Notes under the pieces: generated by a model | Seen by the model: only the letters and a program-made list of their open reading frames with translations | Databases searched by the model: none | What the model was told of the DNA's origin: nothing | Shown: positions 1 through 64,000 of the stretch, piece after piece | Layout of the letters: each line of letters begins with the position of its first letter | How positions within the stretch are numbered: the first letter of the stretch is position 1 | Made by a program: the position numbers and the translations under genes | Sequence record: MK327943.1 | Direction: 5' to 3' (one strand) | Length of the DNA: 64,000 nt | Source: Escherichia phage vB_EcoM_G53

Positions 1-2
1 AG

Positions 3-389
3 GTCAACAATCAGGAGCCCAAGGAAGGTGATTTAATATACTTCCCAATGGACAACAGTTTGTTTGAGATTAACTGGGTTGAACCATATGACCCATTCTA
101 TCAAGTAGGTAAAAATGCGATTCGTAAAATTACTGCAGGCAAGTTTATTTACTCTGGCGAAGAAATCAATCCGGTGCTTCAGAAAAATGAAGGTATCAAT
201 ATACCTGAATTTAGTGACTTGGAACTTAACCCTGTTAGAAATCTTGACGGTATCCATGACATTAATATCGATGAATATTCTGAAGTTGAGCAAATCAATT
301 CAGAGGCAAGTGAATACGTTGAGCCGTATGTAGTAGTTAACAACCGTGGTAGACAAAATTCACCGTTTGACGATGGGTTTATGAATTAA
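3..389 (+). CDS. 14: Neck protein gp14, C-terminal part (5' end upstream of window)
   Basis: Frame open from window edge to stop at 389; directly precedes gp15-gp16-gp17 in T4 order. Confidence 0.6.
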
Positions 390-438
390 TAAATAGATAA
401 GATAAAGCAAACACCGGTCGAAAGGCCGGTTAGGAGAA

Positions 439-1263
439 ATGATGTTTGGCTATTTTTACAACTCGTCGTTCAGGCGATATATCACAATGATGGGCGATTT
501 GTTTTCAAATATCCAAGTTAACCGTCAATTGTCTACAGGCAATAAATTAATTAGAGTTCCTATTACGTATGCATCTAAAGAGCACTTTATGATGAAACTT
601 AATAAATGGACCTCTATAAACTCACAAGAAGATGTGGCTAAAGTCGAAACTATTCTACCACGTATAAATCTCCAAATGGTAGATTTCGTTTATAACCCAA
701 CGTTTAAAACGAATATATTGAATAACTCTCTTTTGAGTAAATCGACTAAGGATATTGTAGACCAATACAACCCATCACCAATTAAAATGATTTTTGAACT
801 GAGCATCTTTACTCGTTATGAAGATGATATGTTCCAAATCGTTGAGCAAATTATTCCATATTTTCAGCCGCATTTTAATACGACTATGATTGAGCAATAT
901 GGGCAGGATATTCCATTTGAAAGGGATATTAAAGTCGTATGGATGGCAGCAGCAATGGATGAACAAATAGACGGTGATAATTTATCCCGTCGACGTTTAG
1001 AGTGGTCATTAACATTTGAAGTAAATGGATGGATGTATCCTCCGGTAGGCGCAGCCGAAGGCCTTATTAAAACGACTTATCTTGATTTTCATGCTAACGA
1101 ACGAGACCTTCAAACAGCCGCCAGTGTTTTTGAATCAGTTGATACAGAAATTAAACCGAGAGACGTTGAAGCACAAGATTGGAATGGTGAAGTTGAACAA
1201 ACTTATACTCATGATATTCCAATCCCGACTCCACCAACCCCTCCTGGTCCTAGAAAACAATAA
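439..1263 (+). CDS. 15: Tail sheath stabiliser / tail completion protein gp15
   Basis: 274 aa (T4 gp15 about 272); N-terminus MFGYFYNSSFRRY as in T4; synteny. Confidence 0.85.
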   Translation: MMFGYFYNSSFRRYITMMGDLFSNIQVNRQLSTGNKLIRVPITYASKEHFMMKLNKWTSINSQEDVAKVETILPRINLQMVDFVYNPTFKTNILNNSLLSKSTKDIVDQYNPSPIKMIFELSIFTRYEDDMFQIVEQIIPYFQPHFNTTMIEQYGQDIPFERDIKVVWMAAAMDEQIDGDNLSRRRLEWSLTFEVNGWMYPPVGAAEGLIKTTYLDFHANERDLQTAASVFESVDTEIKPRDVEAQDWNGEVEQTYTHDIPIPTPPTPPGPRKQ

Positions 1264-3589
<2,326 letters not shown>

Positions 3590-3616
3590 AAATAAAGCAA
3601 ATTAAGAGGAATTAAA

Positions 3617-5599
3617 ATGGCACTTCTCTCTCCGGGCGTTGAGCTCAAAGAAACTACCGTACAGAGTACTGTAGTTAATAACTCCACTGGTACTGCTGCC
3701 CTGGCTGGAAAATTCCAATGGGGACCTGCATTCCAGATTAAACAAATCACTGATGAAGTTGCATTGGTTGATATGTTTGGTACTCCTAATACGGATACAG
3801 CAGATTATTTCATGTCTGCTATGAACTTCCTTCAATATGGTAATGACCTTCGTGTTGTACGCGCAGTTGATCGTGATGCTGCTAAGAACTCATCTCCTGT
3901 AGCAGGCAATATTGAATTCACAATCTCTGCTGCTGGTAGTAACTATGCGGTCGGTGATAAAATTATCGTTAAGTATTTGACCGAAACTGTTGAAGCAGAT
4001 GGTTATGTCACTTCAGTTGATGTCGATGGTAAAATTCTTAACATTTATATCCCAACCGGTAAAATTATTGCTCGTGCAAAAGAAATTAATGAATATCCGG
4101 CATTGGGTTCTAACTGGACCGCCGAAGTTGCCAGTTCTTCTTCTGGTCTCTCTGGCGTTATTACAATTGGTTCTATCGTAACCGATTCGGGTATTCTGTT
4201 AACTGAAGTTGAAACTTCTGAAGAAGCTATTACTTCTCTAACTTTCCAAGAATCTATTAAAAAATATGGTGTCCCAGGCGTAGTTGCTCTTTATCCTGGT
4301 GAACTTGGCGACCAGCTCGAAATTGAAATCGTATCTAAAGCAGACTATGACAAAGGTGCTTCAGCCCAGTTAAAAATTTATCCTGATGGTGGTACTCGTG
4401 CATCTACTGCTAAAGCAATCTTTGGGTATGGCCCACAAACTGATGACCAATATGCAATTATCGTTCGTCGTAACGATGCTGTAGTTCAGAGCGTAGTTCT
4501 TTCTACTAAACGTGGTGAACGCGATATTTATGGTAGTAATATCTTTATTGATGATTTCTTTGCTAAAGGCGCAAGCAATTATATTTTCGCTACTGCACAA
4601 GGTTGGCCAAAAGGTTTCTCTGGCGTAATCAAACTGGGCGGCGGCTTATCATCTAATGAAACTGTTGACGCTGGTGATTTAATGGAAGCTTGGGATTTGT
4701 TTGCTGACCGTGAATCTGTTAATGCGCAGTTGTTTATTGCTGGTTCTTGTGCAGGTGAATCTTTAGAAGTTGCTTCTACAGTTCAGAAACATGTTGTAGC
4801 AATTGGTGATTCTCGCCAAGATTGTTTGGTTCTTTGCTCACCACCACGTGCAACTATAGTCGGTATTCCTGTTAATCGTGCAGTTGATAATCTGGTTGAT
4901 TGGCGTACTGCGTCAGGAACTTACACTGATAATAACTTTAATGTAAGTTCTACTTATGCTGCTATTGACGGTAACTATAAATATCAATATGACAAATATA
5001 ATGATGTGAATCGTTGGGTTCCATTAGCCGCTGATATCGCTGGTCTTTGTGCTCGCACAGACAATATTTCTCAGCCTTGGATGTCTCCAGCCGGTTATAA
5101 CCGTGGACAAATTCTTAACGTTATTAAGCTTGCAATTGAAACTCGCCAAGCGCAGCGTGATCGTTTGTACCAGGAAGCTATTAACCCTGTTACTGGTACC
5201 GGTGGTGATGGGTATGTTCTGTACGGTGATAAAACTGCCACTTCTGTTCCTTCGCCATTTGACCGTATTAACGTTCGTCGTTTGTTCAATATGGTTAAAA
5301 CGAACATTGGTTCAGCATCTAAATATCGCCTGTTTGAATTGAACAACGCATTTACCCGTTCTTCTTTCCGTACAGAGACTTCTCAATATCTACAGGGTAT
5401 TAAAGCTCTTGGTGGTGTATATAACTTTAAAGTTGTTTGTGATACCACCAATAACACCCCAGCAGTTATCGACCGTAATGAATTTGTAGCTACTTTCTAC
5501 TTACAACCTGCGAGATCGATAAATTATATTACGTTGAACTTTGTAGCAACAGCAACGGGTGCCGATTTCGACGAACTAATTGGTGCTGTAGGTGCCTAA
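3617..5599 (+). CDS. 18: Tail sheath protein gp18
   Basis: 660 aa (T4 659); synteny. Confidence 0.95.
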   Translation: MALLSPGVELKETTVQSTVVNNSTGTAALAGKFQWGPAFQIKQITDEVALVDMFGTPNTDTADYFMSAMNFLQYGNDLRVVRAVDRDAAKNSSPVAGNIEFTISAAGSNYAVGDKIIVKYLTETVEADGYVTSVDVDGKILNIYIPTGKIIARAKEINEYPALGSNWTAEVASSSSGLSGVITIGSIVTDSGILLTEVETSEEAITSLTFQESIKKYGVPGVVALYPGELGDQLEIEIVSKADYDKGASAQLKIYPDGGTRASTAKAIFGYGPQTDDQYAIIVRRNDAVVQSVVLSTKRGERDIYGSNIFIDDFFAKGASNYIFATAQGWPKGFSGVIKLGGGLSSNETVDAGDLMEAWDLFADRESVNAQLFIAGSCAGESLEVASTVQKHVVAIGDSRQDCLVLCSPPRATIVGIPVNRAVDNLVDWRTASGTYTDNNFNVSSTYAAIDGNYKYQYDKYNDVNRWVPLAADIAGLCARTDNISQPWMSPAGYNRGQILNVIKLAIETRQAQRDRLYQEAINPVTGTGGDGYVLYGDKTATSVPSPFDRINVRRLFNMVKTNIGSASKYRLFELNNAFTRSSFRTETSQYLQGIKALGGVYNFKVVCDTTNNTPAVIDRNEFVATFYLQPARSINYITLNFVATATGADFDELIGAVGA

Positions 5600-5612
5600 T
5601 AAGACGCCTGAT

Positions 5613-5639
5613 GGGCTATTTCGGTAGCCCATATAAATA
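5613..5639 (+). promoter_or_regulatory. Hairpin (gggcta-tttcgg-tagccc) followed by late promoter TATAAATA (5632-5639) upstream of gene 19
   Basis: Inverted repeat after gp18 stop; exact TATAAATA upstream of gp19. Confidence 0.5.
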
Positions 5640-5711
5640 TACTATATCGTTTAAAAATTAATTCTATGGGCATCCGGTTAATCCTAAGCCCATATTACTA
5701 CAGAGGCTAAT

Positions 5712-6203
5712 ATGTTTGTAGATGACGTAACTCGTGCCTTCGAATCTGGTGATTTCGCTCGCCCTAACCTGTTCGAAGTAGAAATCTCTTATCTTGGGCA
5801 AAACTTTAGCTTCCAGTGTCGTGCTACGGCTCTTCCTGCTGCGATTGTTGAAAAGGTTCCTGTTTCTTATATGAACCGTAAAATTAACGTGGCCGGTGAT
5901 CGTACATTCGATGATTGGACTATTACAGTAATGAACGATGATGCTCATAGCATTCGTCAGAAATTTGTTGATTGGCAAGGTATTGCAGCAGGACAAGGTA
6001 ATGAAATTACCGGTGGTAAACCTGCTGAATATAAAAAGTCTGCTATCGTTCGTCAATTTGCCCGTGATGCTAAAACGGTCACTAAAGAAGTTGAAATTGT
6101 CGGCTTGTGGCCTACTAACGTTGGCGAAGTATCTCTTGACTGGGACAGCAATAACGAGATTGAAACGTTCGAAGTAACTCTTGCTCTTGATTGGTGGGAA
6201 TAA
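5712..6203 (+). CDS. 19: Tail tube protein gp19
   Basis: 163 aa as T4 gp19; synteny. Confidence 0.9.
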   Translation: MFVDDVTRAFESGDFARPNLFEVEISYLGQNFSFQCRATALPAAIVEKVPVSYMNRKINVAGDRTFDDWTITVMNDDAHSIRQKFVDWQGIAAGQGNEITGGKPAEYKKSAIVRQFARDAKTVTKEVEIVGLWPTNVGEVSLDWDSNNEIETFEVTLALDWWE

Positions 6204-6251
6204 TCTGGTTGGGGAGAAATCCCCAGCTTCCCGTGATGACGGAGAAGTCCA

Positions 6252-6259
6252 TATAAATA
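6252..6259 (+). promoter_or_regulatory. Late promoter TATAAATA upstream of gene 20
   Basis: Exact TATAAATA 29 nt upstream of gp20 ATG. Confidence 0.5.
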
Positions 6260-6287
6260 TAACTATAATTCCCATTCGGAGAATACA

Positions 6288-7859
6288 ATGAAATTTAATA
6301 TCTTAAGTTTGTTTGCTCCATGGGCAAAAATGGACGAACGTGATTACAAAGACCAAGAAAAAGAAAATTTAGAATCTATCACCGCACCAAAATTGGACGA
6401 CGGCGCTAAAGAATACGAAGTATCTGAAAATGAAGCACAGCAAACATATAATGCTATGTTTCAGAGAATGTTCGGTAGTCAAGAACCAGGGCTCAAATCA
6501 ACCCGTGAATTAATCGATACGTATCGAAATTTGATGACGAACTATGAAGTGGATAATGCAGTCTCTGAAATAGTTTCTGATGCTATCGTATATGAAGATG
6601 ATACAGAAGTCGTTTCTATAAATTTAGACAACACAAAATTTAGTCCAAATATAAAATCAATGATGTTGGATGAATTTAACGAAGTGTTGAATCATTTATC
6701 TTTCCAACGTAAAGGTTCAGACCATTTTAGGCGTTGGTATGTAGATTCTCGAATTTTCTTCCATAAAATTATTGACCCTAAACGCCCTAAAGAAGGTATT
6801 AAAGAGCTTCGTCGTTTAGACCCACGCCAAGTTCAATATGTCCGTGAAGTTATTACAACCACTGAAGCCGGTGTTAAAATAGTCAAGGGTTATAAAGAAT
6901 ATTTCATTTATGACACATCACACGAATCTTATGCTTGTGATGGTCGCATATATGAAGCTGGCACAAAAATAAAAATCCCTAAAGCCGCGATTGTTTATGC
7001 CCATTCTGGTTTAGTTGATTGTTGTGGTAAAAATATCATTGGTTATTTGCATCGGGCTATTAAGCCGGCGAACCAATTAAAACTTCTTGAAGATGCCGTT
7101 GTAATTTATCGTATTACTCGTGCTCCAGATCGTCGTGTATGGTACGTTGATACAGGTAATATGCCTTCAAGAAAAGCAGCAGAACATATGCAACATGTTA
7201 TGAATACGATGAAAAACCGTATTGCATATGATGCTACTACAGGCAAGATTAAAAACCAGCAGCATATTATGTCGATGACCGAAGATTATTGGTTACAACG
7301 ACGTGATGGTAAAGCAGTAACAGAAGTTGATACATTACCAGGTGCAGATAATACTGGAAATATGGAAGATGTACGTTGGTTCCGTAATGCGCTTTATATG
7401 GCTTTACGTATTCCTATTACCCGTATTCCAAGTGACCAAGGTGGTATACAGTTTGATGCTGGTACTTCTATTACACGAGATGAATTGTCGTTTGGTAAAT
7501 TTATTCGTGAGCTGCAACATAAATTTGAAGAGATATTCCTAGACCCGCTTAAAACTAATTTAATTCTTAAAGGAATTATTACAGAAGATGAGTGGAATGA
7601 TGAAATAAATAATATTAAGATAAAATTTCATCGGGATAGTTATTTCTCGGAATTAAAGGATGCTGAGATTCTGGAGCGCCGCATTAATATGCTTCAGATG
7701 GCCGAACCATTTATTGGTAAATATATTTCTCACAGAACAGCTATGAAAGATATTCTTCAGATGTCTGACGAGGAAATTGAACAAGAGGCTAAGCAAATTG
7801 AAGAAGAGTCGAAAGAGGCTCGTTTCCAAGACCCCGACCAAGAACAAGAGGATTTTTAA
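6288..7859 (+). CDS. 20: Portal vertex protein gp20
   Basis: 523 aa (T4 524); synteny. Confidence 0.95.
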
Positions 7860-8095
7860 TGGACGATTTAATTCAAGCTATTAAATCAAACGACCTCGTT
7901 GCTACTCGAAAGTTTTTTGAAAGTGCAATGGCAGAAAAAACGGTTCGTTTGATTGAAGCACGCAAAGCAGAAATCGCTTCTCAATTTTTAATTGAAGGCG
8001 AAGAACCTGAAGAAGAAAAGAAAGCTAAAGCTTCGGAAGACGACGCTGATGAAGGCGATGACGACGAAGACGAAGATGATGAGGACGATGAATAA
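7859..8095 (+). CDS. 67: Prohead core protein gp67 (acidic C-terminus)
   Basis: 78 aa, poly-Asp/Glu tail; TAATG stop-start overlap with gp20; position. Confidence 0.7.
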
Positions 8096-8520
8096 TGTAT
8101 CTTATCCCTGAATCTTATGAATTGGTACTCGAAAATGTCGAAGCACTTATTCCTGAAGCACAGGGCCGAATCGATGCATTGTCTTCTGCTCTCGATATTG
8201 ACGATATAAATACTATTATCGAGAACATGCTTGAAACTGAAACGGATTTAGCTGTTGCAATGGCTTCCATTATTAATGAAGAACAGTTAAATGAGTTTAT
8301 CGTTAAACATGTTTCTTCTCGTGGTGAAGTCACCCGCACTAAAGACCGTAAAACTCGTGAACGTAACGCGTTCCAAACCACTGGTCTTTCTAAAGCAAAA
8401 CGTAGACAAATCGCTCGTAAGGTCGTTAAAGCTAAAAAAGCTAACCCTTCAGGCCAAGTTAAAGGCTTGCGTAAGCGTAAAAAGGCTCTTAAACGTCGTA
8501 AAGCATTAGGATTAAGCTAA
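8095..8520 (+). CDS. 68: Prohead core protein gp68
   Basis: 141 aa as T4 gp68; basic C-terminus; position. Confidence 0.7.
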
Positions 8521-9161
8521 TGAATAAACCCGAGTTACTTATTGAAACTTGGGGTCAACCCGGTGAGATTATTGATGGCGTTCCAATGTTGGAATCTCAT
8601 GATGGAAAAGATTCTGGCTTAAAACCAGGGCTTTATATAGAAGGTATTTTTCTTCAGGCAGAGGTTGTTAACCGAAATAAACGTTTATATCCTAAACGCG
8701 TTTTGGAAAAAGCAGTAAGTGACTATATTAAAGAACAAGTCGCAACCAAACAAGCCCTTGGAGAATTAAACCATCCACCTCGTGCAAATGTTGACCCTAT
8801 GCAAGCCGCTATCATTATTGAAGATATGTGGTGGAAAGGAAACGATGTATATGGACGTGCTAGAATTATTGAAGGCGACCATGGTCCCGGCGATAAATTA
8901 GCTGCTAATATACGAGCTGGTTGGATTCCAGGTGTTTCCTCTCGTGGTCTTGGTTCTTTAACCGACACCAATAAAGGGTACCGTATCGTGAACGAAGGAT
9001 TTAAATTAACCGTCGGCGTAGATGCCGTATGGGGACCTTCTGCTCCAGATGCTTGGGTTACTCCTAAACAAATATCAGAATCAGAAAATTCGGTGGAAAC
9101 CACCAAAAACAGTGCTGATGAAGCATTTAAAGCTCTCGCAGAGAGTTTAAAAACATTATAA
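8520..9161 (+). CDS. 21: Prohead core protease gp21
   Basis: 213 aa (T4 212); synteny. Confidence 0.9.
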   Translation: MNKPELLIETWGQPGEIIDGVPMLESHDGKDSGLKPGLYIEGIFLQAEVVNRNKRLYPKRVLEKAVSDYIKEQVATKQALGELNHPPRANVDPMQAAIIIEDMWWKGNDVYGRARIIEGDHGPGDKLAANIRAGWIPGVSSRGLGSLTDTNKGYRIVNEGFKLTVGVDAVWGPSAPDAWVTPKQISESENSVETTKNSADEAFKALAESLKTL

Positions 9162-9164
9162 ATA
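9157..9164 (+). promoter_or_regulatory. Late promoter TATAAATA upstream of gene 22
   Basis: Exact TATAAATA overlapping gp21 stop, 30 nt before gp22 ATG. Confidence 0.5.
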
Positions 9165-9194
9165 ATAATGTAATCTAAACCACAGGACACTAAA

Positions 9195-10007
9195 ATGATC
9201 AAAGAACAACTTTTGAAAGAAGCTCAGAACATCGAGACTTCAGTTGCTCTTAATAGTGTTTTCGAATCAGTAGAACTGTCTCCGGACGTTAAAGCTAATT
9301 TCAGCACTGTATTCGAAGCCACCGTTAAGCAGGAAGCAGTCAAACTGGCTGAATCTCATATCAAAGCCATCGCCGAAAAAGCCGAAGAAGAAGTTGAAAA
9401 GGCTAAAGAAGATGCTGAAGAGAAAGCTGATAAAAAATTGGCTGAACAAGCTTCTAAATTCCTAGACCATCTTGCAAAAGAATGGCTCGCAGAAAACCAA
9501 ATCGCAGTTGATAAAGGCATTAAAGCTGATTTGTTCGAATCCATGCTTGGTGGTCTGAAAGAACTGTTTGTTGAACATAACGTTGTTGTTCCAGAAGAAT
9601 CTGTAGATGTTGTAGCAGAAATGGAAGAAGAGCTGGCCGAACATAAAGAAGAAACCGCTCGTTTGTTCGAAGAAGTTACCAAACGTGATGCATATATCAA
9701 TTACGTTCAGCGTGAAACCGCTATTAATGAAAGCGTAAAAGACCTGACTGAATCTCAGAAAGAAAAAGTTATTGGCCTGGTTGAAGGTATGGATTATTCT
9801 GACGCATTTGGTACTAAGTTAACTGCTATTGTAGAAATGGTTAAAGGTTCTACTAAAGAAGAAGCCGCTATTACCGAAAGTATAAATACAGTTGACAATG
9901 ACGCTGCCGGTCTTAATTTTGTTGCCGAAGCAGTTGACACTACCACAACTCAGGTAGAACAGAATTCTAATGTAAGTTTATATGCGAAAGTCGCATCTCG
10001 TTTCTAA
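9195..10007 (+). CDS. 22: Prohead core scaffold protein gp22
   Basis: 270 aa, acidic coiled-coil-like; synteny. Confidence 0.85.
   Translation: MIKEQLLKEAQNIETSVALNSVFESVELSPDVKANFSTVFEATVKQEAVKLAESHIKAIAEKAEEEVEKAKEDAEEKADKKLAEQASKFLDHLAKEWLAENQIAVDKGIKADLFESMLGGLKELFVEHNVVVPEESVDVVAEMEEELAEHKEETARLFEEVTKRDAYINYVQRETAINESVKDLTESQKEKVIGLVEGMDYSDAFGTKLTAIVEMVKGSTKEEAAITESINTVDNDAAGLNFVAEAVDTTTTQVEQNSNVSLYAKVASRF
9881..9888 (+). promoter_or_regulatory. Candidate late promoter TATAAATA for gene 23, inside 3' end of gene 22
   Basis: Exact TATAAATA about 137 nt upstream of gp23 ATG; an 8-mer this short also occurs by chance. Confidence 0.35.
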
Positions 10008-10024
10008 TTTAAAGGTTAACACAA

Positions 10025-11593
10025 ATGACTACTATCAAAACTAAAGCTCAGCTCGTAGACAAATGGAAAGAACTGCTGGAAGGTGAAGGCCTGCCGGAAA
10101 TCGCTAATAGCAAGCAGGCTATTATCGCTAAAATCTTCGAAAACCAGGAAAAAGATTTCGAAGTATCCCCTGAATATAAAGACGAGAAAATCGCTCAGGC
10201 ATTTGGTTCTTTCTTGACCGAAGCTGAAATTGGTGGTGACCATGGTTATAATGCTCAGAACATCGCAGCAGGTCAAACCTCTGGTGCAGTAACCCAAATT
10301 GGGCCGGCAGTTATGGGTATGGTTCGTCGTGCTATTCCTAATCTGATCGCCTTTGATATTTGTGGTGTTCAGCCTATGAACAGCCCGACCGGTCAGGTAT
10401 TTGCTCTCCGTGCAGTATATGGTAAAGACCCTATCGCTGCTGGCGCTAAAGAAGCTTTCCATCCGATGTATGCCCCAGACGCGATGTTCTCTGGTCAGGG
10501 TGCTGCTAAGAAATTCCCAGCTCTGGCTGCTGACACTACTACTGTTGTAGGTGATATCTATACTCACTTCTTCCAAGAAACTGGTACTGTATATCTGCAA
10601 GCTTCTGCTATCGTAACACTTGATTCTGGTGCAACTGATGCAGCTAAATTAGATGCAGAAGTTAAGAAACAAATGGAAGCTGGTGCACTGGTAGAAATCG
10701 CTGAAGGTATGGCTACTTCTATCGCTGAACTCCAGGAAGGTTTCAACGGTTCTACCGATAACCCATGGAATGAAATGGGCTTCCGTATCGACAAACAAGT
10801 TATTGAAGCTAAATCTCGTCAGCTGAAAGCAGCTTACTCCATAGAATTGGCACAAGACCTCCGTGCAGTACACGGTATGGATGCTGATGCTGAACTGAGC
10901 GGTATTCTGGCTACAGAAATTATGCTAGAAATCAACCGTGAAGTTGTTGATTGGATTAACTACTCTGCACAGGTTGGTAAATCTGGTATGACCCTGACTC
11001 CGGGTTCTAAAGCTGGTGTATTTGACTTCCAGGACCCGATTGATATCCGTGGTGCTCGTTGGGCCGGTGAAAGCTTTAAATCTCTGTTGTTCCAGATTGA
11101 TAAAGAAGCAGTTGAAATTGCTCGTCAAACCGGTCGTGGTGAAGGTAACTTCATTATCGCTTCCCGTAACGTAGTTAACGTACTGGCTTCAGTTGATACT
11201 GGTATTTCTTACGCTGCACAGGGTCTGGCTTCTGGTTTTAATACCGACACTACTAAGTCTGTATTTGCCGGTGTACTTGGTGGTAAATACCGCGTATACA
11301 TCGACCAGTATGCTAAACAGGATTACTTCACCGTTGGTTACAAAGGCGCTAACGAAATGGATGCAGGTATTTACTATGCTCCTTACGTTGCACTTACCCC
11401 ACTGCGTGGTTCCGATCCTAAGAACTTCCAGCCGGTAATGGGCTTTAAAACTCGTTATGGTATCGGTGTTAACCCGTTTGCTGAAAGTTCCCTGCAGGCT
11501 CCAGGTGCTCGCATCCAGTCCGGTATGCCGTCTATCCTGAACAGCCTTGGTAAGAATGCTTACTTCCGCCGTGTATATGTAAAAGGCATCTAA
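10025..11593 (+). CDS. 23: Major capsid protein gp23
   Basis: 522 aa; near-identical over long stretches to T4 gp23 as recalled. Confidence 0.97.
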   Translation: MTTIKTKAQLVDKWKELLEGEGLPEIANSKQAIIAKIFENQEKDFEVSPEYKDEKIAQAFGSFLTEAEIGGDHGYNAQNIAAGQTSGAVTQIGPAVMGMVRRAIPNLIAFDICGVQPMNSPTGQVFALRAVYGKDPIAAGAKEAFHPMYAPDAMFSGQGAAKKFPALAADTTTVVGDIYTHFFQETGTVYLQASAIVTLDSGATDAAKLDAEVKKQMEAGALVEIAEGMATSIAELQEGFNGSTDNPWNEMGFRIDKQVIEAKSRQLKAAYSIELAQDLRAVHGMDADAELSGILATEIMLEINREVVDWINYSAQVGKSGMTLTPGSKAGVFDFQDPIDIRGARWAGESFKSLLFQIDKEAVEIARQTGRGEGNFIIASRNVVNVLASVDTGISYAAQGLASGFNTDTTKSVFAGVLGGKYRVYIDQYAKQDYFTVGYKGANEMDAGIYYAPYVALTPLRGSDPKNFQPVMGFKTRYGIGVNPFAESSLQAPGARIQSGMPSILNSLGKNAYFRRVYVKGI

Positions 11594-11617
11594 TCTTAAT
11601 TGATTAAATCTTATTTT

Positions 11618-11645
11618 GGGAGACTTCGGTCTCCCATTTTTGGTT
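11618..11645 (+). terminator. Intrinsic terminator: gggagac-UUCG-gtctccc hairpin plus T-tract, after gene 23
   Basis: Perfect 7-bp stem with UUCG tetraloop followed by TTTTTGGTTTT; the convergent minus ORF ends right beside it. Confidence 0.7.
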
Positions 11646-11915
11646 TTATTTCTGTGCAATTTCGATGTAAGTTTTCAAAATATTTTGCCAATTAGGCATA
11701 CCTTCTTGGACATATGCCGGAGAACCGTCTTTGTTTTTGAATGATGCAAGTTTATCAGTGGCCCAATAACCTTTAGCTCGAGCTTCAGAATCAACTTTCA
11801 TCCATACTTTGTTGAAGGCATTACCATTAACTTTTGCACCATATTTTTCTACTAACTTAACTGCTTCAGCTTCCAGAACTTTTAAAGTATCTCGTAAGAA
11901 ACGTGCTTTAGTCAT
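11646..11915 (-). CDS. Hypothetical 89-aa protein, antisense to the structural operon
   Basis: ORF with SD (aggag), its own upstream promoter motif and the shared hairpin downstream. Confidence 0.5.
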   Translation of the reverse strand: MTKARFLRDTLKVLEAEAVKLVEKYGAKVNGNAFNKVWMKVDSEARAKGYWATDKLASFKNKDGSPAYVQEGMPNWQNILKTYIEIAQK

Positions 11916-11945
11916 TTTGTTTACTCCTCTGTAGTTGATAAGTCT

Positions 11946-11974
11946 ATAGTATCACATACCAAATACGTTGTAAA
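11946..11974 (-). promoter_or_regulatory. Sigma70-type early promoter (TTTACA-N17-TACTAT) for ORF 11646-11915
   Basis: -35/-10 hexamers with 17-bp spacer about 30 nt upstream of the ATG. Confidence 0.55.
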
Positions 11975-11981
11975 CAATCTT

Positions 11982-11989
11982 TATAAATA
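11982..11989 (+). promoter_or_regulatory. Late promoter TATAAATA upstream of gene 24
   Basis: Exact TATAAATA 28 nt upstream of gp24 ATG. Confidence 0.5.
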
Positions 11990-12016
11990 ATCTATATCAC
12001 ATAAGGAAAAAATGCA

Positions 12017-13300
12017 ATGAGTAAAATCCAAAAATTATTGCGTGAATCTACAACGTCTACTAGCAACTCAATTGGTCGCCCAAATCTCGTTGCTTTGACT
12101 CGCGCTACGACTAAATTAATATATTCTGACATTGTAGCAACACAAAGAACTAATCAACCTGTTGCTGCTTTTTATGGTATCAAATATCTTAACCCGGATA
12201 ATGAATTCACATTTAAAACCGGTGCTACTTATGCTGGCGAAGTTGGATATGTAGACCGAGAAAAAATTACTGAACTCACAGAAGAATCAAAAGTCACACT
12301 AAATAAAGGTGATTTTTTCAAATATAATAATATCGTCTATAAAGTGTTAGAAGATACACCATTTGCAGATATTCAAGAAAGTGATCTAGAATTAGCTCTT
12401 CAGATTGCAGTCGTTCATTTAAAGGTACGGTTATTTTCAGATGCAGCGGTAACAAGCAAATTTGAAAGCTCTGATAGCGAAATTTCTGATGCAAGATTCC
12501 AGATTAATAAATGGCAAACTTCAGTCAAATCTCGCAAACTTAAAACTGGTCTCACGGTTGAATTAGCGCAAGATTTGGAAGCGAATGGATTTGATGCCCC
12601 TAACTTCTTAGAAGATTTGCTTGCTACTGAAATGGCTGATGAAATTAATAAAGATATTCTTCAGTCTTTAATTACTGTATCGAAACGTTATAAAGTTACT
12701 GGAATTACTGACACCGGATTTATTGACTTGAGCTATGCATCCGCTCCAGAAGCAGGTCGTTCATTATATCGAATGGTGTGTGAAATGGTATCACACATTC
12801 AAAAAGAGACAACTTATACTGCAACGTTTTGTGTAGCCTCAGCTCGTGCAGCTGCTATTCTTGCTGCTTCTGGTTGGTTAAAACATAAGCCAGAAGATGA
12901 CAAGTATCTTTCACAAAATGCTTATGGATTCTTGGCAAATGGATTACCTCTTTACTGCGATACCAACAGTCCGTTAGATTATGTTATTGTGGGTGTTGTA
13001 GAAAATATCGGCGAAAAAGAAATTGTAGGGTCCATCTTTTATGCTCCATACACTGAAGGAGTAGATTTAGATGACCCGGAACATGTCGGTGCATTTAAAG
13101 TTGTAGTTGATCCGGAAAGTTTGCAACCGTCTATCGGATTATTGGTTAGATATGCTTTATCAGCAAATCCTTACACAGTAGCAAAAGACGAAAAAGAAGC
13201 GAGAATAATTGATGGCGGGGACATGGATAAAATGGCGGGACGTTCAGATTTGTCTGTTTTATTAGGTGTTAAGCTACCAAAAATTATTGTTGATGAATAA
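12017..13300 (+). CDS. 24: Head vertex protein gp24
   Basis: 427 aa as T4 gp24; paralogous to gp23; synteny. Confidence 0.9.
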   Translation: MSKIQKLLRESTTSTSNSIGRPNLVALTRATTKLIYSDIVATQRTNQPVAAFYGIKYLNPDNEFTFKTGATYAGEVGYVDREKITELTEESKVTLNKGDFFKYNNIVYKVLEDTPFADIQESDLELALQIAVVHLKVRLFSDAAVTSKFESSDSEISDARFQINKWQTSVKSRKLKTGLTVELAQDLEANGFDAPNFLEDLLATEMADEINKDILQSLITVSKRYKVTGITDTGFIDLSYASAPEAGRSLYRMVCEMVSHIQKETTYTATFCVASARAAAILAASGWLKHKPEDDKYLSQNAYGFLANGLPLYCDTNSPLDYVIVGVVENIGEKEIVGSIFYAPYTEGVDLDDPEHVGAFKVVVDPESLQPSIGLLVRYALSANPYTVAKDEKEARIIDGGDMDKMAGRSDLSVLLGVKLPKIIVDE

Positions 13301-13306
13301 AACAAA

Positions 13307-13327
13307 GGGACCGTAAGGTCCCTTTTT
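13307..13327. terminator. Bidirectional terminator hairpin gggacc-GUAA-ggtccc plus T-tract
   Basis: Perfect stem with GNRA-type loop and TTTTT, between convergent gp24 and rnlB. Confidence 0.65.
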
Positions 13328-13329
13328 CG

Positions 13330-14328
13330 TTATGATACTAATTCAATCCATGCAGGACGCAGAACATCTTGCACCATTCGGACTAATTCTTTCTTAACAA
13401 GATTCGGATTATCAGATGATGTTAATACAATACCTTCGCGAGAAGTTTCTTCCAGAATATCTTGAACAGTCAATCCCATCACTTTGCCAAAATCTTTTGG
13501 CGTTACAGCACCAATCTTAGAAATCACATTATTAATACGATTTAATGTAACATAACAAGCTAGAACATCAAGCAAGTTTTTGTCAGTTTCGGTTAATGGA
13601 ACCTGAGTTTTAATAGGCTTATCAGACTTTTTCTTTTCACTGAATTTAGAGTTCTTGCACTTAATAGCTACACGAGTACCGTTTGGCAACCATTTAGGGA
13701 AACAAGGCTTCAGAACATAACCTTCTGCCGTATTATCGCCAATAACATTAGCATCAAATACGCAATTATTTGCTTCGACAAGGTCTTCCGATGCCGTGGC
13801 GTTATAAGCGGCTAAAACGGAATCAAGGTCATTTGGAATCATGATAAGAGAATCAAATGTTCCACGACCAAGCATTGGTGCCATTTTAAAACCGAATTCA
13901 TTACAGAAATCTTGCATTTCGTAATCGGTCAAATACGTATTATCACCACTTTCTGTATTGATAAGGATATCGAACACATAAAAATCTTTTTCACCGTAGT
14001 CAACACCTTTCTGGATTCCACCACCAGCGAATTCACCAAAGACCTGATATGATACAGCTCGAGAACTACCCATTACTTCTTGAACGTTTTTAATAGCCTT
14101 ATCATACTTCTTGAGTACAATTTCATAACCATAAAAATCTTCTGCTGGAAGAATAGGGCCTGTGCGCTTGGCGCATGTGACGTTGTCACGTTCAATTATT
14201 AACGAGAAGTTAGTCCCATGGATTTTCTCACGTGCTACCCAAACACCAGTAGTCAAACCATTAGTGTAGAGTTTTTCAATAAACTTAGAGTTGTAGTGGT
14301 TTTCAAGACTGCTGTATTTCTTAAACAT
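13330..14328 (-). CDS. rnlB: RNA ligase 2 (RnlB)
   Basis: 332 aa (T4 about 334); nucleotidyltransferase motif KIHGTN; position after gene 24. Confidence 0.85.
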
Positions 14329-14447
14329 AAATCACCATTATAAATAATAATATCAAAATAATTAGCAGAGACTCTATCTCTGACCGGATGTTTAATTTGA
14401 ATGGATAGAACCTAGATTCATTATACCATCAAAAATTGTAAAGCATA

Positions 14448-14699
14448 TTAGAACTTGATTTCTATCCAATGACCATCACGCTGGTCGTGATTAATTTTGT
14501 ACTGAAAGCCATTATCACGAAGCCATTGACCGACTTGTTCAGTTATAGTTAAATCGTTCTTTGACGGGTAGTACGTGAATTGTGTCTGGCCTTTATCAGC
14601 GGCTTTCTCTGCCATCACAGAGAAGTTAGTAATAAAATCACTCAACAAATTAGCTTTAGTGGCCAGTGCCCTTTCTCTTAATTCCTGTGCAAAACTCAT
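14448..14699 (-). CDS. Hypothetical protein (T4 24.2 position)
   Basis: 83-aa ORF, ATG start, overlaps next gene by 4 nt. Confidence 0.5.
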   Translation of the reverse strand: MSFAQELRERALATKANLLSDFITNFSVMAEKAADKGQTQFTYYPSKNDLTITEQVGQWLRDNGFQYKINHDQRDGHWIEIKF

Positions 14700-14890
14700 T
14701 TCTTCACCTTTTTGTTAATCAAACGTTTACGGTATACAACTTTTTCTTTTGCTTTAAACTTTGACCGAGCTGTCTCGGCTTTAGTCCATAGTAATCCAAC
14801 TTCTTTAGGTTGTAAACCAATTTTTTGAGCAATTTCTACGAATGAAAATCCCGCCTCATGTAATGTATAAACTTCAACTTCAGCTCTCAT
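14696..14890 (-). CDS. Small HTH-containing protein (T4 24.3 position)
   Basis: HTH-like GFSFVEIAQKIGLQPKEV; track start at 14896 is TTG, ATG at 14890 preferred. Confidence 0.45.
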   Translation of the reverse strand: MRAEVEVYTLHEAGFSFVEIAQKIGLQPKEVGLLWTKAETARSKFKAKEKVVYRKRLINKKVKK

Positions 14891-14971
14891 AATCAATCCC
14901 GTATTATTTGGTTTGTGCCATTATATACATCAATCTCAAGTTGTGTTTTGTATGCTTTAAAAACGAAGAAA

Positions 14972-14985
14972 GGGGCCGAAGCCCC
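14972..14985 (-). terminator. Terminator hairpin (ggggc-UUCG-gcccc on minus sense, then U-rich) after hoc
   Basis: Perfect 5-bp GC stem with UUCG loop, followed on the minus sense by TTTCTTCGTTTTT. Confidence 0.55.
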
Positions 14986-14991
14986 TTACGA

Positions 14992-16410
14992 TTATGGATA
15001 TGTATAGATGATACCAGTTTCCAAAGCAGTTTTATGGATGATGTATCCATTACGTGATTCTTGAACATCAACTTCCGGATAGTCTTTCATCATCTTCTGA
15101 AGAGTGTAACGATGCAGGTAGTATTTACTATCTGGATCTTCAGTTTTCCAATCTTTACCTTCTTCAGTCATTTTTTGGATTTCATCCATAACCCACCATC
15201 CGCACCAGATGTAAGCTGAAGTACGATGTGGAAGAGGATGAACATAAGGTAATTCACCTTCTGGTTCCGGAGCAACTTTATCAGTTACCTGAACTTGACC
15301 TTCTGCTGTAATAGTTTTGCTATCGTAATCAGTTGCAGTAATAGTTGCAGTAACTTCAATAGTTTGACTTCCAATAGATGAGGTATCAACGGTATATACA
15401 TTAGTTGACCCTTCTACAGGAGAAGAATCTTTCTTCCATGAATACTCGATTTGCGCTTCTTCTGGAGCATCAGTGACATTAGCGGTAAATGTAGCCGAAG
15501 CATCTTGCTGAACGTTAATAGAAGGAGGAGTCAATGTAACCCGTGGATTCATTGTCTTCTTATTAACCGTTAATGATACTTCATTCGAAGTAACTTCCTT
15601 TGCATCATAATCTGTCGCGGTTACTTGGGCTACACATTTAATTCTTTTTACTCCACTTGTAGTCGGAGTATAGCTAAATGTAGAGTTAGTTTCTCCACCA
15701 ACCTGTGAATCATCTACATACCACTGATACGTAGCAGACGCTCCAACCGGTTGAGAAGCTAAGGCAGCAGTAAATTGAACTGGGGTTCCAATTACTCCGG
15801 CTGAAGGACTATTGGGAGTTACTGCCAACGTAGTTGTCTGTGTCTTTTTATTAACAGTCAGTGACACTTCATTAGAAGTAACGCTTAGTGCGTCATAATC
15901 TGTTGCGGTTACTTGAGCCACACACTTAATTCTTTTTACCCCGCTTTCGGCAGGAGTGTAATTGAACGTAGCGTTAGTTGCTTCGCCAACAGGAGAATCG
16001 TCTACATACCATTGATAAGTAGCGTTTGCGCCTGATGGCTGCGAAGCTAAAGCGGCGGTAAATTCAATAGCTGTTCCTATTACTCCAGCGTCAGGGCTAT
16101 TAGGAGTTATAGCCAGAGTAGTTGTCTGAGTTTTATTTTTAACTGTGATAGTTGCAGTAGCTTCTGCTGTTTCAGCTTCAGCGTCTGGAACTGTATTTGC
16201 TGCAACTACTTTAATAGTCTTTTGACCGGCAGGTCCTTTTAGTACATAACTAAAAGTTGCTTCAGCTCCATCTTGTGGAACATCATCCACAGTCCAAGCA
16301 TATGTAATAGTTCCACCTTCAGCCTGACCACTAGGTGTGGCAGTAAACTGCTGGGTCTGTCCTATAACTCCAGTAGGTGTTTTAGGAGTTATATTAACTG
16401 TAAAAGCCAT
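14992..16410 (-). CDS. hoc: Highly immunogenic outer capsid protein Hoc, with four Ig-like repeats
   Basis: 472 aa, repeated beta-rich modules plus C-terminal domain; position between 24.x and inh. Confidence 0.8.
   Translation of the reverse strand: MAFTVNITPKTPTGVIGQTQQFTATPSGQAEGGTITYAWTVDDVPQDGAEATFSYVLKGPAGQKTIKVVAANTVPDAEAETAEATATITVKNKTQTTTLAITPNSPDAGVIGTAIEFTAALASQPSGANATYQWYVDDSPVGEATNATFNYTPAESGVKRIKCVAQVTATDYDALSVTSNEVSLTVNKKTQTTTLAVTPNSPSAGVIGTPVQFTAALASQPVGASATYQWYVDDSQVGGETNSTFSYTPTTSGVKRIKCVAQVTATDYDAKEVTSNEVSLTVNKKTMNPRVTLTPPSINVQQDASATFTANVTDAPEEAQIEYSWKKDSSPVEGSTNVYTVDTSSIGSQTIEVTATITATDYDSKTITAEGQVQVTDKVAPEPEGELPYVHPLPHRTSAYIWCGWWVMDEIQKMTEEGKDWKTEDPDSKYYLHRYTLQKMMKDYPEVDVQESRNGYIIHKTALETGIIYTYP
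15556..16131 (-). repeat. Tandem duplication of a 288-bp (96-codon) Ig-like domain inside hoc
   Basis: Hoc residues 94-189 and 190-285 are about 83% identical (TQTTTLA..SLTVNKK twice). Confidence 0.8.
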
Positions 16411-16419
16411 AAGCTATCC

Positions 16420-17088
16420 TTATTTTAATGTTATGAAAGAAGAATTACGAGTTTCACGAATTAGAACTGATCCATCGCGATTAATATAATAAATTAAGCT
16501 AAATAATGTTTGGTGAGCAGAAGCATGTACAAAACTAGTTGGGCGAGATTTCCAATCTGGGGTTTCGGCTATCCATTGATAAATCCACCAAGGAACAGTA
16601 ACATATCCTGGGGCTTTGCCTAATTTAATTAGTGTAGGACTAAAATTTTCAGGCAGAACAAATTTTACTTCTTTATTTACCTCTGGTTCAGGCTCTTTTT
16701 CAGATTCAACAACCTGAGTAATTGCTTCTTCGAATTTATCATGGCTGAATTCTTTTTCTTGTTCGACAACTTCTAATACTTCAACTTGTTCTGTTGGAGA
16801 ATCAAACAACAGAATAGCTTCTTCTTTAACTTCTTCGTTGGTGAAATTAACACCGTCCACATCATCTGCGGCAGTAATTAAATCAGTGATAGATAATCCA
16901 TCAGTTTCAGGTAATGGTTCATCAGCCAGTGCGTTAAGAGCTTCTTCGATATCAACAACAATATTATCGAATGATTTTGTTTTCTTAACACTAATGCCAA
17001 ATTGTTTCGCATATTCGAACAGTTTAGCTTTGGCTTCCTTTTTATCGGAAAGAGCACGTAACTCTTCAATATAGTCTTTATCGATCAT
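16420..17088 (-). CDS. inh: Inh-like protein (inhibitor of prohead protease)
   Basis: 222 aa (T4 Inh about 226); position between hoc and uvsW. Confidence 0.6.
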   Translation of the reverse strand: MIDKDYIEELRALSDKKEAKAKLFEYAKQFGISVKKTKSFDNIVVDIEEALNALADEPLPETDGLSITDLITAADDVDGVNFTNEEVKEEAILLFDSPTEQVEVLEVVEQEKEFSHDKFEEAITQVVESEKEPEPEVNKEVKFVLPENFSPTLIKLGKAPGYVTVPWWIYQWIAETPDWKSRPTSFVHASAHQTLFSLIYYINRDGSVLIRETRNSSFITLK

Positions 17089-17101
17089 AGTATTTCCTCA
17101 T

Positions 17102-17109
17102 TATAAATA
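17102..17109 (+). promoter_or_regulatory. Late promoter TATAAATA upstream of uvsW
   Basis: Exact TATAAATA 30 nt upstream of uvsW ATG in the divergent inh/uvsW spacer. Confidence 0.45.
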
Positions 17110-17138
17110 TAACTATATTTATTACATGGTAATTTGAC

Positions 17139-18653
17139 ATGACTGACATTAAAGTACATTTTCATGATTTTAGTCACGTTCGCATTGAATGCGACGAAAG
17201 TACGTTTTACGAACTTCGTGACTTTTTTAGCTTTGAAGCTGACGGGTATAAATTTAACCCGCGTTACAAATATGGGAACTGGGATGGTAGAATTCGTCTT
17301 TTAGATTACAACCGTTTGTTACCATATGGACTTGTAGGACAAATAAAAAAGTTCTGTAGCAATATGAGTTATTCTGTATGGATTGACCCTAAAATCTTTG
17401 AGACCGAAGACCTTACCAGAGAAGATTTTGACGCATGGCTTTCTAAACAAGAAATTTATTCGGGCAACTCCAAAATCGAACCACATTGGTATCAAAAAGA
17501 TGCAGTATATGAAGGACTAGTTAATCGTCGTCGAATTTTAAACCTTCCGACATCAGCAGGTAAATCACTAATCCAAGCACTTTTAGCTCGATATTATCTA
17601 GAGAACTATGAAGGTAAAATTCTCATTATCGTCCCTACAACAGCATTGACAACCCAGATGGCTAATGATTTTGTTGATTATCGCTTGTTTAGTCATTCGA
17701 TGATTAAGAAAATTGGCGGTGGTGCTGATAAAGCAGACAAATCTAAAAACGACGCTCCAATTATTGTTGGCACATGGCAAACGGTAGTTAAGCAGCCTAA
17801 AGAATGGTTCTCTCAGTTCGGTATGATGATGAACGATGAATGCCACTTAGCAACAGGCAAAAGTATTTCTTCAATCATCTCAGGATTAAATAATTGCATG
17901 TTTAAATTCGGTTTATCCGGCTCATTAAGAGACGGAAAAGCCAATGTAATGCAGTATGTAGGCATGTTCGGCGAAATCTTCCGTCCTGTTAGCACGTCTA
18001 AATTAATGGAAGATGGACAGGTAACTGAGCTTAAGATTAATAGTATTTTCCTTCGTTATCCGGACGAATTCACCGTTAAATTAAAAGGTAAAACATACCA
18101 AGAAGAAGTTAAAATTATTACCGGACTAAAACGTCGTACAAAGTGGATTGCTCAACTTTCGGTCAAATTGGCTAAGAAAGACGAGAACGCCTTTGTAATG
18201 TTTAAACACGTTACACACGGTAAAGAAATATTTGAAGCTATTAAAGAGCTTGGATACGAAAAAGTTTATTACGTATCAGGTGAAGTTGATACTGAAACAC
18301 GTAACGCGCTTAAAGTCATGGCAGAAAATGGTAAAGGCATTATTATTGTCGCATCATATGGAGTATTCTCTACTGGTATTTCAGTCAAGAATCTTCATCA
18401 TGTTATTTTTGCCCATGGTGTTAAATCAAAAATTATCGTACTTCAAACCGTAGGTCGTGTGCTTCGTAAGCACGGTTCTAAAGCTGTTGCTACAGTTTGG
18501 GATCTCATAGATGACGCAGGTGTAAAACCTAAATCATTAAATACTAAAAAGAAGTATACTCATCTTAATTACTTGTTAAAACACGGTATTGATCGTATCC
18601 AACGTTACGCTGATGAGAAATTTAACTATGTAATGAAAACAATTAATTTATAA
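17139..18653 (+). CDS. uvsW: UvsW DNA/RNA helicase (SF2)
   Basis: 504 aa; Walker A PTSAGKS and DECH box; synteny. Confidence 0.9.
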   Translation: MTDIKVHFHDFSHVRIECDESTFYELRDFFSFEADGYKFNPRYKYGNWDGRIRLLDYNRLLPYGLVGQIKKFCSNMSYSVWIDPKIFETEDLTREDFDAWLSKQEIYSGNSKIEPHWYQKDAVYEGLVNRRRILNLPTSAGKSLIQALLARYYLENYEGKILIIVPTTALTTQMANDFVDYRLFSHSMIKKIGGGADKADKSKNDAPIIVGTWQTVVKQPKEWFSQFGMMMNDECHLATGKSISSIISGLNNCMFKFGLSGSLRDGKANVMQYVGMFGEIFRPVSTSKLMEDGQVTELKINSIFLRYPDEFTVKLKGKTYQEEVKIITGLKRRTKWIAQLSVKLAKKDENAFVMFKHVTHGKEIFEAIKELGYEKVYYVSGEVDTETRNALKVMAENGKGIIIVASYGVFSTGISVKNLHHVIFAHGVKSKIIVLQTVGRVLRKHGSKAVATVWDLIDDAGVKPKSLNTKKKYTHLNYLLKHGIDRIQRYADEKFNYVMKTINL

Positions 18654-18678
18654 GGGCTTCGGCCCTTAGGAGATAAAA

Positions 18679-18912
18679 ATGGTACTTGAATTTAAACAAT
18701 TTTTATACGAAGCATCTATTGACGAATTCATGGGTAAAATTGCTAGTTGTCATACCCTAGAAGGGCTTGAAGAATTGGAAGCTTATTATAAGAAACGTAT
18801 AAAAGAAACGGAATTAAAAGATACAGATGATATTTCTGTCAGGGATGCCTTAGCAGGTAAGCGTGCCGAACTTGAAGGCGACGATGATGAGGATGTGGAA
18901 GAAGACTTCTAA
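18679..18912 (+). CDS. uvsW.1: UvsW.1 small acidic protein
   Basis: 77 aa immediately after uvsW, as in T4. Confidence 0.6.
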   Translation: MVLEFKQFLYEASIDEFMGKIASCHTLEGLEELEAYYKKRIKETELKDTDDISVRDALAGKRAELEGDDDEDVEEDF

Positions 18913-18970
18913 TTAAAAAAAGGCCCGACCTTTTTGGAAGGGCCAAAAACCATAGGCAAAAAAGGTAACA

Positions 18971-19138
18971 CTATAGTAAAAGTTGGGTTTCGTTCAATTG
19001 CTCTTCTGAACTTTCTGAAACCGGTAATTGTTGGACATAATTATAACAAGGACCAGGATGTGCTGGACCTTTGTCTGTTTCAACAACCAATGCAGAATCG
19101 ATTGGAGTTTTACAGACAACACAAATCTTATCTGACAT
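18971..19138 (-). CDS. Small Cys-rich (zinc-ribbon-like) protein, uvsY.-2 position
   Basis: 55-aa ORF MSDKICVVCK..GPCYNY, not in supplied track (below 60 aa); same strand as uvsY. Confidence 0.4.
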   Translation of the reverse strand: MSDKICVVCKTPIDSALVVETDKGPAHPGPCYNYVQQLPVSESSEEQLNETQLLL

Positions 19139-19170
19139 GATTGCCTCCTAAGTTGAAATTACATATCTAT

Positions 19171-19395
19171 TTATACAACTCTCATATGCATATCAATGCC
19201 CATATCTTTAGAATAAAAATATTCATCAAGATATCCGGCAAATTTTCCTTTAATATAAAGGACGTCTTCACCACACGGGTGGTCTGCCAGGATACGAATA
19301 TCCTGACGACGTAGACGATACTTTTCCATTAAGAATTTAATTTCAGTTTCAAATTCTTCGTCATTATTAAAGGCATCTTCAATTGAATAACGCAT
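19171..19395 (-). CDS. uvsY.-1: UvsY.-1-like small protein
   Basis: 74 aa, start overlaps uvsY stop; synteny. Confidence 0.55.
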   Translation of the reverse strand: MRYSIEDAFNNDEEFETEIKFLMEKYRLRRQDIRILADHPCGEDVLYIKGKFAGYLDEYFYSKDMGIDMHMRVV

Positions 19396-19808
19396 TATTG
19401 CCCCGCTTCAAATTCTCGCATATCCTGGATATGTTTAAGTGCAAAACTACGAGACTTAACTGCGTCAAGTGCACCACTACAGAACTCAAGTAAAATTCCC
19501 CAGTATTGTAAAGTAGTCTCTATTTTAAGCACATCTTTATCTGCAGCCAGGACAGTTTTCATTTCAGATTTCTCGTATCGGTCCATACTGAATTCATCAC
19601 CGTCACCTCGTCCCGAGTAGTAGTCTAATCTTGCTTTTAGAGCAGTTTTCTTCTGAGTCTCTATACGCAACATTTCTTTACGAATAAATGAGTGCTTACG
19701 TAGCCATTTGCTGTATAACTTAACATTATTCGCCGTCTCATATTGCAACTTTGACATATCAATAGCTAAGTCTGCGTCTAACTCTTCCTGTAAATCTTCC
19801 AGCTTCAT
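19395..19808 (-). CDS. uvsY: UvsY recombination mediator
   Basis: 137 aa as T4 UvsY; synteny. Confidence 0.85.
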   Translation of the reverse strand: MKLEDLQEELDADLAIDMSKLQYETANNVKLYSKWLRKHSFIRKEMLRIETQKKTALKARLDYYSGRGDGDEFSMDRYEKSEMKTVLAADKDVLKIETTLQYWGILLEFCSGALDAVKSRSFALKHIQDMREFEAGQ

Positions 19809-19862
19809 AATATTCTCTCATTAACTAATAATCTCCCGGCTGTATCGGAAGGACCTAAAACC

Positions 19863-19889
19863 ATTATACATAGGTCGCCTTGAAGCATT
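19863..19889 (-). promoter_or_regulatory. Middle (MotA-dependent) promoter for uvsY: MotA box aaTGCTTcA plus -10 TATAAT
   Basis: MotA-box match 12 nt upstream of TATAAT on the minus sense, about 55 nt before uvsY ATG. Confidence 0.5.
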
Positions 19890-20286
19890 ACACTCTATTG
19901 CTTGACGCTAACTGAAGTTTAATTTGTTCAATATCGTCAGGGTTGTCTACGACCGAAAATCTAATCTCTACTATAACCGTATAGTCATCATATACTGGCG
20001 TTACACTTACAGAAAGTTTGTCGATGCGTGGCTCATAGTTACGAACAGCTGCCTGGATATTACGCTCAATCGTATCGGCTGTAAGTGGTGTCATGTTCTC
20101 GAAAAGTTCGTCGACCAAATCGCATCCAAATTCAGGGTCGAAGGGGCGTGAGCCTTTTCTAGTTGTCACTATGCCAAGAAGACTATTTTTAATAGAACGA
20201 AGTCCTACAGAACGAGCAACGTCCTTGTTCCAATCCATACGCATTTCTGGGTCGATATCTGAATAAAGTTTATTGATATTAGACAT
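19888..20286 (-). CDS. 25: Baseplate wedge protein gp25
   Basis: 132 aa as T4 gp25; TAATG overlap with gp26. Confidence 0.85.
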   Translation of the reverse strand: MSNINKLYSDIDPEMRMDWNKDVARSVGLRSIKNSLLGIVTTRKGSRPFDPEFGCDLVDELFENMTPLTADTIERNIQAAVRNYEPRIDKLSVSVTPVYDDYTVIVEIRFSVVDNPDDIEQIKLQLASSNRV

Positions 20287-20912
20287 TATAATAACTCAAA
20301 GAATTCTTTGAGGCCTCGTATTGTGTGAACGTGTGACGCCCCACATTTGGGACATTTAATAGGGGTTGCCAGATAAATTGATGGCGACACCAAAAGATTT
20401 TTAATATTGATCATGTCATCTTCTGTTATAAGGCCGTAAAGGTCGTTTATTTCTGCTTCAGTTAAATCTTCAACAGGGATGGACTCTCCATTGACAAAAA
20501 CGGCCTCAATACATGAAGCAATCATTAATGCGATATTTTTATCGTCAAATAATTTAGGTTGACGGAACTTAATTTTAATACCACTAAACGAATACCAGGG
20601 ATCGGCCTGTTCATCTAATTGAGTGTGCAATAAATTCATATAGACTTGAAATGAATGCCCACAGGAACAATTCCAGGTGTGTTCTTGATTCACTTCACCT
20701 AACGAATGTGCCCACAGATTTACCAACAATAGCTCGGCTTCTTGTTTAGTCAAGTTTTTAGCGTTAGAGCAATTAGTGATAATATTGTTCACTGCTGATT
20801 CAATAGTACCGGTAGCCCGTGCACCTATGAGTCCTAAATATTCTTTTAAAGTAAAGGCTCTACAATTCACTTCTTTATCGCCTAAACGTACGGTAAACGT
20901 ATATTTGTACAT
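20286..20912 (-). CDS. 26: Baseplate hub protein gp26
   Basis: 208 aa as T4 gp26; synteny. Confidence 0.8.
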   Translation of the reverse strand: MYKYTFTVRLGDKEVNCRAFTLKEYLGLIGARATGTIESAVNNIITNCSNAKNLTKQEAELLLVNLWAHSLGEVNQEHTWNCSCGHSFQVYMNLLHTQLDEQADPWYSFSGIKIKFRQPKLFDDKNIALMIASCIEAVFVNGESIPVEDLTEAEINDLYGLITEDDMINIKNLLVSPSIYLATPIKCPKCGASHVHTIRGLKEFFELL

Positions 20913-20930
20913 GTTAACTCCTTTATTGTG

Positions 20931-20942
20931 TATTTATAAATA
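20931..20942. promoter_or_regulatory. Overlapping divergent late promoters (TATTTATAAATA): gene 26 leftward, gene 51 rightward
   Basis: TATAAATA on plus at 20935-20942 and on minus at 20931-20938, between divergent gp26 and gp51. Confidence 0.45.
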
Positions 20943-20959
20943 ATAGAAAAGGAGTAATT

Positions 20960-21712
20960 ATGGCTAATATAATTCGTTGTAAATTACCGGATGGTGTTCA
21001 TCGTTTCAAGCCGTTCACCGTAGCGGATTATAGAGACTTTTTACTAGTTAGAAATGATATCGAACATCGTTCGCCACAAGAACAAAAAGAAATAATTGCT
21101 GATCTGATTGATGATTATTTTGGCGAGTACCCTAAAACATGGCAACCATTTATATTCCTGCAAGTTTTTGCAGGCTCTATAGGCAAAACAAAAGTTCCCG
21201 TTATTTTCACTTGCCCTAAATGCTCTAAAGAAAAAACTGCACCATTTGAGATATATCAAAAAGAACTAGTCGAACCTGAACTTGATGTTGCTGGTATAAA
21301 AATACGTTTTTCTTTCCCTGAAAAGTTTTATGACAACAAAGCATTAATGATAAGTGAAAACATAAAAGAAATATATTATAATGACGAATGGTACCCATGG
21401 AATGATTTGACTGAAGAGAACCAAATCCAAGTAATAGAAGCAATAGACATTGACTCGCTCGAGAAGGTTATTGCTTCTATGAATCCTATTAATTTGACCC
21501 TTAGATTAGGATGTTGTGAACGACATGTTAAAACATATACTGATATCTTAGAGGTTTTTAAATTGTTAGTTAACCCTGATGAGATTTTTACATTCTATCA
21601 GATAAACCATTCACTGGTAAAGAGTCAATACACATTGGATTCTATTATGCAAATGATTCCTGTTGAACGTGGTATTGCTTTAACATTAGTAGAAAAGGAC
21701 CATAAAAAATGA
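20960..21712 (+). CDS. 51: Baseplate hub assembly catalyst gp51
   Basis: 250 aa (T4 249); synteny. Confidence 0.8.
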
Positions 21713-22881
21713 AAGTATTCCAACGTCCAGGATATCCTAACTTAAGCGTTAAATTATACCAAGATTATTCGGCTTGGCAAGAAAATAGATACGTTGAACT
21801 CGCAGCAACAATAACAACTTTAACCATGCGAGATTCGCTATATGGAAGAAATGAAGGGATTCTTCAATTTTATGACACTAAAAACATTCACACTAAAATG
21901 GACGGTAGACAGATAGTTCAAATCTCTGTTTCAAATTCAAACACGCCTCTCCAAGTTAGAACTCGAATTTATGGATGTAGACATTATTCTGTGTCTGTGG
22001 ACTCAAAAGGTGACAATATTATTGCAATTGAGCTTGGAACAATACATTCTATAGAGAACCTTAAATTTGGGCGACCATTCTTCCCGGACGCAGGCGAATC
22101 TATACGTGAAATGTTAGGTGTCATATACAAAGACCGTGCGTTAATTACTCCGCCAATAAACACTATTAATGCTTATGTTCCTGATATCCCTTGGACAAGC
22201 ACATTTGATGATTATTTGGCATATGTCAGAGAATTAGGACTTGCTACAGCGAGTGATAAGTTCGTATTCGTATGGCAAGATATTTTAGGCGTAAACATGA
22301 TTGACTACGATACTCTTATTGGTCAGGAAGGCATTAAGATGATTGTAGGTGAGCCAAATACTGTAGGTCAGTATATTCAAGAGCTTGAGTATCCATTAGT
22401 ATGGGATTTCACCTGGATGACTAAAGCTAACCAATTTACAAGAGACCCTATTAAAAACGCCACGATATTCGCTCATTCATTTTTAGATACATCTATTCCG
22501 GTTATTGTTACAGGCGATGGCGATAATGCTATTGTTGTGTCAAGATCCGGTGGATATTCCGAAATGACCTATCGTAATGGATTTGAAGAAGCAAGTCGTC
22601 TTCAGACAATGGCTCAATATGACGGATATGCTAAATGCACTACTACAGGTAATTTTAACATAACGCCTGCTACTAAAATTATATTTGTTGACCAAAAGAA
22701 CCAATTCAAATCCGAATTTTACGTAGATGAAGTTATTCATGAGTTATCAAATAACAACTCACAAACTCATCTATACATGTTTACCAACTCAATGGTGTTA
22801 GAACCTGTTAACCCAGTTAAGGTTAAAAATGAACTTAAATCTGATTCTACCTCTAAAGAAAATAATTCTACCACAGTCTAA
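21709..22881 (+). CDS. 27: Baseplate hub protein gp27
   Basis: 390 aa (T4 391); synteny. Confidence 0.85.
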
Positions 22882-23362
22882 TAAAAAGGTAATGATTCCT
22901 AAATTAGGGCTCAAACATTATAATCTTTTAAAGGACGTTAAAGGTCCTGATGAAAACATGAAAATCTTAGCTGATTCTATTTGTAAAAATATGAGTCCTG
23001 CAGATTTTGATTTTGCATGTCTACATATATTGGAATTTAATAACAAACTTAAGTCTGAAGTTGAAAAAGATGGATTCACTTATAAACTAGATGACGTCTA
23101 TGTATGCCAACGAACAGAATTCCAATTCCAAGGTAATACTTTTTATTTTAGACCCCCAGGCAAATTTGAACAATTCGCTACAATCAGTGAAATGCTATCA
23201 AATTGCTTAATAAAAGTTAATGACGAAGAGAAAGAAATTTCTTTCCTTGAGATGCCTGCTTTTGTAATCAAATGGGCAGAAGACCTTTCGACAACTATTG
23301 CTATTCCAGGCCCTAATGGTCCTATTAAGGGTATAGCAGAAATTATTGGATTGCTTGAATGA
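22829..23362 (+). CDS. 28: Baseplate hub distal subunit gp28
   Basis: 177 aa as T4 gp28; overlaps gp27 end. Confidence 0.75.
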
Positions 23363-25131
23363 AACCTGAAGAAATGAAATCCATGCGTAGAAATAAGGTC
23401 ATTGCCGATAATAAACCACAAAAAGTAGCTGCAACAGCAGCTACCGATTCATTAGAAGCATTGAATAACATTTCATCAAAACTAGACGATGTCCAAGCCG
23501 CGTCTGAACTCACATCACAAAGTGTAGAAGATAAAGGCAATGGAATTATTGAATCAATTGGAGACTTAAAGAATTCGACAGATAATACTGCTGAAGGCAC
23601 AGAGCTTATCGCAGAAGTTATTGAAAAACAAACTGAAGTCACTAAAAGTATAAACGAAGTTTCTAGTGCAATAAGCTCTAAGTTAGACCGATTAGCTACA
23701 TTATTAGAGCAAAAATTACAAACATCTACCGCTATTCAAAATACAGGAGGCACCTCTCTTGAAGTAATTGAGAACGCGATACCTGTTAAAGTGGTTGAGA
23801 ATGAAACTTCTGATGAGTTGTTTAAAGCATTCCCTACACCTGAAAAGATTGATAATAAGCCAGACGAAGATTTCTTCCCAGCCACGGTTCAAGAAAGTGC
23901 TAATTCTACTTCCGATTCTAAAGGCGGAATTAGCTTTAAATTGAGCGATAAAATTGCAATGCTCACCAAAACAGTTCAAACCGGGTTTAATAAATCAATA
24001 TCAATTTCAGACAGAATTGCTGGAATGCTTTTCAAATACACTATAACGGCTGCTATTGAAGCAGCAAAAATGGCCGCACTTATTCTTGGTATTGTTATCG
24101 GTATTGATTTATTGATAGTCCATTTCAAATATTGGACAGACAAGTTCACTTCTGCCTGGGATTTATTTGACGAAAACTTTACTAAATTCTCCGATGAAGC
24201 TAAAGAGTGGGGTAAATTCTTAAGTGATATATTCACTTCTATTGACTCGATAAAACAATTGTGGGAAGCTGGAGACTGGGGCGGTTTAACCGTTGCTATT
24301 GTCAAAGGTGTAGGAACAGCATTAATGAACTTAGGTGAACTAATTCAATTAGGAATGGCTAAACTCTCTGCGTCTATATTGCGTGCTATAGGTTTTGGCG
24401 ATACCGCGGACGAAATAGAAGGACGTGCTTTAGAAGGATTCCAAGAAACTACTGGGAACAAATTAAAGAAAGAAGACCAAGAGAAAGTCGCTAAATATCA
24501 AATGAAACGTGACGATGGGGAATTAGGAACCGTTTCTAAAGGTCTTGATATGTTACAACGCGGCAAAACATTCGTTACTAACTGGGTTCGTGGTAATGAC
24601 AATAAAGAAGAGTTTAGTACAAGCGATGAGCGTGCTGCGGAATCAGCAAAATTAAAAGAGTTGCCTGAAGAGGAGCGTAAAGAGGCGTATATAAAAGCTA
24701 ATGAAACTCGTGCGGCACTGGTTAGATTTGAGGATTATATCGATAAAATCGATATGACTAATCCGGAAAATGCTAAAAACGTCGAGAAGTCTTATGCTGA
24801 TTTAAGTAAACTTATTAAAGACCCTGAACTTAATAAAACTCCTGTTGTTAAAAAGGAAATAGATGCTAGATTTGAAAAGCTAAATAATAAAATGGCTGAA
24901 GCCAAAAATGCCCAGACAACAGTTAAGCCTGAATCTTCGTCTAAATCTCCAGAAGCAAAACAAGTTCAGTCAATAGAGAAAGGACGTGCTTCTGAATCTA
25001 AACAACAGCAACCGGTAGCGGCGATTAGTAACACAAATAATGTCGTCAAAAAGAATACCGTAGTCCAGAATATGACCCCTGTAACAAGTACAACGGCTCC
25101 TGGAATTTTCCATGCCACCGGTGTTAATTAA
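23359..25131 (+). CDS. 29: Baseplate hub / tail length determinator gp29
   Basis: 590 aa as T4 gp29; synteny. Confidence 0.85.
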   Translation: MKPEEMKSMRRNKVIADNKPQKVAATAATDSLEALNNISSKLDDVQAASELTSQSVEDKGNGIIESIGDLKNSTDNTAEGTELIAEVIEKQTEVTKSINEVSSAISSKLDRLATLLEQKLQTSTAIQNTGGTSLEVIENAIPVKVVENETSDELFKAFPTPEKIDNKPDEDFFPATVQESANSTSDSKGGISFKLSDKIAMLTKTVQTGFNKSISISDRIAGMLFKYTITAAIEAAKMAALILGIVIGIDLLIVHFKYWTDKFTSAWDLFDENFTKFSDEAKEWGKFLSDIFTSIDSIKQLWEAGDWGGLTVAIVKGVGTALMNLGELIQLGMAKLSASILRAIGFGDTADEIEGRALEGFQETTGNKLKKEDQEKVAKYQMKRDDGELGTVSKGLDMLQRGKTFVTNWVRGNDNKEEFSTSDERAAESAKLKELPEEERKEAYIKANETRAALVRFEDYIDKIDMTNPENAKNVEKSYADLSKLIKDPELNKTPVVKKEIDARFEKLNNKMAEAKNAQTTVKPESSSKSPEAKQVQSIEKGRASESKQQQPVAAISNTNNVVKKNTVVQNMTPVTSTTAPGIFHATGVN

Positions 25132-25139
25132 GGATTATT

Positions 25140-26249
25140 ATGATTAGTGTAAAAGAAATAGTAGTAGATGCAAAGGATTTAAATAAAGCAATCCCAGTCT
25201 CAGAAAGTGCCGGGCAAAGCACTAAAACAGAAACAACTACTAAAACTTATGTTGCTCAATTTCCTACAGGAAGAGCAGCCGGAAATGACTCCACAGGAGA
25301 CTTCCAGGTAACAGACCTTTATAAGAATGGATTATTATTTACCGCGTACAATATGTCTGCACGCGATTCAGGATCCCTCAGGAATTTACGTCCGGCGTAT
25401 GCCGGGACTTCATCTAATGGTATCATATCAGATTTAACTGATAATGTGAAAGATGCAGTGACTAAATTCTCAAATGGATTGCTTCCTGCCGGAGCTAATA
25501 AGTCTACTATAAACAAAACTCCTGTTGCTAATATACTTTTGCCACGTTCCAAATCCGACGTTGATACAACTTCGCATCGTTTTAATGATGTCGGTGATAG
25601 CCTTATTACTAAAGGTGGAGGTACTGCTACGGGTGTTTTAAGTAACATTGCTTCTACCGCAGTTTTTGGTGCATTAGATTCTATTACTCAAGGGCTTATG
25701 GCTGATAATAACGAGCAGATTTATACGACTTCTCGTAGTATGTATGGTGGTGCTGAGAACCGTACTAAAGTCTTTACATGGGATTTAACTCCACGTTCAA
25801 CTGAAGACCTTATGGCTATTATAAACATTTACCAGTATTTTAACTATTTCTCATACGGTGAGACCGGTAAATCACAGTACGCCCAAGAGATTAAAAGTTA
25901 TTTAGACGAGTGGTACCGTTCAACGTTTATTGAGCCTATGACACCAGACGATGCAGTAAAAAATAAGACATTGTTTGAAAAGATTACTGCGTCATTAACA
26001 AATGTATTAGTTGTAAGCAACCCTACAATTTGGATGGTTAAAAACTTTGGTTATACATCTAAATTTGATGGATTAACTGACGTATTTGGCCCATGTCAAA
26101 TTCAAAGCGTACGTTTTGATAAAACTCCAAATGGACAATTTAATGGTCTTGCTGTTGCTCCTAACTTACCATCAACATTTACGTTAGAGATAACAATGCG
26201 AGAAATTATTACATTAAACCGTTCTTCACTTTATGCGGGGACTTTCTAA
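25140..26249 (+). CDS. 48: Baseplate-tail tube junction protein gp48
   Basis: 369 aa (T4 364); synteny. Confidence 0.85.
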   Translation: MISVKEIVVDAKDLNKAIPVSESAGQSTKTETTTKTYVAQFPTGRAAGNDSTGDFQVTDLYKNGLLFTAYNMSARDSGSLRNLRPAYAGTSSNGIISDLTDNVKDAVTKFSNGLLPAGANKSTINKTPVANILLPRSKSDVDTTSHRFNDVGDSLITKGGGTATGVLSNIASTAVFGALDSITQGLMADNNEQIYTTSRSMYGGAENRTKVFTWDLTPRSTEDLMAIINIYQYFNYFSYGETGKSQYAQEIKSYLDEWYRSTFIEPMTPDDAVKNKTLFEKITASLTNVLVVSNPTIWMVKNFGYTSKFDGLTDVFGPCQIQSVRFDKTPNGQFNGLAVAPNLPSTFTLEITMREIITLNRSSLYAGTF

Positions 26250-27211
26250 TGTACTCTTTAGAAGAATTTAATAACCAAGCTATAAATGCAGATTTCCAAC
26301 GAAACAATATGTTTAGTTGTGTATTTGCTACTACACCATCAACCAAATCATCTTCACTAATTTCGTCAATTGGTAGTTTTGCTTATAATAACTTAGGGTT
26401 GGATTCAGATTGGCTAGGATTGTCTCAAGGTGATATCAATCAGGGCGTAACAACCCTGATTACAGCAGGAACACAGAAATTAATTCGAAAATCAGGTATA
26501 AGTAAATATCTGATTGGAGCAATGAGTCAACGTACGGTACAAAGCTTGTTAGGTGAGTTCACAGTAGGAGCTTATCTGATAGACTTCTTCAATATGGCAT
26601 ATAATAATACAGGTTTAATGATTTATTCTGTAAAAATGCCTGAGAACCGATTATCGTATGAAACGGATTTCAACTATAACTCCCCGAACATCCGAATTAC
26701 CGGTCGTGAAATGGACCCGTTAGTAATAAGCTTTAGAATGGATTCTGAAGCATCTAACTTTAGAGCAATGCAAGACTGGGTAAACTCAGTCCAAGACCCT
26801 GTAACAGGTCTTCGTGCTTTACCACAAGACGTCGAAGCAGATATTCAGGTTAATTTACATGCACGAAATGGTTTACCACATACCGCTGTCATGTTCACTG
26901 GATGTATTCCTGTTAGTGTCTCTTCTCCTGAGTTAACGTATGATGGTGATAATCAGATAACAGTTTTTGACGTAACATTTGCTTATCGCGTTATGCAATC
27001 AGGTGCTGTAAATAGACAGGCTGCTTTAGAATGGCTGGAATCAGGACTTATTAGTAGTGTTTCAGGAATGTTTGGAAATAATCAGAATGATTCTGGACTA
27101 GGAAGTGCAGTATCAAGACTTTCTAGATTAGGTGGGACTGCTGGTGGTGTGTCTAATATAAACACATTGACAGGTGTTGTGAATTCTGCGTCAAGAGTTT
27201 TAGGACTATAA
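26249..27211 (+). CDS. 54: Baseplate-tail tube initiator gp54
   Basis: 320 aa as T4 gp54; synteny. Confidence 0.85.
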   Translation: MYSLEEFNNQAINADFQRNNMFSCVFATTPSTKSSSLISSIGSFAYNNLGLDSDWLGLSQGDINQGVTTLITAGTQKLIRKSGISKYLIGAMSQRTVQSLLGEFTVGAYLIDFFNMAYNNTGLMIYSVKMPENRLSYETDFNYNSPNIRITGREMDPLVISFRMDSEASNFRAMQDWVNSVQDPVTGLRALPQDVEADIQVNLHARNGLPHTAVMFTGCIPVSVSSPELTYDGDNQITVFDVTFAYRVMQSGAVNRQAALEWLESGLISSVSGMFGNNQNDSGLGSAVSRLSRLGGTAGGVSNINTLTGVVNSASRVLGL

Positions 27212-27234
27212 GAAAAAGGGAGACGTTGTCTCCC
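27212..27234 (-). terminator. Terminator hairpin gggagac-n3-gtctccc with strong U-tract on the minus sense
   Basis: Perfect 7-bp stem; minus sense followed by TTTTTTCTT; lies between gp54 stop and convergent small ORF. Confidence 0.6.
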
Positions 27235-27243
27235 TTTAGGGGT

Positions 27244-27537
27244 TTATTTACGGAATGAAAGGAATGCTGGTGCTCTGAATGGAGTATCATCTTTAGAGTA
27301 TTTAACTAATACGACCATTGGTACCTCTGTTTCTAAATGACCTGTCACTACACCGACAAAAATTTGATCAGTGTGCTCAGGGTCACGAAAGTTTTTAAGA
27401 GGTTCCATAGCAATATGGAATGCACCTGGGAATACTCGATTCAATTCATCAATCACAGCTTCGTTAAAAACATCATCCGCTGGGATAGCATCTTCAACTA
27501 CTAGTTCTTGGCCATTAAAGCGAAGCATAGATTTCAT
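27244..27537 (-). CDS. Hypothetical 97-aa early protein (alt-proximal)
   Basis: ATG with SD gagga just downstream of a promoter motif; track extension to 27609 runs through that promoter. Confidence 0.5.
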   Translation of the reverse strand: MKSMLRFNGQELVVEDAIPADDVFNEAVIDELNRVFPGAFHIAMEPLKNFRDPEHTDQIFVGVVTGHLETEVPMVVLVKYSKDDTPFRAPAFLSFRK

Positions 27538-27566
27538 AACGTTTTCCTCATGTTGTTGATGGGATG

Positions 27567-27595
27567 ATAGTATCACACATCCATGTGTTTGTAAA
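27567..27595 (-). promoter_or_regulatory. Early promoter TTTACA-N17-TACTAT
   Basis: Hexamers with 17-bp spacer directly after alt stop; same cassette as other early promoters here. Confidence 0.5.
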
Positions 27596-29683
27596 CTATC
27601 CTTGGACAAATTTAAACGGAACTGATTCTAAATCCATTAAAGATGCTAACAATTTCAAACCTTTAGGTGCACTAGTTTTTTCTACAAATGAGGCAAAAGA
27701 TACCGGCTCATCTGATTCGATTTCACCTGTCATAGCAACTACCTCGCCTGTTTCCATGAGAACATCACCATCATAAATGACAGCTTCATCTAACTGGTCT
27801 GAGGACATGACTTCAGCTTGAATAAATTTAAGGTTGGATTCTAAACCTGCACCAGTATCAGATGACGCATCTGTAATTTTATTTATCTGCAAGAGAATGC
27901 CTCTAGGCAAAATAATTTCTTGCTCATTAGGGTGATTACTCAACTGTCCTGGATAAATCACGTTAACTTTATGGGCGCCATCAATAGCCCATCCAACGTT
28001 AACACGGATTTGTTCTGGTGCATGCATAGCTGTTCTTACTTGACTCGGAGAAATAGTAACACCTTCGTCATTATTGTCAATGTTAAGCTCTTTGCGAACT
28101 TCTTCAGGAGCAAGTCCAAGGGCAACGTTCTCTTTAAACCCACCGAAAATAATAGGAGCTAGTGAAGTGGAAACATAGTTTCTGAAGTAGAATACCTTAT
28201 TTTTAACCATTGCTTCGTAAATAGGCATTCTGATAGACTGAGCTCTATATAACGTTAGTCCTTCAGGTAAACGGTCTCCATTTAAAAACGCCGAATCAAG
28301 ACCATCAATAGCGCGTTTAACTTCATCTTCATCTGCAACATCGTAAAAATCTGGTTTATAACGACCTAACAACATATTATTGATATCGGTATACGCAGAA
28401 GAGGCATATTCACGAATAGCTCGTTTTTCAGCAACAGAGTATTGTTTAGGGTCCCGATTCATTGTTATATTAAAGGTGCCTCTAGCCGATTCTCGTGCAT
28501 AAGTATACATCACATTAGACAAGAACGCTGATTTACGTTGTTTCCAAGTTCTTTCAGATACTTCAGCTAAAACGTCGTCAGGCAGTTGGAAATTATCACG
28601 TCTAAAATCTTCAAACCATTCGTCTTTAATAGAGTCTGCAATTTCATTTGCAGCTTCAACAAAAGCAGCTAATGCTTTAACAGATGTTGTTTTTTCAGTT
28701 TTAATTTTCTTAGCAAACTTTTCTAAAGATGGCTTAATAACACTACCATAAGAAACTTCATCAGCAAATTTAAAGGATTCATCAATACGATTATAAATCT
28801 TATTTTCGATATCAGCAACTAAAGTGCCTTTTGCTGTGGACGATGCTTGGGCTAGTACGATTTCATATGCTTCAGGAAGTAATTCGGCTGTAGCTGGGCC
28901 ACTAACTTCTTTAGCAGAATTTTCGTATTTCTGGAATAACTCACCTTCTTGTCGGTCAGCTTCTAAAGATTGACTTGCTGCAATAGCACGACGAGAAATT
29001 TTAGTACGAGCAATAACAGGCTTATCTTTACGTTTTTCTTCTACAGCAGCAATAGAACCAGCGATAGCCGTTTCTTTGGTGACCTTTTCGCCAGTCTTTT
29101 TACTCACATAAACTTCGCCAACATCAGAATCTACTTTCGTGTACAACTCTGTGTTAATGTTAGGGATGCCTTTAATATCTTCAATGTTAGCATTTTTACG
29201 AACCATCATCACATAGGTGTGTTTACCTGTGAATTGATACATTGCCGTCAATACTTTAAAACGACCACCGGTTTTAGTAGAAACTAAACGAGCAAGAAGA
29301 GTTTGAAGTTGTTGTCCACGTCCTTTCAATTTCTTGGTAGGGAATCGGAACAGAACTGCATCCATACGAAGAGCTTTAACCTGTTCATATACTGTATTGA
29401 AAATGGTGTTGATTGCATCAATAGGAGCAGGACCAAGGCCATTTTTCAATTCAGCGAGATTACCCTTTTCAGACAGACTCATAATAACAACATGGGCGTA
29501 TTTGTCGCCAAGTTTAACTTGTTTTACAGCGTCGCCTTCGGAAAGGTAAGAGAATAAACGAACTACGATGTTTGTATCGATATCACCAATTTTCCAGACT
29601 TGTGGAACTTTAGCTTTAGGGTTCAAATTGACGACAGGAAGACTGCCTTCAGATTCAAACACTTCATTTAATTGTTCAGACAT
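27596..29683 (-). CDS. alt: Alt ADP-ribosyltransferase
   Basis: 695 aa (T4 Alt 682); position between gene 54 and gene 30. Confidence 0.75.
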   Translation of the reverse strand: MSEQLNEVFESEGSLPVVNLNPKAKVPQVWKIGDIDTNIVVRLFSYLSEGDAVKQVKLGDKYAHVVIMSLSEKGNLAELKNGLGPAPIDAINTIFNTVYEQVKALRMDAVLFRFPTKKLKGRGQQLQTLLARLVSTKTGGRFKVLTAMYQFTGKHTYVMMVRKNANIEDIKGIPNINTELYTKVDSDVGEVYVSKKTGEKVTKETAIAGSIAAVEEKRKDKPVIARTKISRRAIAASQSLEADRQEGELFQKYENSAKEVSGPATAELLPEAYEIVLAQASSTAKGTLVADIENKIYNRIDESFKFADEVSYGSVIKPSLEKFAKKIKTEKTTSVKALAAFVEAANEIADSIKDEWFEDFRRDNFQLPDDVLAEVSERTWKQRKSAFLSNVMYTYARESARGTFNITMNRDPKQYSVAEKRAIREYASSAYTDINNMLLGRYKPDFYDVADEDEVKRAIDGLDSAFLNGDRLPEGLTLYRAQSIRMPIYEAMVKNKVFYFRNYVSTSLAPIIFGGFKENVALGLAPEEVRKELNIDNNDEGVTISPSQVRTAMHAPEQIRVNVGWAIDGAHKVNVIYPGQLSNHPNEQEIILPRGILLQINKITDASSDTGAGLESNLKFIQAEVMSSDQLDEAVIYDGDVLMETGEVVAMTGEIESDEPVSFASFVEKTSAPKGLKLLASLMDLESVPFKFVQG

Positions 29684-29717
29684 AGTGTTTTCCTTTTAGT
29701 AATAATTTATATTTATG

Positions 29718-29739
29718 CCAAAAAGAGCCCGAAGGCTCT
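29718..29739 (-). terminator. Terminator hairpin (agagcc-UUCG-ggctct on minus sense) plus U-tract
   Basis: Perfect stem overlapping stop of upstream ORF, followed on minus sense by TTTTT. Confidence 0.5.
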
Positions 29740-29927
29740 TAATCCACAATCGGGAGCAAAGTACGATAAACTTCAAAATTAGGGCCTTTTTCGTACTTAT
29801 CAAAATTGTCCATAAAAATACGATAGGAATCGTTATTAGGAAAATCTAATATAATCTGAGAGCAAGAGGTGGAAACATCTCCACCATCCTTCTTAGCTAC
29901 AATAACTGTTTCTAAATAAGCTTTCAT
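29739..29927 (-). CDS. Hypothetical small protein downstream of gene 30
   Basis: 62 aa from ATG overlapping gp30 stop (TAATG); track start at 29948 is GTG. Confidence 0.4.
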   Translation of the reverse strand: MKAYLETVIVAKKDGGDVSTSCSQIILDFPNNDSYRIFMDNFDKYEKGPNFEVYRTLLPIVD

Positions 29928-31420
29928 TATAAACCTGTCTGGGACCACGGTCCAAATACGTCTTCAAACGAATCCGCTTCTGTTTTATCAAAACGGAACC
30001 CTTTAATAATTGGAAGGAAAATACCTACAGTACCTTCACGGCCTTTAGAATGAACCCATCCATTACATTCACAATCAGCGATACGTCCAATCAATTTACC
30101 TTCACGAGCTTCGGTCATTAATCGTTCACGGTCCAAATCATGACGCTCATCTAAAGGAATAAGAACCTTTACACCATCAACTGTTTTATGAGTTGTATCT
30201 TTAAACCCTGAACCACAATCGGTTGTAATACGACGACAACGTGATACGAGTTCGACACCACCTAATTTGTTAGGGTCTTTAGAGTGCTCATAGTATCCTA
30301 CAACTTCTAAAGCGATATCAATAACTTCTTTAAATTTAATTAGGTTCTTAGAGCGTTTGTTTTCCCAGTATGAATCACGGTTTTTAAGGATAATACCTTC
30401 AAGACCTTGGTCAACATATTTTTTATAAACCACTTTAGCTTCGTCAAGATTACGAACTAACTGATTTTCAATTGGCTCAATTCGCTTAAAGCCTTCAGCC
30501 ATATTTTCAAGAGCAGCAAAACGAACATCGTATTTCTGACCTTTAATTTTGCCATCAGAATAGACTTCATCTAAAGGAACATAGTCCCAGGCTTGAAGAA
30601 CCATACCTTCCGCTTCTTTAGGAGAAATAGTCCCTTGAAGAGATTTATTTGCTAAACCATTTGAAGTGCTACGGTCTGCAACTTGTACTTCTTCGGATTC
30701 TTCATTATCACCAAATAAGAACGACAGGTCATTTCCTGAGCTCACAGCCTTTTTAATATCAAATGAATGATAAACTAATTCACCGTCGATTAAAACCCCA
30801 TTAGGGTGTCTTTCACGAGCTTCTTTAGTCATTTCCATTAGTTCATCCGCTAATAGAGTAAGACCATGATATTCGTTGCCGGCACGAGAAAAGAATTGAA
30901 CACCATCATCGCGAACTTCAGCGAAACAACGAGCACCATCTGCTTTTAATTGGGCAAATGCGGGCCATTTAATATTTTTAGTAATCAATTTCTCGTCATA
31001 TGCAGATGCTAACATCTGTGGTTGCAATTGAATAAGTCCAGGCCACACCTTATTCGCGATAGACACTGAAGCACCTACTTCAAGGTCGCGCATCATTACA
31101 CGACGAAGGACTTCTACATCATCAGGTTTACCATCAGCGATATAACCCATGAGCTCTTTAATTGCAGCATTACCAGTGAGTTTACGAGTGGCTAATGTGA
31201 ACTCAATAAAATCCAACATGTCATCTAATTCAAGAAGACCATACGCTTGAGACCTTTCACCTGGTCCTGGCCATTTCTTAATATAATACTGGATACCACG
31301 TGCATATGTTAAACGATACACACGTTCAAGTAATTTGTTGTCCTTATTTTTCTTAAGGATTTCCTGTTTTGTTTTAGTAGAACCGATCGCAGCTATTTGG
31401 TTTAAAATATCTAAAATCAT
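29927..31420 (-). CDS. 30: ATP-dependent DNA ligase gp30
   Basis: 497 aa (T4 487); adenylation motif KADGAR; synteny. Confidence 0.9.
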   Translation of the reverse strand: MILDILNQIAAIGSTKTKQEILKKNKDNKLLERVYRLTYARGIQYYIKKWPGPGERSQAYGLLELDDMLDFIEFTLATRKLTGNAAIKELMGYIADGKPDDVEVLRRVMMRDLEVGASVSIANKVWPGLIQLQPQMLASAYDEKLITKNIKWPAFAQLKADGARCFAEVRDDGVQFFSRAGNEYHGLTLLADELMEMTKEARERHPNGVLIDGELVYHSFDIKKAVSSGNDLSFLFGDNEESEEVQVADRSTSNGLANKSLQGTISPKEAEGMVLQAWDYVPLDEVYSDGKIKGQKYDVRFAALENMAEGFKRIEPIENQLVRNLDEAKVVYKKYVDQGLEGIILKNRDSYWENKRSKNLIKFKEVIDIALEVVGYYEHSKDPNKLGGVELVSRCRRITTDCGSGFKDTTHKTVDGVKVLIPLDERHDLDRERLMTEAREGKLIGRIADCECNGWVHSKGREGTVGIFLPIIKGFRFDKTEADSFEDVFGPWSQTGL

Positions 31421-31686
31421 TTGATGTCCTCGATTTTGGTTACGGTTCTATTATAAGCCACTTCATCTAGAAGCGATTTCAACGTTTTCTGATAAGTTGT
31501 AATCCATTTACCGAGTCCTTCAACATAGTATTCTGAAATGTAGATGAACCCTTGTTCAACACACTCTTTAAATATTTCTGCGTCTTTTACTGAACGAAAC
31601 GATGGCCAGTCTCGAAAGAACATGTTAACGTGACCGTAGTCACGTGTGGTATTTTTGCCATCTGTAATATCATGAACTACAAACAT
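31417..31686 (-). CDS. Hypothetical protein (30.1 position)
   Basis: 89-aa ORF, ATG start overlapping gene 30 start region. Confidence 0.45.
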   Translation of the reverse strand: MFVVHDITDGKNTTRDYGHVNMFFRDWPSFRSVKDAEIFKECVEQGFIYISEYYVEGLGKWITTYQKTLKSLLDEVAYNRTVTKIEDIK

Positions 31687-31695
31687 AATTAACCC

Positions 31696-32520
31696 TTAAC
31701 AATTTATAGACCAAGTCCATTTAGACGAATCTAAAGGAAAGTTTTGAATCGTCCACCACGGCTGCATATCGGTTGGTCCTGGAGTTCGCCAGGTATATGG
31801 AGTGCGTGTTGTCGAGGGGCCACCAATTTGATTAGGCCATGCGCCTGGACTTGTTGCACCAGATTCTTTAAGCAAATCCGCCAATCGTTTTAAAAGGTCT
31901 TCACGATCTGAATCTGAATTATGCTCAGGTGGAACCAAACGAGATTCAATATCATCCCACGTGTGTACACGTTGTGCAGTACGAGGAATGGCATCACGTT
32001 CACCACGAGCCAACCAATAAATCGGTACATTAAGAATTTCTGCCGCATGGTCACAATGATGAGCTAAATCGTCAACGTAACAAATTACGTTATATTTTGT
32101 TTTAGCTAGTTCGAATAATTGTTCCTTTGAAGAATCATGACCACACATCATTACTTCAGAGAAAGCGCCTGGGAACAAAGCATTCAAATTAAATTGTCTA
32201 TTCAATCGAGCATCAATTGAATCACCTAGCGCCGTCACGGCTACAAAATTATAGTCTTCTTTTAGTTTATTGATAACTCGAAGAGCATCCGAATAAGGCG
32301 CTAAGTAACGAATAAAATCAGAGCTATTATATTTTTCTATTAATTGTTTACCAAGGTTATCGTCGGTATTGAACAGTTTACCAGGAGAAATAAATTTTTC
32401 GTCCTGAATCATTTTTAAAATATGTTCTAATGGAAGGTTATATTTTTGGGCAAAATAAGGAAGTCCAGATTGCCAGCTTAAACATACACCATCAATATCA
32501 GTCAAAATAGTAGGCTTCAT
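31696..32520 (-). CDS. HAD-like hydrolase-fold protein (30.2 position)
   Basis: 274 aa; N-terminal DIDGV (HAD motif I-like); Pro/Trp-rich GC-rich C-terminal tail. Confidence 0.5.
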   Translation of the reverse strand: MKPTILTDIDGVCLSWQSGLPYFAQKYNLPLEHILKMIQDEKFISPGKLFNTDDNLGKQLIEKYNSSDFIRYLAPYSDALRVINKLKEDYNFVAVTALGDSIDARLNRQFNLNALFPGAFSEVMMCGHDSSKEQLFELAKTKYNVICYVDDLAHHCDHAAEILNVPIYWLARGERDAIPRTAQRVHTWDDIESRLVPPEHNSDSDREDLLKRLADLLKESGATSPGAWPNQIGGPSTTRTPYTWRTPGPTDMQPWWTIQNFPLDSSKWTWSINC

Positions 32521-32984
32521 AAAGAGTCTCTTAATAGGTTTAACACGTCAATAAATTCATCTTCAGTTAGTATTGTATCATCTTTTGTTAGGTGGCTGGC
32601 CATGCTGTGCTTCAAAATTTTTCCTTTAGAGGCTTGTAAGGCATCACGAAACCCCTTGTTTTGGATCGCGGCTTCAAAATATGCATTTGTGTATAATTCT
32701 TTCCACGCTTCAGAGTATCTTGAAAATGGAACTCCTAACCAGAAGAGAGTCCCACGGTCCTGAGCTCTTGCATAAGACCTTCCAGCTTGCTGTGCAGCCA
32801 ATCCAGACAACCCAAATATACGTCTTTGTTGTTCAACATTTTTCACCTTACATCCTTGGAGAAATCCTTCAAGACCTCCGAATTGAATACCATCCATAAC
32901 AAAAGGCCATTGAGCAAAGTTACTTAATGCACATGACGGCCATTTGAAATTACTTCTTATTTCTAATTCAGACATCTTTAACAC
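32517..32984 (-). CDS. YbiA/NADAR-like (DUF1768) protein (30.3 position)
   Basis: LSNFAQWPFVMDG matches E. coli YbiA FSNFAAWPIKVDG from memory; track start is GTG, in-frame ATG at 32975. Confidence 0.55.
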   Translation of the reverse strand: MLKMSELEIRSNFKWPSCALSNFAQWPFVMDGIQFGGLEGFLQGCKVKNVEQQRRIFGLSGLAAQQAGRSYARAQDRGTLFWLGVPFSRYSEAWKELYTNAYFEAAIQNKGFRDALQASKGKILKHSMASHLTKDDTILTEDEFIDVLNLLRDSL

Positions 32985-33186
32985 TTATAATTTCAACATC
33001 AGCCCAATGTCCGTATCCAGGCATACGGTCTTCGATAGATAAATTTCTGTCATTTTTAGGCATTTTAATTGACGTAACGTATGGTTCTAAACGGTTTTCC
33101 GCGTAATATGGAAAAACGTCAGTTACACGATAAGTAACTTCAATCATTTCCGTACCAAACAATTTCTGGATTAATTTATTCAACAT
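32968..33186 (-). CDS. Hypothetical protein
   Basis: 72-aa ORF, ATG start, overlaps neighbours. Confidence 0.4.
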   Translation of the reverse strand: MLNKLIQKLFGTEMIEVTYRVTDVFPYYAENRLEPYVTSIKMPKNDRNLSIEDRMPGYGHWADVEIISVKDV

Positions 33187-33373
33187 GTTTCAACCCTTTA
33201 ATAGGAGATAACTCTTTACCCATACGTATGTCAGAAGTCCCATCAACCCATTGAACAGCATACGCTTCATTGATAATTCCAGCGGCAGTTTTAAATTCTT
33301 TGAGAACTTTAAAAATCATCCCAGGGATTCCAACACCTTTTAATTGGACTGTTTGTGCTATTAAAAATTTCAT
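33176..33373 (-). CDS. Hypothetical protein
   Basis: 65-aa ORF, ATG start. Confidence 0.4.
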   Translation of the reverse strand: MKFLIAQTVQLKGVGIPGMIFKVLKEFKTAAGIINEAYAVQWVDGTSDIRMGKELSPIKGLKHVE

Positions 33374-33397
33374 ATTTTTCCACTTACTAAAGAAATC

Positions 33398-33427
33398 ATT
33401 ATACTCTAATCCGTCCTTGGATGTACA
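33398..33427 (-). promoter_or_regulatory. Weak early-promoter-like element (TGTACA-N18-TATAAT)
   Basis: Perfect -10 TATAAT; poor -35; upstream of ORF 33176-33373. Confidence 0.3.
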
Positions 33428-34042
33428 CTACTTAATGAAATTAATTTCTACCGGATGAACAACAGGTTGAGCAGTGATATATTGAGTAATTGCTTTCATG
33501 ACTAGAGCTTCAGAACCAGGATTTTTCTCAACGAATTCACGTGCTAGGTTATGAGCTTCGAGTTCACTCAATAAACCGGAACGCTGGCATCCACGGTCTT
33601 GAGTACCCTGTTCAGATAAAAGGACTACTACATATTTTTCATCGTCGTAGGGCTTAGCCAGTTGAGCAAATGTTCCTTTACTTCCAAAAGGAGAGTTATG
33701 TCGCCACATCACGCCGTGAGGAGTTTCAACCTTCGTATATTCGTGCGGTCCATTTTTCTTAGTTTCTTGATGTGGAACTTCATAGACCTTAGGGTTAGGA
33801 CATTCAATAAAATGCTCATCTAAATCGGTCGAGAATATTAAAGTAAAACAATTACTGAATTTACCAACACCGGCCTGATAAATTTTACCTTCAGAAGTTC
33901 TAATTTCACAAACTGAGCCGGCATCAGTAACTTCTAAAACTTCAAAAGGCTCAATAAGGTCATATGAGAACATGTTTTTAAGGCGTGGAGTAATATCCCC
34001 ATTTTTAAAATTCATTTTATAAAAAGTATTAACTTTAAACAT
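33428..34042 (-). CDS. Hypothetical 204-aa protein
   Basis: ATG with SD gagga; track start at 34072 is TTG and reads through an upstream hairpin. Confidence 0.5.
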   Translation of the reverse strand: MFKVNTFYKMNFKNGDITPRLKNMFSYDLIEPFEVLEVTDAGSVCEIRTSEGKIYQAGVGKFSNCFTLIFSTDLDEHFIECPNPKVYEVPHQETKKNGPHEYTKVETPHGVMWRHNSPFGSKGTFAQLAKPYDDEKYVVVLLSEQGTQDRGCQRSGLLSELEAHNLAREFVEKNPGSEALVMKAITQYITAQPVVHPVEINFIK

Positions 34043-34054
34043 AATTTCCTCAGT

Positions 34055-34070
34055 GGGAGCCGAAGCTCCC
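34055..34070 (-). promoter_or_regulatory. UUCG-loop RNA hairpin (gggagc-UUCG-gctccc) without U-tract, 12 nt upstream of the SD
   Basis: Perfect 6-bp stem between two ORFs; no terminator U-tract. Confidence 0.4.
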
Positions 34071-34077
34071 AATTAAT

Positions 34078-34443
34078 TTAGATATCAAATTCGTTAAGAA
34101 CTACATCAAAGATTGCTTCGAGATGTTCAGGTTTAGCTCGGTTACTCAGGATATGACGAATCCAAGTTTTAACCAGAAGTTTACGATTAACACCATTCCA
34201 GCAAGGATGAGTACCTAAATCACGCTGACGGAAATCATCATCTAATGCAATTTTAAAATTTGAACCTTCCATCGTGATTGAAACCGTGATACCATTTTCA
34301 AATCGCATATAAACGTAATTAGGAGTCATGCACTGTTCGATTTCACAAACTGTACCGTTTTCGTGTTTCCATAAGCAAATAACTTCAGAAGAACCAGCAA
34401 TACCGTTAGAAACATATTTACGTTCGAAGTTGGTGTAGTTCAT
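34078..34443 (-). CDS. Hypothetical protein
   Basis: 121-aa ORF with promoter motif and SD upstream. Confidence 0.5.
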   Translation of the reverse strand: MNYTNFERKYVSNGIAGSSEVICLWKHENGTVCEIEQCMTPNYVYMRFENGITVSITMEGSNFKIALDDDFRQRDLGTHPCWNGVNRKLLVKTWIRHILSNRAKPEHLEAIFDVVLNEFDI

Positions 34444-34484
34444 TTTATTCTCCAGATGTTTAAGTTGTTTGTTGGTACAGGTCT

Positions 34485-34513
34485 ATAATAACATAACCTG
34501 TACCAAAGTAAAC
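34485..34513 (-). promoter_or_regulatory. Early promoter GTTTAC-N17-TATTAT within inverted repeat ggtacaggt/acctgtacc
   Basis: Hexamers with 17-bp spacer; 9-bp inverted repeat flanks the -10. Confidence 0.5.
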
Positions 34514-34517
34514 TGTT

Positions 34518-34886
34518 TTATGCAACTTTAATCCAATTGTCTAAGTTTAAAACACCTTTGGCTTTCATTTTTTCTATCAGGTTATCTGCTGTAATGCGTC
34601 CATTTTGATACCATGTAACATCTTCAGAGTAACCAGTTTCTTCGTCAACATATGTTTCTGAACGAATTTTACCGGTAATAATAGTTTTTAATTCATATGT
34701 GTCACCTGTGAAAAAGTTTGCTAACACAATTTTCCAAGAGAAATCATCTGAAGGACCTTCAGGGGTCATACAACCTACGAACTCAAATTGCTCTTTGTAT
34801 AACATCCACTGGAATTCTTTAATTTCGATAGCTTTATAACCATCGTGGTCTTTACATTTGATGTATGAGTTCAGATTGATTTTCAT
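34518..34886 (-). CDS. Hypothetical protein
   Basis: 122-aa ORF with promoter motif and SD upstream. Confidence 0.5.
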   Translation of the reverse strand: MKINLNSYIKCKDHDGYKAIEIKEFQWMLYKEQFEFVGCMTPEGPSDDFSWKIVLANFFTGDTYELKTIITGKIRSETYVDEETGYSEDVTWYQNGRITADNLIEKMKAKGVLNLDNWIKVA

Positions 34887-34928
34887 TTTGTTCTCCAGGT
34901 TGTTTTATTGATTAGATGGTACAAGTCT

Positions 34929-34957
34929 ATAGTAACACATCCTACAGGAGAGTAAAC
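34929..34957 (-). promoter_or_regulatory. Early promoter GTTTAC-N17-TACTAT
   Basis: Hexamers with 17-bp spacer upstream of ORF 34518-34886. Confidence 0.5.
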
Positions 34958-34993
34958 ATCTTTTTAAACTTTTTCTGCCCTAAACGCACAAAA

Positions 34994-35011
34994 GGGAGAC
35001 CGAAGTCTCCC
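34994..35011 (-). terminator. Terminator: gggagac-UUCG-gtctccc hairpin plus U-tract (minus sense)
   Basis: Same 18-nt hairpin as after genes 23, 32 and 35; minus sense followed by TTTTGTG. Confidence 0.65.
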
Positions 35012-35016
35012 TAAAA

Positions 35017-35196
35017 TTATGCAACAACCTTTCCAAAACGAGAAGCATCATCTCGAAGAACTGCACGTGCTCTGCGCATGATCTTCTCAACTGTTTGATT
35101 AATACGAGAGTTCGACCCACGCTTGTATCCAGCGCGTTTAGAGGTACCATCAACTTTCTTTTCAACTGCTTTCTTTGCTTTAGCTTGTTTTGCCAT
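35017..35196 (-). CDS. Small basic protein (59 aa), function unknown
   Basis: ATG..TAA ORF MAKQAKAKKAVEKK.. (Lys/Arg-rich), below the track's size cut-off; terminator just downstream. Confidence 0.45.
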   Translation of the reverse strand: MAKQAKAKKAVEKKVDGTSKRAGYKRGSNSRINQTVEKIMRRARAVLRDDASRFGKVVA

Positions 35197-35352
35197 TATA
35201 AATTCTCTTTAAATGAAAATGCAGGACTTATTGACATTGCCTGCGCAAGCCCTCAAGGGGAACATAGGTTTTGGATATTTAACGACAGGATAACCATAAA
35301 CCCGTCATCATACCAACCACGACTTAGACAGATAACCTTTTTCTGACGCGTG

Positions 35353-35381
35353 ATAGTACAAAATACATTCAAGAGGTACAC
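35353..35381 (-). promoter_or_regulatory. Promoter-like element GTGTAC-N17-TACTAT inside the rIII-downstream spacer
   Basis: Resembles the recurrent early promoter cassette; would give a leader of about 150 nt to ORF 35017-35196. Confidence 0.35.
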
Positions 35382-35491
35382 CGTAAAACTGCCGGGGCCT
35401 TAAAACTATAATGATTCGCAAATCATTAATCAGACAGTTCGACGGCTCCTCGATTTTCTAGCCGCACTTAAGGTAGCGAATCACCTAAAAC

Positions 35492-35740
35492 TTATTTAAG
35501 GGTAATAACAAAATGACGTACTGCTTTACGAGCTGCAGAAGCCAAAGGCTTAGCATATTTCAGTTCATCTTTTGCTTCCAGTTCAGAGGCCAAAGCTGCC
35601 TGTACCGGGTTCAGATGTTTGAAATAATGCAGGATTTCCAGTGCTTCGGCTTCAACATCAATCGACGCGCCGTAGTTTTCGTGACCGTTATTCCATGCGT
35701 TTCGTTGCAGTTCAAGAGCGTGTTGTAATTGTTTAATCAT
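35492..35740 (-). CDS. rIII: rIII lysis-inhibition accessory protein
   Basis: 82 aa, same length as T4 rIII; position between gene 31 and the 30.x cluster. Confidence 0.8.
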   Translation of the reverse strand: MIKQLQHALELQRNAWNNGHENYGASIDVEAEALEILHYFKHLNPVQAALASELEAKDELKYAKPLASAARKAVRHFVITLK

Positions 35741-35864
35741 TTTAAATTCTCAATTCGAGATAATATTTAGTAGCCACGTTCGTCTGAATTTCACCTTCTT
35801 TCGACAAGTCTCTCAGTTGTAGGCTACCGCTTAGAAGAGTGTTCTCTTCATATAGTTATTTATA

Positions 35865-36197
35865 TCACTTATAAAGACACGGAATAGCTTTATAGTGGCA
35901 TGTTACGAATTTCTGTTTAATTTCTTTAGGTTGTTTAAGTCCCAAAGCCACAAATGGATGTGGAACATTTCGAATTTGTCCAACTGGTAGTGGAGTCAAA
36001 TCACCGACTTCAACAAAACCTTCAGGAACATCAGGACCTACAGAATGAACTACACATAGTTCAGGAACTTCACCTTGAACACGTTTACCAATCACAAGTC
36101 CTGATTCGGTAACTTCTTCATCACCTGCTTGAGCGGGTTCAGAAACCAGAATGACATATTCACCAACAGCACGAATTGGGAGTTGTACTTCAGACAT
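35865..36197 (-). CDS. 31: Co-chaperonin gp31 (GroES analogue)
   Basis: 110 aa, near-identical to T4 gp31 as recalled. Confidence 0.9.
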
Positions 36198-36227
36198 CTT
36201 ATTTCCTTGTTGTTTGACGATAGATTA

Positions 36228-36254
36228 ATAATACCATACTATTCGTAAAGCATA
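36228..36254 (-). promoter_or_regulatory. Middle promoter for gene 31: MotA box taTGCTTtA plus -10 TATTAT
   Basis: MotA-box match 12 nt upstream of a -10 element, about 35 nt before gp31 ATG. Confidence 0.45.
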
Positions 36255-36563
36255 TTACATAAGAAGCAAACGTTCTACCGGAGTACCATCAACCGAAATT
36301 ACTTTATCAAGGCGGAAAGAACGCCACTGACCTAACTTGGTATCGAATGCTCGAACTGATTCACGAGGTTCAGAACGAACTTCTGATGCCGGATTGTTAT
36401 TTTCATATTTGACTTCAAGTTCATCGCGAGAAGCAAACATAGCGCGTACCTCACCGTTAGCCTTTTCAAATACAACACAATGAACGCCTACAGACAGAAT
36501 AGTTTTAATACGTTCACGAAGAACCATAGTTTCTTGTTCAGTTAAAATCATATTATTCACCAC
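36255..36563 (-). CDS. Hypothetical protein (31.1 position)
   Basis: 102-aa ORF from GTG; in-frame ATG at 36551 follows cd stop by 1 nt. Confidence 0.5.
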   Translation of the reverse strand: MVNNMILTEQETMVLRERIKTILSVGVHCVVFEKANGEVRAMFASRDELEVKYENNNPASEVRSEPRESVRAFDTKLGQWRSFRLDKVISVDGTPVERLLLM

Positions 36564-37134
36564 AAAAGTTTCGGATTTGTTCCCAATTCAGAGAACGAAG
36601 ATTATTACGAGAGTACTGAATTACTTCAATACCGGCTTGTTTTAGAATGTCTGCCCAATTTTCAGGAGATCGGTCGTATAATTCTGCATATACAACCTTT
36701 TTAATACCTGACTGTGTAATAGCTTTAGTGCAATCAGGACACGGAGAAAGCGTCGTATATAACGTAGCACCTTCAATAGAATTACCTTTACGAGCTGCAA
36801 ATAAAATTGCATTCAGTTCAGCATGGATTTCATTATTAGCAGACCATGCACTATGAGCGGCCCGATGTTCTTTAGCCAAAACAAAATTATCCACCCGTCC
36901 AAATGCTGTAGTGCCTTCTTTATGCCCAGCAACGATGACCGGGCTTGGTTTATTCTTCAACCAACCGTTTTCGGATGCATGTTCGCAACAGTTTGTACCA
37001 CCTGAAGGAGAGCCATTATAACCTGTAGAAATAATGCGTCCATCTTTTTCAATGACGGCACCAACTTTCCATGAACAACATTTTGATTCTTGAGAAATCA
37101 AATAAGCAATTTGAAGATATGTGCTAGCTTTCAT
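36553..37134 (-). CDS. cd: dCMP deaminase
   Basis: 193 aa as T4 Cd; zinc motifs HAELNAI and PCPDC. Confidence 0.9.
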   Translation of the reverse strand: MKASTYLQIAYLISQESKCCSWKVGAVIEKDGRIISTGYNGSPSGGTNCCEHASENGWLKNKPSPVIVAGHKEGTTAFGRVDNFVLAKEHRAAHSAWSANNEIHAELNAILFAARKGNSIEGATLYTTLSPCPDCTKAITQSGIKKVVYAELYDRSPENWADILKQAGIEVIQYSRNNLRSLNWEQIRNFCGE

Positions 37135-38181
37135 TATTGAACCTTATTAATATAAGTTAACAGCTCTTTAGTTTGTTCCCAACTGATGCACGCATCGGTA
37201 ACGGAAACGCCATAGGACATATTATCAGAAATTTTTTGATTTCCTTCATGTAGGAATGATTCTATCATAATTCCTTTGACCAAATCATTAGCTGCTAAAT
37301 TTTTACCAATACCAATTTGATTGCTATAATGCCCATCAGCGTTTGCATGGCTACAGTCAACCATTACATAATGATTCAGACCTACTGCACTTGCTTTGTT
37401 AGAAGCTTCTTGAATATCAGAAGAATGATAGTTGACCTACTGCACTTGCTTTGTTAGAAGCTTCTTGAATATCAGAAGAATGATAGTTCGGGCCGTTGGT
37501 CCCGCCACGCAATACGATATGCGTATTCTGATTACCTTCAGCTTCAACAATGCCTACAGTACCATCGACGTCCATACCCATATACCGATGAGGCCAGGCG
37601 GCACTATACATCGCGTCTGTAGCTACTTTAATAGAACCATTGGTTGCGTTCTTGAAGCCTACGCACATCGGTAGACCTGAAGCAATTTCACGATGTGTCT
37701 GACTTTCAGTCGTACGGGCGCCAATAGCAACCCATGAGAAAATACCAGAAAGATACTTAATCGTGAATGGGTCTAATACTTCAGTTGCTAATGGAAGTCC
37801 CATACGTAGAAGTTTACGACACAATGTTCGTGCAACTATAAGACCGTGGTTCATATCAAAACTTCCGTCAAGATATGGATCATTTACAAGACCTTTCCAA
37901 CCTACGGTAGTTCGAGGCTTTTCAAAATAAACGCGCATCACTAACAGAACATTAGGAAGACGAGTTTGAAGTTCAGCCAGACGTTTGCCGTATTCAACAG
38001 CAGCAATAGGGTCATGAATTGAACAAGGACCTACAACAATAAGTTTGCGTGGGTCTTCACCGTTCATAATCGAATTAACTTGTTCGCGATGAGAAGCCAC
38101 TTGTGATGCGTAAGCTTCCGACAAAGGAATAATCTCAGCCAGTTCTTTTGGAGAAATAAGTTTTCTGACGACAGGTAACAT
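37134..38181 (-). pseudogene. DAHP synthase (AroG/AroF-type 3-deoxy-7-phosphoheptulonate synthase), frameshifted by a 55-bp tandem duplication
   Basis: Track ORFs 37417-38181 and 37134-37364 both resemble E. coli AroG (GPCSIHDP, VMRVYFEKPRTTVGWKG, GARTTESQ, DCSHAN); they fuse in frame if one repeat copy is removed. Confidence 0.8.
37379..37488. repeat. Perfect 55-bp direct tandem duplication (2 copies)
   Basis: 37379-37433 equals 37434-37488 base for base; flanking bases differ; 55 is not a multiple of 3. Confidence 0.9.
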
Positions 38182-38301
38182 AACAATCCTTAGGAGATAT
38201 AAACAGATTCTGATTCAACAATACCTTTAACCGGATTAGACAGGCTAAGTTGGTAGTGCTCAGATTTATGACCATTCTCGATAGTAATGAGATAGCTCTC
38301 A

Positions 38302-38538
38302 TTATAGTGTTCCATATACTCGAGTTGCTTCAACAAGACCATCACTGCCTAATTTAAGATTAGTAATTTGGTCACCATCTTTAGGATTAACGATTATGAG
38401 AAAAGAACGTGGAGATTCTTGAATAACTCGTAATGTTGCATCTTGGAAACGTTCAGACACTTTATTGATGAGTGCTTGAGCAAATTCTTTTACTTTAATC
38501 TGAAATTCGTGTACTGTAATTGGGTTTTCACTTAACAT
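38302..38538 (-). CDS. Hypothetical protein
   Basis: 78-aa ORF with promoter motif and SD upstream. Confidence 0.45.
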   Translation of the reverse strand: MLSENPITVHEFQIKVKEFAQALINKVSERFQDATLRVIQESPRSFLIIVNPKDGDQITNLKLGSDGLVEATRVYGTL

Positions 38539-38566
38539 TTCTATTTCCTCATTTGTTGGTAGAGTT

Positions 38567-38595
38567 ATAGTATCACAACTCCACCATGTTGTAAA
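38567..38595 (-). promoter_or_regulatory. Early promoter TTTACA-N17-TACTAT
   Basis: Hexamers with 17-bp spacer upstream of ORF 38302-38538. Confidence 0.5.
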
Positions 38596-38598
38596 CCA

Positions 38599-38874
38599 TT
38601 AAATTGCTTTGCATTCAATTTTTTGTGTACCGAAATTGATATCACATTGGATAACTAAATCGCCGTCAAGATCAAATACCACTATGACGTGTGCAGACCC
38701 AGGGAGAAGAGTAATAGCAATAGAATCTACTTGGTCTGGGAGCAAAGCGTTAAGTACATGAGTTACTTGAGCATGAACTCTGAGTTCGGCCGCATTATCA
38801 AGCACTTCAAACATATTATTAGCAATAATCTGGCTGAAGACTACCTTTACAATTTCAGAATAAGTTGGGAACAT
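38599..38874 (-). CDS. Hypothetical protein
   Basis: 91-aa ORF, ATG start. Confidence 0.45.
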   Translation of the reverse strand: MFPTYSEIVKVVFSQIIANNMFEVLDNAAELRVHAQVTHVLNALLPDQVDSIAITLLPGSAHVIVVFDLDGDLVIQCDINFGTQKIECKAI

Positions 38875-38881
38875 AATTACC

Positions 38882-39106
38882 TCAGTGCACAGTATTTACT
38901 TTAACTCGAACAACAAATCGCTCGGTTGGTTCACCTACAGGAACAAACTCTACATGATATTCACCTTTGTAACGAGTATTCAGATCATTACGAATTCCTG
39001 CGAGTTTGTTGATTAATGTAGGACTCATATTAAGTCCCACTAGTTTACGAAGCATTTTGTATGCTTCATCTTCGATTTCATGATGTTTATCGTACATAGT
39101 TTTCAT
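38882..39106 (-). CDS. Hypothetical protein
   Basis: 74-aa ORF, ATG start. Confidence 0.45.
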   Translation of the reverse strand: MKTMYDKHHEIEDEAYKMLRKLVGLNMSPTLINKLAGIRNDLNTRYKGEYHVEFVPVGEPTERFVVRVKVNTVH

Positions 39107-39278
39107 TTAACCATTCAATTGCCTGGTCGACGTTATCAAATATACCGCCGTCCAAACGTTCTTCATGCTCATAGTCCAGCACATCAATACCGAACTGTCC
39201 ATTTACTAAAGGCCAGGCTACAAACAAATATTCTTTATGATGTTCGATGGCCTCAATCACTTCATATAATCGTTTCAT
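39087..39278 (-). CDS. Hypothetical protein
   Basis: 63-aa ORF, start adjacent to pseT stop. Confidence 0.4.
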   Translation of the reverse strand: MKRLYEVIEAIEHHKEYLFVAWPLVNGQFGIDVLDYEHEERLDGGIFDNVDQAIEWLNENYVR

Positions 39279-40365
<1,087 letters not shown>

Positions 40366-40366
<1 letters not shown>

Positions 40367-40665
40367 TATTTGATTCCTAAGAAAGCTTCAAGAATACGAA
40401 TGTTGAGTTCGCGCCGGTCTTTATTAATTTCAGCAACGTTTTTATTAATTGACGTACTTCTAACGTTTGAAGAAATAAATTTAATCATATGACTTTTGAG
40501 TTGTTGCAAATCCAACCCTTTTTCTTTAGCAGCTTTACGAAGAGCTTTACCTGCTTCATCTAGTGCCTTTGCTGCATCTTTGTCATAATCTACAAGTGTC
40601 ATTCCACGGCAGATATCAATATACTCATCAGACCGTTTGATGTAATTCTCTAGTAATGTTTTCAT
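40366..40665 (-). CDS. Hypothetical protein
   Basis: 99-aa ORF with promoter motif upstream. Confidence 0.45.
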
Positions 40666-40693
40666 TTAGATTTCCTCAATTATCCATAGGAGC

Positions 40694-40722
40694 ATTATAC
40701 TCTGCTCCCGAGAGTTTGTAAA
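40694..40722 (-). promoter_or_regulatory. Early promoter TTTACA-N17-TATAAT
   Basis: Consensus hexamers, 17-bp spacer, upstream of ORF 40366-40665. Confidence 0.55.
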
Positions 40723-40947
40723 CTATTTTACTAAAGATTCAATATACTCATGAAGAGCTTTAGTCGCTACTGCCCACTTATTCTGATATTCATTTTTCAG
40801 ATTAGCACGAGACTGAACTAACAAGCGGTCATTAGTCGGAGGCAAAGATTCTAATCGTTGAATCTGGCGTCCATAAATCATAGCCGCCATTTCAGATTCA
40901 TAGATAAGCCCTTTAATGTATTCATGCTGTTCTTTAGTCATTGGCAT
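40723..40947 (-). CDS. Hypothetical protein
   Basis: 74-aa ORF, ATG start. Confidence 0.4.
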   Translation of the reverse strand: MPMTKEQHEYIKGLIYESEMAAMIYGRQIQRLESLPPTNDRLLVQSRANLKNEYQNKWAVATKALHEYIESLVK

Positions 40948-41228
40948 TTTTCCTCTTTTAAACCACTACGATAATAACATAACATAGTCTTCTGGTCATG
41001 TATATATCTTTTTACGTCGTTTAACCAGATACGAAATTCTTGAGAGTCTTCAAATGGCATTCCAACCCACGGATTACCATCAATAACCTTTACTTGCCAT
41101 TTCTGGTTGTATTCGGAAATAGGCGTAGGCCATGAAGGATGTAAAGTTTCTTTAGGGCTTACTGGCACATCCTGAGTACATCCAACTAGGAGACCAATAG
41201 ATAATACAGCCACAGTTAATTTAATCAT
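40938..41228 (-). CDS. Outer-membrane lipoprotein, o-spanin candidate (T4 pseT.2 equivalent)
   Basis: Signal peptide with lipobox LLVGC; ATGA overlap with upstream membrane-anchored coiled-coil ORF. Confidence 0.5.
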   Translation of the reverse strand: MIKLTVAVLSIGLLVGCTQDVPVSPKETLHPSWPTPISEYNQKWQVKVIDGNPWVGMPFEDSQEFRIWLNDVKRYIHDQKTMLCYYRSGLKEEKCQ

Positions 41229-41581
41229 TCTGAGAGCTTCCTGAGGTCTTCTGCAAAGGAATCGAAGGACCTGTTGATTTGTTTTTCGACCAATCCTGGC
41301 TTACTTGCCACCACGTTCTTCTTCTTCGAATCCTTACGGAGCTTTTCATTTTCAGCCTTAAGTTGGTCAACTAAAACACGGTTCTTATAAGTCATTTCTT
41401 CGATTGACTGATATTGAATCTTGAAGTCGTCTAATACTTTAGCATTGTTTTTAGCAGTCTCTTTAACAGAAGCCAATTCAGTATTCAGCGAATCGACTTT
41501 ATGGTTCAGAAATGCTATTGTTACAGTAGCAACAACTGCAAAAGCTGCCACTACAATATATGATGCATTTACTTTAAGCAT
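41225..41581 (-). CDS. Membrane-anchored coiled-coil protein, i-spanin candidate (T4 pseT.3 equivalent)
   Basis: N-terminal hydrophobic helix then charged coiled-coil-like region; paired with the lipoprotein. Confidence 0.5.
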   Translation of the reverse strand: MLKVNASYIVVAAFAVVATVTIAFLNHKVDSLNTELASVKETAKNNAKVLDDFKIQYQSIEEMTYKNRVLVDQLKAENEKLRKDSKKKNVVASKPGLVEKQINRSFDSFAEDLRKLSE

Positions 41582-42069
41582 GTTTGAATAATCTCAATGA
41601 TTTCGTCTCGGGATAATCCATTGATAAGAACTGTTTTAGGCCCGTCAGTTTGGATTTTGTATGATTCAAACAATACACACAACTCTTCTGCTGTATGATA
41701 TGGGCTTGAGATTCCGAGACGGTTGAATTTGTCGGTAAGAGGGTCGCAAATAATATAGAATTTGATACCTGCGATATGTACGTTTGGTTGACTAATATTA
41801 ATGAACACATTAGCGTCATATTTAGTCAAATTGTTTTGAAGAAATTCTACCATAGAATTAACTGCTTCTGGCATCGCTTCGCGTTTCTCTTCAGCGTATC
41901 GGGTTGAATACTCTTTTTGTTTTACTTTCTTTTTAAGATTTTTGGCCAGTGTAACACGTAGGTCAGTAAGATAACCAACTGGACGTCCTTTCTTAAAGAC
42001 CCGGATTCCGTCAGTTGTGTCTCCAAAAGCGTTTACGACCATATCGTTAGTAATCAATTGCATATTCAT
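41569..42069 (-). CDS. alc: Alc-like protein (position of T4 alc)
   Basis: 166 aa from ATG with SD aggag (T4 Alc 167); track start at 42111 lies inside the promoter. Confidence 0.5.
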   Translation of the reverse strand: MNMQLITNDMVVNAFGDTTDGIRVFKKGRPVGYLTDLRVTLAKNLKKKVKQKEYSTRYAEEKREAMPEAVNSMVEFLQNNLTKYDANVFINISQPNVHIAGIKFYIICDPLTDKFNRLGISSPYHTAEELCVLFESYKIQTDGPKTVLINGLSRDEIIEIIQTCLK

Positions 42070-42098
42070 AATTTTCTCCTCGTGTTGTTGATAAACCC

Positions 42099-42127
42099 AT
42101 AGTATCACCATCCTTGGTGTTTGTAAA
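42099..42127 (-). promoter_or_regulatory. Early promoter TTTACA-N17-TACTAT
   Basis: Hexamers with 17-bp spacer between rnlA stop and alc start. Confidence 0.5.
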
Positions 42128-42130
42128 CCG

Positions 42131-43264
<1,134 letters not shown>

Positions 43265-43282
43265 TCAGTTAGTTTTTTTTAA

Positions 43283-43311
43283 ATTGTACCACAATCCTTG
43301 TGGTATGTAAA
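43283..43311 (-). promoter_or_regulatory. Early promoter TTTACA-N17-TACAAT
   Basis: Hexamers with 17-bp spacer upstream of rnlA. Confidence 0.5.
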
Positions 43312-43722
43312 CTACTTTTTCTTATGTTGGATATTCCAAGGCGGGTTGAACTTTTTGATAAAAAGTGGTTCTTCAAGGTCCATTGTTGCGATGGTCATTG
43401 AACCAAGTTCGTTGGTGACTGAAAGGTCAAAACATTGGCGGGCCCAGAATTCAACCTTTTTGCCTTGCATTAAGGCATCCAAAATCATAAGTGATTTTCT
43501 TGAATCTGAAGTCTGGTCTTTTCGATTTATGGCTGTTCGATAATAGTTAATGCGTTTCTTTAAATTCTTGGTTTTACCAATATACACGAGTTCGTCATCT
43601 ATAGCAATAGCATATATGACATTTTTCTTATTAGGGACATCAACTGTTTTAATTGTTGCATCTTCTAATAGCTCCAATTCTGTATATTTAATAAAGGAAT
43701 ATTCGGCGGCGATATCTTTCAT
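43312..43722 (-). CDS. denA: Endonuclease II (DenA)
   Basis: 136 aa, near-identical to T4 DenA as recalled. Confidence 0.85.
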   Translation of the reverse strand: MKDIAAEYSFIKYTELELLEDATIKTVDVPNKKNVIYAIAIDDELVYIGKTKNLKKRINYYRTAINRKDQTSDSRKSLMILDALMQGKKVEFWARQCFDLSVTNELGSMTIATMDLEEPLFIKKFNPPWNIQHKKK

Positions 43723-43730
43723 AATAAAGT

Positions 43731-43744
43731 GGGACCGAAGTCCC
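43731..43744 (-). promoter_or_regulatory. UUCG-loop hairpin (gggac-UUCG-gtccc) 9 nt upstream of denA ATG
   Basis: Perfect stem between nrdB stop and denA start; no U-tract; denA has no clear SD. Confidence 0.4.
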
Positions 43745-43748
43745 GTCC

Positions 43749-44927
43749 TTAGAAATATTTTTTGTATGAATTGATTACATTTTGGTCTACATCATTATCA
43801 ATTTGTGCGACAAGATAAGAACTGATTTCAACTTCCTGAGGAGCTGCTTGAACTAAATCAGAGTTCAGATATTCACGAATCCAAGGATACGGATGCTTGG
43901 TCGGAGCATCCGTAATTGGACATGGCAAACCACACTGTTTCATACGAGACACGGTCAAGTAATCAACAAAAGCACACATACTCTGCGTATTGATACCTGG
44001 ACATGTACCATCTTTAAAGAGGTGTGCAGCCCATTCCTTCTCTTGACTATTTACTTCCATAAAAATGTCAACTGCTTCTTGTTCACATTCTTTAGCAATT
44101 TGAACCCACTCATCACCGTCAGTACCAGATTGAAGTTGACGGATAATGTACTGAGTACCCTTGAGATGGAGTTGTTCGTCACGAGCAATGAACTTCATAA
44201 TCTTTGCATTGCCTTCCATAATTTCCATATTTTTATGGAAGTTAAAGGTACATGCAAATGATACGTAAAAACGAATAGCTTCCAAGGCGTTAATTACATG
44301 AAGGCAAAGATAAAGAGATTTCATTAGCTCACGCTTCCAATATGTCTCATGCTCAATAGCATCTTCAATAACGTCTTCGTCTGCATTAATTTCTTTTTGG
44401 TATTCGATATCGGCTTTAGCGTTTTCCCAATAACGAGTTTTAACCAGAACATCATCGTAATATTTACCTATTGATTCAGCTCGTTTCATGATTGCTTCGT
44501 CTAATACAATCTCATCAAATACTTTGGATGGATCGGTATAAAGATTTCGCATAATATGAGTGTACGAACGAGAGTGAATAGTTTCACTGAATGTCCATGT
44601 TGCAACCCACGTATCTAATGAAGGGTCGGAAATCAGTGCCATAAGTACCGCAGATGGGGCCCTGCCTTGGATAGAATCTAATAATGATTGATACTTAAGA
44701 TTGTTTGTAAAGATGTCCTGTTGGAACTGAGGAAGCTTATTGAACTGCGCAGAGTCCAACATCAAGTTTACCTCTTCTGGGCGCCAGAAAAATGACAATT
44801 GCTTTTCAATAAGTTCTTCAAAAACTTTATGTCGCTGAATATCATAACGTGCGAGGCCAAGACCAGAACCAAAGAACATTGGTTCATTCAAAACATCGAC
44901 TTGTTGTGTGTTAAAAACTGTACTCAT
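43749..44927 (-). CDS. nrdB: Ribonucleotide reductase small subunit NrdB (intron-less)
   Basis: 392 aa contiguous ORF; synteny. Confidence 0.9.
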   Translation of the reverse strand: MSTVFNTQQVDVLNEPMFFGSGLGLARYDIQRHKVFEELIEKQLSFFWRPEEVNLMLDSAQFNKLPQFQQDIFTNNLKYQSLLDSIQGRAPSAVLMALISDPSLDTWVATWTFSETIHSRSYTHIMRNLYTDPSKVFDEIVLDEAIMKRAESIGKYYDDVLVKTRYWENAKADIEYQKEINADEDVIEDAIEHETYWKRELMKSLYLCLHVINALEAIRFYVSFACTFNFHKNMEIMEGNAKIMKFIARDEQLHLKGTQYIIRQLQSGTDGDEWVQIAKECEQEAVDIFMEVNSQEKEWAAHLFKDGTCPGINTQSMCAFVDYLTVSRMKQCGLPCPITDAPTKHPYPWIREYLNSDLVQAAPQEVEISSYLVAQIDNDVDQNVINSYKKYF

Positions 44928-44982
44928 TATATTTTCTCACTTAGTTATTAACTCATCCATGAGTAAATTATAATCAAAAGTC

Positions 44983-47238
44983 TTAAAGCTTACAAGCAGA
45001 ACAATCTTCAGCTTTAGGTGTTTCTAATTCATAGTCATCTGTACCTGACCCATCACGAGTGTTATGATAGTAGAGGTTTTTTCCGCCAAAGTACCAGAAG
45101 TAAAGCAGATCGTCAAGCATTACCGACATTGGCACTTTACCTTTCTCAAATACTGCAGGGTCATAGTAAGTATTAGCAGAAGCAGATTGGCACACCCATT
45201 TCAACATGATAGCAACTTGGGTCAAATAAGGTTTATTACCTTTCTTAGCAAGTTTCCACGCGTAGTCGTAAAGACTCATGTTATGTTCTATATTAGGAAC
45301 AACCTGTCGGAAGTTGCCTTCTTTAGATTCTTTAATACTTACTGGACCGCGTGGGGGCTCAATCCCGTTTGTAGAGTTCGATACTTGACTGCTTGACTCA
45401 CAAGGCATGAGTGCAGACAACGTTGAGTTACGAATTCCATGTTCTTTGAGTTCAGCTCGAAGTTCTTCCCAATCACATACGTAGTTCGGGGCTGCGATTT
45501 GGTCAATCTTTTTATTGTACCAGTCGATAGGTAATTCGCCTCTAGACCATTTAGTGTCTGAATAATACTCGCAACATCCTTTTTCTTTGGCGAGTTTGAT
45601 TGAAGCTTTGATAAGGCCATATTGCAATCTCTCAAACAATTCATGAGTCAAATCGTTAGCGTCTTCATATGAAGCGAAGTTAGAAGCTAACCATGCAGCA
45701 TAGTTCGTAACACCAACACCAAGATTACGACGCTTTTTGGCTTTTAAAGCTTCTGGAACCGGATAATCTTGATAGTCTAACAGGTTATCAAGTGCACGTA
45801 CTTGTACTTCAGCAAGTTCATTAATTTTATCTTGGTCTTGCCAATCAAATTTATCTAACACGAATGCAGATAACGTGCATAAACCAATTTCAGCATCAGG
45901 ACCATTCACATCATTAGTTGGAATAGCGATTTCACAACATAAGTTACTCTGACGAATTGGAGCTTTTTCACGAATAAACGGAGTGTAGTTATTCGTGTTA
46001 TCAACAAACTGTGGATAAATTCGAGCAGTACCAGAGCGTTCAGTCATGAACAATTCAAAGAGTTCTAGTGCTTTGATTCTTTTCTTTCTGATTGTTGGGT
46101 CTTTTTCAGCTTTCTCATAAAGCTCACGGAATTTATCTTGATCTTCAAAGAACGAGTAGTATAGTTCGCCTGACATTTCGTGAGGGCTAAATAAAGTAAT
46201 ATAATCATTTTTACCAAGGCGTTCCATCATAAGGTCATTAATCTGAATTCCGTAGTCCATATGTCGAATACGGTTTTCATCCACGCCTTTGTTATTTTTC
46301 AGAACTAATAGGTTCTCTACTTCTAAGTGCCACATCGGATAATACGCTGTAGCAGCACCACCACGAATACCACCTTGAGAACAAGATTTTACTGCAGTTT
46401 GGAAATGTTTCCAGAATGGAATAACACCCGTATGTCGAACTTCACCCATACCGATCTTAGAACCTTCTGCACGAAGCATACCAACGTTGATACCAATACC
46501 AGCTCGTTTAGAAATATATTCAATAATTGATGCTGAAGTTTTGTTAATAGATTTTAACGAATCACCGGCTTCAATAACTACACAACTAGAGAATTGGCGA
46601 GTTGGAGTACGAGCACCTGCCATAATTGGGGTTGGCAATGAAACTTGATGAGTAGAAACGGCATCATAAAAACGAATAATATGTTTCAAACGGTCATGAG
46701 TTTCGTTTTGGTGTAAGGCCATGCCAATAGCCATGATAGCAAACTGGGGAGTTTCATAAATCTTCCCAGTTGTTTTATCTTTAACTAGATATTTTTCTTT
46801 AAGCTGCATAGCACCAGCATAAGTCAGGTCAAAGTCTCGTTCATGTTTAATCTGTGAATCGAGATAAATGATTTCTTCTGCTGAATATTGAGACAACAGC
46901 TCAGGGTCATATTTGCCTTCATTAACACAATAAGAAATATGGTCGATAAAAGCAGGCGGTTCAAACTGCCCATATACATCTTTACGAAGTGCAAACATTA
47001 GCCCTTTGGCGGCGACATACTGATAATCAGGTTCTTCGACAGAAATCGAGTTAGCTGCAACTTTAATACAAATCTTCTGGATATCTTTGGTGCTCATCCC
47101 GTCGACAAGATGGGTCTTAATTTCTTCGTACAATTCATATGGGTCAATTTGTGTTCCTTCACATTGCCAGGTCAGAACTTGGATAATTTTCTGTGCATCA
47201 AAATTTTGGGATACGCCACTGCTCTTAGTTACTTGCAT
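44983..47238 (-). CDS. nrdA: Ribonucleotide reductase large subunit NrdA
   Basis: 751 aa (T4 754); synteny. Confidence 0.95.
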   Translation of the reverse strand: MQVTKSSGVSQNFDAQKIIQVLTWQCEGTQIDPYELYEEIKTHLVDGMSTKDIQKICIKVAANSISVEEPDYQYVAAKGLMFALRKDVYGQFEPPAFIDHISYCVNEGKYDPELLSQYSAEEIIYLDSQIKHERDFDLTYAGAMQLKEKYLVKDKTTGKIYETPQFAIMAIGMALHQNETHDRLKHIIRFYDAVSTHQVSLPTPIMAGARTPTRQFSSCVVIEAGDSLKSINKTSASIIEYISKRAGIGINVGMLRAEGSKIGMGEVRHTGVIPFWKHFQTAVKSCSQGGIRGGAATAYYPMWHLEVENLLVLKNNKGVDENRIRHMDYGIQINDLMMERLGKNDYITLFSPHEMSGELYYSFFEDQDKFRELYEKAEKDPTIRKKRIKALELFELFMTERSGTARIYPQFVDNTNNYTPFIREKAPIRQSNLCCEIAIPTNDVNGPDAEIGLCTLSAFVLDKFDWQDQDKINELAEVQVRALDNLLDYQDYPVPEALKAKKRRNLGVGVTNYAAWLASNFASYEDANDLTHELFERLQYGLIKASIKLAKEKGCCEYYSDTKWSRGELPIDWYNKKIDQIAAPNYVCDWEELRAELKEHGIRNSTLSALMPCESSSQVSNSTNGIEPPRGPVSIKESKEGNFRQVVPNIEHNMSLYDYAWKLAKKGNKPYLTQVAIMLKWVCQSASANTYYDPAVFEKGKVPMSVMLDDLLYFWYFGGKNLYYHNTRDGSGTDDYELETPKAEDCSACKL

Positions 47239-47534
47239 ATGTCCTCTATATTAAATTCGTCTTTAAAAAGTTTATTAACCACTAGAGCTATTATATCACC
47301 ATGACAGGCTTTTGGTTTACATGTGCATCCCAGACGCATACCACGTAAAGGTTCTAGATGAGCTTTTGTGATTTCTCCACACTTAATTCTCTTAATAAAA
47401 TCCTTTTTGAAAAGCTCAATAGCTTCTTCTCGGGAAGAGGCATCCTTGCCTACATAATTTCCCCAGAATGTGCCACGATGAATATTAACATCAAAATCGG
47501 ATTTATATTTATTCACAACGCGGCACATTTTCAT
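47229..47534 (-). CDS. Hypothetical protein (nrdA.1 position)
   Basis: 101-aa ORF, ATG start. Confidence 0.45.
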   Translation of the reverse strand: MKMCRVVNKYKSDFDVNIHRGTFWGNYVGKDASSREEAIELFKKDFIKRIKCGEITKAHLEPLRGMRLGCTCKPKACHGDIIALVVNKLFKDEFNIEDICK

Positions 47535-47788
47535 TACATGTCCTCTGCAATAATTTCTTCGTATTCTTTAGGAGTCAAGACCGTGATATTAAAATAAACC
47601 AACGGTTCTTTTTCTATACCGAATCCACCACAGAATTCACGATATTCATAAATTCGTTCATGTGAATAACAAATGAATCGTTCACCTTTAACTGTGATTT
47701 CACTATTTGGTGAAGGGATATCCAGTTCACTTGGATTTTTCATTTCAAAAATTGTGGTGCCATATGAATTAATAAAACGTAAAATCAT
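47534..47788 (-). CDS. Hypothetical protein
   Basis: 84 aa from ATG one nt after td stop; track version (to 47956) starts at GTG inside td. Confidence 0.4.
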   Translation of the reverse strand: MILRFINSYGTTIFEMKNPSELDIPSPNSEITVKGERFICYSHERIYEYREFCGGFGIEKEPLVYFNITVLTPKEYEEIIAEDM

Positions 47789-47789
47789 T

Positions 47790-48650
47790 TTATACCGCCA
47801 TTTTAGCTTTGATAGCTGGATGAGATTCGTAATTTTTAAGAACGAAATCAGAATGTGCCATCGTTCCAGTAACCCAGTCCATTTGGATTTTTGTAGGCCA
47901 ATTCTCAAAATTACTAGGCCAATTAATTTCAAGAGAACATAACTCTTTAGGTTCACGACGAAGAACTTCTTTGCATTGTTCTATATGATTGCTGTAGATA
48001 TGCGTGTTGCCGCCTGAGAACACTAAATCACCTGGGATAAGGTTACACATCTTCGCTACAATATGCGTCAAGGCAGCGTACGAGGCAATGTTGAACGGCA
48101 GGCCCAAGAAAACATCTACACTGCGTTGATACCATTGTAAATCAAGATGCCCATTACGCACATTAAATTGATAGAACATATGACAAGGAGGAAGAGCCAT
48201 TTGGTCAATTTCGGCTGGGTTCCATGCAGAAACTATTTGACGACGATCATTAGGAAGAGCTTTAATACGGTCGATAGTTTTGTCCAATTGGTCTACACCA
48301 CCAAAATCACGCCATTGCTTACCATAAATAGGACCAAGTTCGCCGCTATGATACCCAAGGTCTTTTGCCTGATTTTCATAGTTGTCGTCCCAAATAGTTT
48401 TACCTTGAATAAGACTACCATGAGTACGAATACGCAAATCATTAACATTGGTAGAACCAGACATGAACCACAGTAACTCGGCAATACAAGCTTTCCACGC
48501 TAATTTCTTAGTTGTTACCGCAGGGAATCCTTTAGTCAGATCCCAACGTAATTTAGTTCCGAACAGGGCAATTGTTCCTGTGCCTGTACGGTCGTCTGTT
48601 TCGTAGCCATTTTCTAGGATATCATTAATCAGGTATTGGTATTGTTTCAT
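47790..48650 (-). CDS. td: Thymidylate synthase Td (intron-less)
   Basis: 286 aa contiguous ORF, same length as spliced T4 Td. Confidence 0.95.
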   Translation of the reverse strand: MKQYQYLINDILENGYETDDRTGTGTIALFGTKLRWDLTKGFPAVTTKKLAWKACIAELLWFMSGSTNVNDLRIRTHGSLIQGKTIWDDNYENQAKDLGYHSGELGPIYGKQWRDFGGVDQLDKTIDRIKALPNDRRQIVSAWNPAEIDQMALPPCHMFYQFNVRNGHLDLQWYQRSVDVFLGLPFNIASYAALTHIVAKMCNLIPGDLVFSGGNTHIYSNHIEQCKEVLRREPKELCSLEINWPSNFENWPTKIQMDWVTGTMAHSDFVLKNYESHPAIKAKMAV

Positions 48651-49234
48651 TTATAAACGCTCTCAGTAATTTCGGTGAGTTCATCGATTCTGTAGTAATG
48701 AGATTCTACCATAGAACGTTGAAGCATAATATCTTGGACGAAATCTTTATCAAGTTGAACATCGGAATTAACACGACATTTCTTAATGATTTTAGTCATC
48801 ACGATTTCATCGGCATAAGGCAGTGCTTGTTTTAATAAAGCAGGACCGCCGATAACAGATACATTAACATGTTCAGTAGAAAGTTTAAACGGTACATCAG
48901 TTGCAGGGCTAAACAGGTTAATTTCACCACCTGTTACCAAGGTAATAAATTCAGATTGGGTGATATAGAACCGTGCAAGTTCATCAGTTTTAGTCCTAGG
49001 CAGTTTTCTGGCCATATCAGTGACAACCACATGAGTACGATCTGGGAGTAGACGAGGTAATGATGCAAAAGTCTTAGCACCCATAACCATTACAGTGTTT
49101 TTAGTGCGAGCAACAAAGTTACTCATATCTTGTTTGATATGCTTCCATGGAAGTCCATCACCTAATCCAAAAGCATATTCCAGTTTATCATCAACTGTTT
49201 TAGATGGTGCGCATGCGAATACTAATTTAAGCAT
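48647..49234 (-). CDS. frd: Dihydrofolate reductase Frd
   Basis: 195 aa (T4 193); synteny. Confidence 0.85.
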   Translation of the reverse strand: MLKLVFACAPSKTVDDKLEYAFGLGDGLPWKHIKQDMSNFVARTKNTVMVMGAKTFASLPRLLPDRTHVVVTDMARKLPRTKTDELARFYITQSEFITLVTGGEINLFSPATDVPFKLSTEHVNVSVIGGPALLKQALPYADEIVMTKIIKKCRVNSDVQLDKDFVQDIMLQRSMVESHYYRIDELTEITESVYK

Positions 49235-49475
49235 TTTTAAGTCCTTTAATAACTTTTTGGATTTGTGATTTAGACGAAACTAGTTCTGTCTGAATTTCCA
49301 AACCATCGGTTTGGTCAAATGTTGTAACACAAACACGGGGTTTTGTTGTGTATCGCCCAGACAAATCAAATGCGTCACCAATGAATTCGGCTAAATCCGG
49401 ATGGTCTAAATTAACTGAAGTATAAACTTCATATCCTACATCAGTGCCTTGAGAGTATTCAACAACAACATTCAT
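49227..49475 (-). CDS. Hypothetical protein
   Basis: 82-aa ORF, ATG start. Confidence 0.4.
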   Translation of the reverse strand: MNVVVEYSQGTDVGYEVYTSVNLDHPDLAEFIGDAFDLSGRYTTKPRVCVTTFDQTDGLEIQTELVSSKSQIQKVIKGLKNA

Positions 49476-49477
49476 AA

Positions 49478-49726
49478 TTATTTCCTCAGATTTTTCTTAA
49501 CAACTTTCCAATCAGCTTTAAACGATTCAACATCAGAGTGGTGAATCCAGAATCCTGCACTTTCACCATCTTCGTAGAGTGGACATCCATCACATTCTTC
49601 GTTCCAACCAATTTCACGTAAAGCTTCTTCAGCTTGTTCAAGGAGTTCAGCGTCTTTACCGACGATGTTGAAGTACCATTTACCTCTAACTTCAGAATCT
49701 TTGATGCTCTGTCGTTGCAATCTCAT
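49478..49726 (-). CDS. Hypothetical protein
   Basis: 82 aa from ATG with SD aaggag; track start at 49789 is GTG inside the promoter. Confidence 0.4.
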   Translation of the reverse strand: MRLQRQSIKDSEVRGKWYFNIVGKDAELLEQAEEALREIGWNEECDGCPLYEDGESAGFWIHHSDVESFKADWKVVKKNLRK

Positions 49727-49759
49727 TTTATTCTCCTTCACTTTTGATTTGATAGGGCT

Positions 49760-49788
49760 ACTATAACATAACCCTATCTGATTGTACA
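49760..49788 (-). promoter_or_regulatory. Early-promoter-like element TGTACA-N17-TATAGT
   Basis: Hexamers with 17-bp spacer, about 35 nt upstream of ATG at 49726. Confidence 0.4.
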
Positions 49789-50181
49789 CTACTTTTTAAA
49801 AGTTTTTTGCAAAAGTTCGATGATTTCGTCGACGTTGGTTTCATCTACGATACAATGTATTTTTGTTACACCTAAAGTTATACCTTCGTTAGTAGGTTGA
49901 GGCTTTACTAAATCTACCTCAGTAAAGTATTTGAACTCGTCAGGATAAATCTCAAAATAAGTTTCAATTTCACCACCGCCAGAACATACAGTACCATCTT
50001 CCATAGTTACACTTACTACGTTTGACGTATCGCTATCATAATCAGGTTCCATTCCGTTTACAACAAAACTAGGCCCGTGGAGTTCAATCAATTTTAACAT
50101 CTTAGCGTTATTGTGTGGTGCTTCTTGAACAAAGTCATCTTTAAATAAAGGGTTAATGATATAAGATTTTCCGATTTCCAT
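49789..50181 (-). CDS. Hypothetical protein
   Basis: 130-aa ORF with promoter motif and SD upstream. Confidence 0.45.
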   Translation of the reverse strand: MEIGKSYIINPLFKDDFVQEAPHNNAKMLKLIELHGPSFVVNGMEPDYDSDTSNVVSVTMEDGTVCSGGGEIETYFEIYPDEFKYFTEVDLVKPQPTNEGITLGVTKIHCIVDETNVDEIIELLQKTFKK

Positions 50182-50210
50182 TTTGATTTCCTCATGTTGT
50201 TGATAGGTCT

Positions 50211-50239
50211 ATACTAACACATCCAGGGAAGAAGTAAAC
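50211..50239 (-). promoter_or_regulatory. Early promoter GTTTAC-N17-TAGTAT
   Basis: Hexamers with 17-bp spacer upstream of ORF 49789-50181. Confidence 0.45.
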
Positions 50240-50270
50240 AACTTTTTCGGCAATTTACAGATACTCAAAA

Positions 50271-50288
50271 GGGAGACCGAAGTCTCCC
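50271..50288 (-). terminator. Gene 32 terminator: gggagac-UUCG-gtctccc plus U-tract
   Basis: Perfect hairpin about 7 nt past gp32 stop, then TTTTGAG on minus sense. Confidence 0.65.
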
Positions 50289-50294
50289 AATTTA

Positions 50295-51197
50295 TTATAA
50301 ACCAGCTAACAGGTCATCGAGGTCGCCATCATCAGAGGATGAGGTAGAGCTCATGAAGTCATCTTCAGTTTTTGCAGAACTAAAGGCTTCCATGTCTTTA
50401 TCAAAATCGTCAAGGTCAGAAGCAACTTTATCTGCAACAGAAGCTGCTGCGGCTGCTGCACCACCAAGAGCGGCAGTACCAAGAACCTTAGCGAAAGATT
50501 CATTTAATTTTTCAAAGGATTTGAACTGGTCTTTAGCCGTCAAAGTAGTAAGGTCTACCATCTGGTCATATAGTTCTTTCTGGAATGCTTCATCATTAAT
50601 ACGAGGAATTTCAGATTGACCCAAGAATTTAGATTCGTCATAGTTGCTAAAACCGGAAACCTGCTTAGCTTTCAGAACGAAGTTGGCACCTTCAAACGGA
50701 CAAGTAACATCAACTGGAGTTTCACCCATTTCGGTATCAACAGCAATCATTGCATTGATTTTGTCCCAAATCTTTTTACCGAAACGATATTTAAATACTT
50801 TACCTTCGTTATCTGGAGCTTGAGGGTCTTTAACAACCAGAATATTAGCCCAATAAGAAGTTTTACGTTTCAGTTGAGAATATTCATTTTTGTTGGTATT
50901 GTACAGGTCATTTTTACTAATGTACTGACATACAGGACAAGAGTCGTAATCGCCGTGTGTAGAAGAGCAATTTTCAATATACCATTTACCATTTTTCTTG
51001 AAACCGTGGTTAACAAGAATTGCAAATGGTAGTGCATCATCAGTTTTTGCTGGCAAGAAACGAATTACCGCTTGACCATTACCTGATGCATCTAGCTTCA
51101 GCTTCCATTCGCCTTTATCTTCTGAAGAGAAACCTTTGTTACCGTTCAGTTTAGCCATTTGAGCAGCGAGGTCAGCAGTAGATTTACGTTTAAACAT
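50295..51197 (-). CDS. 32: Single-stranded DNA-binding protein gp32
   Basis: 300 aa (T4 301); acidic Ser/Asp-rich C-terminus; synteny. Confidence 0.95.
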
Positions 51198-51290
51198 TAT
51201 ATTTACCTTTATTTAGATTATTTAATTTATTTACAGTTGGTTGCTACGACACTTATACCTCGTAGCTGGTATGATTTATTTATAAAGTAA
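51198..51290 (-). promoter_or_regulatory. Gene 32 leader: AU-rich operator, stem (gctacg/cgtagc) and late promoter TATAAATA
   Basis: AU-rich run with UAAAU-like repeats before the AUG; 6-bp stem at 51243-51266; TATAAATA on minus at 51277-51284. Confidence 0.45.
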
Positions 51291-51313
51291 TTTTAACACA
51301 CAAGAAATAAAGC

Positions 51314-51967
51314 TTAATACTTACATGATTTGATTGTTTCTATGAACAATTTCTTAGCAGCATTTCCATCGATTTGAAGTATTTTTCGATATGCCTTTAA
51401 TTTGGTAGAATAATTTTGCCAGACTAAGTTATCGGTGAGTTCGTCGTGCTTATCTATAATATTCAAAAATGAGTCCAACAATAAGAAAGTTTCAAATGAA
51501 ATTATATTGCTTTGTAGCAATTTAAATATGTAGCTCGACTGAACGTTGTTATTATAATCAAATATCTCTTGAAGCGCACTAACTTCAACTTTCTTACTGA
51601 AATAGTAGATGTTACGTACGTCTTCAGCAAACGTCTCCTTGGCTTGTTTGAGACGTCCAATATATTCCCTATAGAAAACTAATGCATCAGCGTCTGATAT
51701 CTCACCAATCCATGCGTCTTGGTTAGCAACTAAGTTGCTTATGAATATCAAGGTGAGTTCCTTCAATTTATATTTCTCTGCTAGTTTTTCAAAGAAATAT
51801 TTATCTCGGCGTTTTTGATACGCATTATCCGAAACACGCATGCACCAGTTATATTTGATTACATCATACCGACCACCAAAGTGGTTTTTGCACATCAAGT
51901 ATAGTTTATATACTGATTTACCGTTAATATAACGTTCTCCGTCAGGAGGCATGCGTATTTTAATCAT
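51314..51967 (-). CDS. 59: Helicase loader gp59
   Basis: 217 aa, near-identical to T4 gp59 as recalled. Confidence 0.9.
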   Translation of the reverse strand: MIKIRMPPDGERYINGKSVYKLYLMCKNHFGGRYDVIKYNWCMRVSDNAYQKRRDKYFFEKLAEKYKLKELTLIFISNLVANQDAWIGEISDADALVFYREYIGRLKQAKETFAEDVRNIYYFSKKVEVSALQEIFDYNNNVQSSYIFKLLQSNIISFETFLLLDSFLNIIDKHDELTDNLVWQNYSTKLKAYRKILQIDGNAAKKLFIETIKSCKY

Positions 51968-52302
51968 AATAAGAAATCTAACGTATTAGTTTTTTCACCA
52001 CGAGCAACTGATGGGCGAAGCATGTTTTCGTCAATTGCTTCGCTTGTAATTTTTTCAACAATTCCTGTAGGAATAAATTTAGCAAATTGTGTTTCTGGAA
52101 TAGAATTTTCTTCCAAGAAAGCAGTTGTTGCTTCTAAATAAGACATACCAAATTGTTCAACCATGGATTCGATAATGAATCCGTTTTCTTGTCGGTCAAG
52201 CAATTTAGCGATATCATCTTTATCGTGTTTTACTGCTAATTCTTGTTCAGATAAACCGGCCTCATCAACCGGTTTAATATCACTTAGTGAAAACTGTGTC
52301 AT
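51964..52302 (-). CDS. 33: Late transcription co-activator gp33
   Basis: 112 aa as T4 gp33; high similarity. Confidence 0.85.
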   Translation of the reverse strand: MTQFSLSDIKPVDEAGLSEQELAVKHDKDDIAKLLDRQENGFIIESMVEQFGMSYLEATTAFLEENSIPETQFAKFIPTGIVEKITSEAIDENMLRPSVARGEKTNTLDFLL

Positions 52303-52567
52303 AAAGCTCGACTACCTCTTCGTTTTCAGCTTCAAATTGGTCACGAGCGTCTTTATGATAAAGAGCTAACAAACGATTAAACATTTTTCCATCGACACCA
52401 AGCTCTTCTTTAGCACGAGTACGAATGTCTTTAATCAGTTCATTATAACCAGAAATTTTAAGTTTGTTATCGGAAGCTTCCTTGACTAGTTTAGCCAGTT
52501 CTTCACCATGCACATCTTGATTAAATTCAACTGCTTCTTTCTTAGCCATGTTTACCTCAGAATTCAT
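52280..52567 (-). CDS. dsbA: DsbA (dsDNA-binding protein A)
   Basis: 95-aa ORF between gene 33 and rnh, as in T4. Confidence 0.6.
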   Translation of the reverse strand: MNSEVNMAKKEAVEFNQDVHGEELAKLVKEASDNKLKISGYNELIKDIRTRAKEELGVDGKMFNRLLALYHKDARDQFEAENEEVVELYDTVFTK

Positions 52568-53474
52568 TAATTACACTTGTTAATTTAGAAAGACCAGATT
52601 TTACAAAGTATGAATAAATCTTGCCTTTAGGTTGTTGTTTATATGAGTTATAATACTCTATAATGGTTGAAGCAATATTATCAGGGATATAATCAAAATC
52701 AATGAGAACCAAATTTTCTTGATACCGTTTATATTCTTCAGCACTTAATAATACTTCAGCTTGAGAACGGTCATTGGCAATTGCTTCAATAATCGATGTT
52801 TTCATACTCGGAGTTCGTTCACCATCAACTCTGGTAAACCAGAAGTCGCCACGAACTCGAACAGATGCAACACCATCCTTACGATCACCTTTAAGAATTT
52901 TAGTCATGCAATCAATTTCAGCAGAACCATTCTTAATTTTAACCCATTTTTTCTGTGGTGGCGACCACTGTTTAACGTTAGGATATTTGTGTAATTGTGT
53001 AAAGTCACCATCTGATGCAACAATACATACTTTATGTCCAGCTAATGACAAATATTTAGTTAATACACCAATATGGTCATCCGCTTCATACTTGTCAATA
53101 TCCATTACAATGTATGGCATGTATTTCTTAATCTCATCAACAACTTGATGGAGCGCAGTAAAATATCCTTCCCAATCCCACTTTGAAGCTTCACGATCGG
53201 TTTTACGATTTTTCTTGTAATAATACGCAAAGTCACGACGCCAATAACCTGAAGTAGCATTATCCATACACAATACAAATTTTGTATAGCCTTGCTTACG
53301 GAACATCACTACGTTTTTACGAATTGAATTCAAGATTACATGTCGAACCATTGGAACAGTAATTTTATCACCGTCTTCAAAGTTGTTTAATGCGGCTGCC
53401 AACGCAATGTTACTAAAGTCGGCAAGTGCAATACCTTCTTTGTAATCTTCATCCAACATCATTTCTAAATCCAT
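52557..53474 (-). CDS. rnh: RNase H (5'-3' exonuclease, FEN-like)
   Basis: 305 aa as T4 RNase H; synteny. Confidence 0.9.
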   Translation of the reverse strand: MDLEMMLDEDYKEGIALADFSNIALAAALNNFEDGDKITVPMVRHVILNSIRKNVVMFRKQGYTKFVLCMDNATSGYWRRDFAYYYKKNRKTDREASKWDWEGYFTALHQVVDEIKKYMPYIVMDIDKYEADDHIGVLTKYLSLAGHKVCIVASDGDFTQLHKYPNVKQWSPPQKKWVKIKNGSAEIDCMTKILKGDRKDGVASVRVRGDFWFTRVDGERTPSMKTSIIEAIANDRSQAEVLLSAEEYKRYQENLVLIDFDYIPDNIASTIIEYYNSYKQQPKGKIYSYFVKSGLSKLTSVINEF

Positions 53475-53506
53475 ATGAACCTCTTGTTCAGTTAGTCAAC
53501 TTGTCT

Positions 53507-53536
53507 ATAGTAACACACTCATTTGAAAGCGTAAAC
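53507..53536 (-). promoter_or_regulatory. Early promoter GTTTAC-N18-TACTAT for rnh
   Basis: Hexamers about 33 nt upstream of rnh ATG. Confidence 0.45.
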
Positions 53537-53539
53537 TGG

Positions 53540-53547
53540 TATAAATA
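53540..53547 (+). promoter_or_regulatory. Late promoter TATAAATA upstream of gene 34
   Basis: Exact TATAAATA 31 nt upstream of gp34 ATG. Confidence 0.5.
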
Positions 53548-53577
53548 AGTATTATTGAAACAATAAAGGAAAAACGA

Positions 53578-56500
53578 ATGGCCGACATCAAACGTAAGTT
53601 CAGAGCCGAAGACGGTCTGGACGCCGGTGGCGACAAGATTGTTAACGTAGCATTAGCCGACCGTACAGTAGGTACTGATGGCGTAAACGTTGACTTCCTG
53701 GTACAAGAAAACACCGTTCAAGTATATGATTCTACGCGTGGATATAACAAAGGATTTGTTGTTCTTTATGACAACCGTTTATATCAAGCAATAAATGATA
53801 TTGTGTCTCCTTCCGGGGCATTTAACCTTTTACAATGGCGTGCAGTTCGTACTGATGCACAATGGATAACTGTCGCTTCTGGGACTTATCAACTTTCTTC
53901 AGGTGAATCGATTTCGGTTAACACTGGTGCTGGCAATGATATGGTTTTCACGTTGCCAAATGCGCCGGTTGATGGTGATACTGTTGTTTTGGCTGATATT
54001 GGTGGAAGAACCGGGACAGTTAAAGTACAGATTAACGCGTCTGTGCAGAGTATTTTAAACTTTAGAGGTGAACAAGTTCGTACAGTTTTAATGACGCGTC
54101 CGCGTTCACAACTATTGTTTGTGTTTAGTAATCGTTTGTGGCAGATGTATATTACCGATTATGGTAAAGAATCAATCACTGTTACACCTGCGTCACCATA
54201 TCAAGCACAAGCAAATGATTTTATCGTTCGTCGTTTTACTAGTGCAGCACCAATCAACATTACACTTCCACGTAATGCTAATAATGGTGATATAATCCAC
54301 ATAGTTGATTTAGATAAATTAAACCCACTGTATCATACAATTGTTAAAACATTTGATGATACAACGTCTATTGGTGAAGTCGGGACTCATATTGCCGAAG
54401 GCAGAAATGACTCTGACGCGTTTTTTGTTTTTGATGCTGCAAGTAGTTTATGGCGTATATGGGAAGGCGACCAGAAATCGCGTCTTCGTATTATCCGTGC
54501 GGATTCAAATATTCGTCCAAATGAAGAAGTTCTTATTTTTGGCACAAATAACGCTACAGCCGGAACTATTAATCTTACGCTGCCTACAGGAATTTTGAGT
54601 GGTGACACTGTTAAAATTTCAATGAACTACATGCGTAAAGGCCAAACAGTAAAAATTAAAGCTGCCGAAGGTGATACAATTGCTTCTTCTGTTGCATTGC
54701 TTCAGTTCCCTAAACGTTCTGAATATCCACCTGATGCTCAATGGGTCTCTGTTACTGAACTAGAATTCAATGGCACTACTTCATATGTTCCTGTATTAGA
54801 ATTAGCGTATATCGAAGACACTGTTGCTGGTACAAGTTATTGGGTTGTTCAACAAAACGTCCCAACTGTAGAACGTGTCGATGCTGGAACTGATACAACT
54901 AGAGCTCGTGTAGGTGTTATTGCTCTTGCTACTCAAGCGCAAGCAAATGTTGATTTAGAGAATACTCCAGCTAAAGAATTGGCTATTACTCCCGAAACGT
55001 TGGCAAATCGTACAGCAACTGAAGCTCGACGTGGTATCGCTAAAATTGCTACAACAGCACAAGTTAACCAGAATTCCACAGCATCATTTTTGGACGATAC
55101 TATTGTTACGCCTAAAAAACTAAATGAGCGTACAGCAACTGAAACTCGTCGCGGTCTTGCTGAAATTGCTACTCAGGCCGAAACCGATGCTGGTCTTGAT
55201 GACACAACGATTATTACACCTAAGAAATTGCAGGCACGTCAGGGCTCTGAAACACTATCTGGCATAGTTAAATATGTATCAACTACTTCTGCTACTCCTG
55301 CTGAAACTCGTGGGGCCGCAGGCACTAACGTTTATAATAAAACCGTAAATAATTTAACTATTTCTCCTAAAGCCCTTGACCAATATAAAGCAACTTATGC
55401 TCAACAAGGTGCAGTAATTTTAGCTGTTGATAGTGAAGTAATTGCTGGACAATCTCAAGCAGGTTATTCTCACGCTGTAGTAACTCCTGAAACACTACAT
55501 AAGAAAACTTCTACTGATGGACGTATTGGTTTAATTGAAATTGCTACGCAAGCAGAAACTAATGCTGGGACTGATTATACACGTGCAGTAACGCCTAAGA
55601 CGTTAAATGATAGGAGAGCGACGGAAGGATTATCCGGCATAGCCGAACTTGCTACGCAAGTTGAATTTGATACTGGAACTGACGATACTCGTATCTCAAC
55701 TCCACTGAAAATTAAAACTCATTTTGATTCTTCTGACCGTACCAGTGTTAATTCTGATTCTGGACTTATTGAAGAAGGAACCTTGTGGAACCATTATACT
55801 CTTGATATTTCTAAAGCAAATGAAACACAACGTGGTACACTTCGCGTAGCGACTCAGGCAGAATCTAATGCAGGAACTTTAGATGATGTTCTTATTACTC
55901 CTAAAAAGCTTTTAGGGACTAAGTCCACTGAAACGTCTGAAGGCGTAATTAAGGTTGCTACTCAGGCTGAAACTATAACAGGAACTTCTGCTAATACTGC
56001 TGTATCTCCTAAGAATTTAAAATGGATTGTCCAGAATGAACCAACATGGGCTGCTACTACAGCAATTCGTGGATTTGTTAAAACTTCATCTGGTTCAATT
56101 ACATTCGTTGGTAATGATACAGTTGGTTCAACACAACCTTTAGAATCATATGAAAAAAATAGCTATGCTATATCTCCATATGAATTAAACCGTGTATTAG
56201 CAAATTATTTGCCATTGAAAGCTAAAGCCGTAGATAGTAATTTATTAGATGGACTAGATTCATCTCAGTTCATTCGTAGGGACATTGCACAGACGGTTAA
56301 TGGTTCACTAACCTTAACCCAACAAACGAATCTGAGTGCCCCTCTTGTATCATCTAGTACTGCTACGTTTGGTGGTTCAGTTTCGGCAAATAGTACATTA
56401 ACTATTTCTAACTCTGGAACAGCTACTCGTCTGATTTTTGAAAAAGGACCTCAAACTGGAACTAACCAAGCACAGACGATGACTATCAGAGTTTGGGGAA

Positions 56501-57453
56501 ATGAATTTGGCGATGGTTCAGATACAACACGTTCTACTGTATTTGAAGTTGGCGATGAAACATCTAATCACTTTTATTCTCAACGTAATAAAGCCGGGAA
56601 TATAACGTTTAGTATCAATGGTACTGTGATGCCAATAAATGTTAACGCTTCAGGCACGTTAAATGCGAATGGCGTTGCAACATTTGGTCGTTCAGTTACA
56701 GCCAATGGCGAATTCATTAGCAAGTCTGCAAATGCTTTCAGAGCAATTAGTGGTGATTACGGATTCTTTATTCGCAATGATGGCGGCAGCACATATTTTA
56801 TGCTTACTGCATCTGGTGATCAGACCGGTGGATTTAATGGATTACGTCCATTATCAATTAATAATCAATCCGGTCAAGTTACGATTGGTGAAAGCTTAAT
56901 CATTGCCAAAGATGTTACTATAAATTCAGGCGGTTTAACTGTTAACTCGAGAATTCGTTCTCAGGGTAGTAAAACATCTGATTTATATACCCGTGCACCA
57001 ACATCTGATACCGTAGGATTCTGGTCAATCGATATTAACGATTCAGCCACTTATAACCAGTTCCCAGGTTATTTTAAAATGGTTGAAAAAACTAATGAAG
57101 TGACTGGGCTTCCATACTTAGAACGTGGCGAAGAAGTTAAATCTCCTGGTACATTGACTCAGTTTGGTAACACACTTGATTCACTTTACCAAGATTGGAT
57201 TACTTATCCAACAACTCCAGAAGCACGTACAACCCGTTGGACTCGTACATGGCAGAAAACTAAAAATTCTTGGTCAAGTTTTGTTCAAGTATTTGATGGG
57301 GGTAACCCTCCTCAGCCATCTGATATTGGTGCTTTACCTTCTGATAATGCAACAATCGGAAACTTGACAATAAGGGATTTCTTAAGGATTGGTAACGTCC
57401 GCATTATTCCAGACCCTGTGAATAAATCTGTTAAATTCGAGTGGATTGAATAA
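53578..57453 (+). CDS. 34: Long tail fibre proximal subunit gp34
   Basis: 1291 aa (T4 1289); internal repeated ATQAE-type motifs; synteny. Confidence 0.95.
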   Translation: MADIKRKFRAEDGLDAGGDKIVNVALADRTVGTDGVNVDFLVQENTVQVYDSTRGYNKGFVVLYDNRLYQAINDIVSPSGAFNLLQWRAVRTDAQWITVASGTYQLSSGESISVNTGAGNDMVFTLPNAPVDGDTVVLADIGGRTGTVKVQINASVQSILNFRGEQVRTVLMTRPRSQLLFVFSNRLWQMYITDYGKESITVTPASPYQAQANDFIVRRFTSAAPINITLPRNANNGDIIHIVDLDKLNPLYHTIVKTFDDTTSIGEVGTHIAEGRNDSDAFFVFDAASSLWRIWEGDQKSRLRIIRADSNIRPNEEVLIFGTNNATAGTINLTLPTGILSGDTVKISMNYMRKGQTVKIKAAEGDTIASSVALLQFPKRSEYPPDAQWVSVTELEFNGTTSYVPVLELAYIEDTVAGTSYWVVQQNVPTVERVDAGTDTTRARVGVIALATQAQANVDLENTPAKELAITPETLANRTATEARRGIAKIATTAQVNQNSTASFLDDTIVTPKKLNERTATETRRGLAEIATQAETDAGLDDTTIITPKKLQARQGSETLSGIVKYVSTTSATPAETRGAAGTNVYNKTVNNLTISPKALDQYKATYAQQGAVILAVDSEVIAGQSQAGYSHAVVTPETLHKKTSTDGRIGLIEIATQAETNAGTDYTRAVTPKTLNDRRATEGLSGIAELATQVEFDTGTDDTRISTPLKIKTHFDSSDRTSVNSDSGLIEEGTLWNHYTLDISKANETQRGTLRVATQAESNAGTLDDVLITPKKLLGTKSTETSEGVIKVATQAETITGTSANTAVSPKNLKWIVQNEPTWAATTAIRGFVKTSSGSITFVGNDTVGSTQPLESYEKNSYAISPYELNRVLANYLPLKAKAVDSNLLDGLDSSQFIRRDIAQTVNGSLTLTQQTNLSAPLVSSSTATFGGSVSANSTLTISNSGTATRLIFEKGPQTGTNQAQTMTIRVWGNEFGDGSDTTRSTVFEVGDETSNHFYSQRNKAGNITFSINGTVMPINVNASGTLNANGVATFGRSVTANGEFISKSANAFRAISGDYGFFIRNDGGSTYFMLTASGDQTGGFNGLRPLSINNQSGQVTIGESLIIAKDVTINSGGLTVNSRIRSQGSKTSDLYTRAPTSDTVGFWSIDINDSATYNQFPGYFKMVEKTNEVTGLPYLERGEEVKSPGTLTQFGNTLDSLYQDWITYPTTPEARTTRWTRTWQKTKNSWSSFVQVFDGGNPPQPSDIGALPSDNATIGNLTIRDFLRIGNVRIIPDPVNKSVKFEWIE

Positions 57454-57461
57454 GAGGTATT

Positions 57462-58589
57462 ATGGAAAAATTTATGGCTAAGTTTGGACAAGGATACGTC
57501 CAAACGCCATTTTTATCGGAAAGCAATTCAGTACGATTTAAATTAAGCATAGCGGGCTCTTGTCCGCTATCAACATCTCCTGCTTATATTAAGTTTCAAG
57601 ATAATCCACTTGGGTCCCAGGTTTTTTCCGTTGGATTAAACGTTCGTGTAATAAATCCTACAACAGGTGCAGTAGTTGAATCTAAGACATATAATTTCTC
57701 TACTGAAAACGACGCCACGTCAAGTGCATTTGTTACTTTCATGGACACATATGCTTCAAATTTTATATTTGCTCTTGTTACTAACGCTAAAACAAACTTT
57801 CCACCTGAAGTTCTTGCATGGTTTACTAAAGCTGGGAGTTCTGCTATTCCATTAGCTCAACAAGTTTTAAATATAGTGGACATTTCTTATTCAGCATTTT
57901 ATATTTCTGGTAAGAATGCTATAGCACTAGAACATATTAAGTATAGTAATAAGAAAACTTCATCCGACTATAGTACACCACTTGATGTTGTGTACGACAC
58001 TATCGATGATATTGGTGCTACCGGCTTCCCTAGTCGTACGTATGAATCGTCAGACACATTTTTATCTGCTGTTGGAGGTACTAATAATGAAATTAAAAGG
58101 ATGCCTACAACATCCCTTATTACACCTCTCGCTGGGTATAAATTGAAGCCTGGAGATTTCCTTTATATGAAATTCCAACTAATGGCCAATGCTGATTTGT
58201 TAGCACAAGGGACGGCACGACTTTCTATTCGTTTCTTTAAATCTCCTTCTACTTCACCTATTTCATTTAAGGATATAAACTTTGATGGGGGCGCAGGTGA
58301 ATGGAAGATATATGAAGACTACATAGAAATTCCTGCTGGTGCTGACGGGTTCACGATTTATTGTTATCGTACAGCTCCAGTCGGGCAAGGTGGATTAAGA
58401 AACGTTATATTCACTGAAGTATCATGTAATGGAAGCGTTTCAAAACCTGCTGAGTTTGGTATAAACGGTATTCGTGTAAATTATGTTTCAGAATCTTTAA
58501 GTGCTCCAGACATAATGACATTACCTACTCAATCTTCAACTGATACTGGTAAGGTATTTGGACAAGAATTTAAAGAAGCATCAGAATAA
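57462..58589 (+). CDS. 35: Long tail fibre hinge protein gp35
   Basis: 375 aa (T4 372); synteny. Confidence 0.85.
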   Translation: MEKFMAKFGQGYVQTPFLSESNSVRFKLSIAGSCPLSTSPAYIKFQDNPLGSQVFSVGLNVRVINPTTGAVVESKTYNFSTENDATSSAFVTFMDTYASNFIFALVTNAKTNFPPEVLAWFTKAGSSAIPLAQQVLNIVDISYSAFYISGKNAIALEHIKYSNKKTSSDYSTPLDVVYDTIDDIGATGFPSRTYESSDTFLSAVGGTNNEIKRMPTTSLITPLAGYKLKPGDFLYMKFQLMANADLLAQGTARLSIRFFKSPSTSPISFKDINFDGGAGEWKIYEDYIEIPAGADGFTIYCYRTAPVGQGGLRNVIFTEVSCNGSVSKPAEFGINGIRVNYVSESLSAPDIMTLPTQSSTDTGKVFGQEFKEASE

Positions 58590-58594
58590 ATTTA

Positions 58595-58618
58595 GGGAGA
58601 CTTCGGTCTCCCATTTTT
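58595..58618 (+). terminator. Terminator: gggagac-UUCG-gtctccc plus T-tract after gene 35
   Basis: Same 18-nt hairpin as after gene 23, followed by ATTTTTG. Confidence 0.65.
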
Positions 58619-58619
58619 G

Positions 58620-58627
58620 TATAAATA
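58620..58627 (+). promoter_or_regulatory. Late promoter TATAAATA upstream of gene 36
   Basis: Exact TATAAATA 25 nt upstream of gp36 ATG. Confidence 0.5.
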
Positions 58628-58651
58628 TGGTATACATATAAGGAGACAACT

Positions 58652-59317
58652 ATGGCCGATTTAAAAGCTGGTAGTACAACTGGCGGTGCTGTTATATGGC
58701 ATCAAGGTAATTTCCCTTTAATGCCAGCAGGTGATGACGTCCTGTATAAAACGTTTAAACTCTATTCAGAATATAATAAACCACAAGCTGCTGATAACGA
58801 TTTCGTTTCTAAAGCTAATGGTGGTACTTATGCATCAAAGGTAACATTTAACGGTGGCGTTCAAGTTCCGTATGCTGTAAACAACACAAACCCATGCGGT
58901 GTTTATCCAGGTAACGGTGATAATGCTACTTTTGCTGTAGCAAATATCGATATTGTTTCGTGGAATGGTATTGGTTTTAAATCATCACAAGGTTCAGCAG
59001 CTCGAACTGTTGTAATTAATGCACGCAATGGTGATATTAGTACAAAAGGCGTTGTATCTGCTTCAGGACAAGTAAGAAGCGATATGACTGCTCCGGTTGC
59101 AGCAAATGATCTCACAAGAAAAGATTATGTTGATGGACGAATAAATATTGTTACGGATAACGCAAATTCCCGTGTATTGCGTAAAGGCGATACCATGACT
59201 GGTACTTTAACAGCACCAAACTTTTTCTCACAGAATCCGGCGTCTGAGGCTAATCATGTTCCTCGTTTCGACCAGATTGTAATTAAAGATTCTGTTCAAG
59301 ATTTCGGCTATTATTAA
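58652..59317 (+). CDS. 36: Long tail fibre distal small subunit gp36
   Basis: 221 aa as T4 gp36; synteny. Confidence 0.85.
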
Positions 59318-59325
59318 GAGGACTT

Positions 59326-62300
59326 ATGGCTACATTAAAACAGATACAATTTAAAAGAAGCAAAGTGGCAGGAGTTAATCCTACTGCAGCACAATTAGCC
59401 GAAGGCGAATTAGCGATAAACTTAAAAGACCGAACTCTTTTTACTAAAGATGACCTCGGTAATATTATTAGCCTAGGCTTTGCTAAGGGCGGGCAAGTTG
59501 ACGGCAACGTTACTATTAACGGACTTTTGAGATTAAATGGCGATTATGTACAAACAGGCGGAATGACTGTAAACGGACCTATTGGTTCTACTGATGGCGT
59601 AACTGCAAAAGTTTTCAGATCTACACAGGGTTCATTTTATACAAGAGCAACAAACGATACTGCAAATGCCCATCTTTGGTTTGAAAATACAAATGGCTCA
59701 GAACGTGGTGTTTTATATTCAAAACCGCAGTCTGAAAATGAAGGCGTAATTACAATGCGTGTTCGTCAAGGAACCGCTGCGGGAGCTCAAAATTCAGAAT
59801 TTCATTTCATTTCTACCGATGGCGGTATCTTCCAGGCACGCAAATTAACTGCTTTAACTTCTATTAGTACACCAACTATTAGTGTTAATTTAATTAATCA
59901 TGATTCTAAATCATTTGGACAATACGATTCGCAGTCATTAGTTCAATATGTTTATCCTGGAACCGGTGAAACAAACGGAATCAATTACCTTCGTAAAGTT
60001 CGAGCTAAATCAGGCGGAACCATTTACCATGAAATCGCTTCTTCGCAAACCGGAAAAAGTGATGAAATTTCTTGGTGGACTGGAAATACAGCCGTTAATA
60101 AACAAATGGGTCTTCGTAATGATGGGTCTTTAGTATTACGACGCTCGCTCGCAATTGGTACAATTACAACAGATGAAAACATTAATAACTACGGCTCCGC
60201 TGGAGCAATGGGCGAATGTTATATAGTTATCGGTGATGCATCAACAGGTTTATCATACAAAAAAACTGGAGTATATGATTTAGTTGCTAGTGGTCTTTCT
60301 TTAGCATCTATTACTCCTGATAGTTTCCGTAGTACCCGTAAAGCGATTTTTGGGCGCTCAGAAGACCAAGGTACAACATGGATTATGCCTGGAACGAACG
60401 CTGCATTTTTATCGGTTCAAACACAGGCTGATGAAAACACTGCTGGAGACGGTCAAACCCATATTGGATATAATTCTGGCGGAAAAATGAACCACTATTT
60501 CCGTGGTAAAGGCAAAACTAATATTAATACTCAGGAAGGTATGGAAGTTAATCCGGGTATTTTGAAATTGGTAACTGGCTCTAATAATGTAATGTTTTAT
60601 GCTGATGGCGGTATTACATCTGTTAAGCAGCTTTCAATATATAATGGCATATATTTAGCAGCTAATAATTCTACTGCTGGGCTAACATTCGCTCCAACTA
60701 CTACAATTGATGGCACTAAGCAAATTTTGTGGGAAGGCGGTACTCGTGCTGGTCAGAATAAAAGCTATGTAACTGTTAAAGCATGGGGTAATTCATTTAA
60801 CGCATCCGGCGATCGTAATCGTGAAACTGTATTTGAAGTTAGTGACGGGCAAGGATATTATTTTTATTCACAGCGTGTGGCTCCAAGTGGCTCTGAAACT
60901 ACTGGGCCTGTTGTAACCCAGTTCAATGGACAAGTTAATGCTAGAGGAAGTATTATTACTGACGGAAGTCTTAGAGTTAACGGATTAAGTACATTATCCG
61001 GACAAGTTACTATGGATAACGGGCTTGTTTTATCCGGCGGTGGTTCTATTACCGGTCAAGTTAAAATCGGTAATACCGCAGATGCTTTCCGTATTTACAA
61101 TGCTGAATATGGAGCTATTTTCCGTCGTTCTGAAGCGTCTTTGCATATTATACCTACACTTAAAGATGCAGGTGAAAGTGGTGGTATTTCTAACCTTCGC
61201 CCATTGAGTGTTTCTCTTAACAACGGTATGGTTCAAATGCGCCATTCTGTTACGTTAGGTGATGATGGTGCTGGCGGTAATATGGTGACCGTTGATAATG
61301 ATAATAAACTTGTTGTTATAACTAGTCATAGTCGCATTTCTCCTAATTACCGTATGCAATTAGGACAATCGGCATATATCGACGCTGAATGTACTGATAC
61401 TGCACGACCTGCTGGAGCCGGTTCTTTTGCTTCACAAAATAATGAAAACGTTCGTGCTCCGTTCTATATGAATATTGATAGAACAGATACAAGCACTTAT
61501 GTTCCTATTGTGAAACAAAGATACGTTCAAAATAATAGTTGTTATTCTATTGGTACTTTAATTAATGGTGGTAACTTTAGAGTTCATTATCACGAAGGTG
61601 GTGACGGCGTTTCTACTGGTGCTATTATAAAGGATCTTGGATGGGAATTTAATAAAAACGGTGATTTTTATTCTCCTGGTAAATTAGGCGCTGGTAATGT
61701 TCGTATTGGTACTGATGGTAATATCACCGGTGGTTCTGGCAACTTTGCTAACTTGAATACCACAATAAATAACCTTAAGACGGATATTGTCTCAAGTTAT
61801 CCTATTGGTGCTCCGATTCCTTGGCCTACTGATACACCTCCTGAAGGTTATGCCATAATGGAAGGTCAAACATTTGATGCTGGCTTGTATCCTAAGTTAG
61901 CTGCGGTGTATCCTTCCGGCGCTCTGCCTGATATGCGCGGTCAAACTATCAAGGGTAAACCATCTGGGCGTGCTGTATTAAGTACAGAAGCAGATGGTGT
62001 TAAGTCACATAGCCATAGTGCAAGTGCATCAAGCACAGATTTGGGTACTAAAAACACATCAAGTTTTGATTATGGTAGCAAAACGACTTCAAGCTTTGAT
62101 TATGGTACTAAGACCAGTAATACCACTGGTAACCATAACCATACAGTGAGTGGTAATACTAGTTCCGCAGGAGCTCACCAACACGCGCGTTCAGGTCCTC
62201 AGGTCACTGCTGCATGGGCAGACGATTTGTTTAGAGACGGGGTTACTACGATAGGTGCAAACTCATATGCTAAAATTAACTCAGGTATCACTGGTTCGAC

Positions 62301-62553
62301 TTTAGCAACTAAGGTCGGTAAAACATCAAATGACGGTGCCCACACCCATAGTTGGTCAGGAACTACTAGCTCTACGGGTAACCATGCTCATACGGTAGGT
62401 ATTGGTGCTCATACCCATTCGGTAGGTATTGGTGCTCATTCTCATACTGTTGCAATTGGTTCCCATGGACATACAATAACTGTAAATGCCACAGGAAATA
62501 CAGAAAACACAGTTAAAAACGTTGCTTTTAACTATATCGTTCGTTTAGCATAA
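59326..62553 (+). CDS. 37: Long tail fibre distal subunit gp37 (receptor-binding tip with His-rich repeats)
   Basis: 1075 aa (T4 1026); C-terminal HxH repeats ([33 protein letters not shown]). Confidence 0.9.
62395..62448 (+). repeat. Near-tandem 27-bp repeat encoding [18 protein letters not shown] in the gp37 tip
   Basis: Two adjacent 27-nt units share the first 19 nt; a third degenerate unit follows. Confidence 0.7.
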
Positions 62554-62586
62554 GGAGAAGGGGCTTCGGTCCCTTTTTATAATATG
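62553..62586 (+). promoter_or_regulatory. Gene 38 translation-initiation hairpin (split SD: aggag .. hairpin .. AUG)
   Basis: SD-like aggag about 27 nt before gp38 AUG, separated by a UUCG-loop hairpin and U-tract; no SD at canonical spacing. Confidence 0.4.
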
Positions 62587-63135
62587 AAACTCTATCACTA
62601 TTATTTTGACACTAAAGAATTTTACAAAGAAGAAAATTATAAACCATTAAAAGGCGTAGGATTTCCGGCTCATTCGACACCAAAAAAACCTTTAGACCCT
62701 AAAGAAGGCTATGCTGTTATATTTGACGAACGCGAGCAAGAATGGGTATATGTTGAAGACCATCGAGGAAAAACAGTATGGACTTATGATAAGCAAAAAA
62801 TTGTTATTGACACTCCAGGTGCTCTTCAAAATGTTACTACAGAAGAACCTGGCGAATTTGACATTTGGACTGACGACGGGTGGAAGGAAGATGAAGCGTA
62901 TAAGCGGGTAGTTCAACGTGATAAGAAAATTCATGAACTCTATAAATTATTCAGTGTTTTAAGTTCTCTTATTGATGCAGAGGTTGCTAATAGAGAAGAA
63001 AAACGAAAATTTAAAGAGCTCAAAAAATTCTTTGCCCTTTTAGAAAAACATGAACATCTTGGCGGCGAATTCCCTAAATTCCCTGACCTTGAAAGCAAAT
63101 CACTTGTTAAACGAATTATAAATATCTTTAAGTAA
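62584..63135 (+). CDS. 38: Tail fibre assembly chaperone gp38 (T4-type)
   Basis: 183 aa, same length and close sequence to T4 gp38 as recalled. Confidence 0.85.
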   Translation: MKLYHYYFDTKEFYKEENYKPLKGVGFPAHSTPKKPLDPKEGYAVIFDEREQEWVYVEDHRGKTVWTYDKQKIVIDTPGALQNVTTEEPGEFDIWTDDGWKEDEAYKRVVQRDKKIHELYKLFSVLSSLIDAEVANREEKRKFKELKKFFALLEKHEHLGGEFPKFPDLESKSLVKRIINIFK

Positions 63136-63144
63136 GGAGGTATT

Positions 63145-63804
63145 ATGGCAACACCAAAAGTGTCATTTTCGCCTAGTGATATTCTATTTGGGTTGCTAGA
63201 TCGTATTTTCAAAGATAACGCTACTGGAAAGGTTTTAATGTCCCGAGTAGCGGTAATTATTCTTTTGTTCCTAATGGCACTAATATGGTACAAAGGAAGT
63301 ATTTTGCTGGATTATTATGTAAGATCTAAGTATGATACTTATACTGAAATAATCCAAAAAGAACGAGCTTTACGTTTTGAATCTGCGGCTCTAGAACAAC
63401 TGCAAATAGTTCATATCTCATCTGGTGCAGATTTTAGTGCTGTGTATTCTTTCAGACCTAAAAACTTAAATTATTTCGTCGACCTTATAGCTTATGAAGG
63501 CAAACTGCCTAGCACAATTTCTGAAAAGTCCCTTGGCGGATTTCCAGTGGACAAAACGGCCAATGAATATATAATTCATTTAAGTGGCCGTCATTTCTCG
63601 TCTAAATCAGAATTTGCATTTTTGCCTACAAAATCTAAGACTGCCGAACTTTCTTATATGTATAGTTGTCCATACTTTAATTTGGATAACATCTATGCTG
63701 GAACTGTGACGATGTATTGGTATAAGGGGAATAATATACTTGAGGAAGATCGCTTAGCGGCTATATGCAACCAAGCGGTCCGAATACTAGGAAGGGCTAA
63801 ATAA
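63145..63804 (+). CDS. t: Holin T
   Basis: 219 aa (T4 218); N-terminal TMD then periplasmic domain; high similarity to T4 T. Confidence 0.9.
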   Translation: MATPKVSFSPSDILFGLLDRIFKDNATGKVLMSRVAVIILLFLMALIWYKGSILLDYYVRSKYDTYTEIIQKERALRFESAALEQLQIVHISSGADFSAVYSFRPKNLNYFVDLIAYEGKLPSTISEKSLGGFPVDKTANEYIIHLSGRHFSSKSEFAFLPTKSKTAELSYMYSCPYFNLDNIYAGTVTMYWYKGNNILEEDRLAAICNQAVRILGRAK

Positions 63805-64000
63805 TTAGTTGTTAGAATACATCGCTAAATGACGATAAATATTTTCAAAACCTTCATTGAATTCACTAATCAGTGTTTTCTTTTCTTCGGCAGTTAAATT
63901 TGTAATTAGTTTTCTGAACGAATTCTGATTTAGCTGCCGACCATCTTTTTTAATTCCAATCTCATTCAAGAATCCGATGAAACTTGCTCGGTCTTCAACA
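63805..64000 (-). CDS. asiA: Anti-sigma70 protein AsiA, C-terminal part (gene continues beyond window)
   Basis: Minus-strand frame ends ..FLNEIGIKKDGRQLNQNSFRKL..NEGFENIYRHLAMYSNN, matching T4 AsiA as recalled. Confidence 0.75.
   Translation of the reverse strand, partial: VEDRASFIGFLNEIGIKKDGRQLNQNSFRKLITNLTAEEKKTLISEFNEGFENIYRHLAMYSNN

What the first reader, a model, noticed from the sequence alone, without database searches (positions are those of the whole stretch)
35197..35491. 295-bp ORF-free, GC-richer spacer downstream of rIII
Genes elsewhere in this block are packed with overlaps or gaps of only a few tens of bases. This spacer is far longer, visibly more GC-rich than its surroundings, and has no ORF above about 18 codons on the minus strand. 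It contains a promoter-like GTGTAC-N17-TACTAT (35353-35381) that would give a leader of about 150 nt, and short inverted repeats (gattcgc/gcgaatc, cggct/agccg). It could be a structured leader, a small RNA or a replication/recombination element.
Basis: seen in the sequence. Interest (0 to 1): 0.5.

Follow-up and report, generated by a model that had tools for sequence, protein, structure and literature searches.

The report
Antitoxin-mimic RNA in structured phage spacer
The long gap after the phage gene rIII is a conserved, folded, non-coding RNA region whose first 40 bases copy the bacterial RNA antitoxin ToxI, so it probably acts as a decoy against the host's ToxIN suicide defence.

Summary
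The 295-nt gap (35197-35491) is real. It is the longest true non-coding stretch in the 64-kb window. It lies between rIII and gene 30.9 of a T4-type (Mosigvirus) phage and is transcribed on the minus strand.

It is a mosaic of six short RNA modules (A, B, F, C, D, G). Related phages carry these modules in different orders and combinations. Where T4 has the same sequence, the spacer is about 97% identical, against 85.5% for rIII. Paired positions change in compensating ways.

Module A (35452-35491) is one orphan unit of ToxI, the pseudoknot RNA antitoxin of the ToxIN abortive-infection system. A covariance model built only from bacterial ToxI repeats hits it at 54 bits (E = 6e-9). It is 91% identical to the annotated pseudo-ToxI of phage phiTE. 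It keeps the two bases (C27, U28) that published mutagenesis found essential. The likely role is an anti-ToxN decoy, which is inferred, not shown.

Module C is a well-supported H-type pseudoknot, found in every Tevenvirinae spacer examined. The other modules are hairpins. None of B, F, C, D or G has a known counterpart.

I found no report of ToxI mimics in T-even phages.

The parts
35452..35491 (-). Module A: one orphan ToxI-like unit (pseudo-ToxI). The core AGGUGAUUCGCUACCUUAAGUGCGGCUAGAAAA is at 35454-35486. It forms a small pseudoknot: GGU/ACC and UCGC/GCGG.
   Evidence: A model built only from bacterial ToxI repeats gives 54.3 bits, E = 6.4e-9, full length, and this is its only hit in the window. 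Plasmid matches lie in 36/37-nt tandem arrays just upstream of annotated ToxN genes. It is 91% identical to the annotated pseudo-ToxI ncRNA of phage phiTE. Phage copies covary: 88% of cells paired against 28-52% for slid controls.
35484..35500 (-). The rIII stop-codon region CUUAAAUAAGUUUUAGG, which contains AAAU, the published ToxN(Pa) cleavage motif AA^AU, 5' of module A. A second AAAU lies 3' of it, inside GAAAAUCG (35448-35461).
   Evidence: Read from the sequence. The cleavage specificity comes from PMC5086642. Processing at these sites is inferred, not shown.
35365..35454 (-). Module B: a 90-nt long hairpin. Outer stems are GAGG/CCUC, GCCGU/ACGGU and GAACUGUC/GGCAGUUU. An inner hairpin UAAUGAUU-UGCG-AAUCAUUA lies at 35409-35428. 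There is also a ~20-nt unpaired stretch UAGUUUUAAGGCCCC.
   Evidence: The RNAalifold consensus over 13 distinct copies has 25 pairs, 5 with compensatory changes. Invariant G.U pairs fit only the minus-strand RNA. It differs from T4 at 2 of 90 positions (97.8% identity). No bacterial counterpart was found.
35311..35359 (-). Module F: a hairpin with internal loops and a conserved apical loop AAAAGGUUA.
   Evidence: 15 predicted pairs, 5 with compensatory changes, in 7 distinct copies. Its presence or absence accounts for the 54-nt indel relative to T4.
35261..35315 (-). Module C: an H-type pseudoknot. P1 is GACGGG/CCUGUC. The conserved linker is CGUUAAAUAUCCAAAAC. GGUU in the P1 loop pairs with the downstream AACC. 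It is present in every Tevenvirinae rIII-30.9 spacer examined.
   Evidence: In 28 distinct copies on a plain MAFFT alignment, 83.5% of cells are paired against 31-50% for slid controls. The covariation score is 0.405 against <=0.114. Eight of 13 pairs have changes on both sides, and 0 of 500 shuffles reach the observed value. Model R1 finds one copy per locus and one in the 64-kb window. It also finds one in a Proteus Gelderlandvirus.
35246..35263 (-). Module D: a small hairpin, GUUCCCCUUGAGGGCUUG (CCC/GGG stem). It lies before or after module C in different phages.
   Evidence: It is unique in the window and recurs in relatives in both orders. The stem hardly varies, so covariation cannot be tested.
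35221..35244 (-). Module G: a hairpin GCAGG/CCUGC with a conserved loop CAAUGUCAAUAAGU, followed by a U-rich tract.
   Evidence: The stem changes to ACUGG/CCAGU in Gelderlandvirus-type phages while the loop is kept. Two pairs are compensatory.
35194..35210 (-). Shine-Dalgarno-like AAAGAG and the ATG of gene 30.9.
   Evidence: Read from the sequence.
35017..35196 (-). Gene 30.9: a 59-aa, very basic protein of unknown function, immediately downstream of the array.
   Evidence: Matches phrog_1427. tblastn finds it in 1006 phage records. It has no similarity to the ToxN inhibitor TifA.
34989..35011 (-). Intrinsic-terminator-like hairpin GGGAGACUUCGGUCUCCC plus UUUUG after 30.9. This is the likely 3' end of the rIII-spacer-30.9 transcript.
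   Evidence: Read from the sequence. The nearly identical phage ATK47 has a terminator annotated at this site.
35492..35740 (-). Gene rIII. Its transcripts read into the spacer.
   Evidence: Matches phrog_1457. Upstream lie a late-promoter motif TATAAATA at 35857-35864 and a sigma-70-like site at 35760-35788. PMC9409239 states that T4 rIII is served by early, middle and late promoters.

Best explanation
The spacer is a non-coding, multi-module structured RNA. It is carried on the minus-strand rIII -> 30.9 transcript of a T-even-type phage.

Its first module (35452-35491) is a single, complete copy of ToxI. ToxI is the 36-nt pseudoknot RNA that holds the host endoribonuclease ToxN inactive in the type III toxin-antitoxin / abortive-infection system ToxIN.

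Proposed mechanism. When the phage shuts off host transcription, the labile host ToxI decays and ToxN is freed. Phage transcripts made from the rIII promoters throughout infection supply a ToxI look-alike. ToxN may cut it out at the flanking AAAU sites. The look-alike then binds ToxN and blocks it, so infection is not aborted.

The five downstream modules fold independently. They are one universal H-type pseudoknot (C) and four hairpins (B, F, D, G). Their function is unknown. Most likely they stabilise or process this transcript, or control 30.9 translation, or act as further decoys.

Shown here: homology to ToxI, the covarying folds, the strand, the conservation, the single copy number, and the absence of a toxN gene in the window.

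Inferred: expression, processing, binding to ToxN, and any protective effect.
For: ToxI identity of module A:
- BLAST of the spacer hits only its first 44 nt in plasmids, with 2-13 places per record.
- Those places are 36/37-nt tandem arrays directly upstream of genes annotated as ToxN/AbiQ toxin.
- One such ToxN is near-identical to the solved E. coli and P. atrosepticum ToxN structures 7D8O and 2XD0.
- A covariance model made only from bacterial ToxI units hits 35452-35491(-) at 54.3 bits, E = 6.4e-9, full length.
- The annotated pseudo-ToxI ncRNA of phiTE matches at 91%.

Functional plausibility of the sequence:
- The window unit equals ToxI plus U9C/A25G (a compensatory pair), UUU->UU, and one extra 3' A.
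- Blower et al. (PMC3475682) found that these changes do not impair antitoxin activity. They found C27 and U28, both kept here, to be essential.
- Early genetic work led to the prediction that a single 36-nt ToxI repeat can inhibit ToxN (PMC3401426).
- AAAU motifs flank the unit.

Host tracking: different phage lineages carry variants that match different host ToxI types. These include an E. cloacae type at 97% and an E. coli pNMEC type at 94%.

Constraint on the whole spacer:
- The spacer is ~96.6% identical to T4 in shared columns, against 85.5% for rIII and 88.4% for gene 31.
- Modules A, B, C, F and G covary.
- G.U pairs fix the strand as minus.
- The spacer sits inside a transcription unit that runs from promoter-like sites upstream of rIII to a terminator-like hairpin after 30.9.
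Against: - There is only one copy. Bacterial arrays have 4-13. Wild-type phiTE, with 1.5 repeats, did not escape until the repeats expanded.
- The 5' tail (UUUU, with the nearest AAAU 9 nt upstream) differs from the AUUC tail of ToxI. That tail contacts ToxN in the solved complex.
- T2, T4 and T6 carry a diverged module A that the ToxI model does not detect. All three are strongly restricted by plasmid-borne toxIN.
- RB69 lacks module A altogether, yet it is the least restricted of the four, an effect attributed to the protein TifA (PMC9391042).
- So module A is neither necessary nor sufficient in the tested phages. It could be a recombination remnant.
- No expression or processing data were found for this region.
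- Modules B, F, C, D and G have no bacterial counterpart.
Confidence: 0.6

Rival explanations
1. The whole spacer is simply the 5' leader of gene 30.9 and the 3' UTR of rIII. The folded modules control translation of 30.9, protect the bicistronic mRNA from RNases, or direct its processing. The ToxI-like unit is a passenger with no anti-defence role.
For: The array always lies between rIII and 30.9, on the gene strand, and ends at the 30.9 ribosome-binding site. Module C is present wherever 30.9 follows rIII. It is absent where that arrangement is missing, in L037 and Pseudomonas phage PspYZU05. No promoter or terminator separates the modules from the genes. Module A is dispensable, since RB69 lacks it.
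Against: Module order, number and distance to the start codon vary freely, which is unusual for a leader that acts by a defined fold. phi92-like phages have taken up the spacer without 30.9. A leader role does not explain why phage variants of module A track different host ToxI types and keep the ToxN-contact bases.
Confidence: 0.3
2. Module A is a neutral scar of past recombination between T-even phages and ToxIN plasmids, of the kind seen experimentally in phiTE-F. It decays slowly and has no function.
For: The T4-type copies have drifted away from the ToxI core (not detected by model R2). Some lineages have lost the module (RB69 and L010-L013). Recombination with toxI is documented for phiTE.
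Against: Even the diverged copies keep both pseudoknot helices through compensatory changes: CGC/GCG, CAC/GUG and UGC/GCA, and GGU/ACC to AGU/ACU. The window copy is intact at every position known to matter. 85 phage records match at least 80% of the 44-nt query.
Confidence: 0.2
3. One reading: an internal sigma-70-type promoter (GTGTAC-N17-TACTAT, 35353-35381) starts a ~150-nt structured leader or a small RNA. Alternatively the region is an origin or a recombination element.
For: The string is present.
Against: The consensus scan does not report it. The -10 lies in module F, which T4 and others lack. The -35 is part of an invariant helix strand of module B. No repeats typical of an origin were seen. 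The 'ori type 2 repeat' annotated in the ATK47 record is a 10-nt pattern match next to the 30.9 start.
Confidence: 0.04
4. The spacer hides a small protein-coding gene.
For: Minus-strand ORFs of 42 and 37 codons exist with GTG/TTG starts. Some database records annotate hypothetical proteins here.
Against: No frame stays open in relatives. Indels of 1 nt and module swaps break every frame. The substitution pattern is pair-compensating rather than codon-periodic.
Confidence: 0.02

Closest known systems
pseudo-ToxI of Pectobacterium phage phiTE (Blower et al. 2012, PMC3475682)
   Same: Both are phage-encoded, orphan ToxI-like non-coding sequences with no toxN gene. They are 91% identical over 35 nt. 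They share the U9C/A25G compensatory pair, the UU loop and the extra 3' A.
   Different: phiTE has 1.5 repeats that do not give one complete RNA unit, and it carries the inactivating C27G/U28A changes. The window has one complete unit with C27 and U28 intact. phiTE's copy sits in a tRNA-like context in a Vequintavirinae phage. This copy is the first bead of a multi-module array between rIII and 30.9 in Tevenvirinae. Activity has been shown for expanded phiTE loci only, and nothing has been tested here.
ToxI antitoxin RNA of ToxIN (pECA1039 of P. atrosepticum; E. coli ToxIN, PDB 2XDB/2XDD/7D8O)
   Same: Same conserved core (AGGUGA-N3-GCUACC-N2-4-AAGUGC), the same two pseudoknot helices, the same GCUAGAA 3' segment, and A-rich cleavage motifs at the ends.
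   Different: It is not in a tandem array, not followed by the locus terminator and toxN, and has a different 5' tail.
TifA (gp61.4) and Dmd of T4: protein inhibitors of the host toxins ToxN and RnlA (PMC9391042)
   Same: TifA has the same proposed target (ToxN), the same logic (a phage-supplied substitute antitoxin), and occurs in the same phage group.
   Different: Those are proteins encoded in a different genome region. The neighbouring 30.9 protein shows no similarity to TifA.
CptI / TenpI antitoxins and the 5' domain of the pistol ribozyme (architectural comparison for module C)
   Same: Module C is an H-type pseudoknot in which a hairpin loop pairs with a downstream segment across a long A-rich linker. 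CptI is described as an H-type pseudoknot with a long adenine-rich loop. TenpI repeats average 51 nt and occur in enteric bacteria. Pistol also pairs its P1 loop with a downstream segment. Its GUUAAAUA linker is recalled from memory only.
   Different: No sequence relative of module C was found in plasmids, E. coli genomes, 185,579 species genomes or a TenpIN-bearing Yersinia plasmid. There is no room for pistol P2, and no P3 / GU junction. Rfam gave no hit at all to pistol or preQ1.

Membership tests
ToxI (RNA antitoxin of type III TA system ToxIN) | Conserved core sequence AGGUGA-N3-GCUACC-N2-4-AAGUGC, scored against a profile of bacterial ToxI units | tested here: met
   Model R2, built from 10 bacterial units only, gives 54.3 bits and E = 6.4e-9 at 35452-35491(-), full length. 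The same core motif occurs as tandem arrays in several of 16 matching genomes from diverse bacterial groups.
ToxI (RNA antitoxin of type III TA system ToxIN) | Pseudoknot of two short helices (positions 2-4 with 13-15, and 8-11 with 23-26) | tested here: met
   In 15 distinct phage copies, 88.3% of cells are paired against 28-52% for slid controls. Three pairs have changes on both sides. The U9C/A25G pair in the window copy is compensatory.
ToxI (RNA antitoxin of type III TA system ToxIN) | ToxN-contact nucleotides C27 and U28, shown by mutagenesis to be essential | tested here: met
   The window reads ...GCGG-C-U-AGAAAA. Their importance comes from PMC3475682.
ToxI (RNA antitoxin of type III TA system ToxIN) | Tandem array of about 2 or more repeats | tested here: not met
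   One hit in the 64-kb window and one per phage locus. Bacterial arrays have 4-13 units.
ToxI (RNA antitoxin of type III TA system ToxIN) | Lies upstream of a terminator and a toxN gene | tested here: not met
   tblastn of four ToxN proteins against the window gives no hit better than E = 0.19. The unit is followed by module B and gene 30.9.
ToxI (RNA antitoxin of type III TA system ToxIN) | Inhibits ToxN and is processed by it at AA^AU | not testable with these tools
   AAAU motifs are present on both sides (35484-35500 and 35448-35461). Cleavage and binding need experiments.
Phage pseudo-ToxI (antitoxin mimic) | Orphan ToxI-like sequence in a phage genome, homologous to the phiTE ncRNA | tested here: met
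   91.4% identity to JQ015307 106715-106749, which is annotated as pseudo-ToxI.
Phage pseudo-ToxI (antitoxin mimic) | Expressed during infection and suppresses ToxIN abortive infection | not testable with these tools
   Its position inside the rIII transcription unit suggests expression. Published phage data are mixed.
Pistol self-cleaving ribozyme (considered for module C) | P1, P2 and P3, a pseudoknot between the P1 loop and the P2-P3 junction, and a two-nucleotide GU junction at the cleavage site (PMC4604425) | tested here: not met
   P1 and a loop pseudoknot exist. Only 5-6 nt separate the linker from the pseudoknot strand, so there is no P2. Module D can lie on either side of C. Rfam gave no pistol hit even at E <= 10 on 151 nt.
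preQ1-I and other pseudoknot riboswitches (considered for modules A and C) | A match to the curated covariance models | tested here: not met
   No riboswitch family appears among hits with E <= 10. Nothing in the whole window reaches a gathering score.
TenpI / CptI antitoxins (considered for module C) | Tandem repeats of 39-57 nt upstream of a TenpN/CptN toxin gene, homologous to the module | tested here: inconclusive
   Length and fold type are compatible. No homologue was found in plasmids, E. coli genomes or species genomes. There was also no significant hit on the TenpIN-bearing plasmid NC_009705, where the tenpIN locus itself could not be located and the last ~3 kb were not fetched.
   The scan does not report it. 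The -10 is absent from T4.
tRNA / tmRNA | A cloverleaf detected by ARAGORN | tested here: not met
   No tRNA or tmRNA gene in the window.

The most novel reading that the evidence does not exclude
The whole rIII-30.9 spacer of Tevenvirinae may be an 'RNA anti-defence island'. It would be a string of independently folding decoy RNAs. Each would mimic the RNA component of a different host defence, with ToxI as the first one identified. Module C could be a TenpI/CptI-like antitoxin. The 135-nt module E of relatives and the other modules would have targets still unknown. Recombination would shuffle, gain and lose the beads as host defences change. The array can also move as a block, as shown by its transfer into the tRNA cluster of phi92-like phages.
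Probability: 0.15. Interest if true: 0.92.

Novelty: new variant of a known kind. Interest (0 to 1): 0.72.

Why it matters
ToxIN against T4 is a leading model for how abortive infection is triggered and evaded. The published escape routes in T-even phages are proteins or regulators (TifA, AsiA). An RNA antitoxin mimic was known only from phiTE.

A complete ToxI look-alike downstream of rIII appears in dozens of Mosigvirus, Tequatrovirus and related genomes (85 records match at least 80% of the module A query), with variants that match the ToxI types of different hosts. This suggests that RNA mimicry of type III antitoxins is a common, standing part of phage counter-defence. It gives a directly testable prediction in a tractable system.

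The same spacer holds several covarying RNA modules with no Rfam family. These include a pseudoknot found in every Tevenvirinae spacer examined. In relatives there is also an ornate 135-nt RNA. These are new candidates for functional phage RNAs. They also show that a region left unannotated, or mis-annotated as hypothetical proteins, in hundreds of records is not a spacer at all.

Tried and rejected
RNA family and gene searches that found nothing:
- Rfam on the region, on a 151-nt sub-window, on eight relatives and on the whole window gave no meaningful hit.
- ARAGORN found no tRNA.
- Whole-spacer folding z-scores were not significant. The signal lies in the modules, not in the bulk energy.

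Identities considered and dropped:
- Pistol ribozyme and preQ1 riboswitch for modules C and A. They fail on architecture and on the covariance models.
- T4 stable RNAs C and D. No similarity by eye.
- A replication origin. oriE was recalled as a possibility but it maps elsewhere (from memory). The ATK47 'ori type 2 repeat' is only a 10-nt pattern match.
- Gene 30.9 as a TifA paralogue. No similarity.

Searches for bacterial counterparts of modules B, F, C, D, G and E, all negative:
- BLAST against plasmids and E. coli genomes.
- A degenerate module C pattern against 185,579 species genomes gave 0 hits.
- Model R1 on ToxIN loci and on the first 150 kb of the 153-kb Yersinia plasmid said to carry tenpIN gave only chance-level scores. 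I could not locate the tenpIN locus itself.

Other:
- The metagenome scan with 30.9 added only 18 near-identical loci.
- Literature searches found no description of the rIII-30.9 spacer or of a ToxI mimic in T-even phages. Subscription journals are not covered. One possibly relevant paper (Driukas and Nivinskas 2003, Biologija) could not be read.
Full report
1. THE OBSERVATION

The window is a T4-type phage of the genus Mosigvirus. The 901 bases around the finding are 100% identical to Escherichia phages vB_EcoM_WFL6982, WFK and MM02.

All local genes read on the minus strand. They are gene 31 (35865-36197), rIII (35492-35740), gene 30.9 (35017-35196) and gene 30.8 (34518-34886). The gap between the rIII stop and the 30.9 ATG is exactly 35197-35491, 295 nt.

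With a crude gene call the median gap in the window is 18 nt. The only nominally larger gap is filled by a 177-aa ORF. So this is the longest true non-coding stretch in 64 kb.

The spacer GC is 0.407. That is above the window mean (0.381) and the neighbouring intergenic regions (0.35-0.37). It is below the flanking genes (0.426-0.428), so 'GC-richer' is only half right.

ATG-started ORFs on the minus strand are indeed 18 codons or fewer. GTG/TTG-started ones reach 42 codons. None is conserved.

2. TRANSCRIPTION CONTEXT

- Upstream of rIII lie a late-promoter motif TATAAATA (35857-35864) and a sigma-70-like site (35760-35788).
- A published statement says that T4 rIII is served by early, middle and late promoters (PMC9409239).
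- No promoter-like or terminator-like site was found inside the spacer.
- A strong hairpin plus U-tract follows 30.9 (34989-35011). It is annotated as a terminator in the nearly identical phage ATK47.

The spacer is therefore most simply the intercistronic part of an rIII-30.9 transcript. This is inferred from the sequence. No transcript data were found.

3. CONSERVATION

A homologous spacer is present in 775 phage records, including T4 itself (AF158101 130541-130784, unannotated).

Identity of the window to T4:
- rIII: 85.5%
- gene 31: 88.4%
- gene 30.9: 93.5%
- spacer, in the columns both phages have: about 96.6% (226 of 234)

The only large difference from T4 is a 54-nt indel. A non-coding region that is better conserved than its neighbouring genes is under selection.

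4. A MOSAIC OF MODULES

I extracted the spacer from 40 viral contigs fetched through rIII, plus T4, ATK47 and others. It is built from short blocks that recur in different orders and combinations.

Examples of module order:
- Window: A-B-F-C-D-G
- T4: A-B-C-D-G
- RB69: B-F-C-D-G
- Other genera: D-C-F, D-C-A-F, C-A-E-D, E-C-D and more

Each module is single-copy in the window.

Structural tests:
- Module C (35261-35315). On a plain MAFFT alignment of 28 distinct copies, a hairpin plus loop-to-3' pseudoknot has 83.5% of cells paired, against 31-50% when partners are slid. The covariation score is 0.405 against at most 0.114. Eight of 13 pairs change on both sides. None of 500 shuffles reaches the observed value.
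- Module A. Both helices of a small pseudoknot are 88% paired, against 28-52% for slid controls.
- Module B. It is a 90-nt long hairpin with five compensatory pairs and invariant G.U pairs. Those pairs would be C.A mismatches on the other strand, so the folded molecule is the minus-strand RNA.
- Modules F and G. They are hairpins with conserved loops and covarying stems, but few distinct copies.
- Module D. Its stem barely varies, so it cannot be tested.

Module C occurs in every Tevenvirinae spacer examined, including a Proteus Gelderlandvirus. It is absent where the rIII-30.9 arrangement is absent.

5. MODULE A IS ToxI

BLAST of the spacer against E. coli genomes and against PLSDB plasmids hit only its first 44 nt. 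Matches were 87-90% identical, with 2 to 13 places per record.

Those places are tandem arrays of 36/37-nt units that lie directly upstream of genes annotated as 'type III toxin-antitoxin system ToxN/AbiQ family toxin':
- 13 units in Pectobacterium pPA21A
- 5.6 in E. coli pTA141-2
- 4 in E. coli pU90-1
- 4 in an E. cloacae plasmid
- 6 in pNMEC-O75B

The pTA141-2 toxin is essentially the solved E. coli ToxN (7D8O) and is close to P. atrosepticum ToxN (2XD0).

A covariance model built from ten bacterial units only, with no phage sequence, finds window 35452-35491 on the minus strand. The score is 54.3 bits, E = 6.4e-9, full length. It is the model's only hit in 64 kb.

As a positive control, the same 44 nt hit the feature annotated 'pseudo-ToxI' in Pectobacterium phage phiTE at 91% identity.

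The ToxI core motif also occurs as tandem arrays in genomes from cyanobacteria to gammaproteobacteria.

The window has no toxN gene.

6. WHAT PUBLISHED EXPERIMENTS SAY ABOUT THIS EXACT SEQUENCE

I number ToxI as in Blower et al. The window unit is A1-GGUGAUU-C9-GCUACC-UU-AAGUGC-G25-G-C27-U28-AGAA-A.

Relative to ToxI of pECA1039 and E. coli it carries three changes:
- U9C with A25G, a compensatory pair
- UUU shortened to UU
- one extra 3' A

These are groups 2, 3 and 5 of the phiTE pseudo-ToxI changes. The paper reports that, alone or together, they had no effect on antitoxin activity. The inactivating group 4 changes (C27G, U28A) are not present here (PMC3475682).

The ToxN(Pa) cleavage motif AA^AU (PMC5086642) occurs on both sides of the unit. 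One is in the rIII stop region (UUAAAUAAG). The other is in GAAAAUCG.

Differences from a bona fide unit:
- The 5' tail is UUUU instead of AUUC.
- The upstream site is 9 nt away rather than 4.

7. HOST-MATCHED VARIANTS

Other phages carry other versions of module A, and these match other ToxI types:
- The L030 version is 97% identical to E. cloacae plasmid ToxI.
- The L034/L035 version shares its GCGAACUUGAAA 3' segment with that same type.
- The L023 version is 94% identical to ToxI of 6.4-kb E. coli and Salmonella plasmids.

The corresponding ToxN proteins are only 37-42% identical to one another.

The T4/T2/T6 version has drifted from the core and is not detected by the model. It still keeps both helices through compensatory changes.

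8. PROPOSED MECHANISM AND ITS WEAK POINTS

The best reading is an antitoxin mimic, working as follows:
- The phage shuts off host transcription.
- The labile host ToxI decays and ToxN is freed.
- Phage transcripts supply a replacement ToxI-like unit.
- ToxN may excise the unit, and is then blocked by it.

This is inference. The evidence against it is real:
- There is a single copy.
- Wild-type phiTE needed repeat expansion to escape.
- T2, T4 and T6 are strongly restricted by plasmid-borne toxIN.
- RB69 lacks module A, yet it is the least restricted, an effect attributed to the protein TifA (PMC9391042).

The window-type unit is much closer to canonical ToxI than T4's copy. It has not been tested.

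9. THE OTHER MODULES

B, F, C, D and G are confined to Tevenvirinae, plus a secondary transfer. They have no detectable counterpart in the following searches:
- E. coli genomes and plasmids
- 185,579 species genomes, searched with a degenerate module C pattern
- ToxIN loci, and a plasmid reported to carry tenpIN

Module C shares its architecture with CptI. Both are H-type pseudoknots with a long A-rich loop. Its length also fits TenpI, whose repeats average 51 nt and occur in enteric bacteria. It resembles the 5' part of the pistol ribozyme as well, but it lacks P2, P3 and the cleavage junction, and Rfam gives no hit.

I commit to this: modules B-G are independently folding elements of the rIII-30.9 transcript. 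A cis role in 30.9 expression or mRNA stability is somewhat more likely than a role as further decoys.

The 30.9 protein is small and very basic. It is unrelated to TifA.

- GTGTAC is part of the invariant 3' strand of module B.
- TACTAT lies in module F, which T4 lacks.
- The cited inverted repeats pair bases from different modules.

None of these is supported.

11. NOVELTY

The kind of element, a phage RNA that mimics ToxI, is known from a single phage. What appears to be new:
- Its presence, as a complete unit with the critical bases intact, in T-even-type phages.
- Its lineage-specific matching to host ToxI types.
- Its position as one bead in a shuffled array of covarying RNA modules that have no Rfam family.

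I found no mention of any of this in the phiTE papers, the type III TA review, the Serratia T4-family escape study or the T4 TifA study. The literature I can search is incomplete.

Noticed in passing
window 37134-37364 and 37417-38181 (minus strand): An aroG-like DAHP synthase gene is split into a 254-aa ORF and a 76-aa ORF separated by about 50 nt. The homologue in phage ATK47 is one intact gene of about 330 aa. This could be a frameshift, a pseudogene or a sequencing error.
   Followed up: no
L009 1875-2017, L021, L023, L027, L030 and 12 other loci (same position as window module F): Many relatives carry a ~135-nt module E (CGGCAAGUGCAUGC...GCUAACGGUGUGCAACAGAUAAGAG). There are 17 distinct variants with what look like many compensatory changes in several helices. 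It is single-copy per genome and always at this locus. It has no Rfam hit and no plasmid hit. It looks like an ornate, undescribed RNA.
   Followed up: partly
L041 1290-1640 and L042 (phi92-like 149-kb phages; also NC_023693 53498-53736): A T4-type spacer (A-B-C-D-G) sits inside a tRNA gene cluster. It is followed by the 30.9 start codon fused to rIII codons 45-82. The insert is flanked by a 13-nt direct repeat TTTATTGGAGATT, whose last 7 nt are the 5' end of the next tRNA. It looks like a circularly permuted insertion of the spacer as a mobile block.
   Followed up: partly
L128 290-400 (phage phiTE, JQ015307 106714-106810): The phiTE pseudo-ToxI is embedded in a tRNA-like sequence. A D-arm-like TAGCTCAG lies before it. 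GGTTCGAACCC...CCACCA lies after it.
   Followed up: no
phage records listed (e.g. NC_015938 37665-37701, KY883654 20044-20081, MZ634344 74012-74046): Single ToxI-like units at 86-97% identity occur in many unrelated phages. These include Salmonella 7-11, Vibrio JSF10, T5-like Klebsiella phages (two places per record), G7C-like coliphages, Erwinia IT22, Acinetobacter PhT2 and Serratia 92A1. In total 119 records match. Orphan ToxI mimics may be widespread.
   Followed up: no
L023 1750-1785, L030, L035, L039 (relatives' spacers): A further recurrent module H is a hairpin with the conserved loop UGUACG and freely covarying stems (CCAUG/CAUGG, CUCUG/CAGAG, CUUUG/CAAAG).
   Followed up: no
L109 6344-6606 (phage RB69, NC_004928 132343-132605): RB69 lacks module A. 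Its spacer starts directly with module B. This bears on published comparisons of T2/T4/T6 and RB69 on toxIN hosts.
   Followed up: yes
window 35199-35206 (plus strand): TATAAATT is one base from the T4 late-promoter motif TATAAATA. It points antisense into the spacer. It may simply be the reverse complement of the AT-rich 30.9 ribosome-binding region.
   Followed up: no

Follow-up and report, generated by a model that had tools for sequence, protein, structure and literature searches.

The window, a 64,000-nucleotide stretch of the genome of Escherichia phage vB_EcoM_G53 (MK327943.1), carries an interrupted gene for a DAHP synthase (phage clade, phrog_5045) at positions 37134 to 38181 on the minus strand. 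Its start codon is the ATG at 38181 to 38179, and a Shine-Dalgarno sequence (AAGGA; 38187 to 38191, minus strand) can be read off 5 nt before it. The TAA stop codon (37136 to 37134) overlaps by 1 base the ATG of the downstream neighbor cd, which encodes dCMP deaminase (36553 to 37134, minus strand), forming TAATG. Upstream lies the resident homologue of cd.2, a full-length DUF7320 gene (38302 to 38538, minus strand), and, immediately in front of the DAHP synthase gene, a relic of a foreign cd.2-like gene (38190 to 38345, minus strand), reduced to its C-terminal half and matching DUF7320 only partially (profile positions 43 to 76). pseT (39279 to 40178) follows beyond a cluster of small open reading frames (ORFs). 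A preliminary description of this DNA had placed the gene between cd and the small-ORF cluster before pseT and had noted that the corresponding T4 slot holds only small cd.x ORFs; both points are correct, the T4 slot between cd and pseT containing only cd.1 to cd.5 and no DAHP synthase. A scan of positions 36400 to 40400 for sigma-70 promoters and terminators found 9 promoter-like sites, compared with 11.6 expected by chance, and none of them lies upstream of the DAHP synthase gene.

As written, the window contains no uninterrupted DAHP synthase reading frame. A perfect tandem duplication of 55 bp within the gene (copy 1, 37379 to 37433; copy 2, 37434 to 37488; in TRF, period 55, 2.0 copies, 100% match) throws the gene out of frame after residue 249 and creates a novel junction at 37433/37434. 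No other perfect tandem repeat occurs in the 64 kb of the window; this one spans 37379 to 37488. The resulting 5′ ORF (37417 to 38181, minus strand; 254 amino acids) encodes 249 native residues and terminates after five further ones, QLSFF, while the 3′ ORF (37134 to 37364, minus strand; 76 amino acids) starts at an internal Met and corresponds to native residues 255 to 330. Removal of either 55-bp copy yields a single 993-nt ORF of 330 amino acids, as expected from the earlier view that the gene needs repair, and the repaired protein differs at 2 residues from that of the Mosigvirus phage WFbE185 (QBQ77726).

Similarity searches with the repaired ORF, a check proposed in the preliminary description, gave strong matches to DAHP synthase profiles. 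The ORF matched PF00793 with an E value of 6.8e-75 (251.9 bits; cut-off, 25.5), the aroFGH equivalog TIGR00034 with 427.6 bits (cut-off, 173.2), and NF009395 with 455.6 bits (cut-off, 343). It did not reach the AroG equivalog NF006723 (364; cut-off, 568) or the AroH equivalog NF009396 (385; cut-off, 463). The top solved structure by sequence was E. coli AroF (PDB 6agm; E = 4e-105). These matches to PF00793, TIGR00034, NF009395, and 6agm agree with the conserved class I alpha blocks noted in the preliminary description. The ORF also matched phrog_5045, a family categorized as moron/AMG/host takeover, with residues 1 to 330 on profile positions 8 to 337 of 341 (E = 2.7e-182). An AlphaFold model was built on a relative, P0001, that is 99% identical to the repaired protein. 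The model (pLDDT, 93.8; pTM, 0.92) has the (beta/alpha)8 barrel of solved DAH7PS structures and, in Foldseek, aligned with the type I-alpha DAH7PS enzymes of Neisseria meningitidis and E. coli with a TM score of 0.96 and an rmsd of 1.4 Å. KDO8P synthase or another PF00793 activity was considered and rejected, because the score to the aroFGH equivalog is far over the cut-off and the protein has a complete KPRT/GWKG motif. Sequence and model together unambiguously identify the repaired product as a class I-alpha DAHP synthase.

The residues equivalent to AroG C61, R92, K97, R165, K186, R234, H268, E302, and D326 do not vary among the 29 phage and 97 cellular sequences compared. The cellular set comprises the 97 best matches to the phage query; it is mostly AroF-like and samples the type I-alpha enzymes with a bias. 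The counterparts of the nine residues in the repaired protein are C53, R83, K88, R156, K177, R225, H260, E289, and D311. From AroG crystallography, we take C61, H268, E302, and D326 to be the metal ligands and R92, K97 (KPRT..GWKG), R165, K186, and R234 to bind phosphoenolpyruvate (PEP) and erythrose-4-phosphate (E4P). Since all nine metal, PEP, and E4P residues are invariant, the phage enzyme should be catalytically competent. The interruption separates these residues. The 254-residue 5′ ORF keeps C53, R83, K88, R156, K177, and R225, and H260, E289, and D311 are found in the 76-residue 3′ ORF, so that the truncated product is left with C53 as its only metal ligand. Were the duplication real, loss of the other three would leave the allele inactive.

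The gene is widespread in T4-like phages. By tblastn, 212 phage records matched, and all 212 carry the gene at full length. Of these, 139 were at least 95% identical to the query, and the named and checked examples among them are Mosigvirus; another 47 matched at 60 to 80% and included Kanagawavirus, Marfavirus, Winklervirus, Edwardsiella phage PEi26, EcS1, and Erwinia phages. The DAHP synthase of Proteus Bragavirus matched at about 58%, and there were a few further remote matches. In every genus inspected, the slot has the order pseT, small ORFs, DAHP synthase, 0 to 2 small ORFs, cd, gp31, and rIII, and the arrangement of pseT, DAHP synthase, and cd is shared by the window, Mosigvirus, Kanagawavirus, Marfavirus, Winklervirus, and Bragavirus, as well as by a metagenomic T4-like contig with the identical order. 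PhAPEC2, APCEc01, JK45, NicPhage, phiC120, and Klebsiella phage KLB31 carry the same gene in the same slot with 99% identity; the window differs from these relatives in that it alone has the 55-bp duplication. In RB69, the type Mosigvirus, cd abuts cd.2 and there is no DAHP synthase. About ten more Mosigvirus records (five of mar005P1, JK36, JK42, moha, and ECO111 5-P) share this empty site, as do WG01/QL01-like phages, though at lower identity. Common as it is in T4-like phages, the gene is dispensable, given that RB69 and other Mosigvirus isolates are without it. The preliminary description had allowed that the gene might be unusual among T4-like phages. This idea is not sustained, because close relatives commonly carry the gene (some 140 Mosigvirus records with an identity of at least 95%) and because it is already catalogued as PHROG 5045. 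The gene is mentioned in passing as a DAHP-synthetase domain or AMG in two papers (PMC8022965 and PMC11845039), and we found no functional work on a phage DAHP synthase, neither enzymology nor an infection phenotype, in the searchable literature.

To account for the broken frame, two explanations have to be weighed, an error of assembly and a genuine mutation of this isolate. The borders of the repeat show no microhomology (ATTCA|GACC and AGTT|CGGG), and the repeat sits at an arbitrary mid-gene position of a circularly permuted genome, as joined but untrimmed contig ends would. SPAdes "typically" leaves terminal repeats of about 55 bp on circular phage contigs (PMC12509680). An untrimmed SPAdes overlap (k = 55) would have become internal once the circular contig was joined and rotated. 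Because the junction lacks microhomology and its length equals that of the SPAdes terminal overlap, the duplication most likely arose when contig ends were joined untrimmed during assembly.

Comparisons with other records bear on the same question. When a 1501-nt query was used, the 40 near-identical phage records listed aligned over 1446 nt, which is 55 nt short. A 70-nt junction query gave, among the matches listed, only two-piece matches on single-copy loci, and a 40-nt junction query, in which no seed is possible without the junction, gave zero matches in 50,697 phage records. The exact junction 31-mer was not found in IMG/VR, JGI metagenome contigs, or GTDB genomes; as a control, the wild-type junction is present in IMG/VR. 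Likewise, no match to the exact truncated 254-residue product is on record. The nearest record, vB_Eco_NicPhage, is 99.0% identical over 24 kb, and the window is colinear with it from 17139 to 59469 (42 kb) with one break, at 37433/37434.

Were the duplication instead a genuine mutation, the gene would be a fresh pseudogene in a phage that grows without it. Several observations are compatible with such an event: the gene is dispensable, being absent from T4, RB69, and the roughly ten other Mosigvirus records; the best match to the window is the 99.0% of NicPhage and no record is identical to it, so a private mutation is possible; and the repaired allele differs from its nearest relatives by 2 nonsynonymous and 0 or 1 synonymous changes. 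However, the repeat has the standard length of a SPAdes overlap and borders that lack microhomology, its junction occurs in no other record or contig searched, and the gene is full length in all matching phage records and appears to be under purifying selection. T4 recombination should, moreover, make a perfect 55-bp tandem repeat unstable. We consider a genuine mutation rather unlikely for these reasons, and causes other than these two less likely again. In the sequence, an assembly artifact could not be told apart from a private mutation or from editing after assembly; the disruption of the gene in this record is nevertheless most likely technical.

The preliminary description had called the enzyme host-like and had suggested a phylogeny. 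At the family level, the term is apt. In other respects it is not, as the repaired protein shares only 51% identity with AroF of E. coli, 47% with AroG, and 43.5% with AroH, its cellular matches come from mixed phyla, and the phage sequences form a clade of their own. In a search of 5.8 billion proteins, all matches above about 55% identity that were named or checked belonged to T4-like phages; cellular matches begin at 50 to 55% and comprise Planctomycetota, Pontiella, assorted Gammaproteobacteria, and enterobacterial AroF. The 29 T4-like-phage sequences were monophyletic in a neighbor-joining tree, which is a crude one. Between genera, dN/dS was 0.15 to 0.23, with dS near saturation, and purifying selection on the phage clade is indicated. 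Recent capture from the E. coli host was also considered and was rejected on the grounds that identity to AroF, AroG, and AroH does not exceed 51% and that the top cellular matches are from mixed phyla.

The insertion site itself preserves traces of how the gene entered Mosigvirus. At the empty site of RB69 (...GGAACACTATAATGAAAGCTAGC...), the cd.2 stop overlaps the cd start. The left joint in the window (...GGAACACTATAATGAGAGCTATCTCATT...) leads into 112 nt coding for a foreign cd.2-like protein, of which only the C-terminal half is left (SYLITIENGHK...VESESVYIS). By eye and unscored, this relic resembles the cd.2 homologues that lie directly upstream of the DAHP synthase gene in Kanagawavirus and Marfavirus, but a blastp comparison against the cd.2 proteins of the window and RB69 gave no match. 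The relic appears to mark the left edge of an imported DAHP synthase cassette. Such an insertion scar, with a fragment of the donor's cd.2, points to entry from a T4-like phage, and Mosigvirus is thus predicted to have acquired the gene from another phage of this group and not from E. coli.

While the active site is invariant, the regulatory elements of the phage enzymes differ from those of their cellular homologues. The 29 phage sequences have 0 to 3 residues before AroG position 10, where none of the 97 cellular sequences has fewer than 7, and the phage proteins are without the regulatory N-terminal extension (beta0) that closes the inhibitor site of the neighboring subunit. The short N terminus drops the equivalents of AroG D6/D7 and AroF N8. 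We scanned 328 alignment columns for positions where the phages have one conserved residue (95% or more) and the cellular homologues another (90% or more); only six qualified, P150I, Q151K, D155G, S180P, F209Y, and T223A (AroG numbering). In the cellular homologues, P150 is conserved in 93%, Q151 in 100%, S180 in 99%, and F209 in 99%, whereas in phages the four positions are occupied by I, K, P, and Y; the conserved pocket for aromatic amino acids, formed by these residues and their neighbors, is not preserved in the phage clade. The separate DAHP synthase of Aeromonas phage HJ05 (38% identity) likewise has Pro at 180 and a residue other than Gln at 151.

Several of these positions are known from studies of the E. 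coli enzymes. Feedback resistance of AroG results from P150L, S180F, and F209A/S; Gln151 (AroF Q152) takes part in inhibition, and changes there likewise confer feedback resistance; the side chain of S180/S181, "conserved across the species," touches the main chain of the inhibitor; and the regulatory region contains a salt bridge made by D155 (PMC9529685). AroF becomes insensitive to Tyr through N8K or through deletion of Ile11 (PMC11843938; PMC5791370). Feedback insensitivity of the phage DAHP synthase is the best-supported inference from the missing N-terminal segment and the clustering of six clade-specific changes at the allosteric pocket.

The replaced residues are themselves strongly conserved. 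I150, K151, G155, P180, Y209, and A223 are 97 to 100% conserved across phage genera that are otherwise 56 to 77% identical, with 34% of columns invariant overall. The beta6a/6b regulatory hairpin is kept, with predicted strands at 198 to 203 and 209 to 214 in the P0001 model, and this region aligns ungapped to AroG 207 to 221. Invariance of the pocket may fit a retained or different ligand site, or a constraint at the dimer interface, as well as it fits loss of regulation. A re-tooled pocket would place the enzyme under the control of a different effector, for example, a metabolite that reports the replication state of the phage, and the conservation of the six residues, the retained hairpin, and a Lys at 151 that could still suit an anionic ligand are all in keeping with this. 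We nevertheless consider re-tooling improbable, as the phage enzymes have lost the N-terminal strand with which the neighboring subunit closes the site, the location of the pocket residues at the dimer interface could explain their conservation, and no candidate ligand is known. A broader form of the idea, that natural re-engineering of the regulatory site, with no N-terminal lid and an invariant pocket, has given the phage its own control valve on the shikimate pathway, answering to a phage-relevant effector or to none, seems to us equally doubtful.

The enzyme would condense phosphoenolpyruvate and erythrose-4-phosphate to DAHP, the entry to the shikimate pathway. In the preferred interpretation, it would be expressed together with the pre-replicative cd and pseT genes, as suggested by synteny and by the stop/start overlap with cd. 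Phe, Tyr, and Trp would not exert feedback on it, and carbon could keep entering chorismate-derived products during the shut-off of host gene expression.

As for what this flux would serve, the simplest guess is the supply of Tyr and Phe for an aromatic-rich phage proteome. The ORFs of the window that encode at least 150 amino acids contain 4.3% F, 4.0% Y, and 1.3% W (9.6% F+Y+W), a content only modestly above that of E. coli, and as a basis for a Tyr/Phe demand it offers weak support at best. A link to folate supply had been put forward in the preliminary description. Spelled out, the enzyme would raise chorismate, and through it p-aminobenzoate (pABA) and folate, for the nucleotide metabolism that involves td, frd, and the hydroxymethylase. 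Chorismate is indeed the precursor of pABA in the established pathway, and the gene adjoins cd. Its distance from td (47790 to 48650) and frd (48647 to 49234) is about 10 kb, past pseT, alc, rnlA, denA, and nrdAB, and adjacency is in any case a weak argument where the content of the cd-pseT region varies between T4-like phages. T4 and RB69 have td and frd without a DAHP synthase. The small ORFs beside the gene in the window and four other genera encode only DUF7320, DUF7355, WYL_2, HNH/NUMOD3, or unknown proteins, and none is a shikimate, chorismate, pABA, or folate gene; nor is any shikimate, pABA, or folate enzyme, including a pab or fol product, found in the 50-kb annotation of the nearest relative. 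Folate, finally, is recycled as a cofactor, and the extra need within one infection cycle is small. Together, these observations speak against the folate link, to which we assign a low probability.

The products could also be irrelevant, the enzyme acting mainly as a drain on PEP and/or E4P that rewires the central metabolism of the host. An unregulated DAHP synthase would be expected to use up both substrates, but no finding here is specific to such a role, and strict conservation of the active site is equally expected for a biosynthetic one; we consider this explanation very unlikely. The interpretation as a whole, that of an accessory, dispensable, feedback-insensitive DAHP synthase of T4-like phages, acquired from another phage and broken in this record by a likely assembly overlap, appears moderately likely to us.

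These results have consequences for annotation and for further use of the gene. Its annotation in the window should name a DAHP synthase and the 55-bp duplication that interrupts it. More generally, the sequence suggests that the gatekeeping enzyme of the shikimate pathway exists in phages in a naturally feedback-resistant form, and a vague "AMG" label can thereby be turned into a specific hypothesis. We found no description of the apparent clade-wide remodeling of the allosteric site in the literature searched, and it is the main residual interest of the gene. The presence/absence polymorphism within Mosigvirus offers ready-made isogenic-like comparisons, and the phage enzyme could be a natural alternative to the engineered feedback-resistant AroG and AroF alleles in the production of aromatic compounds.

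The closest known systems are AroF (PDB 6AGM/6AGL), AroG, and AroH of E. coli, which share family, fold, and the nine catalytic residues with the phage enzyme. In having Gly at AroG position 211, the phage enzyme resembles the Tyr-type enzymes. It differs from them in the absence of about 9 N-terminal residues, including the equivalents of AroF N8 and I11, in the six pocket substitutions, and in two short deletions and a shorter C terminus. Engineered feedback-resistant AroG and AroF carry P150L, S180F, D146N, Q152I, N8K, or the deletion of Ile11, and the phage clade departs from the wild-type enzymes at 150, 151/152, 180, and the N terminus. The phage residues (Ile, Lys, and Pro) are not those of the engineered alleles, and D146 is kept. 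A further parallel lies in secondary metabolism, where dedicated DAHP synthase copies escape normal feedback. PhzC of phenazine producers is presumably of a different DAHP synthase type and not a homologous subfamily. In concept, PhzC is alike in that an extra DAHP synthase copy is provided for a special demand (PMC8772962).

Within Mosigvirus, the DAHP synthase (DAHPS) gene is polymorphic, being present in some records and absent from others. An empty site was found in the type phage RB69 (locus L013, 5743-6503), in mar005P1 (five records), and in JK36, JK42, moha, and ECO111 5-P (matches H128-H138). WFbE185 carries the gene and is assigned to the species Mosigvirus mar005p1.

The window retains an insertion scar at this site (38190..38345, minus strand), with junctions at 38292-38304 and 37125-37136. 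Between the resident cd.2 homologue and the DAHPS gene lies a 112-nt relic of a foreign cd.2-like (DUF7320) gene, encoding the C-terminal half of its protein, and a TAATGA(A/G)AGCTA-like sequence is present at both ends of the cassette. In contrast with these scarred ends, the cd.2/cd overlap of RB69 is clean. This arrangement implies that the cassette was imported from a phage resembling Kanagawavirus or Marfavirus.

Homing-endonuclease open reading frames (ORFs) of the intron type (HNH/NUMOD3) occupy the cd-pseT interval of relatives (loci L001, 8317-9039; L006, 4480-5049; and L008, 2106-2822) and are absent from the window. This pattern fits a reading of the cd-pseT interval as a hotspot for mobile insertions. 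At the pseT end, both the window (39279..40178) and WFbE185 carry a 299-amino-acid pseT ORF; the pseT of NicPhage, the record closest to the window, is annotated as ~40 amino acids shorter (L011, 27003-27779), probably because its start site was annotated differently or because the NicPhage record contains a small indel.

Elsewhere, an imperfect tandem repeat at 15553..16143 (period of 288 nt, 2.1 copies, 76% identity), which may encode repeated protein domains, coincides with a fall to 91.6% in the alignment to the closest relative. For a second stretch, 59470..60267, which lies within the region of the long-tail-fibre genes, blastn gave no counterpart in NicPhage.

A distant DAHPS (38% identity) is encoded by Aeromonas phage HJ05, a 79-kb phage that is not T4-like (L009, 3399-4562). 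As in the T4-like-phage enzymes, AroG position 180 is occupied by Pro and Gln151 is missing, which may reflect convergent loss of the inhibitor site among phage enzymes. The pocket is also altered (A150, G151, P180, and H209 in AroG positions) in P0118, a chromosomal bacterial DAHPS whose gene (L014, 6001-7083) neighbors uvrC and an ABC transporter. P0118 was placed beside the phage clade in a neighbor-joining tree and could be a relative, from a cellular lineage, of the deregulated DAHPS form.

Follow-up and report, generated by a model that had tools for sequence, protein, structure and literature searches.

The DAHP Synthase Locus

The window, i.e., the whole 64-kb stretch of DNA from Escherichia phage vB_EcoM_G53 analysed here, is that of a Mosigvirus (the RB69/JS09 group of T4-like phages). 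An aroF-like locus for a DAHP synthase occupies positions 37134..38181 of its minus strand and is written as two open reading frames. The 5′ fragment (37417..38181, minus strand) encodes 254 amino acids, of which 249 are native and the remainder are the residues QLSFF, such that the product ends in ...AVGQLSFF and a stop codon. It matches the Pfam family PF00793 with an E-value of 8.9e-58 over profile positions 8–189 of 270. The 3′ fragment (37134..37364, minus strand) has an ATG start at 37364, encodes 76 amino acids, and matches the same family with an E-value of 1.3e-11 over profile positions 197–269 of 270. Neither fragment as written spans the whole profile, and the split point lies inside the (beta/alpha)8 barrel domain. 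The sequence-only reading had recognized both fragments as pieces of a DAHP synthase and had placed the stop directly after QLSFF; the profile matches and the translation agree with it on both points.

The gene itself is already known and is widely annotated as phospho-2-dehydro-3-deoxyheptonate aldolase. The stop of the restored gene overlaps the start of cd (dCMP deaminase, 36553-37134), while the cd.x/pseT block (pseT at 39279-40178) lies on the other flank. The same cd-to-pseT synteny is found in Kanagawavirus PEi20, Winklervirus CHI14, Marfavirus Marfa, and Bragavirus PM2, each of which harbors the orthologue as one uninterrupted open reading frame of 320–338 amino acids. Within Mosigvirus, the gene is at least 99% identical in 138 records, versus about 97–99% for 24-kb stretches of the window (the one with this gene among them) against the best-matching records. 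The high identity in these 138 records, the lack of length change, and the conserved synteny in five T4-like genera suggest, at the level of sequence, that this auxiliary gene is under strong constraint.

The Restored Gene Product

When one 55-bp copy of the tandem duplication described below is removed in silico, the locus becomes a single open reading frame of 993 bp and 330 codons, as had been anticipated for the deletion of either copy (about 330 codons). The restored frame matches PF00793 (DAHP_synth_1) with an E-value of 6.8e-75 and 251.9 bits, against a cut-off of 25.5, over positions 8–269 of 270. Its best match in the PDB is the Tyr-sensitive E. coli AroF (6agm), to which residues 7–327 align with an E-value of 4e-105; the alignment to AroG is poorer (E about 1e-91). 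The protein passes the aroFGH equivalog TIGR00034 (427.6 bits, cut-off 173.2) and the AroF-like subfamily NF009395 (455.6 bits, cut-off 343), and falls below the cut-off of the AroG (Phe-sensitive) equivalog NF006723 (364 bits versus 568) as well as that of the AroH equivalog in NCBIfam. Because AroF is the best PDB match, NF009395 is passed, and the AroG and AroH cut-offs are failed, the predicted product of the restored gene is an AroF-like type I-alpha DAHP synthase and not an AroG-type enzyme. The earlier designation as an AroG-type DAHP synthase was thus right about the enzyme and wrong about the subtype, given the failure of NF006723 and the closer resemblance to AroF. At its N-terminus, the restored phage protein has about 9 residues fewer than E. 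coli AroF. Unlike E. coli AroF and the phage DAHP synthase genes, the gene in the window is frameshifted as written.

The restored protein harbors all of the motifs of the family, namely the cysteine of GPCSIHD, KPRTT, GARTTESQ, the histidine of DCSH, the glutamate of IES, and the aspartate of TDxC, which are conserved across the five phage genera and in the alignment to AroF. In the structures of AroG and AroF, the metal ligands include the histidine of DCSH, the glutamate of IES, and the aspartate of TDxC. These three motifs lie downstream of the frameshift and are missing from the 254-residue product; in the alignment, the 3′ fragment holds them in their conserved form as DCSH, IESxLxEG, and VS(V/I)TDxCI. 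The TIM barrel of the 254-residue product would be missing its C-terminal third and with it, as judged by alignment to AroF/AroG, three of the four metal ligands. The two-copy allele, if real, would therefore be null, owing to the loss of the metal-ligand motifs.

The 55-bp Tandem Duplication

The lesion in the gene is a perfect 55-bp tandem duplication, with copy 1 at 37379..37433 and copy 2 at 37434..37488 (neither copy is assigned a strand) and the junction at 37433/37434. Tandem Repeats Finder reports 37379-37488 as one array with a period of 55, 2.0 copies, 100% matches, and 0 indels, and string comparison shows the two 55-mers to be identical and directly adjacent, so the duplication described in the sequence-only reading is confirmed by both methods. 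Direct comparison extends the repeat by 0 nt to the left and 0 nt to the right, i.e., there is no microhomology at its edges. A scan of the 64-kb window with k=30 finds it to be the sole exact direct repeat of at least 30 nt, which excludes a chance origin, and detects no further copy of the unit elsewhere in the window.

The added 55 bases correspond to 18 codons plus 1 base and consequently shift the DAHP synthase frame. On the minus strand, the unit encodes NYHSSDIQEASNKASAVG, residues 232–249 of the restored protein, and is ordinary coding sequence; these residues form the most variable, indel-rich stretch of the DAHP synthase alignment. The junction between the copies reads ...GAATGATAGTT followed by GACCTACTGC..., and the 42-nt sequence across it is GAATATCAGAAGAATGATAGTTGACCTACTGCACTTGCTTTG. 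The unit is preceded by ...ATGATTCA and followed by CGGGCC..., and the longer sequences flanking the array are CATAATGATTCA on one side and CGGGCCGTTGG on the other. AATGAT motifs are present near the repeat edges but are out of register. No convincing hairpin or quasi-palindrome able to template the duplication is found at the repeat, just a weak internal AGAAGCTTCT palindrome.

Copy Number in Related Phages

All of the 138 Mosigvirus records that carry the gene at 99% identity or above have it at 993 bp and with a single copy of the unit in every match listed. When 60 nt with the junction in the middle are used as the query, 139 records match, in each case only as two pieces that jointly cover 55 bases of the record, which corresponds to one copy; as one piece, the junction occurs in no phage record. 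The 42-nt junction sequence is likewise absent from IMG/VR contigs, JGI metagenome contigs, and GTDB genomes. Exact searches with the 254-residue fragment, gp37, and gp34 returned no match, and the window was not recovered from E. coli genomes or plasmids.

The best match of the window is Escherichia phage vB_Eco_NicPhage (OY726582.1), with 99.5% identity over 2.8 kb round the gene, 99.1% over 24 kb, and 98.2–99.5% across the stretches compared. Phage 6phi8 (PZ311406, assembled with SPAdes 3.15.5; PMC13600099), for which NicPhage, WFK, p000y, and JK45 are named as relatives, was rejected as a source of the window, since its stated closest relative, NRG-P0074, does not appear among the top hits of any third of the window. 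The 24-kb alignment to NicPhage breaks solely at the repeat, where the length difference is exactly 55. The 55-mer occurs once each in NicPhage and moskry (0 mismatches) and in JS09 and FL18 (1 mismatch). The restored gene differs from those of moskry, NicPhage, JS09, and FL18 by 2, 3, 5, and 8 nt, respectively. Each residue that differs from one of these four is common to at least one of the other three; since all variant residues are thus found in relatives, the restored gene bears no sign of decay.

As all near-identical relatives are single-copy, the two-copy form is, on the sequences compared, unique to the window and not the normal state. The sequence-only reading had proposed a comparison with related T4-like genomes, in which the two-copy form might have emerged as the normal in-frame state; the 138 single-copy relatives show that it is not.

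Differences between the Window and NicPhage

NicPhage carries a similar lesion at a different site. At 108475-108728 of OY726582.1 lies a perfect two-copy tandem duplication of 127 bp, neither edge of which shows microhomology. It is out of frame (127 = 3x42+1) and splits gp15 into two CDSs, NICP_200/201, both of which are annotated as "tail completion protein (T4-like gp15)". At the corresponding site (~968-1097), the window is single-copy and encodes an intact gp15 of 274 amino acids (PF16724, E 1e-95). When one copy is removed from NicPhage, a 273-residue gp15 results, which relative to that of the window lacks one N-terminal Met and has one S/T substitution. gp15 is the tail sheath stabiliser and is essential in T4; the frameshift recorded for it in NicPhage therefore cannot be real in a viable phage.

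The largest default SPAdes k for 250-bp reads is 127. According to the NicPhage paper, 250-bp paired-end reads of phage NP were assembled using the default settings of SPAdes 3.7, after which the "genomes were rearranged using SnapGene" (PMC13390438). This workflow fits a k=127 overlap artefact in NicPhage. The two lesions are alike in that they lie in the same genus, are perfect and two-copy, lack microhomology, have the length of a SPAdes k, and each split one conserved gene for which the other genome is single-copy at that site. They differ in that the lesion of NicPhage is 127 bp long, lies in a structural gene essential in T4, and has a published workflow, whereas that of the window is 55 bp long and lies in an accessory gene.

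An ORF-by-ORF comparison over about 62 kb shows the 55-bp and 127-bp duplications to be the only gene-splitting differences between the window and NicPhage. Because no further split gene in the window emerged from this comparison, the earlier statement that the DAHP synthase gene is the only disrupted one there stands. Otherwise the two genomes differ in length through an additional Hoc domain in the window, a homing endonuclease in NicPhage, and divergence in gp37, which is hypervariable.

The Hoc-like head decoration protein of the window (14992-16410, minus strand, 472 amino acids, with PKD/Ig hits) contains a tandem repeat at 15553-16143 with a 288-bp (96-codon) unit, in frame and at 76% identity, and has one more Ig-like domain than its 376-residue orthologue in NicPhage. 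This repeat is a genuine tandem domain duplication that has diverged, unlike the 55-bp repeat. NicPhage encodes NICP_220, a 247-residue GIY-YIG (SegE-like) homing endonuclease, between inh and uvsW, and the window has the empty site at ~17089-17138; this presence or absence is an ordinary mobile-element polymorphism.

Origin of the Duplication

The sequence-only reading had offered a choice between a very recent inactivation and an assembly or propagation artefact. The choice was well framed, and the evidence favors the artefact: the 55-bp duplication is very probably a product of genome assembly and not part of the phage DNA. T4-like genomes are circularly permuted as a result of headful packaging. 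The default k values of SPAdes and metaSPAdes are 21, 33, and 55, with a final k of 55 being standard for short reads and for metaSPAdes, and the repeat length of 55 is one of the assembler k values 21/33/55/77/99/127. From this, we infer that k=55 was used to assemble the source genome, which was re-opened afterwards. A de Bruijn assembler (SPAdes/metaSPAdes) closes the graph of a circularly permuted T4-like genome into a circle and prints that circle as a linear contig, with identical stretches of k bases at its two ends. If such a contig was then rotated and re-opened at a conventional start without trimming one copy of the overlap, its old ends would meet internally, such that K+M+K would become M2+K+K+M1, an internal tandem duplication that is perfect, exactly k bases long, and arbitrary in position. 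Alternatively, two contigs overlapping by k may have been pasted together untrimmed. By either route, 37433/37434 would be the join, in the former case that of the two ends of the original contig. The arbitrary position would here fall inside the DAHP synthase gene and give rise to the apparent frameshift, while the real phage, like its relatives, would carry the unit once and have an AroF-like DAHP synthase that is intact and functional.

In a SPAdes 3.12 assembly of a T4-like phage, the ends of the contig overlapped by 55 bp, and the overlap was trimmed before the contig was re-opened against T4 (PMC8483715). A 127-bp overlap has been described as a routine SPAdes artefact (PMC5923482), and Sanger sequencing revealed that repeats of ~79 bp within phage assemblies from short reads were artefacts (PMC10438801). 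The repeat in the window resembles SPAdes k-mer end overlaps in that its length equals k, it is perfect, its position is arbitrary, it has no microhomology, and it is not found in relatives. It differs in that the documented end overlaps lie at contig ends, whereas its copies are adjacent internally, which calls for the additional step of re-opening inferred above. The orientation of the window is the same as that of T4-convention records, which is weakly consistent with a re-oriented genome. The record ends of ST0, SHSML-52-1, and PNJ-6, three Mosigvirus records and too few for a rate, carry no untrimmed terminal overlap of 55, 77, or 127; the artefact is therefore not universal. Of note, the record of phage ST0 (MF044457.1, marked circular) begins and ends with the same 10 nt, ATCATCTGCT, which may be a small untrimmed overlap.

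A real and very recent tandem duplication in the phage stock, which would have inactivated the accessory DAHP synthase, is an unlikely alternative to this assembly artefact, although several observations are compatible with it. The duplication is present in the sequence as given, its perfect identity fits a recent event, and the same genome contains a genuine tandem duplication in the 288-bp Hoc repeat. It would have arisen via illegitimate recombination, replication template switching, or topoisomerase-mediated joining, and natural duplications can lack microhomology. As an auxiliary metabolic gene, which T4 itself lacks, the DAHP synthase gene can plausibly be dispensed with in rich medium, so that a null allele would be viable, in contrast to one in gp15, and neutral or mildly favored during laboratory propagation in rich medium. 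The details of the repeat fit this account poorly. As known from the genetics of T4 rII and lysozyme, natural duplications and frameshifts arise by slippage between short direct repeats; the repeat in the window shares with them the character of a short, frameshifting tandem duplication in a non-essential gene, but their end-points typically lie in short direct repeats, whereas here the homology is 0 nt at both edges and the length is that of an assembler k. The lack of microhomology thus fits an arbitrary contig end rather than slippage, for which some homology is the norm. The nearby genuine duplication in Hoc is in frame and diverged, unlike the 55-bp repeat; the gene shows no length change among the 138 near-identical relatives (in the matches listed); and the restored gene is without other defect. 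A real duplication would be exactly 55 bp long by coincidence in about 0.4% of cases (a rough estimate that assumes log-uniform lengths of 10–1000 bp), whereas k-overlap artefacts have three or four common lengths, of which 55 is one. On this basis, the likelihood ratio in favor of the artefact is roughly estimated to be of the order of 50–100, before the lack of microhomology and the twin case in NicPhage are taken into account.

A functional two-copy form, in which the gene would yield two polypeptides or be read by programmed frameshifting, or in which the 55-bp repeat would be a regulatory or mobile element, is highly improbable. In its favor, the downstream fragment happens to open with an ATG (37364). 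All relatives, including those in four other genera, nevertheless encode a single uninterrupted protein of 320–338 amino acids, and the idea of a two-piece gene or a programmed frameshift was rejected for this reason. The position of the split inside the (beta/alpha)8 barrel and the nature of the unit as ordinary coding sequence, present once in relatives and without another copy in the window, likewise argue against a functional two-copy form. The assembly artefact is favored because the repeat has the length of a SPAdes k, is perfect and out of frame, lacks microhomology, and is single-copy in relatives, and because NicPhage carries a twin lesion with a documented workflow.

Implications

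In the case of an artefact, the length of the deposited genome is overstated by 55 bp, and an intact auxiliary gene is mis-annotated as two fragments or a pseudogene. The main value of the observation then lies in quality control, as the same check exposes the 127-bp error that splits gp15 in the published OY726582.1. In both this record and OY726582.1, a gene appears to be split by an assembler overlap that was left untrimmed. Phage databases can be screened for perfect tandem duplications of length 55, 77, 99, or 127 that have no microhomology and are not found in relatives; without such a screen, untrimmed k-overlap errors make pseudogenes and split genes seem more numerous than they are.

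If, less probably, the duplication is real, a viable Mosigvirus would carry a fresh null allele of a DAHP synthase that is otherwise very strongly conserved, with at least 99% identity in 138 genomes. The shikimate-pathway gene would then be dispensable, or even counter-selected, under the propagation conditions, a modest observation, and T4-like phages would be able to make homology-independent 55-bp tandem duplications.

Neighboring Sequence in Other Records

A 1.28-kb contig, FACG01000189.1 (GCA_900013605.1), contains a Mosigvirus-like 3′ end of the DAHP synthase gene followed by cd and WYL_2 and is 96.9% identical to the window. Nextera adapter sequence is present at 1-33 and 1244-1281, such that the contig is essentially a single untrimmed library fragment. 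The possibility that it represents an assembly break at the repeat was rejected, as it is an adapter-flanked piece of a different phage. It is uninformative about the split, since it was the one match in an exact search with the 76-residue fragment and was retrieved only because a contig with its start just upstream yields the same short open reading frame (a selection effect).

In the window, the small WYL_2 open reading frame (Sm-like SH3 barrel, 36255-36563, minus strand) lies just downstream of cd. Its labels differ among relatives, where it is annotated as "tail fiber protein", "WYL domain containing protein", or hypothetical, i.e., inconsistently.
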